Below, piece by piece: positions 1-64,000 of a DNA stretch of 64,000 nucleotides. The DNA is from an uncultured Desulfovibrio sp. Lineage in GTDB: Bacteria > Desulfobacterota > Desulfovibrionia > Desulfovibrionales > Desulfovibrionaceae. A program made the translations under genes and the position numbers. Where the stretch lies: the NCBI GenBank assembly GCA_964647835.1, contig CAZYJQ010000004.1, forward strand, positions 2,212 through 66,211, in the 5' to 3' direction. Under the pieces are notes generated by a model that made no database searches, was not told where the DNA came from, and saw only the letters and a list, made by a program, of their open reading frames with translations. Each line of letters starts with the position of its first letter. Within the stretch, counting starts at the first letter, position 1.

Positions 1-12
1 CGAGTCCCCGTA

Positions 13-195
13 TTATCCATTTTTAGGGCTCTTTAGCGTACCGCCAAGGTGGGGTGCCGTTATGGTGGTCAAAACAGTACCGTACACCGCAGGAAAAATT
101 TCATCAAAATTGGCAGGCGATACCCGCCCCATTTCAATGAATTTCACTACGATTTCCTTGGTAACCTGCAGTGCTTCTTTACCTTTTTTTTCCAT
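13..195 (-). CDS. Small conserved hypothetical protein (~60 aa), amphipathic helices, resembles the Ros/MucR N-terminal region
   Basis: ATG at 195 with AAGGA 6 nt upstream; EALQVTKEIVVKFIEMGRVSPANFDEIFPAVY matches a small deltaproteobacterial family as I recall it; promoter candidate upstream. Confidence 0.7.
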   Translation of the reverse strand: MEKKGKEALQVTKEIVVKFIEMGRVSPANFDEIFPAVYGTVLTTITAPHLGGTLKSPKNG

Positions 196-269
196 TTCCA
201 ATCCTTATGTGCCGTCATGACAGCGAGAGATTAGCCCCTATGAAAAGAGGTCGTAATCTCGTCTGGTGA

Positions 270-298
270 AAAATAAACTGATTACCCGGCCCTGTCAA
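270..298 (-). promoter_or_regulatory. Sigma70-type promoter candidate for the small ORF
   Basis: Minus strand TTGACA-17 nt-TATTTT. Confidence 0.45.
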
Positions 299-423
299 CT
301 TAAGCGCTACGCCAAAACCTTGTAAAACGCGCTACTTCTCAAGGGGCTTTCAGTTATCACCCGGTTTATACACAACTTGTCCCCCAGCTCATTGGCAATA
401 AGCCAACCTGCCCATAACCAGCC

Positions 424-595
424 GGACGCCAAAGGGCGCCAAAAGGTCGCCAAACCGCCGCCAAAGCACAGAAAAACCATAACTCGCCGATAAAAGACCG
501 ATAAAATCGACACACAAGAGACGCACGGGCGACAAACAGGGGCGCAAGGTGGACACACTGGGGATATACAGGAGACAAACGGGAGACAAACGAAC
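424..595. repeat. Degenerate 10-11 nt tandem arrays
   Basis: ggacgccaaa/gggcgccaaa/aggtcgccaaa/ccgccgccaaa (424-465), then eight ~11-nt units beginning gac- or similar (509-595), e.g. gacaaacaggg, gacacactggg, gacaaacggga. Confidence 0.65.
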
Positions 596-754
596 CCACG
601 GCCCTTGCTTTGCTCTCTTCGTCACCGCTCCCTTCAGGTTAATATTTTTTTCATGGATAATCCTTGTGTCCCTTCTTTCCCAATGATATATTTCCTAAAA
701 TGTGCGAAAGTGTCGGTAGTTTATTTTCATTTTTTGCCAACTCAAGAGGTTTCT

Positions 755-1072
755 ATGAAAAAGTCTATTCTCCTTATTAGCGCGCTGGCCTTCCTTCTTG
801 TAAGCCCCCTCGGCATGGCCACAGGCCAGCCTGACGGCGCCGAGCTTTATCGTAAAAACTGCGCCAGCTGTCATGGCGACGACGGCAAAACTTCCCCCAT
901 AGACTCTGTGCCTATTAATACCCAGTCCAAAGAAGAACTGACTTCAAAGCTGGCTGGTTATAAGGATGGATCTTATGGTGGCCCCAATAAAAAAATGATG
1001 CAAATGGCCCTTAAGAAACTGACTGAAGAAGATGTCGCCAGCATAATTACCTTTATGGAAAGCTTCGAATAA
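755..1072 (+). CDS. Monoheme class I cytochrome c (c553-like), secreted
   Basis: ATG 755 after GAGG; signal peptide MKKSILLISALAFLL; CASCH heme motif; distal Met region KKMMQMA; 105 aa. Confidence 0.93.
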   Translation: MKKSILLISALAFLLVSPLGMATGQPDGAELYRKNCASCHGDDGKTSPIDSVPINTQSKEELTSKLAGYKDGSYGGPNKKMMQMALKKLTEEDVASIITFMESFE

Positions 1073-1263
1073 CAAAGCCCAGACTGATTCCATAAAAAAC
1101 GCCCAGAAAAAAGCTTTCCCCTTTCTTCTAGGGCATTACATGGCGTTTACTCATCACGCCTCCCTTACGGGTTATCATTGGGGCTAAGTACTTTTAGTGG
1201 GTCCCTCGTCAATGCGACCGCGAGGCGTATTCCCGTCAACATTACTGCCGTTTTTATTGGATA

Positions 1264-1296
1264 TGCCCCTGTTCCTTACCAAAGGAGCAGGGGCAA
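1264..1296. terminator. Strong hairpin between convergent cytochrome c and radical SAM genes
   Basis: TGCCCCTGTTCC...GGAGCAGGGGCA stem (one G-U pair on the + strand). Confidence 0.55.
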
Positions 1297-1324
1297 TCTG
1301 ATGGAGAGCTTCACTTGACCGCCC

Positions 1325-1402
1325 GGCCTAACGACACAGTCGAACAACACTACCTAAGGACACTGCCTAACAACACAACCAAACAGCACTGCCAGACAGC
1401 TC
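1325..1402. repeat. Degenerate 13-nt tandem array x6
   Basis: ggcctaacgacac/agtcgaacaacac/tacctaaggacac/tgcctaacaacac/aaccaaacagcac/tgccagacagctc. Confidence 0.7.
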
Positions 1403-1464
1403 CCTTGCCCTATCCCCTTCCTTGCTGTCCTCCAGCCGGACCCGCCATGCCCATTGCCCCGCTA

Positions 1465-2316
1465 TCAGCCAACATTCCCCAGATAAACATGACGAAGATA
1501 TTGACGTGCCTGTTGTGCGAATCTGTCTAAAAGGTTCAGGCTTGTAGGGGGCTCAGTGTAGTTATGCGCTGGAAAATAGCGTGAAAGATGTAAGGGAATA
1601 TCAGGGTTGAGCTTTGATAGCCAACGAACAAATTCCATAAAATCTTCAGGGTTATCAGCCAATTTTGGGACCAGCAGACGCGTCACCTCTACATGCCTGC
1701 CAGCTTTTACAAACATCTCAACATTACGCTTCACCCTCTCCAGGTCCCCCCCCATGCGAGTGTAATGGCGGGCGCTGAATGTTTTCACATCAATATTAAG
1801 GGCGGCGACATGCTGAACAAAGGCTGACCCAACCTCGTCTGAGAACATGCCATTAGTCACTAAAACAGTTGCTATACCTGCCTCATGAAGTTTTGGCGCT
1901 CCAGAACAAATAAATTCCGCCTGCAAGGTGGGTTCGTTATAGGTAAAAGCCAGCGAAGAAAGGTTATACTCCCTGCAAAGGGCTATGCATTCCTCAATGG
2001 TCAAAGAGCGCATGGGGGGAATCTCTACGGGCTGGGCAATGGAGGCGTTCTGGCAGAAAGGGCAACGCATGGTACAACCAAGGCTCCCCAAGGAAAGGAT
2101 AAAAGTTCCGGGTTGCCAATGGTAAAGGGGCTTTTTTTCTATGGGATCCACCGCCAGAGAGCAAAATTGCCCAAGATAAGGCGATATCAGCTCTCCTTTC
2201 TCATTATGCCGAACACCACATACCCCTGTTTGACCGGGGGCCAATGAACACTGTCTGAAACACAAATGACAACGAACAGTGTTTTCTTTCTCTTTGGTCC
2301 ACCAACGCGCTTCCAC
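1465..2316 (-). CDS. amrS: AmmeMemoRadiSam system radical SAM enzyme
   Basis: N-terminal CHLC...C..CGVR, AVDPIEKKPLYH, CTMRCPFC (CxxxCxxC), FTYNEP, LHLSRYFP, C-terminal VYLGNV. Confidence 0.92.
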   Translation of the reverse strand: MEARWWTKEKENTVRCHLCFRQCSLAPGQTGVCGVRHNEKGELISPYLGQFCSLAVDPIEKKPLYHWQPGTFILSLGSLGCTMRCPFCQNASIAQPVEIPPMRSLTIEECIALCREYNLSSLAFTYNEPTLQAEFICSGAPKLHEAGIATVLVTNGMFSDEVGSAFVQHVAALNIDVKTFSARHYTRMGGDLERVKRNVEMFVKAGRHVEVTRLLVPKLADNPEDFMEFVRWLSKLNPDIPLHLSRYFPAHNYTEPPTSLNLLDRFAQQARQYLRHVYLGNVG

Positions 2317-2951
2317 TCTTCCCCCTTCCTTTATTAAGGGTTACAACCCTTGTTTTTGCAAGCCACACCCTCGTGTGAACTGGCCTTTCTTTTCATTTCA
2401 CCTGAAGAAATCCTCTCCCAACAACGCTAACCAAAAAACAGGAATCATTCTGATACAATGCCATGCCTGAAGAATCAGCAGACAACCAATGAACAAAAAT
2501 GGAAAGGGAGACGAGAAAAAGTAAAAACAAATACAAAGGAAGTGTCTGCAAGGTTCAAGGAACGTAGGGCAAAGCAATGGACAAGAAAACGGGCAAGGAA
2601 CGTATCGGGCACATTATTGAACCGGTCTAAGGTAAAGATTCAACGAAAAGACCAGCCTTACAACCGACCTGAAAATATCGAAACCCTCAACAGGCAAACG
2701 TAACAAGGAATAAGTACGGGAATTACAAGGAGGGTTTCAGAAGAATTGTCTGGCGAACTCCCAAAGAGCTATTGGCGAACGAATCATTGTACCGTTTAGA
2801 GGACAGCCAGAGTCCTGGACTGCCTGAGCTACGGGCAAACGGTCTTGTTGGCGAGTTGCCAGTCTCGCGGGTTGCCGCAACTCACAATGGAAGGTCTATC
2901 TGACGGTTGCCGCTATTGTCAAAGGACATACCAGACAATGCACCAAACCAA

Positions 2952-4340
2952 TTATTCGACCTCGTAATACCGATCAACGGTAAAACGTTCTATGGACGCG
3001 CCTTCCAGCGAAGAGATGCCCCCCTTTTGAGTGGCGATGGAAAGCTGTTTTTCAACACTATCCACGCCGTCCAAAGCGGGTAACAATAGTCCTCGCCTGT
3101 TCCCTTTGGAAACAATAACCCCATACTTTTGGGGGTCAAGGGTGGTGATATCTTGGACGAGTTCTGGAGCACTAAGGATATCAACAGACAAGGTGATGCT
3201 ATCAAATTCTTCAAGGCGCAGGGAGGGAAAGCGTGGATCTTGAGAGGCCGCGGCAATGGCGTTGCCCATAATTTCATGCAATAAGCTATCACGGGTGGGT
3301 AAAATGGTGCCGATGCACCCTCGCAGGTCGCCCTGAGCGTTTTTGATGGTAACAAAACATGCCCTTGGCGAATCCAAAAGGCTACGCTCTTCCTTGGGCA
3401 TTTGCTCAAGAGTTCTGGCTACTGTACCCGTTGCCAAAGGTTTTCCCGATAAATAACTTGTAATGGCAAGGCGCGCCAGCAAGGGAAGTTTTTTTGAAAG
3501 GCCGCCGCTTTGCTTGAGGGCTTGACGTGGCCCGTCTTTATCAAGAAAAGCGAGAGCCGTGCAATAGCCAACGCCAAAGGGCCCTTCATAAGACATAATT
3601 TCCACAGGCCCGCCCGTAAGACCAAGGAGGGCGCAAACAGACTTACAGCCACACTCGCCGGCATTATGCATCTCTTGGACAGAAAGGGATAACAACGGCT
3701 TGGTAGAACCTTGCATGAGCGACGCTAAAATCGCTTTATCAAAAACTTTACCAGCGGGGTCATACCCCCCGGGAGCGTCGTGGGTTAACCTGTGCGACAA
3801 ATCGCCACTTGCCACAAGCCCCCAGGTAGCGCCGTCGTCATACTGCGCAAGAACCTCTCCCAGTTTTTCTGCCTGCTGAAGGCTCAGACCAATGGGATTA
3901 AAACAATAAATTTCTGGTAGTTTCTGCCAAGCTTTATCAAAAAAGTAGAGAGGGACAAGGGAACCGTGATCACGTGTCAGGTCTTCGGACGGCTGTTGAG
4001 CCACAGGAAGAAATTGCTCTATATGACGGACAAGACTACTAAAGGTGCTCGAAGAGTTTTTCATGCTTAATCGAACGTTAGCCGCCCCAAAGGGTTCGAA
4101 GGAACCGCTCATGGCAGAGGCAGAGTTGGCGTAAAGCATGCTGGAAACGTAAGGTTGGTGCAGTGAAAGCACCAAGAGTTTATCAGGAATCAGGGGCGAT
4201 TGTCCTCCCTCGCCGTAGAGCCTGTCGATGATTTTTTTAATACCTAAAAGAGTCGCTTCGGCATCTTTTTGCCTACCACACCCTATTTCAGGGATAAGAA
4301 TTGGGGGATGTGGCATTAAAGCCGCCCATAACCAGGCCAT
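2952..4340 (-). CDS. amrA: AmmeMemoRadiSam protein A: LigB/MEMO-like N-domain fused to AMMECR1 C-domain
   Basis: MPHPP, DHG, SGDLSH, GECG, SYEGPFGVGY; C-domain ACFVT, LRGCIGT, DPRF, GLLLPAL. Confidence 0.9.
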   Translation of the reverse strand: MAWLWAALMPHPPILIPEIGCGRQKDAEATLLGIKKIIDRLYGEGGQSPLIPDKLLVLSLHQPYVSSMLYANSASAMSGSFEPFGAANVRLSMKNSSSTFSSLVRHIEQFLPVAQQPSEDLTRDHGSLVPLYFFDKAWQKLPEIYCFNPIGLSLQQAEKLGEVLAQYDDGATWGLVASGDLSHRLTHDAPGGYDPAGKVFDKAILASLMQGSTKPLLSLSVQEMHNAGECGCKSVCALLGLTGGPVEIMSYEGPFGVGYCTALAFLDKDGPRQALKQSGGLSKKLPLLARLAITSYLSGKPLATGTVARTLEQMPKEERSLLDSPRACFVTIKNAQGDLRGCIGTILPTRDSLLHEIMGNAIAAASQDPRFPSLRLEEFDSITLSVDILSAPELVQDITTLDPQKYGVIVSKGNRRGLLLPALDGVDSVEKQLSIATQKGGISSLEGASIERFTVDRYYEVE

Positions 4341-4538
4341 AGTATAAAACCTCGTACGTATAAAAACTCAATCGATTCAGTGCAATTGCTTAACTTTAAC
4401 ACCTTTGTTTATAAAAATCGACCACAATTAACTATTTGAGAGTTCATCAAAAAACAGGTAGTCTCATTGCCAGAGGGGCCTATCGGACTTTACACAGAGT
4501 TCCCTTTTTTTCCACTATCCAACCCATAGGGAAATATC

Positions 4539-5315
4539 ATGAGTAAACCACTATCAGCCTTTGTCCAAAGCCTCATTGAGGCATACGAATCCCATCAGGT
4601 TATCCCTCCCTTTTGCGAAAAAAATAGTCTTACCCTTGAAGACGCATACGCCATACAAACAATGCTTTGCGAGTATTGGCAAAAAAACGGCGACGCGCCC
4701 ATAGGTAAAAAAGTGGCCTTTGCCAATACTCCCAGCCAACAATCCCAAGGCTTGCAAGGACCGGCTTTCGCCACTATGTTCGCCTCTGGTCTTCTTGAAG
4801 CCAACACCCTTATCTCTCTCAAAAATTTGCCCAATGCTATTATCGAAGCCGAGGTGACCTTTCTCCTTGAAAAAGACCTCAAAGGCCCAGACATCACCAC
4901 CGCCCAAGTCATAGACGCCACCAAAGCCCTATACGCTTCCTTTGAAATCGTGGCCTGTCGTGTGACCCCCAGCACTTGCGGTTACGACAAAATAGCCGCC
5001 AATGTCTGTTTTGGCGGCCTGCTCTTGTCTGACAAAGCCTCTAGTCCAAAGGGCTTAGATTTAGCAAACCTCGGCATCAGCCTTGAAAAAAACGGTCAAA
5101 CAGTCAGCACCGCCACAGGAGCCGCTGTTTTGGGCAGTCCTGCCAACAGCGTGGCGTGGCTTGCCAACGCCCTCGTCGCCCAAGGACAATTCCTTAAAAA
5201 GGGTGATTTGATTTTATCTGGCGCGGCCCCTGCCCCCCAACCCATTCTCCCCGGCGATGTCTTCACCGCTCACTTTGACCACCTTGGCAGCATTAGCGCG
5301 ACCTTTACGGAGTGA
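4539..5315 (+). CDS. Fumarylacetoacetate-hydrolase superfamily, 2-keto-4-pentenoate hydratase-like
   Basis: DAYAIQ, GKKV, IEAEVTF, FEIV, GAAVLGSPANSVAWLAN, LKKGDLILSG. Confidence 0.85.
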   Translation: MSKPLSAFVQSLIEAYESHQVIPPFCEKNSLTLEDAYAIQTMLCEYWQKNGDAPIGKKVAFANTPSQQSQGLQGPAFATMFASGLLEANTLISLKNLPNAIIEAEVTFLLEKDLKGPDITTAQVIDATKALYASFEIVACRVTPSTCGYDKIAANVCFGGLLLSDKASSPKGLDLANLGISLEKNGQTVSTATGAAVLGSPANSVAWLANALVAQGQFLKKGDLILSGAAPAPQPILPGDVFTAHFDHLGSISATFTE

Positions 5316-5954
5316 TGTTCTTTCCTCTTCATCAGGCCTCATGCCTTTAGTAGCAGAAAGGATGAAGAGCGAATAAGGCACCTTTTTATGCAAGACTTCA
5401 CGTTCACTTTGATAGAACGATTCGACTGTAGCAGCTCTAAACCCTGCTTTTTTACTTATTTCCACTAAATAGTCATGGGTAAAGCCATGGTGGCCAGTAA
5501 AGTTAGGCTCGTCCGCATGAAAGCTACCGTCATCCTTATCCAAATCAACAATAATCAACCGACCGCCTTCATCGAGCAAAGCCAAAAGGGTTTCAAACAA
5601 TAGCGGGATATGAGGTTCATGGTGCAAGGCCATGGAGGCAAAGATACAGTCGAATGCGGGTGAAATTTTCAGCCCAGCGAGGATGTTTCCACACAAAGAA
5701 GTGATGTTGTCAAAAGAATGCGCCTGCTTTTTTAAATTTACTTGGGCAATCATCCCTGGCGATGGGTCAACCAACACAAGCTCCTCAAAACTTTCAACCA
5801 GACGAAGCCCCACAAGCCCTGTCCCGCAACCATATTCCATCCCACGCTTTACTTTGCCCTCTCCCAAATAATCTTGTATTTTTTGAGCAATTATCTTTGC
5901 CCTCTCCCTGCGACGAGGCGTATCAAAGTTGCTAGCCATTTGTGTAAAATCCAT
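5214..5954 (-). CDS. Class I SAM-dependent methyltransferase
   Basis: Motif I EYGCGTG, VDPSPGM, SMALHH, GGRLIIVD; last ~43 aa look like a read-through into the neighbouring gene. Confidence 0.85.
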   Translation of the reverse strand: MDFTQMASNFDTPRRRERAKIIAQKIQDYLGEGKVKRGMEYGCGTGLVGLRLVESFEELVLVDPSPGMIAQVNLKKQAHSFDNITSLCGNILAGLKISPAFDCIFASMALHHEPHIPLLFETLLALLDEGGRLIIVDLDKDDGSFHADEPNFTGHHGFTHDYLVEISKKAGFRAATVESFYQSEREVLHKKVPYSLFILSATKGMRPDEEERTSLRKGRANAAKVVKVSGEDIAGENGLGGRGRAR

Positions 5955-6002
5955 TATAAACTTCTCGCTTCTTGCAAAGAGTCCCCTTAGTTACAGAGAC
6001 TA

Positions 6003-6031
6003 TAAAAAAGGCACAGTTCTCACTGTGCCTT
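6003..6031 (-). terminator. Intrinsic terminator of proA
   Basis: AAGGCACAG-ttctca-CTGTGCCTT; A-run on + gives a U-tract on -. Confidence 0.7.
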
Positions 6032-6054
6032 CGCCTCTTTTTAACAACCAGCTA

Positions 6055-7305
6055 CTACTTTCGAATGAGGTAGTCGCCCGAACCAATCCACTTATATGTG
6101 GTCAAGGCGTTCAACCCCATGGGCCCACGGGCATGAAGTTTTTGAGTACTCACCGCCACCTCGGCCCCAAGGCCAAATTCCCCGCCGTCAGTAAAGCGAG
6201 TGGTGCTATTCACATAGACCGAGGACGAATCCACATCCCGACAAAATAGTTCCGCATTATGCATATCGCTCGTTAAAATAGCGTCAGAGTGCTGGCTCCC
6301 GTATTCCCGAATATGCGCAACGGCCTCTTCAAGTCCCGCGACAACACCAACGTTTAAGTCAAGGGACAACCATTCGTCGCGCAGCTCTTCGTCCTTCCAC
6401 GGCACAATTCCCTCTGCCCCAGACAAAATTGCCATGGTTTTGGGGCAACCGTGCAAGGTCACACCTTTACTCCGCATAAACTCGGCCATGGTTGGCAAAA
6501 AGTTCTGAGCAATGGCTTCATGCACCAGCAAAGTCTCCATAGTATTACAAACACTGGGACGTTGGACCTTGGCGTTTTCCAAAACAGGCAAGGTTTTTTC
6601 CAAATCCGCTGTTTCGTCAACAAAGATATGACACACCCCAATACCACCCACAATAACGGGAATGGTCGATTGCTCCAGACACAGGCGTTGAAGTTTAGCG
6701 CCTCCACGAGGAATAATCATATCAACATAGGCATCGAGTTTTAAAAGTTCACTCACCAGTTCGCGGTCAGGGTTATCTATGAACTGTACGCACGATGCGG
6801 GGAGATTGCACCAGCCTAGGGCACGATGAATGGCCTGAACAAGAGCCTTGTTGGTGGCGAGGGTCTCTCTGCCCCCCCGCAAAATAACCGCGTTACCTGT
6901 CTTAAGACAGAGCGAAGCCACATCGATGGTCACGTTGGGTCGAGCTTCATAAATAACCCCGATGACCCCCAAGGGAACGCGCCGTCTGGTCAGGGAAAGT
7001 CCACTTTTAACATAGCCACCGTCCATAATCTGACCCACGGGGTCTTGCAGCATAGCCACTGACTCCACGTCTCGGGCAATGCCCTCCAAGCGCTCGTCGG
7101 TTAAAAGCAATCTATCCAACATGGCAGGCGAAGTGCCATCAGCTCTCGCCTTCTCCATATCAGCAGCATTGGCCTGAAGAATAAAGGCGCTACTTTCACC
7201 CAAAGCCTTGCTAATGGCTAAGAGTAAGCTATTTTTTTCAACCGTTGAAAGACGGGCCAAGGTGTAAGAAGCTTTTTTCGCCTCTTGAGCCATGTTGAGC
7301 AACAT
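6055..7305 (-). CDS. proA: Gamma-glutamyl phosphate reductase
   Basis: [34 protein letters not shown] (catalytic Cys), [13 protein letters not shown]. Confidence 0.97.
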
Positions 7306-7532
7306 AATCTACCTCTTCTTAACAAATGGAAATGAGTGCACTTTTATTGAAAGGACGGGTCACACTTCCGGATTAGAGCATCCTGTCCTTAACACAAAGG
7401 CATATCTTGTGAGACAAACCTTGAGATCAAAGCCCCTGAAACACATTATGAAGGCGTGGTTCATAAGACCGCAATAGAAAAACGTGGCAGGGTTTTCTCA
7501 GAAAAAAGCACGCATATTTTGCGTAAAGTCCG

Positions 7533-8636
7533 CTAAGAGCCAAGCATAAACAATTCATCGCGGTGAATCGCCACCGAGCCATGTTCATAACCTAAGATAG
7601 AATGAATATCCTTGGATTTTCGCTTCATAATCCGAGCAAGGTCATCGCTGTCATAGCGCACCACACCATGAGCCAAGTCAACCCCGCCCATGCTGCGCAC
7701 GCTCACCACCTCGCCTCTGGCAAAGCGGCCTTTGACCTCGACAACACCGATGGGCAGGAGCGAGCCGCCACCCTTGCGCAAGGCTTTTTCCGCTCCTTCG
7801 TCCACCACCAAGTTTCCTGCGATGGGCGCTCCGAATATCCATTTTTTACGCTCCACAAGGGAACGAGCAGAAGCATGGAAACGAGTTCCCACCTCTTCGC
7901 CCTCTACAATACGGACAAGAACATCTTTGGCGTCACCATGGGCAATGACCACATCAATGCCAAAACTACAAGCGTAACTGGCGGCCTGAATTTTTGTGCT
8001 CATCCCGCCGGTTCCAAGGCCTGAGACGGCACCACCCGCCATGGCGCGAATCTCATCGGTAATACTCTCCACATGGGAAATCAGCGTGGCGGAAGGGTCC
8101 GTATTGGGATTGCTGGTATACAGCCCGTCAATGTCGGATAAAAGAATCAATAAATCAGCGCGGGCAAGGCCAGCGACCAGAGCGGAAAGCTGGTCATTGT
8201 CGCCCACTTTAATCTCAGCCACGGCAATGGCGTCGTTTTCGTTAATAACAGGGATAATGCCATATTCCAAAAGAGCCAAGAGCATATCACTGGCGTTTAA
8301 AAAGCGCTCTCTGTCTTCAAGGTCAGCCCTCGTCAAAAGCATTTGCCCGACAAAAAGCGAATAAATCGAAAAAAGCTGTTCCCAAAACTGGATGAGCTTG
8401 CTTTGCCCCACGGAAGCAAGAAGTTGTTTATAGGCGATGCCGGGAGGTAAGTCAGGATAGCCTAAAAATTCTCTGCCAGCGGCTATGCCACCTGAGGTAA
8501 CGAGAATAACACGATGCCCTTGCTCCTTAAGGGCGGCGCACTGGCGCACCACTTCAAGCATACGGGCTTTATTCAGCTTTTTGGTGCCCCCGGTTAAAAC
8601 ACTGGTGCCAAGCTTGATAACAATTGTTTTTTTCAT
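7533..8636 (-). CDS. proB: Glutamate 5-kinase with C-terminal PUA domain
   Basis: Start [12 protein letters not shown] at 8636; [23 protein letters not shown]; PUA region VDEGA...RGEVV. Confidence 0.97.
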
Positions 8637-8637
8637 A

Positions 8638-11217
8638 TTATTCAGCGCATTCCACAAGGGTTTTTTCAATGCCTTCACGCAAGTGCTCAGCAAACCAAGC
8701 GCTTGAGCTCTCGCCAGACAAGGTAGCGTCTACTTGACGGGTATGGACAACGATATGACCAAGGATATTCAGGAGGCGATAGGCTTGAGCCGCCGTCAGC
8801 TCCTCCGCCACGGCAGAAAGGGTATCTTCCCGCACATCAACAATAAACCCATAATCAGTCAAAGCCGAGGAGATGGCCTTTACCCGCAGTTTACGCCTTC
8901 CAAGGTTGGCGGCGCCGCCCTTGAAGTGGAAACTCACGAAGTTTTCCATGGCGTGCTCGCCCGCCTGACACTCCACTGTGCAAAAATGGTAGCCAAAACT
9001 CGCCTGCAAGTTACAGTAATCCCGGCTCACCAAAAAATAGTTCCGCATGAGTCTATTGGACTGGCTTGTTACTTCAAGCTCAGGGTTACAGGCGCTTTCA
9101 GCCACAACGGATAAAAAACCTCTGCCCGTTGAACCTGCAGGAACGAAGGGCACTGCTAACATCCCGTCCCACAAAGCCTGCATAGGGCGACAGCAAATAT
9201 CCGTCATATCAATATATTTCCCCTGCACCGGGGAACAAAAACCGTCTTCGATATCAACCACAAAGTACTGAAGAGCCGCGCCCTTATAGCGCAACTGCTT
9301 ACCACAGCGCTCGGCGAAGATAGAAGTGTCCATGCGGAACATTTCCTCAACGGCCTTTTCATGACAAAAACGAGTTATGTCATGGAAAGTTCTACACGCT
9401 TCAGGGGTAAAATTATCGGCTTCGGGGTCAACCAGGTTCAAAGGTACAATATAAGGCACAATCTGACCAAGGCGCTTGTGGATGGGCGAGCCCATGAACA
9501 AAGTCCTGGGTCGGACATGCTTGGGTAAATTCTTTAAAACGCCTTCGAACACACGGCAATTATTGGCGTCCAAGGTCACTTCCGTGCCCTCTTCAAGGCT
9601 GTCATACGCCCCTGTCGCGCCAAAAAGCGCCGGAATGCCGTATTCTCGCGAAACGCTGGCAAGGTGGCCCGCTTTACCGCCCACCTCCGCTACCATGCCC
9701 GCCACCTTGTTTAAAACAGGAGCCCAGCGAGAGTGCGCCTTTTCAACCACAATAATAGCGTTTTCTGGCAAATCAAGCATATCCTGGTCGTTACGCAACT
9801 TGCGCACAACCCCGGCCACAACACCGGGACTGGCACTCACTCCGCCTTCGGCCAATATTTTTTCTGGTCCCGTATAAGGAGGGATAGCGCTTTTACGCCC
9901 AACTTCAAGCAAGGGACGGCTTTGAAGAAGAATAAACTGCCCGTCTTCATTAAAGGCCCATTCAACGTCTTGGGGCTGTCCATAAAAAACCTCCATGCCC
10001 ATGGCAACGGCGGTAACTTCCAAGACCTCTTCGTCACTCAACGAAGACTGGGTTCCCTCTTCGTCAGAGAGCAATACTTCTAAGACACCCTCTCCCTTAC
10101 GGGATAAAATCTTCTTTTCCTTTTTAGCAATCTTGCGTTCTAAAATAGTATGCGGAACCTCACGACTGACATAAAAAACGTCGGCATCAGCCGAACCGTC
10201 CACAATACTCTTAGGCAAGCCAAAGACCGAGTTAATAACGACAGGGCCATTGGGTTCCAAGGGATCGCTGCTGTACGCCACACCACCCGCTTTGGCGTCA
10301 ATCATAGCCATAATCCCCACGCTCATGGGCATTTCGTCGTCGGGTATCCCTCTATTGAGGCGATAGGTCATGGCGGTGGCGCAATACTTACTGGCAATAA
10401 CACGTTTATAGGCTTCGATAACATGCGTGGGCGGGACGTTCAGTTCAGACTTAAACTGCCCGGCAAAGGAACTGCCGTGGGCGTCTTCGCCAATGGCGCT
10501 ACTGCGCACGGCAAAGCGAGCGTGCTCGGGCAAACCGAGGTCTTTAACGCCCTTTTCAACGGCTTCGGCAAGCTCCGGGGGCATTTCAGCTTCAAAGATA
10601 AGCTTTTGAATGGATTCGCTCACGCTAAATACGTTATCGAGCACGGTAAAATCCGCGATTTGCATACGCCGCCCAATCTCTTCCATAAGATTGTTGTGCG
10701 CGAGAAACACGTTAAACCCATGGGCGGTAACCACCACCCCCTGGGGTGTGGCTTGGCCCAACTGCTTGGCGGCCTCGCCAAGGCTCGCCATTTTCCCCCC
10801 CACCTCGTACATGCGGGAATAGTTGGCTTGCTCCAAGGGAATAACAAGGTCTGAGCCCGTGTCGCGCATGCGCGGCGCCAAAAGAGCCGCCAAAGGTTCT
10901 TGAATTTCCTGAACCTTGTGGTTCAAAACCTCATAAGAATCTTCGGTGAGGCTGTTTAAGTGGCGCACCATATTCATGACGCTCGCCACGAGGGTGAGGC
11001 ACTGGCTACGCACATAGCTCATGTTAAAAAAGGTCTCGCCACGCATGGCGTCTTCAAGGTTCGCCATGGCCACAAGCGCCTTTTTATTCGCGCTCAATAA
11101 AGAGCGAAAATGGCGGCATCTGGCTTGAAACGCTTTGCGTATAACTTCTTCGTGCTCTTGTTGACGGAGTTTTTTGGTTCCGTTTATTCTTTCTAAAATA
11201 CCCTTAAAAAAATTCAT
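8638..11217 (-). CDS. PEP-synthase/PPDK-like protein: ATP-grasp domain, phospho-His swivel domain, unknown C-terminal domain
   Basis: [36 protein letters not shown]; His domain [18 protein letters not shown]; no pyruvate-binding barrel motifs; start 11217 or 11256. Confidence 0.85.
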
Positions 11218-11236
11218 CGTATTACTACCATGCCGG

Positions 11237-11599
11237 CTAGATGTTTTTTTCGACAAGACTCCTTAAGCTACCGATGAGATCGTTGATGCTCACCGGCTTC
11301 AAAAGATAGTCCGCCGCCCCCCGCTCTATGCACGACATGGCTGTTTGGGTGTCTGCGTGTCCCGACAACACCAAAACCGGCAAATCTTCAACCACCCGGC
11401 GCAAGGCCTCAAGGGTGGCAAGCCCGTCCATACCCGGCATTTTCACGTCTACTACAGCAACGTCCACTTCTTCTTTCTCTATCAGCTCCAGACCCTTCTC
11501 GCCCGAATCGGCGCATATGACTGAAAAACCCCGTTTTTCCAAACGGTTTTTCATAAGCTCCAAAAAGTCCGTTTCATCATCTATAAGTAATATACGCAT
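11237..11599 (-). CDS. Stand-alone response regulator receiver
   Basis: LIDDE acidic pair, phosphoacceptor VVDVKMP, LSG, LLKP; 120 aa with no output domain. Confidence 0.93.
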   Translation of the reverse strand: MRILLIDDETDFLELMKNRLEKRGFSVICADSGEKGLELIEKEEVDVAVVDVKMPGMDGLATLEALRRVVEDLPVLVLSGHADTQTAMSCIERGAADYLLKPVSINDLIGSLRSLVEKNI

Positions 11600-11940
11600 T
11601 GGTTTTCTCCAGCTATATTATGTACTTAATAAGGAAAGTGGCGTATATGAGACAAGGCGCCCTAGCGTCCCTTGCCCCTTCGCCCCTACCTGCTCCTTTA
11701 CACCGCACAATACTCTATATCCATTTGAACTGCAACACATTCACAAGTTTTCTAAGCCCTTAGCCAACGAAAAAAAGCAAGTCTTTACCCTTCTCGCCCT
11801 TGCCCTTTCACGATACAGGCATTACTATAATTATTCACACGATTCCCCATGAAACGCTTTTAATCTGCTTCTTTTTATATTATACGAAGTGGTTCTCGTG
11901 CTACTTAAATATGGGCACTGACGAAAAGGAGACCCTGTTC

Positions 11941-12543
11941 ATGCCGATACCTATGGTTATTGAAACTACCGGCCGCTCTGAAAGAGCCTACGATATATAT
12001 TCCCGTCTGCTTAAAGACCGCATTATTCTGCTGAGCGAAGAAGTCAACGACCGCATGGCCTCGCTTATTTGCGCCCAGCTTCTTTTTCTGGAGTCTGAAA
12101 ACCCTGAAAAGGAAATTTATCTCTATATTAACTCGCCCGGCGGTGTGGTGACGGCAGGCCTCGCCATATATGACACCATGCAATACATTACCTGCCCCGT
12201 AGCAACCTTGTGCATGGGCCAGGCGGCGAGCATGGGAGCTCTCCTGCTCACAGCCGGAACAGCCGGCATGCGCTATGCCCTGCCCAACAGCCGCATCATG
12301 ATTCACCAGCCAAGCGGCGGTTTTAGGGGACAGGCGACCGATATTGAAATTCACGCCAATGAGGTCTTGCGCCTCAAAGCCATGCTGAACGGCATTATGG
12401 CAAAACACAGCGGTCAAAAAGTTTCTAAGATTGAAAAACTGACCGAGCGGGATACCTTCATGGGGCCTGAAGATGCTTGTAAGCTGGGCCTCATCGATAA
12501 AATGCTTGTATCGCGCGACGACCTCACCGTGGGGAAAGAATAA
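11941..12543 (+). CDS. clpP: ATP-dependent Clp protease proteolytic subunit
   Basis: [27 protein letters not shown] (Ser), MIHQP (His). Confidence 0.98.
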
Positions 12544-12761
12544 CTTAACGCAATGAAGAGGCGACCTCGCCCTCAAAGACGACCTGATAACGCGAAGCCC
12601 GCAAGGTCTTTGCCAGGGTGAATATCTTTGTCGGCACGTGCGCACGGTTTTATTTACGATACCATCTGCTAGTTTGAGTGTCCCTTCACCTGAGCCATCG
12701 CCCCTTATACTATTTTTGATGTACAAGGGCATGCAAGGGCACTTCGGGAGAAACCATAATC

Positions 12762-14042
12762 ATGACTACCACCAATGAAGAGTTACGTTGCTCTTTTTGC
12801 AATAAACCTGAGACAGAAATTGTTCGCCTCATAGAAGGGCCGAATGATATCTTTATTTGTAACGAGTGCGTTGACCTTTGTAACTCCATCCTCACGGATC
12901 AAACCGTTACCGAAGTTCACGAAAGCGGAAAACTCCTTTCGCCCGCTGAAATTAAAAGCAAACTCGATGAATTTGTCATCGGGCAGGAAATGGCGAAAAA
13001 AATTCTCGCCGTGGCTGTTCACAACCACTACAAGCGGGTCTTTTTTAAAGACTGCATCAACCCTGATGTCGTCCTTGAAAAAAGCAATATTCTGCTCATG
13101 GGCCCTTCGGGTAGCGGGAAGACACTGCTGGCGAAAACCCTCGCCAAAGTCCTTAATGTTCCCTTTGCCATAGCCGACGCCACCACCCTTACGGAGGCTG
13201 GCTATGTTGGCGAGGACGTTGAAAATATTTTGGTTCAGCTCGTACAAAACGCCGAATTCGACCTTGAAGCGGCTTCTTGCGGAATTATCTACATCGACGA
13301 AATTGATAAAATAGCCCGCAAAACGGACGGCCCCTCCATTACCCGCGACGTTTCGGGCGAAGGCGTGCAACAAGCTCTTTTAAAAATTATCGAAGGCACC
13401 GAAGCGAATATTCCCCCCAAGGGCGGGCGTAAACACCCCCAGCAGGAATATCTGCGTCTGGATACTTCCAACATTCTTTTCATTCTCGGCGGCGCCTTTG
13501 TGGGCCTTGATAAAATCGTTGAACAACGCTCCCGAGGTCGTTCCATGGGCTTTGGCGCCCGCATTAAAAAAGAGACCGAAGTGGAAAAAGTGGAAAACAT
13601 GTCCCTTATGAACAAAATCGCCCCGGCGGATTTGATTAAATTTGGGCTTATCCCTGAATTCATAGGCCGTATCCCAGTTTTCACCCAGTTGCTCGAGCTT
13701 ACCGAAGACGATTTGGTACGCATTCTCACGGAACCGAAAAACGCCCTTGTACGGCAATACCAAGCCCTTTTCGAACTGGATTCTGTCAACCTTCGCTTCA
13801 CGAAAGAAGCCCTCACCGCTGTGGCTCAAAAAGCCATTGAACAAAAAACAGGGGCCAGAGGTCTGCGCAACGTGCTCGAAATGGCTATGCTCGACATTAT
13901 GTATTCACTCCCCGAGCATAAAGATGTAACAGAGTGCATCATCGAGGCCTCGGTCATTACCGACAACGAACCGCCTGTATTCCTACAATCATCGCAACCA
14001 GCCCAAAAGCAGGCTCCCAAAGCCCGAGCCCAAAACGCTTAA
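12762..14042 (+). CDS. clpX: Clp protease ATP-binding subunit
   Basis: C4 zinc finger CSFC...CNECVDLC, Walker [31 protein letters not shown] loop. Confidence 0.98.
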
Positions 14043-14108
14043 GTATGCCCTGAGTTCCGAGCCGTGTGCCCTTTGGCGCGCGGCCCGCCTCACCTTCAAC
14101 GGGCCCGT

Positions 14109-14240
14109 AATCACTGGTGCAATCACCTGTTATAATCATCTGTTGTACTCATCTGGCGCATAGTCTGTTCCCACCATCCCCTTCACCCTATGCCACCACC
14201 AAGTAATGAGACACCAGACGACAATACACCTGACGACAAC
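14109..14240. repeat. Degenerate 12-13 nt array x5 plus a 15-nt direct pair
   Basis: aatcactggtgc/aatcacctgttat/aatcatctgttgt/actcatctggcgc/atagtctgttccc; acaccagacgacaat/acacctgacgacaac. Confidence 0.65.
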
Positions 14241-14270
14241 AATCTTACTGCCCCAGGCAGGAGAAGTTTT

Positions 14271-16703
14271 ATGACCAAAGTATCCCAACAACTGCCCCTC
14301 ATGCCCTTGCGCGAGGTGGTCATGTTCCCCAACTCCATTGTTCCGCTTTTTGTCGGACGGGATGCCTCCATCACCGCTATCAATACCGCTTTGGAAAATT
14401 ACGACCGCAAGGTTTTTCTTGTGGCCCAAAAAGACCCGGATGAAGCACACCCCGGCACCGACGGGCTCTATACTGTCGGCACCATTTGCAAGGTTCTTCA
14501 AGTACTCCGCCTTCCCGATGATACCGTTAAGGTGCTTTTTGAAGGGGGTCAGCGCGCCGAGTGGAGCGATATTAGTGAGAGCGTTACCGAAGAAGGTGCC
14601 CCATTTCAACTGGCGAGCATTACGCCCCTGCTGGACAAAGAAGTGGTGACTGATGAAACCATAGCCACCTTGAGAGCCTGCGCCGAGTCCCTTGAGTCCT
14701 ACAGCAAAATCAATAAAAAACTTACCAGTGATATTATTCAAACCATTGTCAGCAACAAAGGGACAGGAGAATTTGCCGACGCCATATTCCCTCACCTCAA
14801 CATCTCTTTTGACAAAAAACAATCCGCTCTGGAAGAGCTCGACACGGGCAAGCGCCTTGAAAAGGCTTTTAATTTCCTTGAAACAGAACTTGCCATCGCC
14901 GACATTGAGAAAAGCATTAAAACGCGCGTCAAAGACCAAATGGAGCGTAACCAGCGCGAATACTATTTAAACGAGCAAATCAAGGCCATTCACAAAGAAA
15001 TGGGCCGTGAAGACGACCCCGCCGTTGAGCTTGACGAGCTGGAAAAACTCCTTGTTGAAAAAGATATGCCCGAAGAAGCCCGCGAACGAGGCTTAAAAGA
15101 AATTAAAAAACTACGCCAAACGCCATCCTCGTCGGCTGAATATACTGTTGTACGCAACTATATCGACTGGATTATCGACCTGCCCTGGAACAAGGTTAAA
15201 GAAACAAGCATCGACCTTGATAACGCGCGGCACATCTTAGATAACGACCACTACGGGCTAGACAAGCCCAAACAGCGTATATTGGAATATTTGGCAGTCC
15301 AAAAACTCACCAATAGCCTGCGCGGTCCCATCCTTTGTCTGGTCGGCCCTCCGGGGGTTGGTAAAACCTCCCTCGCCCGCTCCATCGCCAATGCCACGGG
15401 TCGCGACTATATTCGTCTTTCCCTAGGCGGCGTGCGTGACGAGGCCGAAATTCGCGGTCACCGCCGCACCTATGTGGGCGCCTTGCCCGGCAAGATTATC
15501 CAGTCCCTCAAAAGGGTGAAGCACAATAACCCCCTTTTCTGTCTGGATGAAATTGATAAAATGAGCACGGACTTTAGAGGCGACCCCTCTTCTGCCCTTT
15601 TGGAAGTTCTCGATCCTGAGCAAAACAATACTTTTGGAGACCATTACCTCGACCTTGATTATGATTTGTCTAAAATTTTCTTTATCACAACGGCTAACTC
15701 CCTCCACTCCATCCCGGGTCCCCTTCAGGACAGAATGGAAATTATCCAACTCCCCGGATATCTGGAAACAGAGAAGAAACAAATCGCTCGCAAGCATCTT
15801 CTTCCCAAGCAGATTGAAATGCACGGGCTTTACCCTGAAAACATTCGCGTTTCCGACACCGTTATCACTGACATCATTCAGGGATATACACGAGAAGCAG
15901 GAGTAAGGGATTTAGAGCGTCAGCTGGCGGCAGTCTGCCGTAAAACAGCGGTAAAGCTGGTGAGCGGCAAAGATAAACACAAACGTTTTTCTGCCACCCG
16001 TCAAAACCTTGAAAGCTACCTTGGCATTCCTAAGTTTCGCCACGGCGAAATCGAACAAAAGTCCTATGTGGGCGTTTGTACAGGCCTTGCCTATACCCAG
16101 GTTGGCGGCGAGTTGCTCATGGTTGAAACCGCCCTCATGCACGGTAGCGGCGCGGTGAAAACAACGGGAAAGCTGGGTGAGGTTATGACCGAATCCGCCC
16201 AAGCGGCTCTTTCCTATATTCGCTCTCGCTCAGACCTCTTTGGTCTCAAGCCTGATTTTTATAAGGAAATAGACATCCACATTCACGTTCCCGAAGGCGC
16301 CACCCCCAAAGACGGCCCTTCCGCCGGGATCACCTTGGCAACCTCCCTTGTCTCGGCTCTCCTTGGCTTCCCCATCCACAACGATGTCGCCATGACAGGG
16401 GAAATCACCCTGCGCGGGCGGGTTTTACCCATTGGCGGCTTACGCGAAAAGCTTCTCGCTGCCAACCGCGGTCTCATTAAAACCGTTATCGTTCCAAAAG
16501 ATAACGAAAAAGATGTTCGTGAAACCCCCGAAGCCGTCAAAAAAGGACTTCGCATTGTCTTTGTGGAGCATGTGGACGAAGTGCTTCCCATCGCCATTGA
16601 GGCGAGCCTCGATGACCTCTTTCCGGGCAGGGAAAAATTCGTTCCCATTGTCAAATCCTTGAAACTCAAAGACGAGGCAACGGACTCCCACGCTACCCAG
16701 TAA
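14271..16703 (+). CDS. lon: ATP-dependent protease La
   Basis: ATG 14271 after AGGAGA; LPLMPLREVVMFP, GPPGVGKT, KDGPSAG (Ser), GGLREK (Lys). Confidence 0.98.
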   Translation: MTKVSQQLPLMPLREVVMFPNSIVPLFVGRDASITAINTALENYDRKVFLVAQKDPDEAHPGTDGLYTVGTICKVLQVLRLPDDTVKVLFEGGQRAEWSDISESVTEEGAPFQLASITPLLDKEVVTDETIATLRACAESLESYSKINKKLTSDIIQTIVSNKGTGEFADAIFPHLNISFDKKQSALEELDTGKRLEKAFNFLETELAIADIEKSIKTRVKDQMERNQREYYLNEQIKAIHKEMGREDDPAVELDELEKLLVEKDMPEEARERGLKEIKKLRQTPSSSAEYTVVRNYIDWIIDLPWNKVKETSIDLDNARHILDNDHYGLDKPKQRILEYLAVQKLTNSLRGPILCLVGPPGVGKTSLARSIANATGRDYIRLSLGGVRDEAEIRGHRRTYVGALPGKIIQSLKRVKHNNPLFCLDEIDKMSTDFRGDPSSALLEVLDPEQNNTFGDHYLDLDYDLSKIFFITTANSLHSIPGPLQDRMEIIQLPGYLETEKKQIARKHLLPKQIEMHGLYPENIRVSDTVITDIIQGYTREAGVRDLERQLAAVCRKTAVKLVSGKDKHKRFSATRQNLESYLGIPKFRHGEIEQKSYVGVCTGLAYTQVGGELLMVETALMHGSGAVKTTGKLGEVMTESAQAALSYIRSRSDLFGLKPDFYKEIDIHIHVPEGATPKDGPSAGITLATSLVSALLGFPIHNDVAMTGEITLRGRVLPIGGLREKLLAANRGLIKTVIVPKDNEKDVRETPEAVKKGLRIVFVEHVDEVLPIAIEASLDDLFPGREKFVPIVKSLKLKDEATDSHATQ

Positions 16704-16733
16704 ATTTGTCATCATTGTACAGTACAAAATCCA

Positions 16734-16762
16734 AGGGCCGTTCTTTTCATAAGAACGGCCCT
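16734..16762. terminator. Hairpin after lon, between convergent lon and radA
   Basis: AGGGCCGTTCTT-ttcat-AAGAACGGCCCT, perfect 12 bp. Confidence 0.7.
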
Positions 16763-16922
16763 GCTTGTTGTTGAGAAACTCTTTTTTTGAGGAAAAGCGC
16801 CACCTTTACTAACTACCTCTCCGCCAAGGGGCATCTCTCCTTGGAATCCCTTGAAGGGTGTAACCGACCCGACGCGCAAAATCCTTCAAAACCATACTAT
16901 CCACAAACTATCTCATCTCGCT

Positions 16923-18260
16923 CTACTTTCTAAACAGCACCTTTTGAATCTCGCCTAGGGTGGAATACCCCGTATCCCCGTCATGGGGGAAGATAATGGG
17001 TTTATATCCTAGACGTTTAGCTTGGGTCGCTCGAATGGCATGCCCTGCCACAGGCCGGATTTGTCCATTTAAATCGACCTCACCCCAGAAAACCGCCCTT
17101 TCTGGTAAAGGTAGGTCATAAAACGAAGAAAGCACAGCCGCCACAAGTGCTAAGTCCATACCCGGCTCTTGCAAGCGCATGCCTCCACCGACCTTAGCGT
17201 AAATATCCACTTGGGCGAAGGATAGCTTGAGCCGTTTTTCTAAGACCGCCAACAAGAGGTGTAACCTGTTCACGTCAAAGCCAAGACCTGTGCGCCGTGG
17301 AATGGCAAGGTAGCTTTTGGTAACCAAAGCCTGCACTTCAACTGCCAGTGGGCGTTGTCCATCAAGGGCCATGACCACGGCAGTACCTGAAAGGCTGGGG
17401 TCGCGGGCTCCAAGAAAATAGGTGGAAGGATCTTCAACCAGCTCTAGCCCTTCTGTCACCATTTGGAAAATAAGCAGTTCCTGGTTAGGCCCAAATCTAT
17501 TTTTTAATACACGCAACAGCCGAAAAGCCTGTTGTCTGTCTCCTTCCAAAGCGATAACCGCGTCAACCATATGCTCTAAAAGACGCGGCCCAGCCAAAGT
17601 ACCGTCCTTGGTTACATGCCCCACCAAGATAAGAGTGCAGTTTTTGGCTTTACACTGCTCCACCAACTCGGTGGCCACAGCTCGCACTTGACTCACGTTG
17701 CCGGGCAAGCCCTCGGCTTGGGAGGAGGTGAGCGTCTGGACCGAGTCAATGACAATAAGTTCAGGCGGCTCGGGGCCTTCGAGCAGGGCAAGGACATCGT
17801 CGGACTGTGAGGTGGCGATAGCATAGAGGGTGTCATGCAAAACATCCAACCTCTCGGCGCGAGATTTAATTTGGGAGAGTGATTCCTCACCAGAAACATA
17901 GAGGGTTCTTTTTCCGGTTTTCGCAACGGAACCAGCCACTTGGAGAAGCAAGGTAGATTTTCCGATGCCGGGTTCACCCCCCACCAAAATAGCGGCGCCG
18001 GGCACAAGCCCTTTGCCAAGCACACGGTCTAAGGCCTCAAGCCCTGTGCTAAATACCGCTGTGGCCATGCTATCGGCCTCGGCAAGGGGGACGGCGGCAA
18101 CGGCAAGACTTTGAACCCGCTGTTGTTTTTGGGCGGCGGTTTTTGAAACCGTCATAGCCTCAAGGGTATTCCATTCCTTACACGATGGGCACTGCCCCCG
18201 CCATTGGTGAGAGCGGTTACCGCAGGAAGAACAAACATATATTTCTCGTACTTTAGCCAT
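16923..18260 (-). CDS. radA: DNA repair protein RadA/Sms
   Basis: CSSCG...CPSC zinc finger, GEPGIGKS, KNRFG motif, Lon-like C-terminus. Confidence 0.97.
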   Translation of the reverse strand: MAKVREIYVCSSCGNRSHQWRGQCPSCKEWNTLEAMTVSKTAAQKQQRVQSLAVAAVPLAEADSMATAVFSTGLEALDRVLGKGLVPGAAILVGGEPGIGKSTLLLQVAGSVAKTGKRTLYVSGEESLSQIKSRAERLDVLHDTLYAIATSQSDDVLALLEGPEPPELIVIDSVQTLTSSQAEGLPGNVSQVRAVATELVEQCKAKNCTLILVGHVTKDGTLAGPRLLEHMVDAVIALEGDRQQAFRLLRVLKNRFGPNQELLIFQMVTEGLELVEDPSTYFLGARDPSLSGTAVVMALDGQRPLAVEVQALVTKSYLAIPRRTGLGFDVNRLHLLLAVLEKRLKLSFAQVDIYAKVGGGMRLQEPGMDLALVAAVLSSFYDLPLPERAVFWGEVDLNGQIRPVAGHAIRATQAKRLGYKPIIFPHDGDTGYSTLGEIQKVLFRK

Positions 18261-18859
18261 ACTTTCCCTTTTCAAACCATGCGAAACACCGCCTCACAGA
18301 CGTGCATTCCAGCGACTACTTTGCTTACACAATTTCTTCTGTGCGGATATTTTATATGAATCGAGATAAAAGCACCAGCTTTCCCCAAAATCCAAGATGT
18401 CCTTGGAAAGCACCCGTTCAGAAATAGCACAGCCCTCATTTCAAGACCAGCTGAGGAAAGCTACCGACAACAAAGCACAGAATTCACCCACCACCAACCA
18501 CCCACAGCACTCGCTTAACAACAAAAAATTGCGCTCGTGATTTAACTCGTGGTGTGGAGCGTATTACCGCAAACCAGTCAAACATATACCATTGGAACAG
18601 GTCATTAAGGTGTACAAAGGACGCAAACAGCCTCAATAACGAAAATTCGCCTTATGACGCAGATTAGACAGAAGGATGATTATTGACGCCAGTTGGGGGT
18701 ATTTATGAGCCCGAGCGCCATAAGTCACCCTAACTCCTGGCTTAAAATTCTAGAGATAGGTACTCGGCGGCAAAACAGTTTATGGGACTGCTCGGGAGCA
18801 ATATAAAGACCGGAATGAGACCCTACCCCACTTGCTATGGACTCATCGGACAAAGCGAG

Positions 18860-19095
18860 ATGGTTGGGTTGGGTTGGCTTGGTGTGAATGCTCAAGTTGG
18901 TCGGGGTCGACAGATTGAACGGATTGGCTGGATTGGTGAGATTGGCGGGATGATTCGATTGGCCAGCTTAATCGGGTCCGTAGGGCTGGTTGGGCTGAAC
19001 AGGCCAGTCAGGATGACGGATTAATCGGCCTTAACGGGTTGCGGTGACTGAGCGGGTTGAGCGGATTGGGCAGGTTGAACGGGTTTGGCTGGCTC
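18860..19095. repeat. Degenerate 9-nt array spanning the stop codon of the zinc-ribbon gene
   Basis: agattgaac/ggattggct/ggattggtg/agattggcg outside the gene; gggttgagc/ggattgggc/aggttgaac inside it. Confidence 0.6.
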
Positions 19096-19851
19096 ACCCG
19101 AGATATTCTGCAAAGGTGCGTCAGCGTCCTTGGCGACCACAGGAATTACGTCAAAATATTTTGGTGTCGGGGCGTTAAAAAAGACCACCTGAAAAGGAAC
19201 TTTTTCGCCAGGCTGAACATCAGTATTATTAACAACAATATTAATGGTGCTGTTCAGAGCTGTTTTTATTTCTTCCTCGCCAAGGGTTTCAAGCTGGAAC
19301 TGAGAAAGGACAACGCCACCAATTTGCTGTTGCCAAGTGAGCACGGCATTGGTCTGGTCCAGAAGAAACACGCGCACGGACAACATTTGTTTAGGTTTAT
19401 CCGAATTATTAACAATGTCACCCTGTACAACCGTCAGCTTGCCGATTTTGGAGTTATTCACCATGATCTGCCAAACATTTCCTAAAACAATGTTGGTCAA
19501 AGCGTCTTTATCAACCTCTGGAAGCCCGTTCACGGTTTCGGTGTAAGCATCGAAGGAAGCAGAAGGATCGTCCTTGGTAAAGAGGGAATACAGCATATAG
19601 CCCCCATAACCAATACCCGTAAGGACAACGAGAAAGGCCACAAGGAGGATGAGTTTTTGGCGTTTACCGGAAGCTTTTTTGGAAATTTTTGAAGGACTGG
19701 CAGAAGGAGCTTCATCCGCTGGTTGCGAAGGGGGAACCTCAGGTAAAGCAAAAACATTTTTACACTGGGAACAACGAACCTTACGGCCTACCTGATAAAG
19801 CTCATCAGCCAGACTAAAGGTTGTTTCGCAACGTGGGCACTGTACAATCAT
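19021..19851 (-). CDS. Zinc-ribbon (MJ0042-type), TM, DUF3426-like membrane protein
   Basis: CPRC...CSQC, one TM (LILLVAFLVVLTGIGYGGYML), periplasmic domain with VPFQVVF, PAQ-repeat tail. Confidence 0.85.
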   Translation of the reverse strand: MIVQCPRCETTFSLADELYQVGRKVRCSQCKNVFALPEVPPSQPADEAPSASPSKISKKASGKRQKLILLVAFLVVLTGIGYGGYMLYSLFTKDDPSASFDAYTETVNGLPEVDKDALTNIVLGNVWQIMVNNSKIGKLTVVQGDIVNNSDKPKQMLSVRVFLLDQTNAVLTWQQQIGGVVLSQFQLETLGEEEIKTALNSTINIVVNNTDVQPGEKVPFQVVFFNAPTPKYFDVIPVVAKDADAPLQNISGEPAKPVQPAQSAQPAQSPQPVKAD

Positions 19852-19915
19852 ACCAGCCTCAGGAATAGGTACACCAGAGTTTTGTTATCCTTAAAATAAT
19901 ATTAAGAAAATACGG

Positions 19916-20440
19916 TTAAGAATTCATAATATAGATGGCGGGCAAGGCACGGTACTGTTCCGCATAATCAAGCCCATATCCCACTATATACCCTTTTTGA
20001 GAAAGCTCAAACCCCACAAAATCCACTTGAACATTAGTCTCCCGGCGCTCATGCTTACTAATAAGGGCAGCAACACCCATACTCGCCGCCTTTCGCGCCG
20101 CGAATTGTTCCATGAGAAAACTCATGGTTAAGCCCGAATCAACAATATCATCCACAAGGATAACATTTTTCCCTTGTAAGGATATTTCAATATCTTTGGT
20201 AAAGCTGACGTTTCTGGAGCTTTCTACACCAGAACCATAGCTGGCCACACGAACAAAATCGATGGTCACATCACAATCAAGGCGTTTTACCAAATCAGAA
20301 AAAAACATGAAGGCGCCCTTAAGCACACAGATAAGCACTAGGGGTTCGCCGTTATATTTTGTGACAATTTCAGCAGCCAGCGCGTCCAGCCGTTGCTGGA
20401 TAACCTCTTCGGAATATACAAGGGTCAAATTTTCTTTCAT
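19916..20440 (-). CDS. hpt: Hypoxanthine phosphoribosyltransferase
   Basis: VLKGAFMF, LVDDIVDSGLT, VGYGLDY. Confidence 0.97.
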   Translation of the reverse strand: MKENLTLVYSEEVIQQRLDALAAEIVTKYNGEPLVLICVLKGAFMFFSDLVKRLDCDVTIDFVRVASYGSGVESSRNVSFTKDIEISLQGKNVILVDDIVDSGLTMSFLMEQFAARKAASMGVAALISKHERRETNVQVDFVGFELSQKGYIVGYGLDYAEQYRALPAIYIMNS

Positions 20441-20605
20441 AAATAGTACAACTCAAGTAGAAGTTAACAAAGATGCTATACAAAGGTTCGTTGCCAATTC
20501 CCCAATGACTTTGCCCGATGTTTTTATCAGGCTTTTCTACCATTTTTTTTGGCAATTGTCTGTCTGATGCTTTTTATGGGCTATTGTGGTCAGTTGATTT
20601 AGGGG

Positions 20606-21067
20606 CTACTTCTTCACCATGGCGATTTCGTCACAGTCAGGAAACTTGGGGCAATGGATACAATCGGCCCAAATTTTTTGCGGGAGTACCTCTTTGCCCA
20701 CTTCTTCAAAGCCAAGGGTTTGAAAAAACTCCCGCTGGTAAGTAAGGGTAAAGAATTGATCGATACCAAGGACATCAGTCCCTTCCCGCATGCAAGCTTC
20801 CACCAGTTTTCGCCCGTAGCCCTTCCCCCGAAGGGAACTGTCCACAAAGAGCGAACGAATTTCAGCCATATCATTCCACACCACCGAAAGAGCGCAACAT
20901 CCAAGGATGGCATTCTCCTCGTTGGAGAGAACAATAAAGTCCCTCATCCGACCATAGAGTTCAGACAAAGAGCGAGGCAACAGCAAAGCGTCTGTCGCTC
21001 CAGCCAGTAAATAGCCGTGGATAGGTTTAATATCAGCGACAGTCGCCTTGCGTAAAACAACATTCAT
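20606..21067 (-). CDS. GNAT N-acetyltransferase (short ArgA-like)
   Basis: LLPRSLSELY, EIRSL, RGKGYG, KIWADCIHCPKFPDCDE. Confidence 0.85.
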   Translation of the reverse strand: MNVVLRKATVADIKPIHGYLLAGATDALLLPRSLSELYGRMRDFIVLSNEENAILGCCALSVVWNDMAEIRSLFVDSSLRGKGYGRKLVEACMREGTDVLGIDQFFTLTYQREFFQTLGFEEVGKEVLPQKIWADCIHCPKFPDCDEIAMVKK

Positions 21068-21078
21068 GAATTTTTCCG

Positions 21079-21621
21079 CTATTTTTTCTTCACAAGGTCT
21101 TGGACCTTTTGAAACAGAGCTTCTTTAGACTGTAACCCTTCCCAACGCTCATAAAGCTGTCCTGAACGGTTAAACATAAACATCTGGGGAATAGCTGAAA
21201 TTCCCATGGTTTTTTCCAAGCCGTCTACACCCAAAAAAATGGGGTAGGTGAATTTATTTTGATCCATAAATGAGTACAAGGCCTGCGCGCTTTTATCAAT
21301 GGAAATGCCGATAACAACGACATCATCGCTAAAGTTTTGAGCAAGTTCTTTCAAAACAGGGATTTCTTTGCGACAAGGAGGGCACCAAGAAGCAAAGATA
21401 TTCAGAACAACAACCTTTCCCTGATAGGTTTGAAGTTTTCTTTGTAAATCATTGACGCTCATCGCTGGCACAGCGGAGACCTTACCACTCTTAAAAGTAG
21501 CCCCTGAAACAGGGTCAACACCATTGGCAGGAGGGGGGGGAGTGGCGGCAAAGGCCGTTCCCACCATTGCCAAGAGCAAGAGTCCAATGCAAAAGAGTTT
21601 TGTAATAGAACGTAAAACCAT
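21079..21621 (-). CDS. TlpA-family thiol:disulfide oxidoreductase, exported
   Basis: GAGGAG RBS, signal peptide, FASWCPPC, cis-Pro AIP. Confidence 0.9.
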   Translation of the reverse strand: MVLRSITKLFCIGLLLLAMVGTAFAATPPPPANGVDPVSGATFKSGKVSAVPAMSVNDLQRKLQTYQGKVVVLNIFASWCPPCRKEIPVLKELAQNFSDDVVVIGISIDKSAQALYSFMDQNKFTYPIFLGVDGLEKTMGISAIPQMFMFNRSGQLYERWEGLQSKEALFQKVQDLVKKK

Positions 21622-21850
21622 GATTATCTCCTCGGTTTTGAGTACCATGTGTGTATACTCTCTTATATACTATTCAAAAAATAAAGAAAACTGGAAAAGC
21701 TCACCCCTTTACAGGCATCATACCCAAGGGAAAAAGCTCAGGGGGAACACTAGAAAAGCCAAACTAACAGGCTGACTTATACGTCTTACCATGCGGCGTA
21801 GCAATCTTATCCGAGGGGGAGAAATGCCCCACCAAACAGTATTCTTACTG

Positions 21851-24301
21851 CTACTGCACAAGACGCTGCGCCAAACGAACCGCACCCACGGCATCTTCTG
21901 AGTAATAAGCGCCTATTTTGGCAGCAAAAGCTTCTGTAACCACGGCTCCTCCTACCAATACCTTGCAATCAAGGCCTTTTTCTTCAACCAGAGAAACCGT
22001 ATCTTCCATACGAACCATGGTCGTCGTCATAAGGGCCGAAAGTCCAATGAGGGGCGCTCTGTGCTCTTTGGCGGCCTGAACAATAGTCTCGGCCTTCACG
22101 TCCTTGCCAAGGTCAATGACCTCAAAACCGTGGTTACCCAACATTAAGCCAACGATATTTTTGCCAATATCATGGATGTCACCCTCTACGGTGGCAAGGA
22201 TGATAGTTGTTTTTTCGGTCGAGGGCTGCGTCTCTTCAAGGAGCGGTTGCAAAAGCCCGAAGGCCGTTTGCATGGTTTCGGCACTGCGAATGAGCTGAGG
22301 TAAAAAATACTCCTTGCGTTCATAGCGTTCTCCCACCTCGGTAATGGCGGGAATAAGGCGCTCTCCAACAATTTTATAAGGTTCTTCGCCCTCAGCCAAA
22401 GCCTTTTCCACCAAGGGCACAATATCGTCTATTTTTCCCCCGATAACGGCTTGCTCAATGGTCAAGGAGGCTCCTTGCCCTTTGGCACCTCTCCCGCCCA
22501 TGTCGCCTTTTCCGCCGCCCGTCTCACCAGTCCCAGCAGTCCCACCTGTTCCGGAACCGCCTTGGCTTTTCCATTGGGAATAGCCCCCAATGAAGGACTC
22601 CGCGCCTTCATCATGCCCCATGAGCAAGTTGACGGCGTCCAAGGCCTCGCGCAAACGCAGGCTAGACGGGTTGGCTATGCATGAAGACAGGCCCACCCCA
22701 GCGGCGGCGGTTAAAAAGGTGGCGTTCAACAGCTCCCGCGCGGGCAAACCAAAGGAGATATTGGAAAGGCCGCAGGTTGTGGGAAGTCCCAGCGTCGAGG
22801 CGCAATATTCAATAACCTCAAGGCATTCTCGAGCCGCCGTGGGAGTAGAAGAAGCCGAAAGGGCCAAAATATCCACAAGGGCCAAATAACGGGGAATGCG
22901 CAAGTCGTCCATGCGGCTAAGCAAAGCTTCAATAATGGCGATACGCTCAGAAGCTTTTTCAGGCAAATCACCGCCCTGCAATGGCAAAAGGATGAAAGGC
23001 GCCCCATAATCCCTGCATAAAGGCCCTAGAATATCCATACGCCCTTCTTCACCGCTGATGGAGTTCACCAAGGGCGAGGCAGGATAGACTTGTAAGGCTT
23101 TTGCCAAAGCTTCAGGGTTCGGCGAGTCCAAAGCCAAGGGAGCGTTATACTCTTTTTGCAAACGCCCCACGAGCTTAGGCAAGAGGACGGTTTCGTCCAC
23201 CAAAGGCGCGCCCGTATTGACGTCGAGAATACGAGCGCCCAAAGCAAGCTGCTCTTCGGCAAAACGCATGGCCTCGCCCATTTGACCCGCTTGAAACTGG
23301 CTGGTCAGTTCTTTTTTCCCCGTGGGGTTAATGCGCTCGCCAATGAGGGCAAGGGGAAATCCAGCCCCGAGACGAACGGTTTCAAAGCGAGAGGTAAGGG
23401 CTATTCCCTTGCGCTTGGGGCGCGCCCCCACCTTGGGCAGTGTACGCACAAGGTGGGCTAAAGCCCCGATATGGTCAGGCGAAGTACCGCAACAACCACC
23501 TACGATTTGAGCGCCATTGCGGGCGAAATCGCCTGTGAGCTTGGCAAATTCGTCAGCCTCAAGGGGGAATACGGTTTCATCACCCACCAAAACGGGTAAC
23601 CCCGCGTTGGGTTGAATAATGACAGGTACAGGGGAAAGAGCCACAAGCTCTTCGGCAAGACCGCGCATTTCCAAGGGTCCCGCGCTACAGTTCATACCGA
23701 TGGCGTCAACGCCCATATTGGCAAGGGTCGCCACGCAAACCTCAACGGAAGACCCTGTCAGGGTGCGCCCGTCTTCATAGGTCATGGAGACGATAACGGG
23801 CAAATCCCCTTCCCGTCTGGCGGCGATAACGATGGCTCTGGCCTCGGCTATGTCAAACTGGGTTTCCGCCATAACAAGGTCGATGCCCCCTTGGCGAAGA
23901 CCCCGAATTTGCTCCTGAAAAGCCTGTACCATTTCCTCGAAAGGAATTGGCCCCAAAGGAGCAATGAAGTGCCCCGTCGGCCCCACGCTCCCCGCCACAA
24001 AAACACCGCCATGATTATCAGCGGCCTTACGCGCGGCAAGGGCCATTTGCTTGTTAAAGTCAATAACATCGAGATGGGGGGGAAGCTTGAACCGAGTGCC
24101 ACCGAAGGTATTGGTGGTTAAGACCTTTGCCCCGGCTTTACAATAGTCGGCATGGATGCCTTCAAGAATATCAGGCCGCGCGAGACAAAATTCCTCAGGG
24201 CTCACCCCGGCGGGCAAACCACGACGCTGGAGCATGGTTCCCATGGCACCATCGAAAATGATGAATTCACCCAATTGCAATACATCCCTAAACGACATCA
24301 T
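21851..24301 (-). CDS. metH: Cobalamin-dependent methionine synthase (short form, no reactivation domain)
   Basis: DGAMGT, MNCS, GGCCG, IGERINPTGK, GLSNISFG, DIHDIGKNIV B12 motif. Confidence 0.92.
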   Translation of the reverse strand: MMSFRDVLQLGEFIIFDGAMGTMLQRRGLPAGVSPEEFCLARPDILEGIHADYCKAGAKVLTTNTFGGTRFKLPPHLDVIDFNKQMALAARKAADNHGGVFVAGSVGPTGHFIAPLGPIPFEEMVQAFQEQIRGLRQGGIDLVMAETQFDIAEARAIVIAARREGDLPVIVSMTYEDGRTLTGSSVEVCVATLANMGVDAIGMNCSAGPLEMRGLAEELVALSPVPVIIQPNAGLPVLVGDETVFPLEADEFAKLTGDFARNGAQIVGGCCGTSPDHIGALAHLVRTLPKVGARPKRKGIALTSRFETVRLGAGFPLALIGERINPTGKKELTSQFQAGQMGEAMRFAEEQLALGARILDVNTGAPLVDETVLLPKLVGRLQKEYNAPLALDSPNPEALAKALQVYPASPLVNSISGEEGRMDILGPLCRDYGAPFILLPLQGGDLPEKASERIAIIEALLSRMDDLRIPRYLALVDILALSASSTPTAARECLEVIEYCASTLGLPTTCGLSNISFGLPARELLNATFLTAAAGVGLSSCIANPSSLRLREALDAVNLLMGHDEGAESFIGGYSQWKSQGGSGTGGTAGTGETGGGKGDMGGRGAKGQGASLTIEQAVIGGKIDDIVPLVEKALAEGEEPYKIVGERLIPAITEVGERYERKEYFLPQLIRSAETMQTAFGLLQPLLEETQPSTEKTTIILATVEGDIHDIGKNIVGLMLGNHGFEVIDLGKDVKAETIVQAAKEHRAPLIGLSALMTTTMVRMEDTVSLVEEKGLDCKVLVGGAVVTEAFAAKIGAYYSEDAVGAVRLAQRLVQ

Positions 24302-24421
24302 AAAAAGCCTCCATCACAATACTAAAGTAGGCCATTTGACCTAAACTGTCGCAGAAAAGCAAGTAAATATCCGAAATAACCAGAAAATATCCCTCAACGA
24401 CCTTGTGAACCTTCACTTTAC

Positions 24422-24450
24422 TTGATTAAAGACCTTGTTGCATGTAGACT
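24422..24450 (+). promoter_or_regulatory. Sigma70-type promoter candidate for rpoH
   Basis: TTGATT-17 nt-TAGACT. Confidence 0.5.
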
Positions 24451-24498
24451 TGGGGGGAATTGACGACCTTATTACACACAAACAAACCGTGGGAGCTC

Positions 24499-25629
24499 AT
24501 GAGCAAATCACCCAAGAATATATCCGCAAAAACATCCGCGCCTCGCGCCAATCAAAAAAAATCACCCTCTTCATCCAAAGGGAAGTCGAAAAAAGCAACC
24601 GATGAGGTTGACGATGACGCTGCCGTCACCCCCGAAGTTCTTGAGCCAGAGCTTGATGAAGATGACTCCATTGAAGATGTTGATGAAGACGATGATGACG
24701 ACATCCTCGATTTATCCGACGATAAAGCGAGCGATGGCGCCGTTGCCATTTACACCTCGACGGTTCCCGCCGAACGCTCTCAAAACAGCCTGCACGCCTA
24801 TATTCAGGAAATAAGCCGTTTCCCCTTGCTTGAACCTGAGGAAGAGCTGGAGCTGGCTCGTCGTGTCCGTGAAACAGGCGACCCCAACGCGGCCTTTCGT
24901 CTTATCTCCTCACACTTGCGCCTGGTTGTTAAAATAGCCATGGGCTTTCAACGCCGCTGGATGCAAAACGTCCTCGACCTTATTCAAGAAGGCAACGTCG
25001 GGCTGGTGCGCGCCGTTGATAAATTCGACCCTGAAAAAGGCATTAAATTTTCCTACTACGCGCGGTTTTGGATTAAAGCCTATATCCTTAAATTCATTAT
25101 GGATAACTGGCGCTTGGTGAAGCTTGGCACCACCCAAACCCAGCGCAAGCTTTTTTACAACCTCAATAAAGAACGGCAAATGCTTATGGCCCAAGGCTTT
25201 GACCCTGATAGCGCCACCCTTGCCAAACGATTAAATGTTTCTGAAGCCCAGATTATTGAAATGGAACAGCGCCTTGATACGCCGGATATTTCTCTGGACG
25301 CGCCAGTGAACGCCGAAGAGGGCAATCAATCCAGGCTTGACTATATGCCCGCTTTGGGTGCAGGAGTGGAAGAACTTCTTGCCAACGACCAAATGGCGAC
25401 GCTCATTCGCGACAGGCTTAATGACCTTATGCCTAAGCTCTCTGACAAAGAGCAGTATATTTTGGAGCAACGCCTCCTCACCGACGATCCTCTCACCTTG
25501 CGTGAAATTGGCGATAATTTCTCCATAACCCGCGAACGTGTTCGTCAGATTGAGGCCCGCCTTCTGCAAAAGGTTAGGGATCACTTGGTAAGTAATATCA
25601 AAGACTTCTCTGAAGATTGGATTTCATAA
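24499..25629 (+). CDS. rpoH: RNA polymerase sigma-32 factor
   Basis: DLIQEGNVGL, FSYYARFW, RpoH-box-like QRKLFYNL, TRERVRQIE; acidic N-terminal extension; start uncertain. Confidence 0.88.
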   Translation: MSKSPKNISAKTSAPRANQKKSPSSSKGKSKKATDEVDDDAAVTPEVLEPELDEDDSIEDVDEDDDDDILDLSDDKASDGAVAIYTSTVPAERSQNSLHAYIQEISRFPLLEPEEELELARRVRETGDPNAAFRLISSHLRLVVKIAMGFQRRWMQNVLDLIQEGNVGLVRAVDKFDPEKGIKFSYYARFWIKAYILKFIMDNWRLVKLGTTQTQRKLFYNLNKERQMLMAQGFDPDSATLAKRLNVSEAQIIEMEQRLDTPDISLDAPVNAEEGNQSRLDYMPALGAGVEELLANDQMATLIRDRLNDLMPKLSDKEQYILEQRLLTDDPLTLREIGDNFSITRERVRQIEARLLQKVRDHLVSNIKDFSEDWIS

Positions 25630-27395
25630 TGTCCCAAGGGCCCGCTAAAAACAATACTCGTTTCCTGATTCTTTTGGGTCTTTGCCTGTGCGCCGCCATA
25701 GCCTTCAAAGCTTTTTCCCATCACCAGCAAATGGGAGAGAGAGAAAAGCCTTTTTCCGAATATTCCGCCGATTCCAAGCTGTTATATTATTATATGCTTT
25801 ACACCGATGGGATATTATCCGATGACTTCCCCATGGCCCAAGAAGGATTACAAGGACTTGTGTCCACCGACCCCAGTGAGGATCTCTACTCCGAAGCTAT
25901 TTTATTCTTCCTTTCCCAACAAGAGTTTGAAACCGCAGTTACCTTCTCCGAGCAAGCTGTTAAGCGTTATCCCAACAGCCAAAACCTTACTGTTTTCTTA
26001 GCCGAAGGGTATTCCCAAACCAACCAGACAGACAAGGCCATCGCCCTCCTTGAGCGGTGCCATAAACAAAACATGGCTTCCGAAGCCATGATTGAAGAAC
26101 TTATCGGCCTTTACTTACGAACCCATCAAACTGAAAAAGCCCATGTCCTTTTAGCGGGAATTCCCGAATCCAAAGCCAGTCCGGCTATTATCTTTTTCCA
26201 AAGCAAACTCTACAGCCAGCAAGGAAAACTTGGTAAAGCCAAAGCCGTGTTGCGCTCTTTCACCGCCCGTTACCCTGATGTTGCCCACGCCTGGCTTGAG
26301 CTGGGCATTGTTGAAGAAAAGCTTGGCAACCTGCCCCAAAGCATTGAGGCCTACAAGCGAGCCTGTCAGCTCACCCCCTACAACGAAGAGCTGTGGCTTC
26401 ACCTTGCGGAATTACAACTAGGCGCCAACAACATCGCCGGGGCTTTTAACACCCTCCAGCAACACCCCAATCTTGGTGAATACGGGTTTAACGGGGCCAT
26501 TCTTCTTTCAAATCACAACCATTTTGAAGAAGCCAAGGTTCTTATTACCGATTCCATAGCCCAAGGGGCCGATCCCGACGAGGGAGCTATTCTCCTGTCG
26601 GCCATAGCCGTTCGCACCTCGGACGACTACACGGAAGCCTTGCGCCTTTTAGACAGCGTAAGTCCAGAAAGCCAGTATATCTCACTGGCGCTTGAGCGTA
26701 AGGCTCAGCTCTTGGCGCATATGGACGATTGCGCGCAAACCAGACAAATTTTGAAAGAGCTGCGCTCTGACAATATCTCAACCATAGAAATCTGGGGAAT
26801 AGAGGCTTACTGCTACGTTAAGGAAGATAATTTCAAAGAGGGCCTCAAGACCATCAACGCCGCCCTTAAAGAGTTTCCCGACAACCCCGACCTGCTCTTT
26901 ACCCAAGGCTCCATCTATGACTCCATGGAACAACATGATAAAGCTTTGGCCGTTATGGAAAAGCTCCTCATCATAAGCCCCGAAGACCCACGGGTTATGA
27001 ACTATATTGGCTATACCTTGGCCGAAAAAGACGAAGACCTTGAGCGGGCACTTGAGTTGCTGGAAACCGCCCACCAAGCCATGCCCACAGCCGAATATAT
27101 CACAGACTCGCTGGCCTGGGTCCACTACAAACTTGGCAACTATAACCTGGCTTGGGAGTTTATTCAGCAATGCCTGACCCTTGCCGACGAAGACCCGGTT
27201 ATATGGGAACACTATGCTGATATTGCTTTAAAGCGCCATGACCGTGAAAACGCTCTCTTGGGATATACCAACGCTTTGGCCAAGAACCCCAAAAAACCTG
27301 ATGAAATTAAAAAGAAACTCAGCGAATTGAAGCATGAAGCCCCTGCCCATGAAAACGCAACTAACGGCAAAAACCATCAGGAAATACCAAAATAA
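25629..27395 (+). CDS. Tetratricopeptide repeat protein with N-terminal anchor
   Basis: TAATG coupling to rpoH; many TPR helices; NYIGYTLAE and DSLAWVHYKLG typical of the PA4667/LbcA-like family. Confidence 0.88.
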   Translation: MSQGPAKNNTRFLILLGLCLCAAIAFKAFSHHQQMGEREKPFSEYSADSKLLYYYMLYTDGILSDDFPMAQEGLQGLVSTDPSEDLYSEAILFFLSQQEFETAVTFSEQAVKRYPNSQNLTVFLAEGYSQTNQTDKAIALLERCHKQNMASEAMIEELIGLYLRTHQTEKAHVLLAGIPESKASPAIIFFQSKLYSQQGKLGKAKAVLRSFTARYPDVAHAWLELGIVEEKLGNLPQSIEAYKRACQLTPYNEELWLHLAELQLGANNIAGAFNTLQQHPNLGEYGFNGAILLSNHNHFEEAKVLITDSIAQGADPDEGAILLSAIAVRTSDDYTEALRLLDSVSPESQYISLALERKAQLLAHMDDCAQTRQILKELRSDNISTIEIWGIEAYCYVKEDNFKEGLKTINAALKEFPDNPDLLFTQGSIYDSMEQHDKALAVMEKLLIISPEDPRVMNYIGYTLAEKDEDLERALELLETAHQAMPTAEYITDSLAWVHYKLGNYNLAWEFIQQCLTLADEDPVIWEHYADIALKRHDRENALLGYTNALAKNPKKPDEIKKKLSELKHEAPAHENATNGKNHQEIPK

Positions 27396-27566
27396 ACTGT
27401 CCCCATGAGGGACGTACAGCAAAGACTATCCCCATCACAAGTTTTTTGGGATGGCCTTTGTCATTGAGTAACACGCCCTATAAACCATAACGGGCAACAC
27501 CCCCCGCCACAAGACCATCAAACCACCTGCTACTCAGGCGTGTTTGAAAGAGAGATAAGGCATTTT

Positions 27567-28370
27567 ATGAAAAAACATCTGACCCTCCTTCCCCTTATAA
27601 TGTTGTTTTTACTTACTCTAAACGCTTGCCAGCCCAAGCAAATATCACTCTCTCCCTTTGCCCCGGGCGATGCTAAACTCGCCTGGACGGCCTTTGTGGC
27701 GCGTTCAGAACAAAGCTTTGCTCGTTCCGGCCCCTTCCGCTTCAGCGGTTCCTTGCGCTATACCCTCCAAGACGGCACCAGCGAGCGTGTTTCCTGTATC
27801 GTTTGGGGGAATGACGCCAGCGGCCCTTTACGTCTTGACTTAACCGCAGGCATAGGCACCGTTGTCGGCAGGGCGCAAGAAACCAGCGATGGATTTTTGG
27901 CTTACATCCCCAGCGAAAAGGCCGCCTATTCCCACGAGCAGGCGGGGAGTTCCCTTGAAAGTCTTGGCGTGCCTATTCCTCTTTCCCTCTCAGAGCTGAC
28001 AACCATCCTTATCGGCAACGCGGGCAAGGTCTTTCTGCCCGAAGGAGCTTCGGTTGAAAATCTACCCGAAACCTTCCGCGCCACTGAAAACGGCACAGCT
28101 TTTCTTATCCACTCGCCTCGCCTCTCAGGGGAACTTGAGTTAACAAACAGCGGAGAAATTTTAAGCTGGCGGGATACCGACCTTTCTGGTTGGTCTTTTA
28201 CCTTTACTCCTTCCCCCACCCCACTCAAACCCAAAAGACTTGTTATCGCGCATAAACAAGGCTATAAAGCCATTATAACGGTCAATGACATTGTGCAGGT
28301 GCATGAACCTTTTACGGACAAAGAACTTATGCTGACTATTCCGCCCGGCACAACCCTGCATGGCTTGTAA
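27567..28370 (+). CDS. Lipoprotein, LolB-like candidate
   Basis: Lipobox LNAC; beta-rich N-half; LGVPIPLSLSELTTILIG. Confidence 0.65.
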   Translation: MKKHLTLLPLIMLFLLTLNACQPKQISLSPFAPGDAKLAWTAFVARSEQSFARSGPFRFSGSLRYTLQDGTSERVSCIVWGNDASGPLRLDLTAGIGTVVGRAQETSDGFLAYIPSEKAAYSHEQAGSSLESLGVPIPLSLSELTTILIGNAGKVFLPEGASVENLPETFRATENGTAFLIHSPRLSGELELTNSGEILSWRDTDLSGWSFTFTPSPTPLKPKRLVIAHKQGYKAIITVNDIVQVHEPFTDKELMLTIPPGTTLHGL

Positions 28371-28629
28371 ACAAACACCAGGTCAACCGATACAGCCCCA
28401 ATCCATCAGGCGAAGAAACGAACAAAGAACCCTCATCCGATTGAAAAGACAAACTAAATGAACAAACAAAGTCATAATCCGGACAGACAAATTAATAGAA
28501 TTAGCTGACAAAAGACCAAACAAAAAAACCATAAAAGAGGGCAAAACATCGTGTGTCTTGCCCTTTCTGAAAAAGAACCTATCTCTTCCATGCCACCACC
28601 TTCAAAGGCGCAGGCCAAAGGAAACAATC

Positions 28630-29076
28630 ATGATAGCATCTACTGTATATATAGCATCGGATCACGCTGGCCTAGAGCTTAAAAACGCCCTTATGGAAAG
28701 CCTCAAAGAACAGGGAATCACCCCCCTCGATTTAGGCTCAACAACCGGTGAAAGTTGTAACTATCCCGACTTTGCCCACGCCCTATGTCATAAAGTGCTT
28801 GAAATGAACCTCCCGGGAATCCTTATCTGTGGCACAGGCATCGGCATGTCCATTGCCGCCAACAGACACGAAGGCATTCGCGCGGCTCTATGTACCCACG
28901 AATTTCATGCCAAAGCCTGCCGTCAGCATAATGACGCCAACGTTTTGTGTCTTGGCGCGCGAGTAACGGCCCCCGGCCTAGCCATCGAGCTAACCAGCCT
29001 GTTTTTGAATACCCCCTTTGAAGGCGGGCGCCACCAAACACGCATTGAACTTATTGAAAACATAACGAACGATTAA
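28630..29076 (+). CDS. rpiB: Ribose-5-phosphate isomerase B
   Basis: ASDHAG, ICGTGIGMS, HNDANVL, FEGGRH. Confidence 0.97.
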   Translation: MIASTVYIASDHAGLELKNALMESLKEQGITPLDLGSTTGESCNYPDFAHALCHKVLEMNLPGILICGTGIGMSIAANRHEGIRAALCTHEFHAKACRQHNDANVLCLGARVTAPGLAIELTSLFLNTPFEGGRHQTRIELIENITND

Positions 29077-29101
29077 CATCGCCATTTTTTAGGGAGATTT
29101 C

Positions 29102-30577
29102 ATGCAACTCTACAATACGCTCACCCGTAAAAAAGAAGAATTTACCCCCCTTGTTCCGAATAAAGTCGGCCTTTACGCTTGTGGCATAACCGCTTATGAC
29201 TTTTGCCATATAGGTCACGCCCGTTCAGCCATTGTCTTTGACGTGCTGGTTCGCTACTTAAAATATAAAAAATTTGATGTGACCTTCGTTCGCAACTTTA
29301 CGGACGTTGATGATAAAATCATTGCCCGCGCTCAAAGGGAAAATGTTTCAGAAGACGATATTACCACTCGCTTTATTCAAGCCTTCCATGACGACATGGA
29401 TAGATTAGGCGTCGCAAGGGCCGACATCGAGCCCAAGGCCACCGACCATATCACTGAGATGATTGAAATTTGCGAACATCTCATTGAACAAGGTCACGCC
29501 TATGCCACTCCCGGTGGAGACGTCTATTTCCGCGTCCGCTCCTATGCCGATTACGGCAAGCTTTCAGGCCGAAGCATTGATGAACTCATGAGCGGCGCGA
29601 GAGTTCTCCCCGGCGAAGAAAAAGAAGATCCCCTCGACTTTGCCCTGTGGAAAGGCGCCAAAGAAGGCGAACCTTTCTGGGAAAGCCCTTGGGGTAAAGG
29701 ACGCCCCGGCTGGCATATCGAATGCTCCGCCATGAGCGAAAAGTATCTGCCTCTGCCCTTTGATATTCACGGTGGCGGACAAGACCTTGTCTTCCCTCAC
29801 CATGAAAACGAAATTGCCCAAACCGAAGCCGCCACGGGCAAAGAACTGGCTCGTTTCTGGGTTCATAACGGTTTTGTACAAATAAACTCCGAAAAGATGG
29901 CTAAATCATTGGGGAACTTTAAAACCATCCGCGATATTTTGGAAATCACCCTTCCCGAAGTATTGCGCTATTTCCTCATCACCCGCCATTACCGCAGCCC
30001 CATCGACTATTCCCTTGATGCCCTTGAAGAAGTAGAACGCAACCTCAAGCGCCTTTATGAAACTCTTCTGCATATGGACACCTTCCTCAAAGGGGCCGCT
30101 GGCAATACCGACCTTCCCGCCACTGCTGACAAGGTCATCGCCCCGCTTATGGACGAAGTGAACGCGAGCATAGAGGGATGGCAGGTCGCCATGGCTGACG
30201 ATGTAAACACCGCTGCCGCCCTTGGGCATATAAACGCTTTACTGCGCTTTGTCGGGCGTATTTTTGAAGATAAAAATCTTCGTAAAAACCCCGCCATTCC
30301 CGCCATCTTCACCACCATCCGCAAGGCTTTGAAGGAATTTAGCGAAGTTTTGGGCGTTCTTGGTGAAGAGCCCGCCGTTTTCTTGGAAAATTTACGCGCC
30401 ATTCGGGCCAAAAGAAAAGAAATCGACCCCGCCGCCATCGGCAGTTTATTGGAAAAACGCGAAACGGCCCGCAAAGACAAAGACTTTGCCACGGCCGACG
30501 CTGTTCGCGACCAGCTCATAGGGCTTGGGGTTGAAATTCGCGATACCCCTGAAGGTCAGACATGGGATATTTTATAA
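29102..30577 (+). CDS. cysS: Cysteine-tRNA ligase
   Basis: YACG, HIGH, PGWHIECSAM, HHENE, KMAKS. Confidence 0.98.
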   Translation: MQLYNTLTRKKEEFTPLVPNKVGLYACGITAYDFCHIGHARSAIVFDVLVRYLKYKKFDVTFVRNFTDVDDKIIARAQRENVSEDDITTRFIQAFHDDMDRLGVARADIEPKATDHITEMIEICEHLIEQGHAYATPGGDVYFRVRSYADYGKLSGRSIDELMSGARVLPGEEKEDPLDFALWKGAKEGEPFWESPWGKGRPGWHIECSAMSEKYLPLPFDIHGGGQDLVFPHHENEIAQTEAATGKELARFWVHNGFVQINSEKMAKSLGNFKTIRDILEITLPEVLRYFLITRHYRSPIDYSLDALEEVERNLKRLYETLLHMDTFLKGAAGNTDLPATADKVIAPLMDEVNASIEGWQVAMADDVNTAAALGHINALLRFVGRIFEDKNLRKNPAIPAIFTTIRKALKEFSEVLGVLGEEPAVFLENLRAIRAKRKEIDPAAIGSLLEKRETARKDKDFATADAVRDQLIGLGVEIRDTPEGQTWDIL

Positions 30578-31971
30578 AGAAACAGTATTCCACCTTTTTT
30601 CTTAAAGCATTTCTATGCTTATTTTTCGTGCAGAGCCTCATGGTTTTTCCCATGGGCTCTGCTTACGCTTTTTCCCACAAAGACGAAGTGGAACTGGGCA
30701 AGAAGTTCAACGTTTTAATTCGCTCCCGCCTGCCCATCGTTCACGACCCTGAAGTTGTTTTGTACATTAACGACCTCATCGCGCGCCTCTCCAAAAACAT
30801 TCCCCCTCAGCCGTTCTCGTTCACTCCTGCCGTTGTGGCAAGCCCCAGTTTAAACGCTTTCGCCACACCCGGCGGCTATGTTTTCGCTTTTACTGGGCTC
30901 ATCCTCGCCATGGACACCGAAGACGAACTCGCCGCTGTTATGGCGCACGAAATCGCCCACGTTACGGAACGCCATGTTGCCAAACGCATTGAAGATTCCC
31001 AAGTAATCAGTCTGCTCTCCTTGGTGGGCATGCTCGCGGGCGCTTTGATGGGTGGAGACGCGGGAAGCGCCGCCGCCATTGGCGGTATGGCTGCTTCGCA
31101 GTCCGCCATGCTCAGCTATAGTCGCGCGGACGAAAACGAAGCCGACATGATGGGCATGAAATATCTTATTGACGCTGGCTACGATCCCTATGGCATGCCC
31201 CGCGCCTTTGAAGTATTAAGCAGACGCCAGTGGATTATGGGCGCATCCATTCCAACCTACCTCTCGACCCACCCCGCCCTCAAAGACAGAATACACACCA
31301 CCACTGTTCGCCTCGAACGTAATACACAGTCAAAAATGCGCCCTGTGGATAACAATAGATTCAAGCGGATTCAAACTCTGCTTCGAGCCTATTACTCTGA
31401 CCCAGCCACCGCTTTGCAATATTTTAAGAAACAAACCAGCGGTGAGAATGCCGGCCTGGCCCATATGGGTCTTGGCATCCTCGCCTCGCGCGGCAACAGA
31501 GTCGCTGAAGCCGTGGCGGCCTTTGATAAAGCCCTAGCCACTTCTCCCAATGATCAACTCATAATGCGCGAAGCCGGAAGGTTCCACTACCTCAAAGGCA
31601 ACAAACAAAAAGCCACGGAATATTTGAGCAAGGCCGTAGCCATGAACAAAAAAGATATCATGGGGCTGTTCTTTTTAGCTCGCAGTCAGGCTGACAGAGG
31701 TCAACTGCATGAAGCCATTACCAACCTCAATTATATTCTGCGTTTTGTGCCCGAAGACTCCGAAATTCATTTTTTCCTGGCCCGCTACCACGGGCAACAA
31801 AAGAATCTCTTCGACGCCAACCTTCATATGGCTTATAGCGCCCTGTATGAAAACAACAAAAAGAATGTCGTCAAGTTTTTGGACGGCGCCAAGCAATACG
31901 CCACCACAGCGCACGAAGCTAAGCTTGAGCGTTTTGAAAAAATCTATTCCGAACGTAAAGAATTCTGGTAA
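30562..31971 (+). CDS. M48 metalloprotease with TPRs (BepA/YfgC-like)
   Basis: NAFATPGG, HEIAH, YSRADENEAD, STHP; start uncertain. Confidence 0.9.
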   Translation: MGYFIKKQYSTFFLKAFLCLFFVQSLMVFPMGSAYAFSHKDEVELGKKFNVLIRSRLPIVHDPEVVLYINDLIARLSKNIPPQPFSFTPAVVASPSLNAFATPGGYVFAFTGLILAMDTEDELAAVMAHEIAHVTERHVAKRIEDSQVISLLSLVGMLAGALMGGDAGSAAAIGGMAASQSAMLSYSRADENEADMMGMKYLIDAGYDPYGMPRAFEVLSRRQWIMGASIPTYLSTHPALKDRIHTTTVRLERNTQSKMRPVDNNRFKRIQTLLRAYYSDPATALQYFKKQTSGENAGLAHMGLGILASRGNRVAEAVAAFDKALATSPNDQLIMREAGRFHYLKGNKQKATEYLSKAVAMNKKDIMGLFFLARSQADRGQLHEAITNLNYILRFVPEDSEIHFFLARYHGQQKNLFDANLHMAYSALYENNKKNVVKFLDGAKQYATTAHEAKLERFEKIYSERKEFW

Positions 31972-32049
31972 TTCTAGTCAGTTGTGTAGTTCGGGTATTT
32001 TAATAATCTGTTAATCTGATTTCTGGCTATCCAGTTACTTGAGGTTATA

Positions 32050-33213
32050 ATGCTGCAATTTTCACCCTCTTCCATGTTAGTCTCCCCCCCTTCACCTCGC
32101 AAGGGCAACTCCCAAGTTCTCTCTCTTCCCGTACCCCTGACCCTCTTGAGGCTGCCCCTTATAATCGCCCTTTTACTGACTTTTATGCTCGCCCAAAGCG
32201 CTTGCTCCAACGACACGCCTGAACAACTTTCAAACGAAGGTGCTTCGGCAGAGCAGACGTCAGATGCTCAACAAGCATCTGGAGAACAAAAGTCTGGCGA
32301 CCTGATATCGGGCAACCAAGGCTCACATCAGCAAGCCTCCACAAAGACCGAAACCACCTCCCCTCTTCTTGTGGGTGTTATGCCTTCCCTAGACTATCTC
32401 CCCCTCGCCATTGCCGAGCGAGAAGGCTATTTCGCCGAACTTAATCTTCCTGTGACTATTCAACTCTTTTTTTCGGCCAATGAGAGAGACGCCGCTTTCC
32501 AAAGTAACACCATTGACGGCACTGTCATTGACTATACAGGCGCTATCATCCAACACGCCAGTGGAGTTAATCTACGGCTCACTTCGCGCTGTGACGCCCC
32601 TTTCTACCTTCTCTCAAGCCCAGCCTCAGGGGTAACCGCCCTCAGTGCCCTTAAGGGACATAGCGTGGCTGTTTCGCAAAACACCGTCATCGATTACCTT
32701 GTAGACAAAGCGCTGGACTCGGCCCAGCTACAGGCGCAAGATGTCACCAAGGTAGAGATAAACCGCATCCCCATCCGTTACGAAATGCTCGTTAACAACA
32801 AAATTGACGCCACGGGATTACCTAACCCCTTCGCCTTGCTGGCCCAAAAAGCCAAAGCCAACATTCTGAGTTCCAATGACGATTTAAAACTGTCCATCAC
32901 CGGAATTATGTTTACCCAGAGCGCCGTTGAAGGAAAAGCCGAAGAAATTCGCAAGCTCTATGTGGCCTATGCCAAAGGCGTCGAGTATTTAAAAACCCAC
33001 TCCATGGAAGATATTCAGGATATCCTCATTGACCGCTTTGGCTATACCCAAGAGCTCATCACCAGCTCCACAGTCCCCCTCTATAACGCCCCTGCCCTGC
33101 CCGATGAAGAAAGCATTCGGCAGGTAACCGCATGGCTTAAAGATCGAGAGCTTATTACCCCAGACTACGACCCCTTTACAGCGGGTTTGCTCGACGGGCA
33201 ATATCTCCCCTAG
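32050..33213 (+). CDS. ABC transporter substrate-binding lipoprotein, NitT/TauT family
   Basis: Lipobox-like QSAC, Ser/Gln linker, LPLAIAEREGYF; first gene of an SBP-ATPase-permease set; true start probably downstream. Confidence 0.85.
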   Translation: MLQFSPSSMLVSPPSPRKGNSQVLSLPVPLTLLRLPLIIALLLTFMLAQSACSNDTPEQLSNEGASAEQTSDAQQASGEQKSGDLISGNQGSHQQASTKTETTSPLLVGVMPSLDYLPLAIAEREGYFAELNLPVTIQLFFSANERDAAFQSNTIDGTVIDYTGAIIQHASGVNLRLTSRCDAPFYLLSSPASGVTALSALKGHSVAVSQNTVIDYLVDKALDSAQLQAQDVTKVEINRIPIRYEMLVNNKIDATGLPNPFALLAQKAKANILSSNDDLKLSITGIMFTQSAVEGKAEEIRKLYVAYAKGVEYLKTHSMEDIQDILIDRFGYTQELITSSTVPLYNAPALPDEESIRQVTAWLKDRELITPDYDPFTAGLLDGQYLP

Positions 33214-33227
33214 CAAGCACTATTTTC

Positions 33228-33962
33228 ATGATTGTCATCGATAACTTACAGGCTGGCTACGATGGCGCGCCTGTATTAGAAAACTTCTCCCTCAGGCTTG
33301 ACGAAGGGGCTATCTATGCCCTTATCGGACCCTCGGGCTGTGGAAAATCCACACTGTTGCGAATCCTGTGCGGCATCCATCGCCGCTATACAGGCTCCAT
33401 CCTCCACAACGGCACCCCATGGGAAAAAGCCAATGTCGCCATTGGCTACGTTCCACAACACTATGGGCTCCTTGAATGGAAAACCGTCGAGCAAAACATT
33501 TTTTTGCCCCTCAAGGTCGGCAAACGAAAGCATGCCTCTTCCCCTGTCGCCGAAGAAGTCATTGAAACCCTAGGCATTGCAAGTCTTCTTAAGCGGTTCC
33601 CCAAAGAAATCAGCGGTGGTCAAAAACAACGTGTGGCCCTTGCCCGCGCCTTTATCATGCAGCCGGACATTCTTCTTATGGACGAGCCTTTTTCTGCCCT
33701 TGACGCCCTCACTTCCCAAGCCTCCCAGCGTCTTTTCTTGTCCTTATGGCAAAAATGGCAAACGACGACCCTCTTTATTACGCATAATATGCGCGAGGCC
33801 GTAGCCGTTGGACAAGAAATACTGGTTATGAGCAAAGAGGCCCACACCATAACTGGCCAGCTGACAAATCCCTGTTTTGGCTCCCTTGCCCCGCAAAACG
33901 AACAAGGCGTTATCAACGCCATAACACAGCACCTCTACCCTGCGGGACAGGTGCCCTCATGA
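33228..33962 (+). CDS. ABC transporter ATP-binding protein, NitT/TauT family
   Basis: GPSGCGKS, ISGGQKQR, LLMDEPFSALD, THN. Confidence 0.93.
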   Translation: MIVIDNLQAGYDGAPVLENFSLRLDEGAIYALIGPSGCGKSTLLRILCGIHRRYTGSILHNGTPWEKANVAIGYVPQHYGLLEWKTVEQNIFLPLKVGKRKHASSPVAEEVIETLGIASLLKRFPKEISGGQKQRVALARAFIMQPDILLMDEPFSALDALTSQASQRLFLSLWQKWQTTTLFITHNMREAVAVGQEILVMSKEAHTITGQLTNPCFGSLAPQNEQGVINAITQHLYPAGQVPS

Positions 33963-34765
33963 GCCAGCAATCACCACTCTTCCCTGCTGAAGAGGCCGCC
34001 CGATTCGGGCTTAAAGGAACCCGCTACCTCTTCACCATTGTTGTCGGTTTTCTTCTTTTCAACCTACTTTGGCTAGCCGCGGCTCTTTATCTGGATATGC
34101 AAGCTCTGCCCAGCCCGCAAGATGTCTATGGCGACTGGCAAAAAGCGCTGAGCAAAGGCATTATGCAACACGGCACGACAAGCCTTGGGCGTGTTCTTAT
34201 CAGTTTGGGTTCGGCCCTTGCTCTGGCTCTCTTCATGGCCATTCCCATGGGCATGAATAAGGTCGTCAACAACTGCCTCGGACCCCTTTTGTATTTCTCC
34301 TACCCCATTCCCAAGTTGGCGCTTTTGCCCATTGTCATGATTCTTCTCGGCATTGGCGAAGGGGCCAAGATTACGGTCATTGTTCTTATTATTGTGTTCC
34401 AGCTTATTATCGCCATCCGCGATGCTATTATGAACATACCCGCTGAAAACTACGCGCTTCTCACTGCCCTGGGGGCATCGCCCTTTGAGAAACTTCTCCA
34501 TATCACCCTTCCGGCGACCCTTCCCACAATTCTTTCGTCCGTCAGGGTATCCATCGGCATTGCGCTTTCGGCCTTATTTTTCACGGAAACCTTTGGCACA
34601 ACCTATGGTCTGGGCTTTTATATTACCGACTGCTGGATGCGCCGCGATTACCTGCAAATGTATTTCGGCATCGTGGTCTTAGCCCTCATTGGTCTGAGCC
34701 TGTTCATCCTGCTTGATGTTATGGAAAAACTTTGTTGTCGTTGGAATCGTAACAAGCAGTATTAG
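33959..34765 (+). CDS. ABC transporter permease, NitT/TauT family
   Basis: ATGA overlap with the ATPase; PIPKLALLP, EAA-like loop, multiple TMs. Confidence 0.92.
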   Translation: MSQQSPLFPAEEAARFGLKGTRYLFTIVVGFLLFNLLWLAAALYLDMQALPSPQDVYGDWQKALSKGIMQHGTTSLGRVLISLGSALALALFMAIPMGMNKVVNNCLGPLLYFSYPIPKLALLPIVMILLGIGEGAKITVIVLIIVFQLIIAIRDAIMNIPAENYALLTALGASPFEKLLHITLPATLPTILSSVRVSIGIALSALFFTETFGTTYGLGFYITDCWMRRDYLQMYFGIVVLALIGLSLFILLDVMEKLCCRWNRNKQY

Positions 34766-34955
34766 CTACTGTAGTGCCAGACCAAGGGCACTCAGCCGTG
34801 CCCACTAAGCCCTGAGAAGTTACCTTATTCACCTTGGCAATTTGCCTTGTTAATCAGCCCCGTAGTTTTCCGGGACATTTACTCAGACCATGCATCTTTA
34901 TCCATGCATTTCTTATAGTTAACATTGTTCTTCACCTTTACTCAGCGATACTACT

Positions 34956-35504
34956 ATGGATTATGAAAAAAGCCGTTCTCAAAAAAAACGTGAAAGCACC
35001 GCCCTACAGAAAATAGGGGAAGAGCTTATCCTACTGCCTGCTTCTGTTCTCGAAGACCTTAATCTCCCCCCCACTCTTTTGGAGGCCATCCTCACCTGCC
35101 AAAGTTTACCACTCAACGAAGCGCGAAGACGTCAAACCCAATATGTCGGTAAGCTTATGCGCCAAGTGGAAGAACCCGAAAAACTTGAAGAAGCCATTAA
35201 TGAGGCCAAGATTGGACTGCAAGCGGAAGATGTCTATTTTCAAGACATCGAAAGGATAAGAAATAGACTCCTTGACCATGATAAAGATAAGCGCACCCAA
35301 GCATTACAAGGATTTCTTCATGAATATCCCCAGTGCGACGCCAACCAACTGCGCTCGCTTATTCGAGGCGCCCTTGCCGAGGCAGAAAAAGCCAAGAAGA
35401 ACGACAAACCCGGTCAAGCCAGTGTAAAGCCGAAGACTCGCGCTCTTTTCCGCTGGTTACGCGAAGCCATGGCACAAGGTGGAGAGGAATACACTGGGGA
35501 ATAA
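34956..35504 (+). CDS. darP: Ribosome maturation factor DarP (YjgA/DUF615)
   Basis: KSRSQKKRE...LQKIGEEL, RRRQTQYVGKLMR, LRSLIR, LFRWL. Confidence 0.88.
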   Translation: MDYEKSRSQKKRESTALQKIGEELILLPASVLEDLNLPPTLLEAILTCQSLPLNEARRRQTQYVGKLMRQVEEPEKLEEAINEAKIGLQAEDVYFQDIERIRNRLLDHDKDKRTQALQGFLHEYPQCDANQLRSLIRGALAEAEKAKKNDKPGQASVKPKTRALFRWLREAMAQGGEEYTGE

Positions 35505-35525
35505 GGGGGAACTGAAAGGAATATC

Positions 35526-35714
35526 CCAACAAGCCAACCATGTTGGGGGAATGTATGCAAGGGGTCGTGTTGATTACTGAGGACTTTCGGTCAATGGAAT
35601 GCAGGGGGAGATGTATCCTCCCCGTGAAATTTTCTTGAATAAAACAGAGGAAGAGGAGGGGTTCAAAGGGTATGATACCCTTTGCGGGGAGTTTGAGGGG
35701 CAGGGCCCCTCAAA
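35526..35714. repeat. Cluster of palindromes, REP-like
   Basis: CCCAACA...TGTTGGG; GGGGAG...CTCCCC; CAAAGGGTAT-g-ATACCCTTTG (35664-35684); TTTGAGGGGC-agg-GCCCCTCAAA (35692-35714). Confidence 0.6.
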
Positions 35715-35725
35715 AAAAATCTTCC

Positions 35726-36577
35726 TTATGGCAAGTCAGCCAGTTTGGATTTAAAAAATTCCTCCGCCTTCTCAGGCACAGCGATAATGCTCACCCCATG
35801 GCTATTGGCGAGCCGAATGCTCTCATCCTTATCAAAGAACAAAACCTTGCCCGCTTCAAAGGCTAAGCATGTAAACTTGCTTTCGGCTAAGAGCTCAATG
35901 GTTTTACTGCCTAGCGAAGGTTTATCAAGGCGCTCGTCCTGCTTTGGTTTCAGCACCTTAACCAAGGTCGTTCCATGGGGGATAAGCTTACCAGCGCGAC
36001 GAATAACCTCATCTGTTCCCTCTATGGCTTCCACCGCCACAATGGCCCCCATGCGCACCGCCACACACTGTCCGATGTCGTGCTTTCCAATAATCTTGGC
36101 CTTTTCCCAGCCAAGGGCAATGTCCTCCCAAACCTCACGCGAGGGTTCAGGCCCGGCAAGCAAACCAAGGGGCGTATCGAGCAAGGAGGGAACCAGTTCT
36201 TCAGGCTTTACAACGGCTATACCTTCGCTCGCTATTTCTTCGGCAAAAAGGCGTAAAACAGCGTCATCACCGCGGTTTCCCGCCAGTTTAAACAACATCT
36301 TTGCCGCCCTGAAGTCAGGCTTAATATCCACGGTTTTGGGTTTATTAATGGCGCCCGCCATACACAGCTTGGTAACCTGATGTTTTTTGAAAAAATCTAT
36401 CAGTTTACCTACCTGTCCAATATTCACGGTCAAATACGCCTGACAAACTTCTTCAAGAGCCGTATCGGTATTATTTTCAAAACCAACCGCCACAACGGTA
36501 TGCCCCAAAGCCTTAGCCCCTTCGGCAACCAAAAAAGGGAATTGCCCCGAACCTGCGATAATCCCGATGATACTCAT
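35726..36577 (-). CDS. lpxI: UDP-2,3-diacylglucosamine diphosphatase LpxI
   Basis: GIIAGSGQFP, HDIGQ, AVEAIEGTD, QDERLDKP; downstream of lpxA. Confidence 0.92.
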   Translation of the reverse strand: MSIIGIIAGSGQFPFLVAEGAKALGHTVVAVGFENNTDTALEEVCQAYLTVNIGQVGKLIDFFKKHQVTKLCMAGAINKPKTVDIKPDFRAAKMLFKLAGNRGDDAVLRLFAEEIASEGIAVVKPEELVPSLLDTPLGLLAGPEPSREVWEDIALGWEKAKIIGKHDIGQCVAVRMGAIVAVEAIEGTDEVIRRAGKLIPHGTTLVKVLKPKQDERLDKPSLGSKTIELLAESKFTCLAFEAGKVLFFDKDESIRLANSHGVSIIAVPEKAEEFFKSKLADLP

Positions 36578-36660
36578 AAACCCTCAACTCCCTCTAACGA
36601 AACAACCGTTCTTCAAGCCTTGGCTTAAAAAACGGTTGTGCATATGAGCAATAAGCTATT

Positions 36661-37464
36661 TTAATCCTGCAAATTACCACGTTGAACAGACAATACGCCT
36701 CGTTCGCTGGAATGGATAAAATCAAGGAAAAGTTGCACTTCTTCGATTTCGCCATACTCTTCTTTAACTTGCGCCAAGGCCTCTTGTCTGGGCGTTCCAG
36801 ACAGCCAGATAATGCGATAAATATTACGCATGGCGGTAATGGTCGCCGTGGGCACTTTCATGCGGCGCAGACCCACAATATTGGGCCCGTTAAGACCCGC
36901 GCGGTTGCCAACAGCCAGCATATAGGGAGGCAAATCCATACTGATGCCCGTCATACCACCCACAAAAGAGTGGGTCCCAATGCGGACGAACTGGTGGACA
37001 GCCGACAACCCACCAATGATGGCAAAATCGTGAACCTCGACGTGACCTGCGAGAGTCGCGTTATTGGACATGACCACATTATTGCCGACCTTGCAGTCGT
37101 GGGCTATGTGGCAGTAAGCCATAATAAGGTTATTGCTGCCAATGGAGGTCAGGGCTCCGCCGCCTTCGGTTCCCCTGTGCAGGGTGGCGAACTCACGAAT
37201 GGTGTTGTTATCGCCAATGACCATGGCTGAAACTTCACCGTGAAATTTCAAATCCTGCGGGGTGCCTCCCACAATGGCGAAGGAATGAACGGTATTCCCT
37301 TTCCCCATGCGAGTGTATTGCTTTATCTGGGCCTGGGCGTGAATGGTGCAATTGTCACCAATGACAACATCATCTTCAATAATGGCATAGGCCCCGACAC
37401 TAACCCCGTCTCCAAGCTGAGCGCTGGGGGCGACAATGGCGGTGGGATGAATTAGTGAACTCAC
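36661..37464 (-). CDS. lpxA: UDP-N-acetylglucosamine acyltransferase
   Basis: IHPTAIV, hexapeptide repeats, PQDLKF, HIAHDC, HQFVRIG. Confidence 0.97.
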   Translation of the reverse strand: MSSLIHPTAIVAPSAQLGDGVSVGAYAIIEDDVVIGDNCTIHAQAQIKQYTRMGKGNTVHSFAIVGGTPQDLKFHGEVSAMVIGDNNTIREFATLHRGTEGGGALTSIGSNNLIMAYCHIAHDCKVGNNVVMSNNATLAGHVEVHDFAIIGGLSAVHQFVRIGTHSFVGGMTGISMDLPPYMLAVGNRAGLNGPNIVGLRRMKVPTATITAMRNIYRIIWLSGTPRQEALAQVKEEYGEIEEVQLFLDFIHSSERGVLSVQRGNLQD

Positions 37465-37937
37465 GAAATGTGCTCCTTTCCAGTAATAGCAGCTGTCATT
37501 TCGGCTTGAACAGCCAATTGTCCATCAACCATGGCAGTCCCTTTCATACGCCACAGCTGGCGTTTTTGACGGGTAAGCTCACAAAATAAGTCCAGTCTGT
37601 CACCGGGTAAAACAGGACGTCTGAACTTTGCATTCTCAATGCCGGAGAAAAGGAAAATGGACTCTTTCAAGCGTTCTTCCTCAAATTCAGACAACACCAT
37701 CAGCCCACTGGCTTGCGCCAAGGCCTCGATGATGAGCACCCCGGGCATGACGGGCAGGCCGGGGAAGTGTCCCTGAAAAAAAGCTTCGTTGGCAGAAACG
37801 TTTTTATACGCATGGACGGACTTATTGGGAACAAGGCTGACCACTCTATCCACCAACAGGAAAGGATACCTGTGTGGGAGGTAAGTCATGATTTTTTTAA
37901 GGTCTAAGGGCCCGATATCATTCACTACATCACTCAT
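37461..37937 (-). CDS. fabZ: 3-hydroxyacyl-ACP dehydratase
   Basis: LPHRYPFLLVD, GHFP, PGVLIIEALAQ. Confidence 0.97.
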   Translation of the reverse strand: MSDVVNDIGPLDLKKIMTYLPHRYPFLLVDRVVSLVPNKSVHAYKNVSANEAFFQGHFPGLPVMPGVLIIEALAQASGLMVLSEFEEERLKESIFLFSGIENAKFRRPVLPGDRLDLFCELTRQKRQLWRMKGTAMVDGQLAVQAEMTAAITGKEHIS

Positions 37938-37952
37938 GAAAACTCCTCTTCC

Positions 37953-38978
37953 TTACGCTTTGTCTTCGTTCTTATCCGCAGACGCATTTTTTTCTAACTG
38001 AGAAACCCGTTTAAACAGGTCGGGGATTTTCGGGGCTAAAACCAGAAAGCGACCGTAGGTTCGTCTATCCATAAAGGGGGCTCCGCCGCCAATGGTGCCT
38101 GCGGGAATATCCGATGGAACGCCAGATTTGGCACCAATGGTCACATCCTCGCCAATGGTCAGGTGGCCCGCAACCCCAACTTGCCCTGCTAAGGTTGAAC
38201 GAGCGCCGATTTTAGTACTGCCCGCTATGCCAACCTGCGAAATAAGCAGGGTTTGCTCGCCAATTTGAACGTTGTGCCCTATTTGCACCATATTATCCAA
38301 CTTGGAGTCGGCCCCGATGCGAGTTGTCCCGATATGAGCCTTATCAATGCAAGTGTTGGCACCAATAACCACGCCTTTGGCAATATGCACGTCACCCGTC
38401 TGGGGAATATCCTGAATGCCGCCATCAAGGCGAATAAAGCCAAAGCCATCAGAACCAATGACAGCACCGGGATGAATGACCGAATTGTCACCAATGGTTA
38501 CAGCCCGCATAATAACGGCGTTGGGATAGACCATAACGCCATCGCCAAGGACAGACTCCTCGCCTATATAAGCGCCGGGAAATATCTGACAGCCCTTGCC
38601 CAAACGCACACGAGGCCCGATAAAAGCGAAGGGATAGACAACGCAGTCATCGCCCAATTGCGCCGTAGCGTCAACGTGAGCTTTGGGGCTTATCCCCTTT
38701 TCCTCACCCTGTGGCTTGGTAAAAATAAATCCTGCTCTCGCAAAATCAAGGTAAGGATTGGCGCTAATAAGGCAGTTGGCGATATGCTCTTTGGCCTCTT
38801 CCGGGGCGATAATAGCGCCGGCTTTGGTCTGCATAAGGAGGTTGGCGTACTTTGGATTGGAAAAAAAACTTAATTCCGAACCCGTCGCTTCCTCCAAAGA
38901 GTTCAACCCTGCAATCTCAAGATTGCCATCACCTGTATATTCCAGCCCTAATTGTTCAGCTAAAACAGAAAGTCTCAT
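37953..38978 (-). CDS. lpxD: UDP-3-O-acyl-glucosamine N-acyltransferase
   Basis: NPYLDFA, hexapeptide repeats, GSDGFGF, DNMVQIGHN. Confidence 0.97.
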   Translation of the reverse strand: MRLSVLAEQLGLEYTGDGNLEIAGLNSLEEATGSELSFFSNPKYANLLMQTKAGAIIAPEEAKEHIANCLISANPYLDFARAGFIFTKPQGEEKGISPKAHVDATAQLGDDCVVYPFAFIGPRVRLGKGCQIFPGAYIGEESVLGDGVMVYPNAVIMRAVTIGDNSVIHPGAVIGSDGFGFIRLDGGIQDIPQTGDVHIAKGVVIGANTCIDKAHIGTTRIGADSKLDNMVQIGHNVQIGEQTLLISQVGIAGSTKIGARSTLAGQVGVAGHLTIGEDVTIGAKSGVPSDIPAGTIGGGAPFMDRRTYGRFLVLAPKIPDLFKRVSQLEKNASADKNEDKA

Positions 38979-38996
38979 GCAGTTACCACCTTCAGG

Positions 38997-39515
38997 CTAT
39001 TTTTTCTTAGAGTCTTTCCAGAGGGAATTCACTTCTTCTACCATCTTGGCGGTAATGTCAGTGCCCTTTTCAAATTTTCCTGCGGGGAACAACAACCCTT
39101 GGGTATCAACGACTAAATCAAATTTGTTTTTTTCCGCATAAGTCTTCGCCGCCTGTAAGACTAGCTTGTCCATTTCAACACGTGCGGAAAGCTCAGATTC
39201 CTTTAAACGGGATAAGACTGCAGTGGTTTTTTCCATGTATTCAGTCTGACGTGTAATAAACTTTTCACGCTGTTCTTTAGTCGCCTTGGGGTCTTGCAAA
39301 ACAGTGGCTTCACCAGCGAGTTTTTCACGCTCGGCTTCAAGTTCCTTGCGAATGGGATCCATGATTTTTTGCATGGTAGCGTACAGTTCTTTAAGGGCAA
39401 CGCTCTGTTCCACGACCTTTTGTAAATCACACACAGCGACCTTAAGATCAGCACCATAGCTAGGAGTTGCCAAGCTCATTACCAAAAAAGCGGCGAGAAC
39501 AAATATCTTACGCAT
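38997..39515 (-). CDS. Periplasmic chaperone Skp/OmpH
   Basis: Signal peptide, KVAVCDLQKV, coiled coil, DLVVD...DIT; lies upstream of lpxD. Confidence 0.88.
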   Translation of the reverse strand: MRKIFVLAAFLVMSLATPSYGADLKVAVCDLQKVVEQSVALKELYATMQKIMDPIRKELEAEREKLAGEATVLQDPKATKEQREKFITRQTEYMEKTTAVLSRLKESELSARVEMDKLVLQAAKTYAEKNKFDLVVDTQGLLFPAGKFEKGTDITAKMVEEVNSLWKDSKKK

Positions 39516-39877
39516 AAAAACCTCTTCATGTTAATCTGAGACAAAAAGTTGAGAATTAAGACAACGGATACGCCCGTTGATGCTACTTTACACAGTAAAC
39601 AATTCAAATCTACATCATGAGTCATCCTAAGGCGTGGACAGGGCTGTGAGGAGGGCGAAAGTCACCACGGTCAAACTACTATTAAGGGTTGCATCCATAA
39701 CCAGTCCAACAAGTAAGGCTCACCGCGCAGACACTCTGTACACCATGATGAATGGCTGACAAAAAGACGCATATTGGCGGCTTCGCTACCAAGGCCTACC
39801 TTGGTTCAAACGAAAGATTTTACCGTGCTAAGGGGTAAAAAGTCAAGGAAGAGCTGCCACAGAGAGTCGTACAGAGC

Positions 39878-41170
39878 CTAGTTGATTATCTTGGCGAGTT
39901 CTTGCTTGTACGCCGCGATGCCCTGCACAATACCCCTCGCCTGATGGGTAAGAAAAGCGGTATTCTTGAGGTTTTGGGCGTCGCTACGATTAGAGGCATA
40001 GCCAAGCTCGATGAGGACGCTTGGCATACGCGCTCCCATCAGAACATAAAAAGGAGCTGGACGAACCTTGTTGTCCCTGTATCCGACTTTTTTGGTACGC
40101 AGTTCACGCAAAATATTGCCATGAACGGCCCTTGCTAAGGCTCTGGACTCTTTCAACTTAGAGTTGAGCATCAAATCGGTCAAAATGAACTGTACATCGC
40201 TCACCTTGGACATGGATACGGAGTTTTCACGAGCCGCGACTTTTTTGGCGCTGTCAGAGTTGGCTTCGTCCAGATAGTATGTTTCCAGACCGTGTATCTT
40301 GACGTTTTTATTGGAGTTCACATGAATGGATATGAACAAATCGGCCTTTTTCTCGTTGGCTAATTCCGTACGCCTGTTTAAGGCTAAAAAAGTATTGTTA
40401 GTTCGGGTGTACAAGACGGTATAGCCCGCGCGCTGGAGCTCTTTGCCTAATATTTTAGAAAAGGCCAGGGTTAAATCACGCTCCCGAATGCCATTGCCTT
40501 CAGTGCCGGGGTCCTTTCCACCATGGCCCGGATCAATCATAATGGTCTTGACGGTCAGGCCAAGTTGTTGTGCCCTATCCGCCACCGTTGTTCGGGTGGG
40601 TTTCCTGCCGCCGGAAGAAGGGGCGACCTTGGGTGATGCAGATGATTGAAAACGAGAGAGTAAATTTTGTGTTTTTCCTGCTTGAGCTGATTTGGGATAA
40701 GAGGCCTTAAGCTGCTCAACAAGCTTCTTGCCTTCTTGTGGGTTTTTCAGGGCAAGCCCCTGAATGGCCGCCGCGCGGTAAAGACTTTCTGGAGCCAGAG
40801 AATGTTTAGGAAATGACGCGGCGAGGGAAGTATAGGCTTTGGAAGCAGTGGTAAAATCAGCCCCTCTGAAGGATTTTTCTGCAAGGGAATGTTTGGCGCG
40901 CGCCGCATAAAACAAAGAGGTAACCTTGGTGTCGCCAGAGCTTTTTTTGGATAGCTGGGTAAATTGCCTATCGAGACTTTCCCAGTGATGCCGTAAACCT
41001 GACTTTTTAGCATCCTTTTGCAAAGCTTGATATTGGTTAATAAGGCCGTTGAGCTGTGCTTGAGGCGAGGGGGCGGCCTGGCTTAGACAGGGAACCAGCA
41101 ACATACACAGTAAAACAATCGCCAGCGTATGCCACATAAGCCTTATTCTATGCTGTCTGCCCTTTATCAC
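39878..41170 (-). CDS. N-acetylmuramoyl-L-alanine amidase with N-terminal TPR-like domain
   Basis: IDPGHGGKDPG, ERD, SIHVN, FYVL, IELGY; start GTG 41170 or ATG 41137. Confidence 0.92.
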   Translation of the reverse strand: MIKGRQHRIRLMWHTLAIVLLCMLLVPCLSQAAPSPQAQLNGLINQYQALQKDAKKSGLRHHWESLDRQFTQLSKKSSGDTKVTSLFYAARAKHSLAEKSFRGADFTTASKAYTSLAASFPKHSLAPESLYRAAAIQGLALKNPQEGKKLVEQLKASYPKSAQAGKTQNLLSRFQSSASPKVAPSSGGRKPTRTTVADRAQQLGLTVKTIMIDPGHGGKDPGTEGNGIRERDLTLAFSKILGKELQRAGYTVLYTRTNNTFLALNRRTELANEKKADLFISIHVNSNKNVKIHGLETYYLDEANSDSAKKVAARENSVSMSKVSDVQFILTDLMLNSKLKESRALARAVHGNILRELRTKKVGYRDNKVRPAPFYVLMGARMPSVLIELGYASNRSDAQNLKNTAFLTHQARGIVQGIAAYKQELAKIIN

Positions 41171-41264
41171 TCCACTATCCTTTTATATAGGCAAACGCCC
41201 GACACCGATATGTATTCCATAACAATGTCGGGCGAGAGGTTATACATAAACCCTTACAATTGGA

Positions 41265-43973
41265 CTAGAAAGTCTGACCCATGGCAAATTCAAAGCGACC
41301 GCTGTCTCTTTTGCCGCGCCGGTCATCATCAAGGGGGATACCGTAGGCAAAGCGTAAGTCACCAAGGGGTGAACTCCAGCGAAGCTCAAGACCATAGGAG
41401 CGCAGGAATTCATCTTTCCATTTCCAGTCGTGGTCATTATCAGCGTTTATCCCCATGTCGAAGAAGGGAACCAGGGACATGCCGAGATCTTCACTGAAGG
41501 TCCAGATGTATTCAAGGTTCGCAAAAGCCATGCGGGTACCACCAATACGGTCGTTGGTCTTTCTATCCCGAGGAACGATATCACGCGAGTCATACCCACG
41601 CACTGAGTTGATTCCGCCCATCCAGAAACGTTCAAAAACAGGCACGTCTTTGCTACCGTTTTTATACAAAGCGGCGCCCTTTACCCGTCCATGAAGAACG
41701 TGGTTTTTCATGAGTTGGTAGTAGGACTGGTGCTCAAGGGTGACAGCGATAAAGTCGTCATCCCCGGCAAGAAGACCGCCACCATAATCAACCCGAATAC
41801 TGTCGATGTTCCCCTTAGTAGGTGTTTTGCCGTCGGTTGAGTCCCTCACAAGGGTGACGGAACCAACGCTGGAATAGCGCACGCCGGTGTCGTAGCGTCT
41901 GATAAGATCACTGACATCGTCGTCCATATCATACAATTTATAACGGTCGAAGCGGTAGCCTAAGCCAACTGAAGTATATTCACCGATGGGGTGAGAAACT
42001 CGGGTTGAAACGCCTGTAGTCCGCTTTCTATAGTCAATATAGTCATCACGCCAGTGGTACAAATCCACAGCCAGGCTGAAATCAGTATCGTACAGGCGAG
42101 GGTTGACGAAAGTAAAGGTATAGGCATTTCGACGGCTGTTAAAGCCAGCCTGGAAGGCGGCCATATACCCTTTACCAAACAGGTTACGCTCCATGAGCGT
42201 ACCGCCAACACCAACGTTAGAGAAGGTGGAATAGCCGACCCCGAACATTAAGGCACCGGTGGGCTTTTCTTTGACTTTGACTTTCAGGTCAACTTCGTCT
42301 TCACGCTCAGTGGGAACCAGTTCAATTTCAGCCACTTCGAAATAATCAAGACGGTGAATGCGCTCGTTACTGCGCTTAAGCTTATCGCCATCAAAGGCGT
42401 CGCCGTCGGTCAAACGCATTTCACGCAAGATAACGTTGTTACGAGTTTTATTATTCCCTTCGACCAACACACGGCCCACATAGAGCTTGTGTTTTTTGTC
42501 AATGTAGTAAGTAACGTCAACGATACCGCCACCCTGTTTTTGAGGAGTAGGGTTGACCTCGGCATACCCATGTCCAAACCGGGCGTAGTAATCCGTTAGT
42601 TTTTTTTCATCTTCCTGCATGGTAGAAAGTTTGAAATAGTTATCCTTGGCAGCGAGTTCATCCAGCTCAATCAGGTTCAGCAATTCTTCTTCGGATGCGA
42701 TAAGATCGCCAGCTACTGCGACTTTACCAAGTTTATAGCGCTCGCCTTCTGCAACAGGGAAGGTGATGATGATACCTTCATCGTCATAATCAATTTTTGC
42801 CGCGGCAACAGTAACGTCAAGGAAACCACGGTCGAGATAGTACGCAGTAATGGCAGTGGCGTCGCGTTCAATATATTCTTCTTTTAAAACACCGCTCCCT
42901 GAAATCCAGGAAAGCCAGCCACGAGGACTCAAGAGCAATTCATCGCGAACATCACTTTCGCTCAGCTGCTGAACACCCTCAAGACGCACTTCTTTAATAT
43001 ATTGCTTGGTTCCTTCGTCAACAGTCAAAACCAAAGCAGCGCTGGTGCCCTGCCCTACGGGAGTTACACTAGGGGTAACAGAAGCAAGGTAAAACCCTTT
43101 TTTACGATACAGCTCGGTGACTTTAAGCAAGTCTTCGGACAAAAGGCGCTCGTTATAAATAGAGCCCTGTTTTGAACTAAGCACAGCAAGGATATCGCTC
43201 TCGCTTACTTCGCTCGCGCCCTCGACGCTGATGGACTCTATGCGGGGTTTTTCAACAACGGTATACACAAGAATATTCTTGCCATCACGCTGCTCAACAC
43301 CAACTTGCACGTCGTTAAAATAGCCAAGATCCCAAATTTTCTTCATATCGCTGTCAATGACGGTAGAATCGACCATATCGCCGGGGCGAGTGGTCAAACG
43401 CATTAAAACAACTTCTGGATCAAGGGTTTTCGCGCCACGCACTTCAATATCGGCAATGGCGTCTTTGGGAGAAAACTCAGTGCTAATACGCTGAGCCAAG
43501 GTGGAAGCGGTGGAGACCAAGTCTCTTCCGCCACTGGCCTGATCAATATAGTAGGGCTTGGCGGTACCAGAGCCTGCCGGGACCATACGAGCGTCAACGC
43601 TCATCTGACCGCCAGCTTCGTTGATGGTTCCAAAAACAGCGTAATTCGCTCCGGCGAGGGAGGCGATACGCTTAGCGCCAGCGGCATCTAAAACCTGCAG
43701 TCTGCTTCGCTCAACAGCGCTCAGCATGGCTTCTTGGGGGACAACCCGAATACCACGCGTGGCAAGACCTTGACCGAGCATATCTGGAAAATCGATGGAA
43801 AGGCGCTGGATATCTTCGCTTCCGTTTACCTGAAACGGTAAAACCACAATGGTGGGGCCAGAACCTCGTTGAGGCGCGGCGAAAGCCTGTGTAGCCATGC
43901 AACTTAGCGCTACCATCAAGCTCAAGCTCAGAAAGAGACTCCTCTTCCAGACCCAGCTAATACGTTTGCTCAT
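41265..43973 (-). CDS. bamA: Outer membrane protein assembly factor BamA with extra N-terminal domain
   Basis: GGAGA RBS; POTRA repeats, ERNLFGKG, SVRGY, terminal Phe. Confidence 0.96.
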   Translation of the reverse strand: MSKRISWVWKRSLFLSLSLMVALSCMATQAFAAPQRGSGPTIVVLPFQVNGSEDIQRLSIDFPDMLGQGLATRGIRVVPQEAMLSAVERSRLQVLDAAGAKRIASLAGANYAVFGTINEAGGQMSVDARMVPAGSGTAKPYYIDQASGGRDLVSTASTLAQRISTEFSPKDAIADIEVRGAKTLDPEVVLMRLTTRPGDMVDSTVIDSDMKKIWDLGYFNDVQVGVEQRDGKNILVYTVVEKPRIESISVEGASEVSESDILAVLSSKQGSIYNERLLSEDLLKVTELYRKKGFYLASVTPSVTPVGQGTSAALVLTVDEGTKQYIKEVRLEGVQQLSESDVRDELLLSPRGWLSWISGSGVLKEEYIERDATAITAYYLDRGFLDVTVAAAKIDYDDEGIIITFPVAEGERYKLGKVAVAGDLIASEEELLNLIELDELAAKDNYFKLSTMQEDEKKLTDYYARFGHGYAEVNPTPQKQGGGIVDVTYYIDKKHKLYVGRVLVEGNNKTRNNVILREMRLTDGDAFDGDKLKRSNERIHRLDYFEVAEIELVPTEREDEVDLKVKVKEKPTGALMFGVGYSTFSNVGVGGTLMERNLFGKGYMAAFQAGFNSRRNAYTFTFVNPRLYDTDFSLAVDLYHWRDDYIDYRKRTTGVSTRVSHPIGEYTSVGLGYRFDRYKLYDMDDDVSDLIRRYDTGVRYSSVGSVTLVRDSTDGKTPTKGNIDSIRVDYGGGLLAGDDDFIAVTLEHQSYYQLMKNHVLHGRVKGAALYKNGSKDVPVFERFWMGGINSVRGYDSRDIVPRDRKTNDRIGGTRMAFANLEYIWTFSEDLGMSLVPFFDMGINADNDHDWKWKDEFLRSYGLELRWSSPLGDLRFAYGIPLDDDRRGKRDSGRFEFAMGQTF

Positions 43974-44649
43974 ACAATTCTCCAGATTTGAGTTCAAACT
44001 GTCTGCCCATACGGCGCGCCAGTTCTATATTGTGGGTTACAACCACCAATGCCATGTGGTACGTGGCATTAAGTTCCAACATCAGTTCAGCAATCATTTG
44101 ACCGTTCGCTTCGTCCAAGTTGCCCGTGGGTTCGTCGGCCAACAAAACGGCAGGTTTTTGTATAATAGCCCTCGCCATGGCGGCGCGCTGACGCTCGCCA
44201 CCTGAAAGCAAGGTGACATCAAACGATTCACGCTTGCTCAGGCCCACTTGGGCAAGGGCAACCTGCGCCTTATCAAAGGCAATATCGCGTTTTTCACCAG
44301 CTATAAAAGCTGGCATGGCAACATTTTCAAGGGTTGAAAATTCGGGCAAAAGGTGATGAAACTGAAAAACGAATCCTATGGCGGTATTTCGCAAAAAAGC
44401 TTTCCTGCCCGCCGACATACTCACCAAATCTTCACCGCGAAATTCAATAGCTCCCCAAGAAGGATTAGCAAGACTTCCCAGTATATGCAAGAACGAAGAT
44501 TTTCCACTGCCGGAAGAACCGACAATGGACAAGGTTTCGCCCCTGTAAATATCCATAGTAATATCTTTAAATACTAAAACTTTTTCATTTGGGCTAGAAA
44601 ATTCTTTACCCATATGGGAAATTTTATAGAGAAGAGGGTTTTCAGTCAT
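43957..44649 (-). CDS. lolD: Lipoprotein-releasing ABC ATPase
   Basis: GSSGSGKS, GFVFQFHHLLPEF, LSGGERQR, ADEPTGNLD. Confidence 0.93.
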   Translation of the reverse strand: MTENPLLYKISHMGKEFSSPNEKVLVFKDITMDIYRGETLSIVGSSGSGKSSFLHILGSLANPSWGAIEFRGEDLVSMSAGRKAFLRNTAIGFVFQFHHLLPEFSTLENVAMPAFIAGEKRDIAFDKAQVALAQVGLSKRESFDVTLLSGGERQRAAMARAIIQKPAVLLADEPTGNLDEANGQMIAELMLELNATYHMALVVVTHNIELARRMGRQFELKSGELYEQTY

Positions 44650-44660
44650 TCCAGCTCACC

Positions 44661-45887
44661 TTACTCATGACGCAAAGCGCTTACGGGCTCAAGGTTTGCG
44701 GCCTGTCTTGCCGGGTACAGAGTCGCCACGAAACAAATGACCATGGCGGCCACACCAATAATGACAAGGTCGGAGGTATGGAGCAGAACAGGCAGGTAGT
44801 CGAGGGAATAAACCCCTTTGGGCAACTTGATAAAGCGATATTTTTTGAGAAGCCAACAGGCCGTTAAGCCAAGGACATAGCCAACTGTCGTCCCGAGAAA
44901 TCCAATGAGAATCCCTTCTAGCATAAAAATAGAGCGAATGGTGGCGCGCTTTGCGCCAAGGGACATTAAGATAGCGATATCGCGGGTTTTTTCCATAACC
45001 AGCATGACCAGGGAGGTAATAATAGAAAAAGCACCAACCACAACCACTAAAAATAAGATAATGGACATGGCGGCCTTCTCAAGCTGTAGGGCGGCAAAAA
45101 GGTTGGCGTTCATCCTCATCCACGTCTGGACATAAAAAGTTCCGCCGAGGGCCTCGACGATTTTATCCCCTATGGCTTCAGCCTTATCAGGGTTCACCAT
45201 GGCGACTTCAATGCCTGTGACCGCCCTGTCGCCCCAGCCAAGGAGTTCGCGCGCCGCGGGCAAGTTAATGAAAACCAGAGAAGAGTCATATTCAAACATG
45301 CCCAGCGAAAAAACCGCCACAACCCGAAAGGATTGAACCTTGGGCGTGTAGCCAGCCGTTGTGCTTTGGCCAGAAGGGGCAATCATATTCACTCGGCTCC
45401 CCACATTCAGATGCAGGCGCTTGGCTAAGTCTAACCCCACGATAATACCTGGGATGGGACTGGCTGTGGCGAGGTCGTCCAAACTGCCTTCGATTATTTT
45501 GTCTAAAACACCAATGGTGCCTTTGGCGGTCGCCGGGTCAATGCCGCGCAAAACAACGCCCTTGCCCCCTGCCGAGGAAGAAACCATGAGCTCAGAATAA
45601 ATAAAAGGAGTGGCCCCCACAACACCATCAACGCTTCCGATGGCCTCCAAAATTTCAGGCGAAGGGTAAACATGCCCTCCCCCGTCAAAAACAACGGCGT
45701 GGGACGTGGCGCCGATTATCTTATCGCGCAAGTCCGTGCTAAAACCATTCATAACCCCCATGACAACAACTAAAGCCGCCACCCCAAGGGCAACGCCAAT
45801 GACCGCTGTCCAGGAAATTATGGAAATAAATTTCTGGTCGCGCTTGGAAAAAAGATACCGCAGGGCAATGAATAAATCGAAAGGCAC
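44661..45887 (-). CDS. lolC: Lipoprotein-releasing ABC permease LolC/E
   Basis: ALRYL, VMGVMNGF, MLVMEKTRDIAIL, YPARQAA. Confidence 0.9.
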   Translation of the reverse strand: MPFDLFIALRYLFSKRDQKFISIISWTAVIGVALGVAALVVVMGVMNGFSTDLRDKIIGATSHAVVFDGGGHVYPSPEILEAIGSVDGVVGATPFIYSELMVSSSAGGKGVVLRGIDPATAKGTIGVLDKIIEGSLDDLATASPIPGIIVGLDLAKRLHLNVGSRVNMIAPSGQSTTAGYTPKVQSFRVVAVFSLGMFEYDSSLVFINLPAARELLGWGDRAVTGIEVAMVNPDKAEAIGDKIVEALGGTFYVQTWMRMNANLFAALQLEKAAMSIILFLVVVVGAFSIITSLVMLVMEKTRDIAILMSLGAKRATIRSIFMLEGILIGFLGTTVGYVLGLTACWLLKKYRFIKLPKGVYSLDYLPVLLHTSDLVIIGVAAMVICFVATLYPARQAANLEPVSALRHE

Positions 45888-45901
45888 GTTTTCCTCACCG
45901 T

Positions 45902-45947
45902 AAAAAACCCTTCACAGCCCCTCTCTCAAAAAGGGGCATGAAGGGTT
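45902..45947 (-). terminator. Terminator-like hairpin between lysS and lolC
   Basis: AACCCTTCA/TGAAGGGTT outer and GCCCCT/AGGGGC inner stems, followed by a U-run on -. Confidence 0.6.
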
Positions 45948-45977
45948 GCAAAGCGGATATGATAGGCACTCCTATCA

Positions 45978-47582
45978 CTACAATTGTTCAGGCTTAAGCA
46001 AAGGAAAGAGAATAACTTCGCGAATGGACGCCGAATCCGTCAGCAGCATGACTAAACGGTCAATGCCTATTCCCTCCCCAGCCGCGGGGGGCATGCCATA
46101 TTCCAGGGCACGCAAATAATCTTCGTCCACGCCATGCGCTTCGACGTCGCCAGCGGCCTTTTCGGCCTCTTGGGCCATAAAGCGCCCACGCTGGTCAGCG
46201 GGGTCGTTTAACTCAGAAAAAGCGTTGGCAAGCTCGCGCCCGGCAATGAAAAGTTCAAAGCGGTCGGTCACGTTGGGGTCGTCGTTATTACGACGGGACA
46301 AGGGCGAAATTTCCGTTGGATAATGATAGATAAAGGTCGGCTGGATGAGCTTGGTTTCCACGTCAACGTCAAAAAGCTTGGCTTGCAATTTCACCAAGGA
46401 CTCGCCTTCAAGTATTTTTTCGCCGCGCTGTTTCAAGTAGTTCGCCAATCGTCCGTAGTCCGTATAAAAATCTTCGGTGTGCCCCCCAATGGTCTCAAGG
46501 GACTCATAAAATTTAATGCGTTGCCAGGTACCGGGAGTCAGATCGATGGTCTCTTCTTGGTAGGTGATGACCGTATCGCCACAAACGACCTTAGCCAAGT
46601 GACCGATAAGCTCCTCACTTAAATCCATGAGGTTCTCAAAGGTGGCGTAAGCCCAGTAGAACTCACACATGGTAAACTCAGGGTTGTGCCGTGTGGACAC
46701 CCCTTCGTTACGAAAGTTGCGGTTGATTTCAAAGACTTTTTCAAAGCCGCCCACTAAGAGCCTTTTCAAATAAAGCTCAGGAGCGATGCGCAAAAAGAGG
46801 GGAATATCAAGGGCATTGTGGTGGGTATTAAAGGGTCGTGCCGCCGCTCCACCCGCCATGGGTTGCAACATAGGCGTTTCAACCTCTAAAAATCCCCGCT
46901 CTTCCATAAAATGTCTGAATTCTTTTACTATCTGGATGCGCTTTTCAAATATCTCGCGAGTTCTCGGTGTTACGATTAGGTCCACATAACGCTGGCGATA
47001 GCGTGTTTCCATATCTTTAAGACCGTGAAATTTTTCTGGCAAAGAACGGATGGATTTAGTTAATAAAACAACTTTATTACAGCTAACAGTCAGCTCACCG
47101 GTTTTAGTAAAAAAGAGCGTTCCTGAAACGCCAACCAAATCGCCCGTATCAAACTTTTTAAAGAGGGCGTAGTCCTCCCCAAGGTCATCCCTTGAGGCAT
47201 AGCACTGCACCCGTCCGGTCGTGTCCATGAGGTGAAAAAAAGCCATTTTTCCAAAAGACCGCAAAGAAACAATCCTACCCGCCAAGATGACTTCGCCAGC
47301 CTCGGCAAGGGCAGCCTCGTCTACACCGTCATAGCGCTCCATAAGAGTGGCGGCGTAGTCCTTTTTCTCAAAACCATTGGCGTAAATGCTAATATCGTTA
47401 TCAAGCATTTCACAAGCTTTCACCACGCGCGCTTTGGCGACCTCGCTCAGTTCATCTTTTTCCACCATGCTTTCAAGCATAGGCATAAAATATTCAACAT
47501 GCGGCGATTTCGTAGGAAGCTTTACTTTGCTTTTGCCTTTTTTTACAGCTTCTGGCTTGGAATTGGAAGAAAGAGAACTCAA
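45978..47582 (-). CDS. lysS: Lysine-tRNA ligase, class II
   Basis: Probable TTG start at 47582, 7 nt after GGAG; RYRQRYVD, FRNEG...HNPEF, GIGIDR. Confidence 0.97.
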   Translation of the reverse strand: MSSLSSNSKPEAVKKGKSKVKLPTKSPHVEYFMPMLESMVEKDELSEVAKARVVKACEMLDNDISIYANGFEKKDYAATLMERYDGVDEAALAEAGEVILAGRIVSLRSFGKMAFFHLMDTTGRVQCYASRDDLGEDYALFKKFDTGDLVGVSGTLFFTKTGELTVSCNKVVLLTKSIRSLPEKFHGLKDMETRYRQRYVDLIVTPRTREIFEKRIQIVKEFRHFMEERGFLEVETPMLQPMAGGAAARPFNTHHNALDIPLFLRIAPELYLKRLLVGGFEKVFEINRNFRNEGVSTRHNPEFTMCEFYWAYATFENLMDLSEELIGHLAKVVCGDTVITYQEETIDLTPGTWQRIKFYESLETIGGHTEDFYTDYGRLANYLKQRGEKILEGESLVKLQAKLFDVDVETKLIQPTFIYHYPTEISPLSRRNNDDPNVTDRFELFIAGRELANAFSELNDPADQRGRFMAQEAEKAAGDVEAHGVDEDYLRALEYGMPPAAGEGIGIDRLVMLLTDSASIREVILFPLLKPEQL

Positions 47583-48234
47583 GATTACACTCCATGCGGT
47601 AGACACAAAAATTATTTGAGATTTAGGGCTATGCCAAAAAGCACAAGCTGTCAAGTCTGGCAGTGATAATTAAGCGCTAATATGCCCTTTGTGAGTTTTT
47701 TCTCAGCACCAGTTTTTTTCATCCGAAGTTGTGTGAAAAGCCTTTCTATCAAAAGATTTCCATCGACACTTATACAAAACTTGGCTTAATTCATCACCTC
47801 AGCTGTCAACCTTCGAGATATCCCCTCCTCCAAAGTCGCCACAAGGGCCGTTATTGCCTCTTTTCTTTCTTACATCGACCTTATCGAACAATAAACTTTT
47901 CCATGACCTGACGCATCTTGCCTCTCACCTTTGCGAACTGCCCTCCCACGTCTTTTTGTGATCCGTGATTTGCCTTCTGAACTACCGTCCCAAGGTTTAC
48001 CCCCCCAGCTGGTTCGGGTTTCGCAATAAACACCTTGGAATATCTTTCACATAGGCGCAAAACTCCCCAACCATAAAGCGCCCTTTTAGTCCGTGCTCTA
48101 TTTTTTGCAATACCCCACGCCCATGTGATATCCAGCGAGACCTTGAATGGCCTTTCTAAAGAGCTACTTTACTAATCCAGCGTTTGGCGGTATTATTTCG
48201 ATTCTTTGCAAAGAGCTTTATTGAGGAGTCAGCA

Positions 48235-49044
48235 GTGGAACAAACATACAAAATAGGCGAAGCAGCGACCCTGCTTAACCTTAAAACGTATGTCTTGCGA
48301 TTTTGGGAAACAGAATTTCCCCAAATCGCCCCTTTACGAACTGAAAAAGGTCAACGCCTCTATCGAGCCAAAGATATCGAACTACTCGAACGAATCCGCT
48401 ATCTGCTCCATGAACAAGGGTTAACCATTGACGGAGCTCGTAAAATTCTCGACAGCCACGAAGCCGAAGCCTTTATTCCCACAAGCCCCATAGCGGCGAA
48501 CATGCCCTCTCCCATGGAACCCCACAAACATTCTCCCGACCATGCCGCATCTTGGCCACCTCATCACTCCGCGCCAAGCCCCAAGGCTTTACCTTCAGAC
48601 ACCACACAAGCGTATTCGCCCGGCTCACCCGGCTCACCCGACGCACCCGACTCGCCCGATTCTCTCAGTTCACCAGATTCACCCAGCTCACCCTGCATAC
48701 CCGACGCACGCGGCACAAGTGATAAAAGAACGACAGGCGAAGCATGGCATGGCACCCCCCAGGGCACACAACCAGTTTCTTTAAAGAGCGGGGTTTTGGG
48801 CCATGCCCCTCAAAATTCGCCTGAATCTGACAGCGGTTTTTCACACGCCCCCCTTGCTCCACTAGGCCAACCTAAGGCAAACCAAACAGATGGTCAGGTT
48901 GCTAACCATACAGCCTCAACGGCTAGCGCATCCTCAGAATCTTTACGACCTAGCGGCGCGGCCCTGCAAACTCTCATAACCGATCTTGAAGAAGTCGCCA
49001 CGATTTTACGCTGCGACGCCACACAAGGAAGTTTTATACAATGA
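48235..49044 (+). CDS. MerR-family HTH regulator with long Pro/Ser-rich insertion
   Basis: GTG after GAGGAG; YKIGEAA...VLRFWETEF...GQRLY; SPx repeats; C-terminal helix. Confidence 0.88.
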   Translation: MEQTYKIGEAATLLNLKTYVLRFWETEFPQIAPLRTEKGQRLYRAKDIELLERIRYLLHEQGLTIDGARKILDSHEAEAFIPTSPIAANMPSPMEPHKHSPDHAASWPPHHSAPSPKALPSDTTQAYSPGSPGSPDAPDSPDSLSSPDSPSSPCIPDARGTSDKRTTGEAWHGTPQGTQPVSLKSGVLGHAPQNSPESDSGFSHAPLAPLGQPKANQTDGQVANHTASTASASSESLRPSGAALQTLITDLEEVATILRCDATQGSFIQ

Positions 49045-49733
49045 TACTCTCTCCCTCCCTCCTTTCCTGTGATTTTGGTAATTTCTCAAGCGAATTGCGC
49101 CGTTTGGAAGAGGCAGACATTTCATGGGTTCATTGGGATGTGATGGACGGCATGTTTGTGCCTAACATCACCTTTGGCGCGCCTATCATTAAAAATCTCC
49201 GTTCAAAAACCGATCTTTTTTTCGATGTCCACCTCATGGTAGAAGCGCCAGAGCGCTATATTGAGGACTTTGCCAAAGCCGGTGCCAACCTGCTCACCAT
49301 TCACGCCGAAGCAACCACCCACCTCGACCGCACCCTGAATGAGATACGCAACCACGGCATGCTCGCAGGCGTTGCTTTAAACCCTGCCACGCCCCTTTCT
49401 GCCATTGAAAATGTTCTTTACTGTCTTGACCTTGTCTTAATTATGAGTGTAAACCCCGGTTTTGGCGGACAAAAATTTATCCCCCAAAGCCTCAACAAAA
49501 TCAAAACTCTCTCAGCCCTCATTGACGAACAGCATCACAGCACCGTTATTGAGGTTGACGGCGGTGTGACACCTGATAACACCCAAGCTCTGGTTGACGC
49601 CGGGGCAGATTATCTGGTTTCCGGTTCCGCTTTTTTTAATCACCCGCCCCTAAAGGAACGCCATGCCGTTTTCTTACAGGCAGCGGCCCTTAGTTCTCGA
49701 AAAACACGCTTGGCACAAGCCATTACCCAATAA
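49041..49733 (+). CDS. rpe: Ribulose-phosphate 3-epimerase
   Basis: SPSLL, HWDVMDG, DVHLM, MSVNPGFGGQ, VDGG. Confidence 0.97.
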   Translation: MILSPSLLSCDFGNFSSELRRLEEADISWVHWDVMDGMFVPNITFGAPIIKNLRSKTDLFFDVHLMVEAPERYIEDFAKAGANLLTIHAEATTHLDRTLNEIRNHGMLAGVALNPATPLSAIENVLYCLDLVLIMSVNPGFGGQKFIPQSLNKIKTLSALIDEQHHSTVIEVDGGVTPDNTQALVDAGADYLVSGSAFFNHPPLKERHAVFLQAAALSSRKTRLAQAITQ

Positions 49734-49787
49734 ACAACGTTGTAAAAATACAAACATCGTCCTGTTCATGCATGAAGGAGACTTTCC

Positions 49788-51815
49788 ATGCCTACTCAAA
49801 AAGAACTTGCCAATGCCATCCGCTTTCTGGCTGTAGACGCCGTCCAAAAAGCCGCCTCGGGTCACCCCGGCGCGCCCATGGGCATGGCTGATATGGCAGA
49901 AGTGTTATGGAATGAATTTTTAATCCATAACCCTGCGGATCCAACTTGGGTCAACCGCGACCGCTTTGTTCTGTCCAACGGTCACGCCTCCATGCTCCTT
50001 TACGCGGTCTTGCACCTTAGTGGCTATGAAATTTCCATTGACGATATCCAAAACTTTCGCCAGCTCCATTCCATCACCCCCGGGCACCCCGAACTGCATA
50101 TGACTCCCGGCGTTGATTTAACCTCAGGCCCCTTGGGCCAAGGCATCGCCGCCGCCGTAGGTATGGCTCTGGCTGAAAAACTGCTGGCTACCGAATTTAA
50201 CCGCGAAGACCTCCCCATTATCGATCACTACACCTACACCTTCCTTGGTGACGGGTGCATGATGGAAGGGGTGGCGAGCGAGGCCTGCTCACTGGCAGGA
50301 ACCCTTGGCCTGAATAAACTCATCGCCCTGTGGGACGACAACGGAATCTCCATTGACGGTGACGTGAAAGACTGGTTTGCCGAAAATGTTCCCGCCCGCT
50401 TCGTGGCCTATGGCTGGAACGTCATCAAGGACGTTGACGGGCATGACGCCGTGGCCTTGAAAAAAGCCATTGCCAAAGCCAAAAAGTCCTCAGACAAGCC
50501 AACCCTCATCTGCTGTAAAACAACCATCGGATTTGGCTCACCAGCCCTTGCCGGCTCTGCCAAAACCCACGGTTCCCCTCTGGGCGAAGAGGAAATAGCC
50601 GCCACTCGCAAAGCCCTCGCTTGGCCTTACGAACCCTTTGAAATCCCCTCTGAAATCAAAAGTGCATGGGACGCTAAAAAAGAAGGGAAAAAAGCCCAAG
50701 CCAAATGGGACACCCTCATGGAAGAATATTCCAAGAAACACCCCAAGCTCGCCAAAGAACTGGCAAGACGCCTCGCCGGAGAGCTACCCGCTAACGCCAG
50801 TAAGCTTCTGCAGGAATTTGCCCTTACCGCCCAAAAGGAAGGGGGCATGCAGGCCAGCCGTGTTTCATCTAAAAAAGTTCTCGACGCCATCGCTCCCCAT
50901 ATACCTGAACTCCTTGGCGGTTCTGCCGACCTGACAGGCTCTGTGGGCACCCTTTGGGACGGAGCCGAGCGCATCACTCACGACAATTTCGCCGGGCGTT
51001 ATATCTCCTATGGTGTCAGAGAGTTCGCCATGGCCGCCATTATGAACGGCCTTGCGGTTCACGGCGGATTTATCCCCTATGCCGGAACCTTCTTGGTTTT
51101 TTCCGACTACCTCAAGCCAGCCGTTCGGCTTTCAGCCCTCATGAAGCAACGGGTGATTCAGGTACTTACCCACGACTCCATCATGGTCGGCGAAGATGGG
51201 CCCACCCACCAGCCCATTGAGCAAATCTCCAGCTTGCGCCTTATTCCCAATGTGCATGTGTGGCGTCCCGCCGATGCCGTTGAGACGGCCTTTGCCTGGC
51301 AAAGCGCCCTCGAAAGCACCGCCGCGCCCAGTTGCTTGGCCCTAAGTCGTCAAAATCTACCAGTCTTATCGCGTGACAACGCCACTTTTGACAATATTCG
51401 CCGTGGTGGTTATGTCGTTCGCAAAGCAAAAAAAGCTACGCCCGACGCCTTGCTCATCGCCACGGGTTCCGAAGTTGCCCTCGCCTTACAAACTGCCGAA
51501 GTCCTTGAAAAGCGCGACATTGATGTTCAAGTGGTATCCATGCCTTGCGCCGAAATCTTCGACAAGCAAGACCGTACATGGAAAGAAAGCGTTCTTCCCT
51601 TCGCTGTGAAGGCTCGCGTAGCCATCGAAGCGGGAGCTTCAGACTGGTGGTATAAATATGTAGGACTTGAAGGCGCCGTAGTCGGCATTGACAGTTTTGG
51701 CGAATCAGCCCCCGGCGGCGCTGTTTACCAATACTTTGGCTTTACCCCCGACCATGTGGCCAGTGTTGTGCGCACCACCCTGACAGGTTGCCAGCTTTCG
51801 GTCGATGACAACTAA
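49788..51815 (+). CDS. tkt: Transketolase
   Basis: SGHPG, LSNGH, GDGCMMEG...DDN, GVREF, EDGPTHQP. Confidence 0.98.
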   Translation: MPTQKELANAIRFLAVDAVQKAASGHPGAPMGMADMAEVLWNEFLIHNPADPTWVNRDRFVLSNGHASMLLYAVLHLSGYEISIDDIQNFRQLHSITPGHPELHMTPGVDLTSGPLGQGIAAAVGMALAEKLLATEFNREDLPIIDHYTYTFLGDGCMMEGVASEACSLAGTLGLNKLIALWDDNGISIDGDVKDWFAENVPARFVAYGWNVIKDVDGHDAVALKKAIAKAKKSSDKPTLICCKTTIGFGSPALAGSAKTHGSPLGEEEIAATRKALAWPYEPFEIPSEIKSAWDAKKEGKKAQAKWDTLMEEYSKKHPKLAKELARRLAGELPANASKLLQEFALTAQKEGGMQASRVSSKKVLDAIAPHIPELLGGSADLTGSVGTLWDGAERITHDNFAGRYISYGVREFAMAAIMNGLAVHGGFIPYAGTFLVFSDYLKPAVRLSALMKQRVIQVLTHDSIMVGEDGPTHQPIEQISSLRLIPNVHVWRPADAVETAFAWQSALESTAAPSCLALSRQNLPVLSRDNATFDNIRRGGYVVRKAKKATPDALLIATGSEVALALQTAEVLEKRDIDVQVVSMPCAEIFDKQDRTWKESVLPFAVKARVAIEAGASDWWYKYVGLEGAVVGIDSFGESAPGGAVYQYFGFTPDHVASVVRTTLTGCQLSVDDN

Positions 51816-51860
51816 GCTTGTGAATACTGTAATCTTGTCTAGACAGGCAAAGGCGGCTAT

Positions 51861-53345
51861 GTGATAAAAACTAAAAACCGCCTTTTCCCGTCCAGACTTA
51901 AACGTAAGGCGGGTTCAAACCCCTTAACTTACGCCCGCTATATCGCCCTTATCTGCTTTATCGGGGTGGCTATCTTTTCTGGTGTGCTTTCTTTTTACGC
52001 TGGGCGGGGTGTCCAAAACGCCCTCATTGAAAAAGACAAGCAAACTGCTCGAATTCTGGCTAACTACCTCGACAAACAGATATTCAGCCGTTTTACTCTG
52101 CCCACCAGCATCGGCTTTGGTTTTATCAGCCTGCAACACCCAGCCCAATACCGCCACCTCGACCAAGTCGTTACAACGATTATTCACGGCCTTGATGTTG
52201 AGCGAGTGCGCATTTTCAGCCTCGACGGCATTGTCACCTACTCCACCGACCAAACCGAGGCCGGCCTTGAAAATCTTGCCAGCCCCTCTATCGCCGTAGC
52301 CGATAATTACGAAGGGCCCATTTTCGACATCGATGGATCGGTTCCCTACTGGAAGCTCCTTATCCAGCACCCTTCGGTGGAGCCAAACTCCATTGTTCTG
52401 CGAACAACCTATCCTTTGCGCCTGCAACATCGCCTTCCCTCAACGGGCGAAGAAAGTCCTCCCATTTTGGGGATTTTAGAATTCACTCAAGATTTGACAA
52501 CGGAATACCTTGCAACCACACAGCTTCAAACCTTCTTCTTCGCTGTCAGCTTTGCTTGCGTTATTATTCTTATCTCTGTTTTATTGTTCATTATCAAAAG
52601 AGCCGAAAAAACGGTTTCGGCCAGCATAGCTGAGGAACAACGCCTTACGGAAGAACTGCACCAAAGTGAAAAACTCGCCAGCATGGGCCGGGTTATCGCG
52701 AGTATTGCCCATGAAATCCGCAACCCCCTTGGGATCATTCAATCAAGCTCGGAGTTACTTCTTAAACGCAACAACGGAGCCGATGCCCTCACCAGCAGTA
52801 TTCTCACCGCCATTTATGACGAATCTAAACGTCTTTCGCAAACGGTCAGCGACTTTTTAGATTATGCCAAGCCCCATGTTCTTAAAAAAGACCCCGTTGA
52901 CACAGCTCAGCTCATTCAACAAGCCCTGACCTTCCTCAAGCATGAAATTGACAACAAAAATATCGACGTCATCACCACCATGCACCATGAAAAAGTCTAT
53001 AACACCCTTGGGGATAGCGATTATCTCTATCGCATGATATACAATATTATCAGCAACGCCATCCAAGCCACAGGCGAGGGAGGCACCATTCTTATCAATC
53101 TTGCTGAACACAAATCCCCCGAAGCCGTTATCGAGCTTACCTTTCAGGACACGGGCTCGGGCTTCGCCGAAGAAGACCTCCATCGGTTAACCGACCCCTT
53201 CTTCACCACAAAAGACCATGGCACAGGCCTCGGGCTCGCCATAGTCCATAATATTCTTACAAGCCACTCTGGCAAGATGGAACTTTCAAACGCACCAGAG
53301 GGCGGCGCCATTATCCGCCTCACTCTGCCGCAATTTAGTGAATAG
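51861..53345 (+). CDS. Membrane sensor histidine kinase (NtrB-like)
   Basis: Two TMs, AHEIRNPL, SNAIQA, DTGSGF, FFTTK, GTGLGL. Confidence 0.95.
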   Translation: MIKTKNRLFPSRLKRKAGSNPLTYARYIALICFIGVAIFSGVLSFYAGRGVQNALIEKDKQTARILANYLDKQIFSRFTLPTSIGFGFISLQHPAQYRHLDQVVTTIIHGLDVERVRIFSLDGIVTYSTDQTEAGLENLASPSIAVADNYEGPIFDIDGSVPYWKLLIQHPSVEPNSIVLRTTYPLRLQHRLPSTGEESPPILGILEFTQDLTTEYLATTQLQTFFFAVSFACVIILISVLLFIIKRAEKTVSASIAEEQRLTEELHQSEKLASMGRVIASIAHEIRNPLGIIQSSSELLLKRNNGADALTSSILTAIYDESKRLSQTVSDFLDYAKPHVLKKDPVDTAQLIQQALTFLKHEIDNKNIDVITTMHHEKVYNTLGDSDYLYRMIYNIISNAIQATGEGGTILINLAEHKSPEAVIELTFQDTGSGFAEEDLHRLTDPFFTTKDHGTGLGLAIVHNILTSHSGKMELSNAPEGGAIIRLTLPQFSE

Positions 53346-53347
53346 CT

Positions 53348-54733
53348 ATGAACAACAACAAAGACGCGCGTATCCTCATCATTGACGACGAACGAAACTA
53401 CCTCCTCGTTCTTGAAGCCTTGCTGGCTGATGAGGGCTATACCATAACGGCGCTCAACGACCCCGAGATGGCCCTGGCTTTCATGGATGAATCCGAAGTC
53501 GACGCTGTCATTACCGACATGAAAATGCCCAAGCTTTCAGGCAAGGAAGTCCTGCAGGCCATCAAACGCGACTACCCCGATATCCCTGTGCTGGTCATGA
53601 CCGCCTTTGGCTCCATTGAAAGCGCCGTAGACCTCATGAAAATGGGCGCCTTTGACTATATTACCAAGCCTTTTGCCAACGATGACCTCCTGCTTTCCAT
53701 CCACAACGCCTGCGAGCTGTCCAAAGTGCACCGTCGCTACAGACTGCTTCATGAAAACTTAGAACAGCAATACGGCCTGCATCAGATTGTCGGCGCCAGC
53801 AAAGCCATCAAAGAAGTTCTCTCCCTTGTGGACCGCGCCGCCCCAACCAAAAGTAATATCCTTATTTCAGGTGAATCTGGTACGGGCAAAGAACTGGTGG
53901 CTCGCGCCGTTCATTTCGCCTCCTCGCGCAAAGAAGGGCCCTTTATTAGCGTTAACTGCATGGCCTTAAACACCGGAGTTTTGGAAAGCGAGCTCTTTGG
54001 TCACGAAAAAGGCTCCTTTACAGGGGCTGTGGCAACTCGCCGAGGTCGCTTCGAACTTGCCCATAACGGAACGCTCTTTCTGGATGAAATAGGCGAATTA
54101 TCTCACGATATGCAGGTAAAACTGTTGCGGGTATTGCAAGAGCGAAAATTTGAACGCGTGGGAGGCACGGAAGAAATAGAGGTGGATATTCGCATTGTCG
54201 CCGCCACCAATAAAAATCTTCTGGAAGAAGTAGAAAAAGGCACTTTTAGGGAAGACCTCTACTATCGCCTCAATGTCGTTCATATTTTGCTCCCTCCCTT
54301 ACGAGACAGACGCGAAGACATCCCCTTGCTCATAGCGCATTTCATGGCGAAAATAGCCGAAGAAAACGAAATCTCGCCCAAAGCCATTTCATCGGAAGCC
54401 ATTCAGCTTCTGACAAGTTACGAATGGCCCGGCAATATTCGCCAGCTCCAAAACATTTTAGAACGCTGTGTTGTTCTTTCCCAAGGCAACGCCATTGAAG
54501 CAGGCGACTTACCCGCTGAAATTCATGACAACGAAACCCAACTTAGAAACGCGTTGGATCTTCTGCCCGTTGAGCTTGACCTTGCGGAAACTCTGGACAC
54601 CTTGGAAGCCGCCATTGTGCGGCGTGCCCTTGTAAGAGCCGACTTTGTTCAAGTAAAAGCCGCGGAACTCCTAGGCATCTCTAAAAGTCTTTTACAGTAT
54701 AAACTTAAAAAATACGGCATCACGGGGCATTAA
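53348..54733 (+). CDS. Sigma54-dependent response regulator (NtrC family)
   Basis: Receiver [33 protein letters not shown], Fis-type HTH. Confidence 0.96.
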
Positions 54734-54769
54734 TGGCCTGTACTCCATAAACCCTACAGCCCTTTTCGA

Positions 54770-54813
54770 AAGCCCCATTTGGTTCACTTCATACCGCATG
54801 GGGCTTCTTTTTT
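54770..54813 (+). terminator. Intrinsic terminator after the two-component genes
   Basis: AAGCCCCAT...ATGGGGCTT followed by a T-run. Confidence 0.7.
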
Positions 54814-54814
54814 C

Positions 54815-54850
54815 GGACTTGGAGGACTTGGGGGGCTTTGGGAACTTTTA
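54815..54850. repeat. Degenerate 9-nt array x4
   Basis: ggacttgga/ggacttggg/gggctttgg/gaactttta. Confidence 0.5.
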
Positions 54851-55306
54851 CCGAGCAATCGCTCAACCCACGAACCGCTTGAATGAGCCCAAGTACCCCA
54901 TGCACCAAGATGACGTACTTCAAGCCCCGTTCCCTCCCCTTACCTTGCCTTGAACTTTGTACTCAAAAACCAGCCCCAAAATCTGTCATAGTGGTATTTA
55001 GTGGCTATTTAGTGAAGATATTGCCGTAATACTTGCCTTTAGACCCACCTGAACCTATTATATTATTGATAGATACTTTGTTGTCGTGAAGCGCAAAACA
55101 ACCTTGCTTTTTGGCAGGTTGCCCGAGGTTCTTGATATAGTCTTTGGGTAGTCCTTGAAAAACTCCCCTTTCAGGCAATAAGCCCCCAAGGATATTATAA
55201 CAGGGGTTCTTGCCCTCTCACCCTTCCCATCTGGCCCGCATGCAACCCCTTGTCACTTGGCTGTCCCTGTTCACGATAAACCTCAGAAGAACAAACACTC
55301 AAACCC

Positions 55307-55338
55307 CTTGAAATTTACGCATTTGCCCAGTCCCATAT
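55307..55338 (+). promoter_or_regulatory. Sigma32-like promoter candidate
   Basis: CTTGAAA-17 nt-TCCCATAT versus the consensus CTTGAA-N13-17-CCCCATNT. Confidence 0.35.
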
Positions 55339-55355
55339 AGCGCCAAGGAGCCATC

Positions 55356-56744
55356 ATGAAAAAAGTATCCTCCCTCACATTTTCCACCAGTCTCAAGCGT
55401 GACGATATCTGTGACATTATTGAAGACCTAACCGACAGCCTTGAGGATGGGCAGGTTAAAATTCAACGCAATGAAGAATATGTGGATTTTAGCGTGCCTC
55501 AAGTGATCGACCTTGATGTAGCCGCCTCTTTGGAAGAAGAATTGGCATCGCTCACCTTTCATGTAAGCTGGAAAACCGTCCCACAGGACGACAAGTCAAA
55601 GGACAAGACCGACCAGACAGACGATTCTTTTCAGGCTGGCGATTTCTTCAAGGCCGACTTTCCCCCCAAAGGTTCGCCCAATTTAGAAGTTGCCCTTGAA
55701 AATGCAAAATCAGCCGCAAAAGATACTGCCCTTGCCCTGCAAGATGTTTTTAAGGCTTTTTCTGCCAAGGCCATGCGTAAGTTTAACAAAGCAGGCGATA
55801 AATTCGAAGAAAATCTTGGTAAAAAAGCAGAAGAAGTCCGTGAAAAAGCCGGAGATTTCGCCAGCGCCGCCGCTGAGAAAGCAAAATCTACCATCAACGG
55901 CGTAAAAAAGTCCTCTCAACCCAAAGAAACTGCGCCTCAACCCGAACCTGCCAGCCAGCCAGATAAGGATTCTGAGCAAAACTCAGCCATCCCGAAGGCA
56001 CCTTATGGCCCAACAACTTCGACAACCTCGACGGCTTCGACGGCTTCAAAGGCTGATGCACAAACATCCGCCAGCAATGCCATTGACGTGGAATTTACCA
56101 CGGTCGATACCACCAAGGTGTCAGCGAGCACAGCTTCGCCCGAAGCACCATCAGGGGAAAACACCCCAAATAAAGAGGCATCTGGCAAAGATGCAGTAGA
56201 AAATGAAACTGCAGATAAGCCTACAGCAGGCAAGGAAACTGCGAGTAAAGCCAATGCAGCAACAACCAGCTCGGGCAAAGCCACCAAGACTTCCGGCGTA
56301 GCCACTTCGGTAACCATAAGCAATGCCAAGGTAAGCGAAGATGTAACCTCTGCTAGTTCTACCCCACCTGAGCCAGCCAAGGCACCGCAAAAGCCAGCGA
56401 CTAAGAAAACCGTTACTAAAAAGCCTGCCGCCAAGAAGTCTACACCGCCAAAACCTACACCCAAAAAAGCCGAGCCCCAGAAGGCCACCGACAAAAAGAC
56501 TGCTAGCAAGAAGACAGCTGTTGCCAAGGCGTCAGCTCAAACGACCGCTAATAAAACGGCTGAAAAAGCGACTGTAACAGACAAAACGACAACCAAGGCA
56601 ACCGCTATCAAAGGCACAGCCAAAACTACCAAGGCTACCAAAACTGCCAAGCCAACGACGCCTAAGCCCAAAAAAACTCCCCAGCCAGTATCCAAAAAGA
56701 CAGCGGGCAAAGATAGCGCCATAAAAGAAGACACCACGCAATAA
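55356..56744 (+). CDS. Amphi-Trp domain protein with amphipathic mid-section and Lys/Ala/Thr/Pro-rich tail
   Basis: AGGAG RBS; N-terminal ~75 aa ending LTFHVSWK; H1-like KKPAAKK/KTTKATK tail. Confidence 0.78.
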   Translation: MKKVSSLTFSTSLKRDDICDIIEDLTDSLEDGQVKIQRNEEYVDFSVPQVIDLDVAASLEEELASLTFHVSWKTVPQDDKSKDKTDQTDDSFQAGDFFKADFPPKGSPNLEVALENAKSAAKDTALALQDVFKAFSAKAMRKFNKAGDKFEENLGKKAEEVREKAGDFASAAAEKAKSTINGVKKSSQPKETAPQPEPASQPDKDSEQNSAIPKAPYGPTTSTTSTASTASKADAQTSASNAIDVEFTTVDTTKVSASTASPEAPSGENTPNKEASGKDAVENETADKPTAGKETASKANAATTSSGKATKTSGVATSVTISNAKVSEDVTSASSTPPEPAKAPQKPATKKTVTKKPAAKKSTPPKPTPKKAEPQKATDKKTASKKTAVAKASAQTTANKTAEKATVTDKTTTKATAIKGTAKTTKATKTAKPTTPKPKKTPQPVSKKTAGKDSAIKEDTTQ

Positions 56745-56833
56745 ACCCTAGGCCAAGACCCTTTATGCCCAACACGCCTCCCTACCGCTATTAACCCTTA
56801 GCCCCCTTGGGGAAACGCCCAGAGAGTACTTTT

Positions 56834-57181
56834 ATGAATACATACAACCTTGTTTTCCATGTGGATAAGAGAGATGGTTCCATATCTGTGGCCTTCACCA
56901 ACGCCATCAATTACGCCAATGCCTTACCTGACAAGAATTTTTCCATGGCTCTTGTTGTTAACTCGGTGGCCGTCACAGAAATCGTTGCCGAAAACAAGAC
57001 CATAGGCACCAAGCTTGAAGAGGCCGCTAAAAAAGGGTTGCAAATTTTTGTGTGCCAAAACGCCTTAAAAGCCAATAGCATTAAGCCTGAATTGCTCTAT
57101 CCCCAATGCTCCGTTGTGGAGGCTGGCATTGTGACCCTTGTTGAACTTCAACAAAAAGGCTACGCCTACATAAAACCATAA
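56834..57181 (+). CDS. DsrE/DsrF-like family protein
   Basis: LVFHVD, VCQNAL, AGIVTLVELQQKGYAYIKP. Confidence 0.88.
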   Translation: MNTYNLVFHVDKRDGSISVAFTNAINYANALPDKNFSMALVVNSVAVTEIVAENKTIGTKLEEAAKKGLQIFVCQNALKANSIKPELLYPQCSVVEAGIVTLVELQQKGYAYIKP

Positions 57182-57460
57182 GGCATTGACCTTGAGCAAA
57201 GGAAGCGTTCTTTTTAAAGTCCTGCTCAAGAACCCATCATAGTTGGCTGGCTCCTGAGCATGTCAAGGCCGACATATGGCCATAGGTTGGAGATTGCGCA
57301 AGCTGTCTGGCGGGCGAAGGGCATGAAAACGACACCCCCTGCTCAGACCTAGCAAGTGTTTTTTGCTGGCCCTTAAGAAAGCAGGACGAGCTTGCAAGGA
57401 TAGTTTGAGTTTCAACTGGACAGCATGATGAAGTGGCGTAGCCTTGCTTAACGGATCTTA

Positions 57461-57577
57461 ATGGGTATGCCGGGTTTACCTGGTTTAGTGGTCTTGGCGA
57501 ATTTGGCTAGTTTAACGGGCCTATCGGCTTGGCGGGTATCGGCGAACTTGACGGGCTACTTGCACTTGACGGGCTCG
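57461..57577. repeat. Degenerate 9-nt array
   Basis: ccgggttta/cctggttta/gtggtcttg/gcgaatttg/gctagttta/acgggccta ... gcgaacttg/acgggctac/ttgcacttg/acgggctcg. Confidence 0.6.
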
Positions 57578-57780
57578 TATAAACTGATGTTTTGCTATGC
57601 TTTAATGCGCTGGCGACCTGACGATTCACCAGCAGGAACTGTCTTCTAGCGAGACTCCCAAGAGACTTCGGTGCCTCCAAGCAAAGGCCAGACAGACTCT
57701 TTCTTTTTTTCCTTTCAAATAATCCCTCAAAGCGGTTGTAATAGGCTTTTCTTTTGGGCCTACATCATTTAGGGTAACCT

Positions 57781-58251
57781 ATGTATAAATATCTCTTCTT
57801 CTTCATTTTTGTCACCTGCTCCCTGCCAGCCCTGGCTTGGCAAGGGCGAATCGTTTCAATTTCTTCGGGTGACACCTTCGCTGTTCAACCCCTTGAGGGC
57901 GGAGAACAGGTGCAGGTCAAGCTGTGGGGTATTACCTGCCCTGACGTGTATCAGCCCGGCGGCCAATTGGCGAAATCCTTTGTTGATAACCTTTGTTTGT
58001 TCAAAGTCGTGGACGTTCAAGATAAGATAGTCTCCTCTGCCAGCCTACTCTTTGCCACCGTCCACCTTGATGACGGTTCCACCCTCCAGCAACAGCTCCT
58101 TGAAAGTGGCTTGGCCTGGGTCTATGATAAAGAATGTAAAGGCTGTTACAGGTGGAAAATGGCGGAACGAGAAGCCCAGAAAGATAATCTCGGGATATGG
58201 AGACAAGAAGCCCCCACGCCCCCTGAGGATTGGATGAAACAAAGCGGATAA
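57781..58251 (+). CDS. Secreted thermonuclease (SNase)-like protein with degenerate active site
   Basis: Signal peptide; GDTF, KLWGITCPD, LLESGLAW, AQKDNLGIW...PPEDW. Confidence 0.82.
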   Translation: MYKYLFFFIFVTCSLPALAWQGRIVSISSGDTFAVQPLEGGEQVQVKLWGITCPDVYQPGGQLAKSFVDNLCLFKVVDVQDKIVSSASLLFATVHLDDGSTLQQQLLESGLAWVYDKECKGCYRWKMAEREAQKDNLGIWRQEAPTPPEDWMKQSG

Positions 58252-58350
58252 GCCTCACAATAAAACACAATTTTCACCCCATCTCATCAAAGCCTACCCG
58301 CTCTATCCAATCCCAAACGCGTTACTCAGCCCAGTCTATTCGCTATAGTC

Positions 58351-58410
58351 TACCCATTCCTACCAGTCCCTACCCACTCCTATCCGTTCCTAGCCCTCCC
58401 TTTCAGCACC
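58351..58410. repeat. Degenerate 10-nt array x6
   Basis: tacccattcc/taccagtccc/tacccactcc/tatccgttcc/tagccctccc/tttcagcacc. Confidence 0.7.
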
Positions 58411-58705
58411 ACCTTGGTTTCTCACGCGTGTTTTGCCTTATATCCGCCCTCTCCTTATACCTCTTTGCCCTTATTGCAGCCTTCCCCTGCCTCCTCGCGC
58501 GCCTTCAAAACATCACATGAGAACCGCATGGAATAACCTTGCGCCCAGCTCCCCCTCTAGGATGTTTTCCCCCGCCATTGAAATACCTCGCCAGAGAGGC
58601 ACTATTGTTTATTGCTATTCTGGGCTATAGTTTTACTAGGTCTCTTCATATGGTTGATGCCAGCGTTATGCCCGCTCCAAGGCATGAAAAAAAGCGGAGG
58701 ATCAT

Positions 58706-59266
58706 ATGGGTGAATTCTTAGACATACACCCTTGGGCATTGCCCCTTATTATTTTCTTTGGACGAGTGTGCGATGTACCTCTCTCAACTATTCGTATTAT
58801 TTTTGTCGCCAGAGGTGAAAGGAAAATAGCGCCCATCATAGGATTTGCCGAAGTATTCATCTGGATTGTCGTTATTTCACAAGTCCTTGCCAGAGCCAAC
58901 AACATGGCCAGCTATTTAAGCTACGCCGGGGGGTTTGCCGCAGGAACGTATATCGGACTTGTTATTGAAGACCACATGGCACTCGGCTTTTATAAAATCA
59001 GCGTCTTTACCAAGAATAAAGGCCAACAGCTTATAAAAACCCTGAACCGCTATACCTTTGGAGCCACGCTTTTCCATGGCGAAGGGGCAATGAACCCCGT
59101 TGATGTCATTGAAATAATTGTCAGCCGTAAAAACAAAAAATCAGTGGAAAATATTATCCACGATTTTGACGCCGCGGCCTTTGTGGTTGTGGAAGAAATT
59201 AAAAGCAAGTCTTTTGGTATTTTTACCCGCCACAAAAGTCTCATTCCAGCCCGCATGGATAAATAA
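58706..59266 (+). CDS. UPF0316 / DUF2179 membrane protein
   Basis: GRVCDVPLSTIRII, GFAEVFIW, YAGGFAAG, FGAT...GEG. Confidence 0.88.
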   Translation: MGEFLDIHPWALPLIIFFGRVCDVPLSTIRIIFVARGERKIAPIIGFAEVFIWIVVISQVLARANNMASYLSYAGGFAAGTYIGLVIEDHMALGFYKISVFTKNKGQQLIKTLNRYTFGATLFHGEGAMNPVDVIEIIVSRKNKKSVENIIHDFDAAAFVVVEEIKSKSFGIFTRHKSLIPARMDK

Positions 59267-59302
59267 AACCGCACCAACAGAGTCTAATGCCACCACAAAC
59301 TT

Positions 59303-59345
59303 AAAAAGCCGTCACTTCTGTCATGAACAAAAGTGACGGCTTTTA
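59303..59345. terminator. Bidirectional terminator between DUF2179 and adh
   Basis: AAAAGCCGTCACTT...AAGTGACGGCTTTT, 14 bp with A and T ends. Confidence 0.8.
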
Positions 59346-59396
59346 TGGTGTCAGCGTTATGTAATAGAATTACATATCAGGCGATATATCCGTGTA

Positions 59397-60548
59397 TTAC
59401 CAGGCTTTTTTCAAGAGTTCTAAGATATCGCCTTCCGTTGGCTTGCGGGGGGTTGAAAGGGTGCTCAACTCCTGATGTACCGCGTCATGGGCAATGGTCT
59501 CAAAGAGGGACTCAGGCACTCCAAGCTCTTTTAAGCGGGGAATGCGTAAGTTTCTCGCAAGGCTTTCAAGACAAGCGCTCACATCATCACCAATGGTAAG
59601 GTGCGACTTTCCTTCGGGGCAAATGGAGAGAGCGCGAGCGATATTTTTCATCTTTTCACGCCCGATGGCAGGCACGTTATATTCCATGCCATAAGGCAGG
59701 CCAACGGCGTTGGCAACGCCATGGGGCACATTGCAGTGCGCGCTCATGGGGTGAGCCATGGAGTGCACAACACCGAGGTTCGCCATGGAAAAGGCATAGC
59801 CCACAAGGCAGCTGCCTAAAAGCACGTTGGCGCGCGCTTCCATATTACTGCCGTCATTATAGGAAGTGAAAAGCGAATTATAGACAAGCTTGGTCGCTTC
59901 AAGGGCAATACCGTCGCTCAGCGGTGTCGCCCACAAGGACACATAAGACTCAAGGCCATGTGTTAAAGCGTCCATACCCGTGGCGGCCGTGATGGCGGGA
60001 GGAAGCCCCGCCACAAGCTCAGGGTCCACAACAGCAAGATGGGGGGCCACATTTTTCCCGAAGATAACCATTTTGCGGACGTTTTCCGTATCAGTCACCA
60101 CGGAAACAACGGTTACCTCACTTCCTGTACCCGCCGTGGTAGGAATGGCGACCAGGAATTTACCGGGTTTCTCTACCTGATCAATGCCATTATAGCGATG
60201 GATAGGGCCGGGGTTGGTTAAAAGAATATTGACCGCTTTGGCTGTGTCCATGGAGCTTCCTCCTCCAAGGGCCACAATGGCGTCGGCTTTAAAGCTACGC
60301 GCTTTTTGCGCGGCTTCTTCCACCTGATAGTCTGGCGGATTTGGCAGAACACCATCATATTCTTCTACAGCAAGACGTTTTTTCTTCAGGCTTTCCAGGA
60401 TGTCCTCGGTCAATCCAGCGGCTTTCACGCCTTTGTCATAAATAAGAAAAACGCGCTTGCACCCACGCTCTCGCAAAAGAGCGCCAATCTCACGACTTTT
60501 TCCATTGCCAAAATGGACAGATGTTGGCAGAGAGAACATAAGGTTCAT
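59397..60548 (-). CDS. Iron-containing alcohol dehydrogenase
   Basis: GGGSSMD, IPTTAGTGSE, DALTHGLE, HSMAH, HGVAN. Confidence 0.95.
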   Translation of the reverse strand: MNLMFSLPTSVHFGNGKSREIGALLRERGCKRVFLIYDKGVKAAGLTEDILESLKKKRLAVEEYDGVLPNPPDYQVEEAAQKARSFKADAIVALGGGSSMDTAKAVNILLTNPGPIHRYNGIDQVEKPGKFLVAIPTTAGTGSEVTVVSVVTDTENVRKMVIFGKNVAPHLAVVDPELVAGLPPAITAATGMDALTHGLESYVSLWATPLSDGIALEATKLVYNSLFTSYNDGSNMEARANVLLGSCLVGYAFSMANLGVVHSMAHPMSAHCNVPHGVANAVGLPYGMEYNVPAIGREKMKNIARALSICPEGKSHLTIGDDVSACLESLARNLRIPRLKELGVPESLFETIAHDAVHQELSTLSTPRKPTEGDILELLKKAW

Positions 60549-60590
60549 AAAGGGCCTCCCTCAAAGGTAAAAAGTTAGAAAAACAGTATA

Positions 60591-62300
60591 TTATAGAGGA
60601 GAACAGTGTTTTTCCATTTCTTCTTTGGGAACGTCAAAAACTGAATTATGAGGAGCCAGGGGTTCAGTCCGCACGAAAGCCGGCACATCGTCATCAGCCG
60701 GGGTGAAACCCGCCAAACGGTTATACGAGCGCTCTCTTTCAAGGGTCGCAAGACCAAGACCAAAAACGGACTCTCCCGTCCAGGTCTCGCCAAAGGTCGC
60801 TTCAAGTAACCGGGCCACAATGGCTGGGCCTTCGGGCGGAGTGATGGCCATGCCCGCGAACAGGCAAATGCCAAGGCAGTCAATCATGGCGCATCCCCCT
60901 TGGGCAACAGCAGAAAGAGCCGCCTGCCCGTCGGCGGAATGAGGATCAACGCTGGGATCGCCTAAGGTATTGCCACAGGTGTGGTCAGCCCCCATGGGCG
61001 AAGTGGCGTAGGTTACCCCTGTACCCTTCAAACCTCTGGGGTCGTAAGCCGCCATGGCCTGACTTTTAACCGTGGGAATGCGCTTGGCGTTTTTAAGGGC
61101 GCCATAACGGGCGGTTCCCTGCCCAAGCTCTTTCCCAAGGGGCGTTCCTTTTTTCATTTCGTCAAACAGTTTGAGAGCACCGTCATTATCGCCAAAGGCA
61201 AGCAAGCCTGTTTCCATGGCAACGGCAATGGTCGCTCCCGTCTCAATGGTGTCGATACCAATCTCGTCACAGGCGCGGTCAATGGTAGCTATATAGTCAA
61301 AGTCGCTAATACCCGTGTTGGAGCCATTAAGGACTATAGTCTCATATTCCAAACCCGAAGTCAGGTACTCACCGTTTTTATCGTTATACACATTGGAACA
61401 GCGGATAAGACAGCCGGGCTGGCAAGCGTGGGTCATTTTTCCTGAGCGCTCTTTTTGTAAGCCCTCCATGGTTTCCACACGGATGCCGTCAACCTTATCG
61501 AAATTACCCGTTGAAAAATTGCGTGTGGGCAAGGCACCAAGTTCTTGAATAACACCCACTAAAAAGGCCGTTCCAAAATTGGGGAAAACTTCGCTGGTCA
61601 TGGGGTTACCTTGGAGCAAACCAACATAATCCGCCATGGCTTTTTTAAATTCTTCTGGGTTATGAGGTTCGACGCGTTCTTTGCCTTCTTTACTTATGAC
61701 AATAGCCTTCAGCCCTTTGCTAGCAAAAACTAGCCCCATACCGCCTCGACCAGCGGCGCGCGCCGGATTATCGTCCATGTCAGTCACCATAATGGAGGCT
61801 GTGCGATAGCCATGCTCGGCGCCCGGGCCAACGCATAAAACAGCATTTTTGGAACCGTATTTGTCAAGAAGAGCCTTGACCGTATCATAGGTGGTGAGGC
61901 CTTGCAGGGTGCTGGCGTCGTCAAGACGGGCGTTCCCCGAAGCATCGAGGACAAGAATTTTTGAGGCGGGTTTGGTAGCTCCGGTGATAGTCAAGGCTTT
62001 AATGCCCAGACGGCTTAAAGCGAACCCAGCCGTACCACCTACGTTTGATTCTTTGATAGTTCCCGTTAGCGGGCTTTTGGCCCCTATGGAAAGACGGCCA
62101 GATGTAGAAACGCCTGTTCCACCTAATAGTCCTGTCCCTAAAACAAGCATATTTTCAGGGCCCAAGGGGTCTAGGGCGGGGTTCGTTTCGGTTGTGAGGA
62201 GGTGGGAAATAAGACCTCGCCCACCGAGTTGATTAGCCTGAGTAAAAGGGTTTTTGGTGATGCTTCCATCATTCATATTGACTGATAAGCGCGATACCAT
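60591..62300 (-). CDS. aor: Aldehyde:ferredoxin oxidoreductase (tungstopterin family)
   Basis: AKSPLTG, AGRGGMG..SKGLKAI, CQPGCLIRC, EYET, DTIETG, DPRG, DCLGIC. Confidence 0.95.
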   Translation of the reverse strand: MVSRLSVNMNDGSITKNPFTQANQLGGRGLISHLLTTETNPALDPLGPENMLVLGTGLLGGTGVSTSGRLSIGAKSPLTGTIKESNVGGTAGFALSRLGIKALTITGATKPASKILVLDASGNARLDDASTLQGLTTYDTVKALLDKYGSKNAVLCVGPGAEHGYRTASIMVTDMDDNPARAAGRGGMGLVFASKGLKAIVISKEGKERVEPHNPEEFKKAMADYVGLLQGNPMTSEVFPNFGTAFLVGVIQELGALPTRNFSTGNFDKVDGIRVETMEGLQKERSGKMTHACQPGCLIRCSNVYNDKNGEYLTSGLEYETIVLNGSNTGISDFDYIATIDRACDEIGIDTIETGATIAVAMETGLLAFGDNDGALKLFDEMKKGTPLGKELGQGTARYGALKNAKRIPTVKSQAMAAYDPRGLKGTGVTYATSPMGADHTCGNTLGDPSVDPHSADGQAALSAVAQGGCAMIDCLGICLFAGMAITPPEGPAIVARLLEATFGETWTGESVFGLGLATLERERSYNRLAGFTPADDDVPAFVRTEPLAPHNSVFDVPKEEMEKHCSPL

Positions 62301-62327
62301 GGTAACCTTACCTCCGGATACAAGTTA

Positions 62328-62356
62328 AGTGTAGATGTTTTTCCTCTGCAATTCAA
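62328..62356 (-). promoter_or_regulatory. Sigma70-type promoter candidate for aor-adh
   Basis: Minus strand TTGAAT-17 nt-TACACT. Confidence 0.55.
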
Positions 62357-62364
62357 TGATTCAG

Positions 62365-62393
62365 TGCAATAGATTGCAAAACAATTTTTGCGA
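62365..62393. promoter_or_regulatory. Overlapping palindromic operator candidates upstream of aor
   Basis: TGCAAT-ag-ATTGCA (62365-62378) and TTGCAAAA-caat-TTTTGCGA (62374-62393). Confidence 0.45.
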
Positions 62394-62478
62394 GAGCTGA
62401 ATCCAAAACTTTCTATGCCATAGCCCTGCCCAAGAAAGACGTGAGGCAAAAAATAGCTGTCGCTGTGGAGACTGTTTG

Positions 62479-62546
62479 CCATAAAGCCTTTCCTCCCATA
62501 AAGCCTTTGCTCAATAAATGCCTCTGTTCGGTAAATGACTCTGTTT
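62479..62546. repeat. Degenerate 17-nt array x4
   Basis: ccataaagcctttcctc/ccataaagcctttgctc/aataaatgcctctgttc/ggtaaatgactctgttt. Confidence 0.7.
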
Positions 62547-63093
62547 ATGAACGGCTTTATTCAACTGTTGCCCCTGCTTAAGAAAGGACGCTCGCGAGGG
62601 AAGCCGAGGAGACTCTCAAAGAAGACTCAGAAGAAACAGCACCTTCCGCAAGAACTTCTCATTATGCTTCAAAGGGAAGACGGGTAAAAACCAAGTAACT
62701 CTCCCTTTCACCTAAGCAAAGCGCCTTTTTGTGGCAGGCCAAAACAGCAAGAAAAGCATAAAATCTATGGAAAATGTTACCCTCGCTCATTCTATGGAAA
62801 AGACCATGCAAAGGCGGTAACAAGAAAAACAAACCGAAGTGAAGGTAAAAACCTTTATATGAAATTATTCCCTTATGGAAATAACTATTCTAGGAATGAA
62901 AGTTCCTATAGATTTACAAACTCTATAGAACTCATACTTCCACTAATAGGATATTATGAGCGAGTGTTCAAGGAAAAAACACGGTTTTTTTTGCGACTGA
63001 GAAAAATTTCCATGGGCAAGGGGTTAAAAGTGGTGTTCCCTCTTTACGCTTCTGCCAGCGTATGACGAGTTTCAAAAGTGGCTCAGCTTTTCC

Positions 63094-63141
63094 AATAGAC
63101 AAGGGCGGTGCTTGTTTTGACCAGCACCGCCCTTGTCTATT
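63094..63141. terminator. Perfect 19-bp inverted repeat downstream of pfpI
   Basis: AATAGACAAGGGCGGTGCT-10 nt-AGCACCGCCCTTGTCTATT. Confidence 0.65.
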
Positions 63142-63173
63142 AATGAGGACAATAAGATTCGCGAGTTAGAAGG

Positions 63174-63761
63174 CTAAAGGGTTATCTTGGCTCCCAGAAC
63201 GTCCAGAAAATCGCGCAACCAAGCGGGGTGGGCAGGCCAAGCGGGAGCGGTGACAAGGTTCCCGTCGCGACAAGAGTTGGTGGCAGTGGGGTTGATAGGG
63301 CTCCATTTGCCTCCAGCGGCCTCGACTTCAGGCTGTACGGCAGCGTAAGAAGTGCAAGTGCGCCCTTTGAGCACGTTGGCGGCTGTTAAAATTTGAGGGC
63401 CGTGGCAAACAGCGGCAATGGGCTTTTGCGCGGCGTCAAATTCACGCACAATCTCAAGTACACGGGCATTGAGGCGCAAGTATTCAGGGGCGCGGCCTCC
63501 GGGAATGACAAGCCCGACATAATCAGCGGTTTTTACAGCGTCGAAATCATAGTTGAGCATAAAATTATGACCGGGCTTTTCGCTGTAGGTTTGATCGCCT
63601 TCAAAGTCGTGGATAGCGGTTTTTACCGTATCTCCGGCTTTTTTACCGGGGCAGACAGCGTGAACTTCATACCCGACCGTAAGCAGGGTTTGAAAAGGTA
63701 CCATAATTTCATAGTCTTCAACGAAATCTCCGGCGAGCAAAAGAATTTTTTTAGCGGACAT
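63174..63761 (-). CDS. DJ-1/PfpI family protein (glyoxalase III/deglycase-like)
   Basis: [19 protein letters not shown], nucleophile [16 protein letters not shown]. Confidence 0.93.
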
Positions 63762-64000
63762 AAAAAGGCTCCTTGTATTTTAATGATAGAAAAGGCGGAC
63801 TGGCAAAAAAGAGTTGCCCGTCCAAGCCTATGATGACTTATATATAATGACTGGCCTACTGTTTGGCAATAAGCAAGTAAGCAATTTCCCCCATGCCAGA
63901 ATAGTTCTGGTGGCTCTCCTCGCTTTCTATATCCCACAGCCCAAGCTTCATAGAGTTTTCCGCCCCTCACGCCCACAGCCCCCACACGATTCGAAGTAAA

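Follow-up and report, generated by a model that had tools for sequence, protein, structure and literature searches.

PEP synthase and PPDK (EC 2.7.9.2 and 2.7.9.1) combine a PPDK_N nucleotide-binding domain, a swivel domain with a catalytic His, and a PEP/pyruvate TIM barrel. Their swivel motif, GGxT(S/C)H, includes a regulatory Thr that is targeted by PSRP/PDRP regulatory proteins. Rifampin phosphotransferase and PigC/RedH are small-molecule kinases in which an ATP-grasp domain and a swivel His carry out two-step dikinase chemistry. In PTS Enzyme I, which has no ATP-grasp domain and is charged by PEP via a barrel, the swivel His hands its phosphate to the protein HPr and thus sets a precedent for a protein acceptor.

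Receivers are known to be associated with enzymes of the dikinase type. Galperin et al. (2018, PMC5847659) list REC-PPDK fusions from Bacteroides and Heimdallarchaeota among the response regulators whose output is enzymatic. The Desulfovibrio "nitrate cluster" DVU0245-0251, characterised by genetic phenotype in D. vulgaris Hildenborough and G20, contains a single-domain receiver adjoining a PPDK-like protein together with a TauE permease, a small conserved protein and a sensor kinase (PMC4001038). Nitrate resistance is gained on transposon insertion in the TauE permease, receiver or PPDK-like gene (Korte et al. 2014, PMC4001038), and in G20 also on insertion in the kinase gene (PMC4001038). 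In D. vulgaris Hildenborough the annotation marks the kinase as a pseudogene, yet mutants of the receiver and the dikinase show a strong phenotype all the same, and mutation of an adjacent phosphatase gives the opposite fitness sign (PMC4001038). The importance of the receiver there despite a pseudogene kinase leaves room for another phosphodonor.

Here we describe a receiver and dikinase gene pair in a 64-kb stretch of DNA from an uncultured Desulfovibrio sp. (hereafter, the window). Judging from sequence comparison, the pair is a paralogue of DVU0247/DVU0246 (Dde_0603/Dde_0604). It differs from the REC-PPDK fusions in that its receiver is a separate gene.

The receiver and dikinase genes

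The preliminary description of this locus, made from the sequence and a list of its open reading frames, had proposed an intact stand-alone receiver within ~20 nt of an ~860-aa protein with an ATP-grasp domain and a His swivel. Both genes are on the minus strand, and Pfam matches, residue content and measured spacing bear out each part of that proposal (Table 1). The translated receiver has D7/D8, the phospho-acceptor Asp51, S79 and K101, which make up the acidic pocket, acceptor Asp, Ser/Thr and Lys of CheY-like receivers. The 39 receiver orthologues aligned all share D7, D8, E9 and D51, and nearly all have K101. The protein consists of the receiver domain alone, without a DNA-binding output.

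Table 1. Features of the receiver and dikinase locus, in window coordinates.
Feature	Position	Strand	Basis or remark
Single-domain response-regulator receiver, 120 aa	11237..11599	-	PF00072 Response_reg, E = 2e-30
Spacer, receiver stop codon to dikinase start codon	11218..11236	-	19 nt; operonic coupling
PPS-like dikinase gene (protein P0005), 859 aa plus stop codon	8638..11217	-	ORF, Pfam, homologue alignment
Family-specific N-terminal helical domain, residues 1-132	10822..11217	-	three long helices
PPDK_N ATP-grasp nucleotide-binding domain, residues 138-442	9892..10806	-	PF01326, E = 1.8e-79
PEP-utilizers swivel (mobile) domain, residues 484-553	9559..9768	-	PF00391, E = 3.8e-17
GGKAGH motif; catalytic His518 codon 9664-9666	9664..9681	-	translated sequence
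Undescribed C-terminal domain, 288 aa, residues 572-859	8641..9504	-	alignment, AF2 model
proB (glutamate 5-kinase)	7533..8636	-	ATG 1 nt past dikinase stop codon
proA (gamma-glutamyl phosphate reductase)	6055..7305	-	followed by strong terminator-like hairpin at 6032-6007

We placed the dikinase start at the ATG at 11217, which is common to homologues; a TTG at 11256 would make a protein of 872 aa. We took antisense ORFs over the dikinase gene, such as the plus-strand one at 10150-10854, to be shadow ORFs. Pfam identified the PPDK_N and PEP-utilizers swivel domains and no further family at E ≤ 0.1. The PF01326 match spans profile positions 3-315 of 328, and the ATP-grasp residues K142, R238, E244, Q416-D417-x-E419 and R434 do not vary across the family alignment. 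His518 is likewise invariant in 37 aligned homologues. The swivel consensus of the family is GGxAGH, and the window protein reads GGKAGH, so that the regulatory Thr is missing, as had been noticed at the outset. At the level of sequence motifs, the window protein retains everything required for the first dikinase half-reaction, in which the beta-phosphate of ATP would pass to His518.

The order of PPDK_N followed by a His swivel, with conserved nucleotide and Mg motifs, is that of PEP synthase and PPDK. Unlike those enzymes, the window protein has no regulatory Thr, carries an undescribed 288-aa third domain instead of the TIM barrel, and has an additional 132-aa helical domain at its N-terminus. 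AF2 modelled this N-domain with a pLDDT of 86 and helices at residues 4-58, 66-90 and 96-113. It matched no NCBIfam family, and a fold search returned only generic helical bundles and no informative relatives. Partial NCBIfam matches link the protein to rifampin phosphotransferase and PigC/RedH, with which it is expected to share two-step chemistry and a family-specific acceptor domain. However, the scores fall far below the cut-offs (233.7 against 999 for NF041857; 191 against 1300 for NF052631), the swivel of those enzymes is C-terminal and follows the substrate domain whereas that of the window protein is central, and those enzymes have no receiver linkage. There were also weak NCBIfam matches to PTS Enzyme I, which has the PEP-utilizers swivel His in common with the window protein; the window protein has an ATP-grasp domain where Enzyme I relies on a PEP-charged barrel.

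The C-terminal domain and the PEP synthase annotation

Homologues of the window protein are publicly named phosphoenolpyruvate synthase or pyruvate, water dikinase, and its top NCBIfam matches are PEP synthase models, both of which would favour an ordinary, divergent PEP synthase. We consider this very improbable. The matches score below the cut-offs (302.3 bits against 598 for NF005057; 290 against 739.75 for TIGR01418) and are limited to model positions 5-473 of 798. The C-terminal region gave no PF02896 match at E ≤ 0.1, and hhalign of its profile against the genome's own PF02896/PEP-utilizers_C-bearing enzyme returned a probability of 0.15%. AF2 predicted beta-meanders and helices without the eight beta-alpha units of a (beta/alpha)8 barrel, in agreement with the earlier observation that pyruvate-barrel motifs are missing from this part of the protein. 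A different gene of this genome, next to pyruvate carboxylase on contig C1, encodes a genuine enzyme of 1208 aa that has the barrel. The identity of the window protein as a PEP synthase was therefore rejected at the sequence and model level, as the preliminary description had anticipated.

The C-terminal domain (C-domain) contains [15 protein letters not shown] and FKGG. About 14 of its polar or glycine positions are invariant, as would be expected of a binding or catalytic site. Its invariant residues include H612, D613, R616, H619, E620, H744, F763, F765, G767, G768, R778, R827, Q828 and D830. The domain occurs in 1457 clusters (50% identity), nearly always at the same position in the protein, and matched no Pfam or NCBIfam family and no sequence relative in the PDB. 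Its AF2 model (pLDDT 82.7) is mixed alpha/beta with a ferredoxin/ACT-like end. A Foldseek search of the PDB gave no match at E ≤ 0.001, the best being 2plg (E = 0.014, TM 0.20). The highest Z from VIA-align against 48,161 chains was 6.0, and only generic ferredoxin/ACT-like structures were matched, over the last ~70 residues. A Z of this size is expected by chance, so it establishes no kinship for the C-domain and does not show that the fold is new. Searches of AlphaFold DB clusters and the ESM Atlas with the domain recovered only members of its own family, and Atlas feature searches yielded nothing usable.

Two AlphaFold DB entries matching the C-domain deserve mention. The first, Q72FG7 (744 aa, E = 1.8e-21), we take to be DVU0246, going by its length. 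The reported length of DVU0246 is 2235 bp (PMC4001038). The second, A0A353NLF0 (688 aa), bears the name of a Tyr-phosphatase-domain protein, and its match to the C-domain is at residues 51-323. No phosphatase recurred beside the window's dikinase subfamily in 80 loci, and three further loci held split or modular versions and no phosphatase. The idea of a kinase and a phosphatase sharing one substrate module thus stays a lead only.

Conservation of the pair and of a candidate kinase

In a sample of 201 genomes from the phylum, 79 had members of the dikinase family, often several per genome. Many sulfate-reducing bacteria carry the gene pair, with sensor kinases and anion transporters as its neighbours. 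Among 73 evaluable relatives, an orthologous single-domain receiver lies directly upstream of the dikinase in 42 and within 3 kb in 26 more, where a TauE permease and a 2-TM protein usually separate the two genes; only 5 have no receiver nearby. The median spacer across 43 related pairs is 11 nt. This pairing is far beyond chance, and the co-occurrence with receivers that had been predicted from the single locus proved to be very strong. No receiver fusion was found among long family representatives, which showed only a Usp fusion and unannotated extensions. Recurrent neighbours of the family include TauE (31 loci), the 2-TM protein (28) and a DASS sulfate-type symporter (7), and Usp neighbours also occur.

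In the window, the pair is followed by proB and proA. Given that the proB start codon lies 1 nt past the dikinase stop codon, proB is probably co-transcribed with the pair. This arrangement is kept only in relatives at 66-87% identity and is found neither at locus L009 nor at the remaining loci. We rejected the proB/proA linkage as a family-wide clue because it is confined to close relatives.

At most related loci, a dCache HisKA kinase is encoded in the same cluster, and clusters of histidine kinase, response regulator and dikinase are common. No histidine kinase lies beside the pair in the window, as the preliminary description had stated; the sole one in the 64 kb lies at a distance of ~40 kb and is accompanied by an NtrC-type regulator of its own. 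The description of the receiver as kinase-less did not hold at the level of the genome. Contig C20 encodes the reciprocal-best orthologue of the dCache kinase that flanks the pair in other genomes (47% identity; 542 bits against 94 for the next match), unlinked to the window pair. The kinase sits in a cluster of TauE, DUF4881, kinase and a paralogous dikinase, without a receiver, and this cluster matches the nitrate cluster DVU0245-0251. The window locus resembles the nitrate cluster in having a receiver gene beside a PPDK-like gene with this C-domain, but it has no TauE permease, small conserved protein, sensor kinase or phosphatase gene. Its pair also belongs to a different, paralogous subfamily: the dikinase has 859 aa, compared with 744 aa in the nitrate cluster, and the C-domains are ~28% identical.

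Some members of the family appear to have lost activity. The catalytic swivel His is kept in 83 of the 98 relatives examined; in dead paralogues it is replaced by Arg (12), Gln (1) or Leu (1), and the ATP-grasp motifs are lost. These paralogues conserve the complete set of C-domain motifs, and their genes lie beside the kinase. Full conservation of the C-domain in such proteins implies that it has a role with no need for phosphotransfer, and the domain could be a sensor or docking domain instead of an acceptor site. On this basis, the C-domain might bind a metabolite or a partner (the kinase, permease or receiver), with ATP turnover acting only as a conformational or energy-status switch. The Usp fusions and neighbours would fit such a role, as would, weakly, the ACT-like resemblance of the last ~70 residues (Z 5.0-5.8, values common by chance). 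However, the window protein and most relatives keep the His, and the window ATP-grasp motifs are complete, a pattern of conservation that argues for selection on real phosphotransfer. Moreover, the usual role of pseudoenzyme paralogues is to regulate an active partner, not to set what that partner does. We regard a dikinase that mainly senses or scaffolds as rather unlikely.

Possible routes of the phosphate

We give about an even chance to the pair being a signalling module with the dikinase as its output enzyme, running from kinase to receiver to dikinase and, via the C-domain, to an acceptor. The dCache kinase of contig C20 would phosphorylate Asp51 of the receiver, which would then bind the dikinase and switch it. 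His518~P would be handed over at the C-domain to an acceptor, most likely one linked to the TauE/TSUP-type anion permease and 2-TM partner that co-occur with the family. The intact domains and catalytic motifs of the dikinase favour this reading, as do the conserved receiver linkage with its invariant acceptor residues, the common clusters with a kinase, the C20 kinase with no receiver in its own cluster, the mutant phenotypes of the nitrate cluster, the invariant positions and wide occurrence of the C-domain, the recurrent transporter neighbours and the known REC-PPDK fusions. The immediate neighbours of the pair in the window speak against a signalling module, as they are proB and proA, with neither a kinase nor a transporter adjacent.

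The preliminary description had proposed that the dikinase is itself the phosphodonor, with the beta-phosphate of ATP passing through His518 to Asp51 by a non-HisKA route and the C-domain docking or sensing. Transfer from phospho-His to Asp is chemically ordinary, although we know of no precedent for transfer from a swivel His to a receiver Asp. The tight adjacency of the two genes speaks for such a route, as it persists even where the kinase gene has moved off (loci L009, L011-L016, L103 and L104), and so does the invariance of the acceptor residues of the receiver. Some relatives that have no C-domain are also flanked by receivers (L108).

Complex prediction for the receiver with the full-length dikinase gave a score of 0.37, compared to 0.00 for the best of three controls, which lends weak support to this route and equally to that from kinase to receiver to dikinase. 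Of 80 solved complexes, 58 reached the mark for this score, as did 2 of 110 mismatched pairs; passing scores of 0.60 or less came from only 7 of the 80 solved complexes and from both of the mismatches. At least 83% of contacts agreed between runs, the pLDDT of the partners was at least 78, and the score came without interface output.

The genetics of the nitrate cluster point both ways. In D. vulgaris Hildenborough, the strong phenotypes of the receiver and dikinase mutants alongside a kinase pseudogene are consistent with a dikinase donor, whereas in G20 disruption of the kinase gives the same phenotype as disruption of the receiver or the dikinase (PMC4001038). A cognate-type kinase is also present in most clusters and in the window genome, and the invariant His, Asp and Arg of the C-domain resemble a ligand or acceptor site, not a docking surface. 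Transfer from the dikinase to the receiver is thus a possible but less likely route than that from kinase to receiver to dikinase, and we consider it rather unlikely. The presence of a cognate kinase, the phenotype shared by the G20 kinase mutant (PMC4001038) and the many invariant polar residues of a C-domain that is intact even in the dead paralogues argue, indirectly, for another acceptor or ligand, in which case the receiver would be a regulator of the dikinase and not its substrate.

It is quite unlikely, in our estimation, that swivel-His dikinases form a new class of phosphodonor for receivers, in which the C-domain senses an intracellular anion or energy signal and dead paralogues tune the conventional kinase. 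If true, a dikinase of this class would provide a second, ATP/AMP-coupled input to one receiver controlling anion uptake in sulfate reducers.

The dikinase family is large, widespread and routinely mis-annotated as PEP synthase. Its design is unusual: in sulfate-reducing bacteria, an enzyme built on a dikinase chassis is tied both to two-component signalling and to anion transporters of the TauE/TSUP and DASS types. The paralogous cluster sets nitrate sensitivity in model strains, and nitrate is used against oil-reservoir souring. Pairs of active and dead dikinases offer a fresh bacterial example of pseudoenzyme regulation. Identifying the acceptor would define both a new dikinase activity and the action of a two-component pathway free of DNA binding, and may explain how oxyanion uptake is regulated in sulfate reducers.

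Domain content and identity of the dikinase

The preliminary description of a receiver followed by a dikinase-type protein was fully correct in its observations, because the ORFs, Pfam content, GGKAGH motif and neighbors all checked out, as did the spacing and the absence of an adjacent kinase. Both ORFs have the same orientation, receiver upstream, with 19 nt between the receiver stop and the dikinase ATG. The dikinase reading frame extends back to a TTG at 11256, and its start at the downstream ATG (MNFFKG...) agrees with the N-termini of all homologs in the full-length alignment. The genes clpP, clpX and lon lie upstream and divergent; relatives at 66-84% identity share the order from clpP through receiver, dikinase, proB and proA, which does not extend more widely. 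This arrangement could conceivably be connected with osmotic or ionic stress. The sole histidine kinase in the 64-kb window lies ~40 kb from the pair and has its own NtrC-type regulator.

Pfam identified PPDK_N (E=1.8e-79) and a PEP-utilizers swivel (E=3.8e-17) in the dikinase and nothing else, and residues 1-132 (N-domain) and 572-859 (C-domain) matched no Pfam or NCBIfam model. Motifs for ATP-dependent phosphorylation of the swivel histidine, His518, are intact, and a conserved unknown domain takes the place of the pyruvate barrel. The receiver is phosphorylatable and operon-coupled to the dikinase.

The earlier claim that this protein is not a PEP synthase was borne out by NCBIfam scores, profile comparisons, a structural model and a barrel-bearing enzyme elsewhere in the genome. 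PEP synthase was rejected as an assignment: NCBIfam models aligned over only the first ~470 positions, at 302 bits against a 598-bit cut-off, or about half. A C-domain profile (alignment A2, 38 sequences) found no relative among PDB sequences (best E=0.28) and did not resemble the C-terminal half of the 1208-aa barrel-bearing enzyme (hhalign probability 0.15%). Modeled with AlphaFold2 (pLDDT 82.7), the C-domain has two beta-meander sheets, flanking helices and a beta-alpha-beta-beta-alpha end, with no (beta/alpha)8 pattern. The 1208-aa enzyme is the real PEP-forming dikinase of this genome, and it is extremely improbable that the window protein is an ordinary PEP synthase.

The C-domain is undescribed and widely distributed. 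When its profile was run against the full library, 1457 clusters (50% identity) matched at E<=1e-3 and 737 at E<=1e-30; the best 150 matches were mostly proteins of ~860 aa in which the domain spans about 575-860. It occurred in 79 of 201 sampled genomes of the phylum, at 1-12 copies per genome and all-or-none within taxonomic families, with further matches in Acidobacteriota, Myxococcota and one spirochaete MAG. Residues H612, D613, R616, H619, E620, H744, N759, F763, F765, G767, G768, R778, R827, Q828 and D830 are invariant in the full-length alignment, which is how a ligand, acceptor or catalytic site would be expected to look. Three long helices are predicted for the N-domain (pLDDT 86), which is restricted to this family.

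Modular variation was also observed. One 1015-aa member (P0110) carries a universal stress protein domain fused at its C-terminus, and several loci have tandem-Usp genes directly 3' of the dikinase. Loci L106, L107 and L108, from other genomes of the phylum, have split or modular versions, all adjoining a ~750-aa kinase; among these, the N-domain is sometimes a separate small ORF, and one 639-aa N-domain/ATP-grasp/swivel protein without the C-domain has receivers on its flanks.

Features of the window, of other contigs of the same genome (C1, C17, C20, C41) and of compared genome loci (L-numbers)
Feature	Position	Strand	Remarks
Single-domain receiver, 120 aa	11237-11599	minus	PF00072, E=2e-30
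PPS-like dikinase, 859 aa	8638-11217	minus	identical to database entry P0005; ATG at 11217, start common to homologs
GGKAGH motif	9664-9681	minus	dikinase swivel
proB, then proA	6055-8636	minus	ORF positions; proB 1 nt after dikinase stop codon
Strong hairpin	6032-6007	minus	after proA end
Radical-SAM protein adjoining LigB/Memo-AMMECR1 fusion	1465-4340	minus	looks like an AmmeMemoRadiSam-type system; no relation to the pair
Conventional histidine kinase, then 461-aa receiver-containing regulator	51861-54733	plus	only other two-component pair in window
TauE, DUF4881 lipoprotein, 322-aa membrane protein, dCache-HisKA-HATPase kinase (565 aa), PPS-like-2 (855 aa)	C20, L091:10390-17744	minus	
TauE + 2-TM pair	C17, L098:461-2562	minus	
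Second close receiver paralog, solitary	C1:54415-54768, L105:7371-7781	minus	145 bits to ortholog profile
1208-aa PPDK_N/swivel/PEP-utilizers_C enzyme	C1, L105:15562-19188	plus	adjoins pyruvate carboxylase and biotin ligase
Third paralog, 857 aa, then glycerate kinase	C41, L092:2387-4960	plus	
Pseudo-dikinase paralogs	C41; L008, L017-L027, L038, L039, L043, L055, L061		Arg, Gln or Leu for swivel His
Tandem-Usp genes	L062:6951-7919; L090:8181-9149		

Linkage of receiver and dikinase across relatives

We called ORFs in the 80 best genome loci and used phmmer to label receivers, kinases and parts of dikinases, leaving 73 evaluable family members. A receiver ORF was directly upstream on the same strand in 42 of the 73, within 3 kb in a further 26, and not near in 5. 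Adjacent receivers were mutual orthologs, scoring 80-130 bits to the window receiver (one frameshifted copy scored 56), and D7, D8, E9 and the phospho-acceptor D51 were invariant in 39 of them. The median spacer was 11 nt, with 27 of 43 at 30 nt or less. Nearly all of the 26 loci with a receiver within 3 kb had genes in between for a TauE/TSUP permease of ~430 aa and a protein of ~230 aa with two terminal transmembrane (TM) helices. Their usual order was histidine kinase, one to three receivers, TauE, 2-TM protein and dikinase, and the receiver right before TauE mostly scored 71-110 bits, about the same range as adjacent orthologs. Thus, the receiver-dikinase linkage is real and specific.

Counted over all 80 loci, a TauE/TSUP permease (~416-430 aa) with an unannotated ~230-280-aa protein bearing N- and C-terminal TM helices was present in 28-31, and in many genomes this pair sits between receiver and dikinase. 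A DASS symporter, then kinase and receiver, lay just 3' of the dikinase in 7 of the 80.

The common order in Desulfovibrionaceae was a second dikinase paralog (PPS-like-2), a dCache kinase (~565 aa), the receiver and the dikinase 3' of it (PPS-like-1). Within the sub-lineage of the source genome (L009, L011-L016, L103, L104), only receiver and PPS-like-1 are still together; therefore, the receiver stayed with the dikinase, not with the kinase.

Sensor kinase, nitrate cluster and inactive paralogs

The genome encodes three paralogs with the C-domain, including PPS-like-2 on contig C20, whose catalytic motifs are intact. The C20 cluster has no receiver. Its kinase scored 450-540 bits against kinases directly preceding receiver-dikinase pairs in other genomes; in the reverse search with the Nitratidesulfovibrio liaohensis kinase, it was the single strong match (47% identity, 542 bits; next 94 bits). 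The preliminary label 'kinase-less' therefore did not hold at the genome level. The simplest reading is that the window pair and the C20 cluster are one system split over two loci. The second receiver paralog, on contig C1, has an ArsR-type regulator, a methyltransferase and sodB in its vicinity, the last of which is also found beside the receiver-dikinase pair of Nitratidesulfovibrio (L008).

The AlphaFold DB entry Q72FG7 (744 aa), which we take to be DVU0246, has the same C-domain (E=1.8e-21). Its length fits that of the DVU0246 gene (2235 bp, PMC4001038). The genes on C20 are laid out like the nitrate cluster of both D. vulgaris Hildenborough and D. alaskensis G20, a cluster that comprises a TauE permease (DVU0251), a hypothetical protein (DVU0250), a PtxB-like protein (DVU0249), a kinase that is a pseudogene in Hildenborough (DVU0248), a 119-aa receiver (DVU0247), a PPDK-like protein (DVU0246) and a dual-specificity phosphatase (DVU0245) (PMC4001038). 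The C20 cluster is a homolog of this cluster without its receiver and complements the kinase-less receiver of the window. Mutants with an insertion in the permease, receiver or PPDK-like gene were strongly nitrate resistant, as was the kinase mutant in G20, and the phosphatase mutant had negative fitness in Hildenborough (PMC4001038). The authors proposed that nitrate enters non-specifically via a thiosulfate transporter, and assigned the PPDK-like protein no biochemical role (PMC4001038). A 2025 study of Desulfobacteraceae describes DASS sulfate-transporter clusters with many dCache kinases, which it proposes as sulfate sensors (PMC11887813). Dikinase domain structure is discussed in neither paper.

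These data bear on whether the dikinase is itself the phosphodonor of the receiver. Two points would fit such a role: dikinase and receiver persistently stay adjacent, and the Hildenborough kinase is a pseudogene. Against it, a kinase is present, and with a phenotype, and the C-domain has site-like conservation. We consider a phosphodonor role unlikely.

The clade that precedes the kinase in Desulfovibrionaceae carries Arg (12 members) or Gln (1) in place of His518. Its ATP-grasp motifs are degraded, with Lys142 replaced where the region falls within the locus, and every C-domain invariant is kept. In Desulfovibrionaceae, the dead copy lies upstream of the sensor kinase and the active copy downstream of the receiver. 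In the C41 paralog, Leu stands in for His518 and the ATP-grasp motifs are degenerate; D613, H744, the FxFxGG motif, R778 and R827-Q828-D830 are retained, but H612, R616, H619 and E620 are not. Because His is lost in some members and retained in most (the window protein, the C20 paralog and 83 of 98 family members examined), with C-domain residues kept, the family consists of active dikinases and pseudo-dikinases with one C-domain function in common. Dead paralogs might be expected if the protein were mainly a ligand-sensing or scaffolding regulator, but the catalytic His of most members and the full motif set of the window protein make this improbable.

Candidate mechanism and significance

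The dikinase family associates with anion permeases, and an orthologous sensor kinase is encoded elsewhere in the genome. In our preferred scheme, the kinase would phosphorylate the receiver, and the receiver, itself without an output domain, would bind and switch the dikinase; the C-domain would then be where His518~P is handed to an acceptor with a link to permease function. We infer this scheme, taken whole, with roughly even chances. Complex prediction for the receiver and full-length dikinase gave 0.37, versus 0.00 for the best of 3 controls. Of 80 solved complexes, 58 attained the mark, as did 2 of 110 mismatches; both of these mismatches, but only 7 of the 80 complexes, attained it with scores of 0.60 or under. 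Runs agreed in at least 83% of contacts, with partner pLDDT of at least 78. The prediction weakly suggests a receiver-dikinase complex, as a score without an interface.

Both the chemistry of the superfamily and the gene cluster as such are already known, and REC-PPDK fusions have been catalogued among response regulators with enzymatic outputs (PMC5847659). As far as we found, the literature searched describes neither the C-domain, nor the breadth and tightness of receiver-dikinase coupling, nor the split kinase/receiver arrangement and the active/dead dikinase pairs. The receiver-dikinase system is well worth biochemical study.
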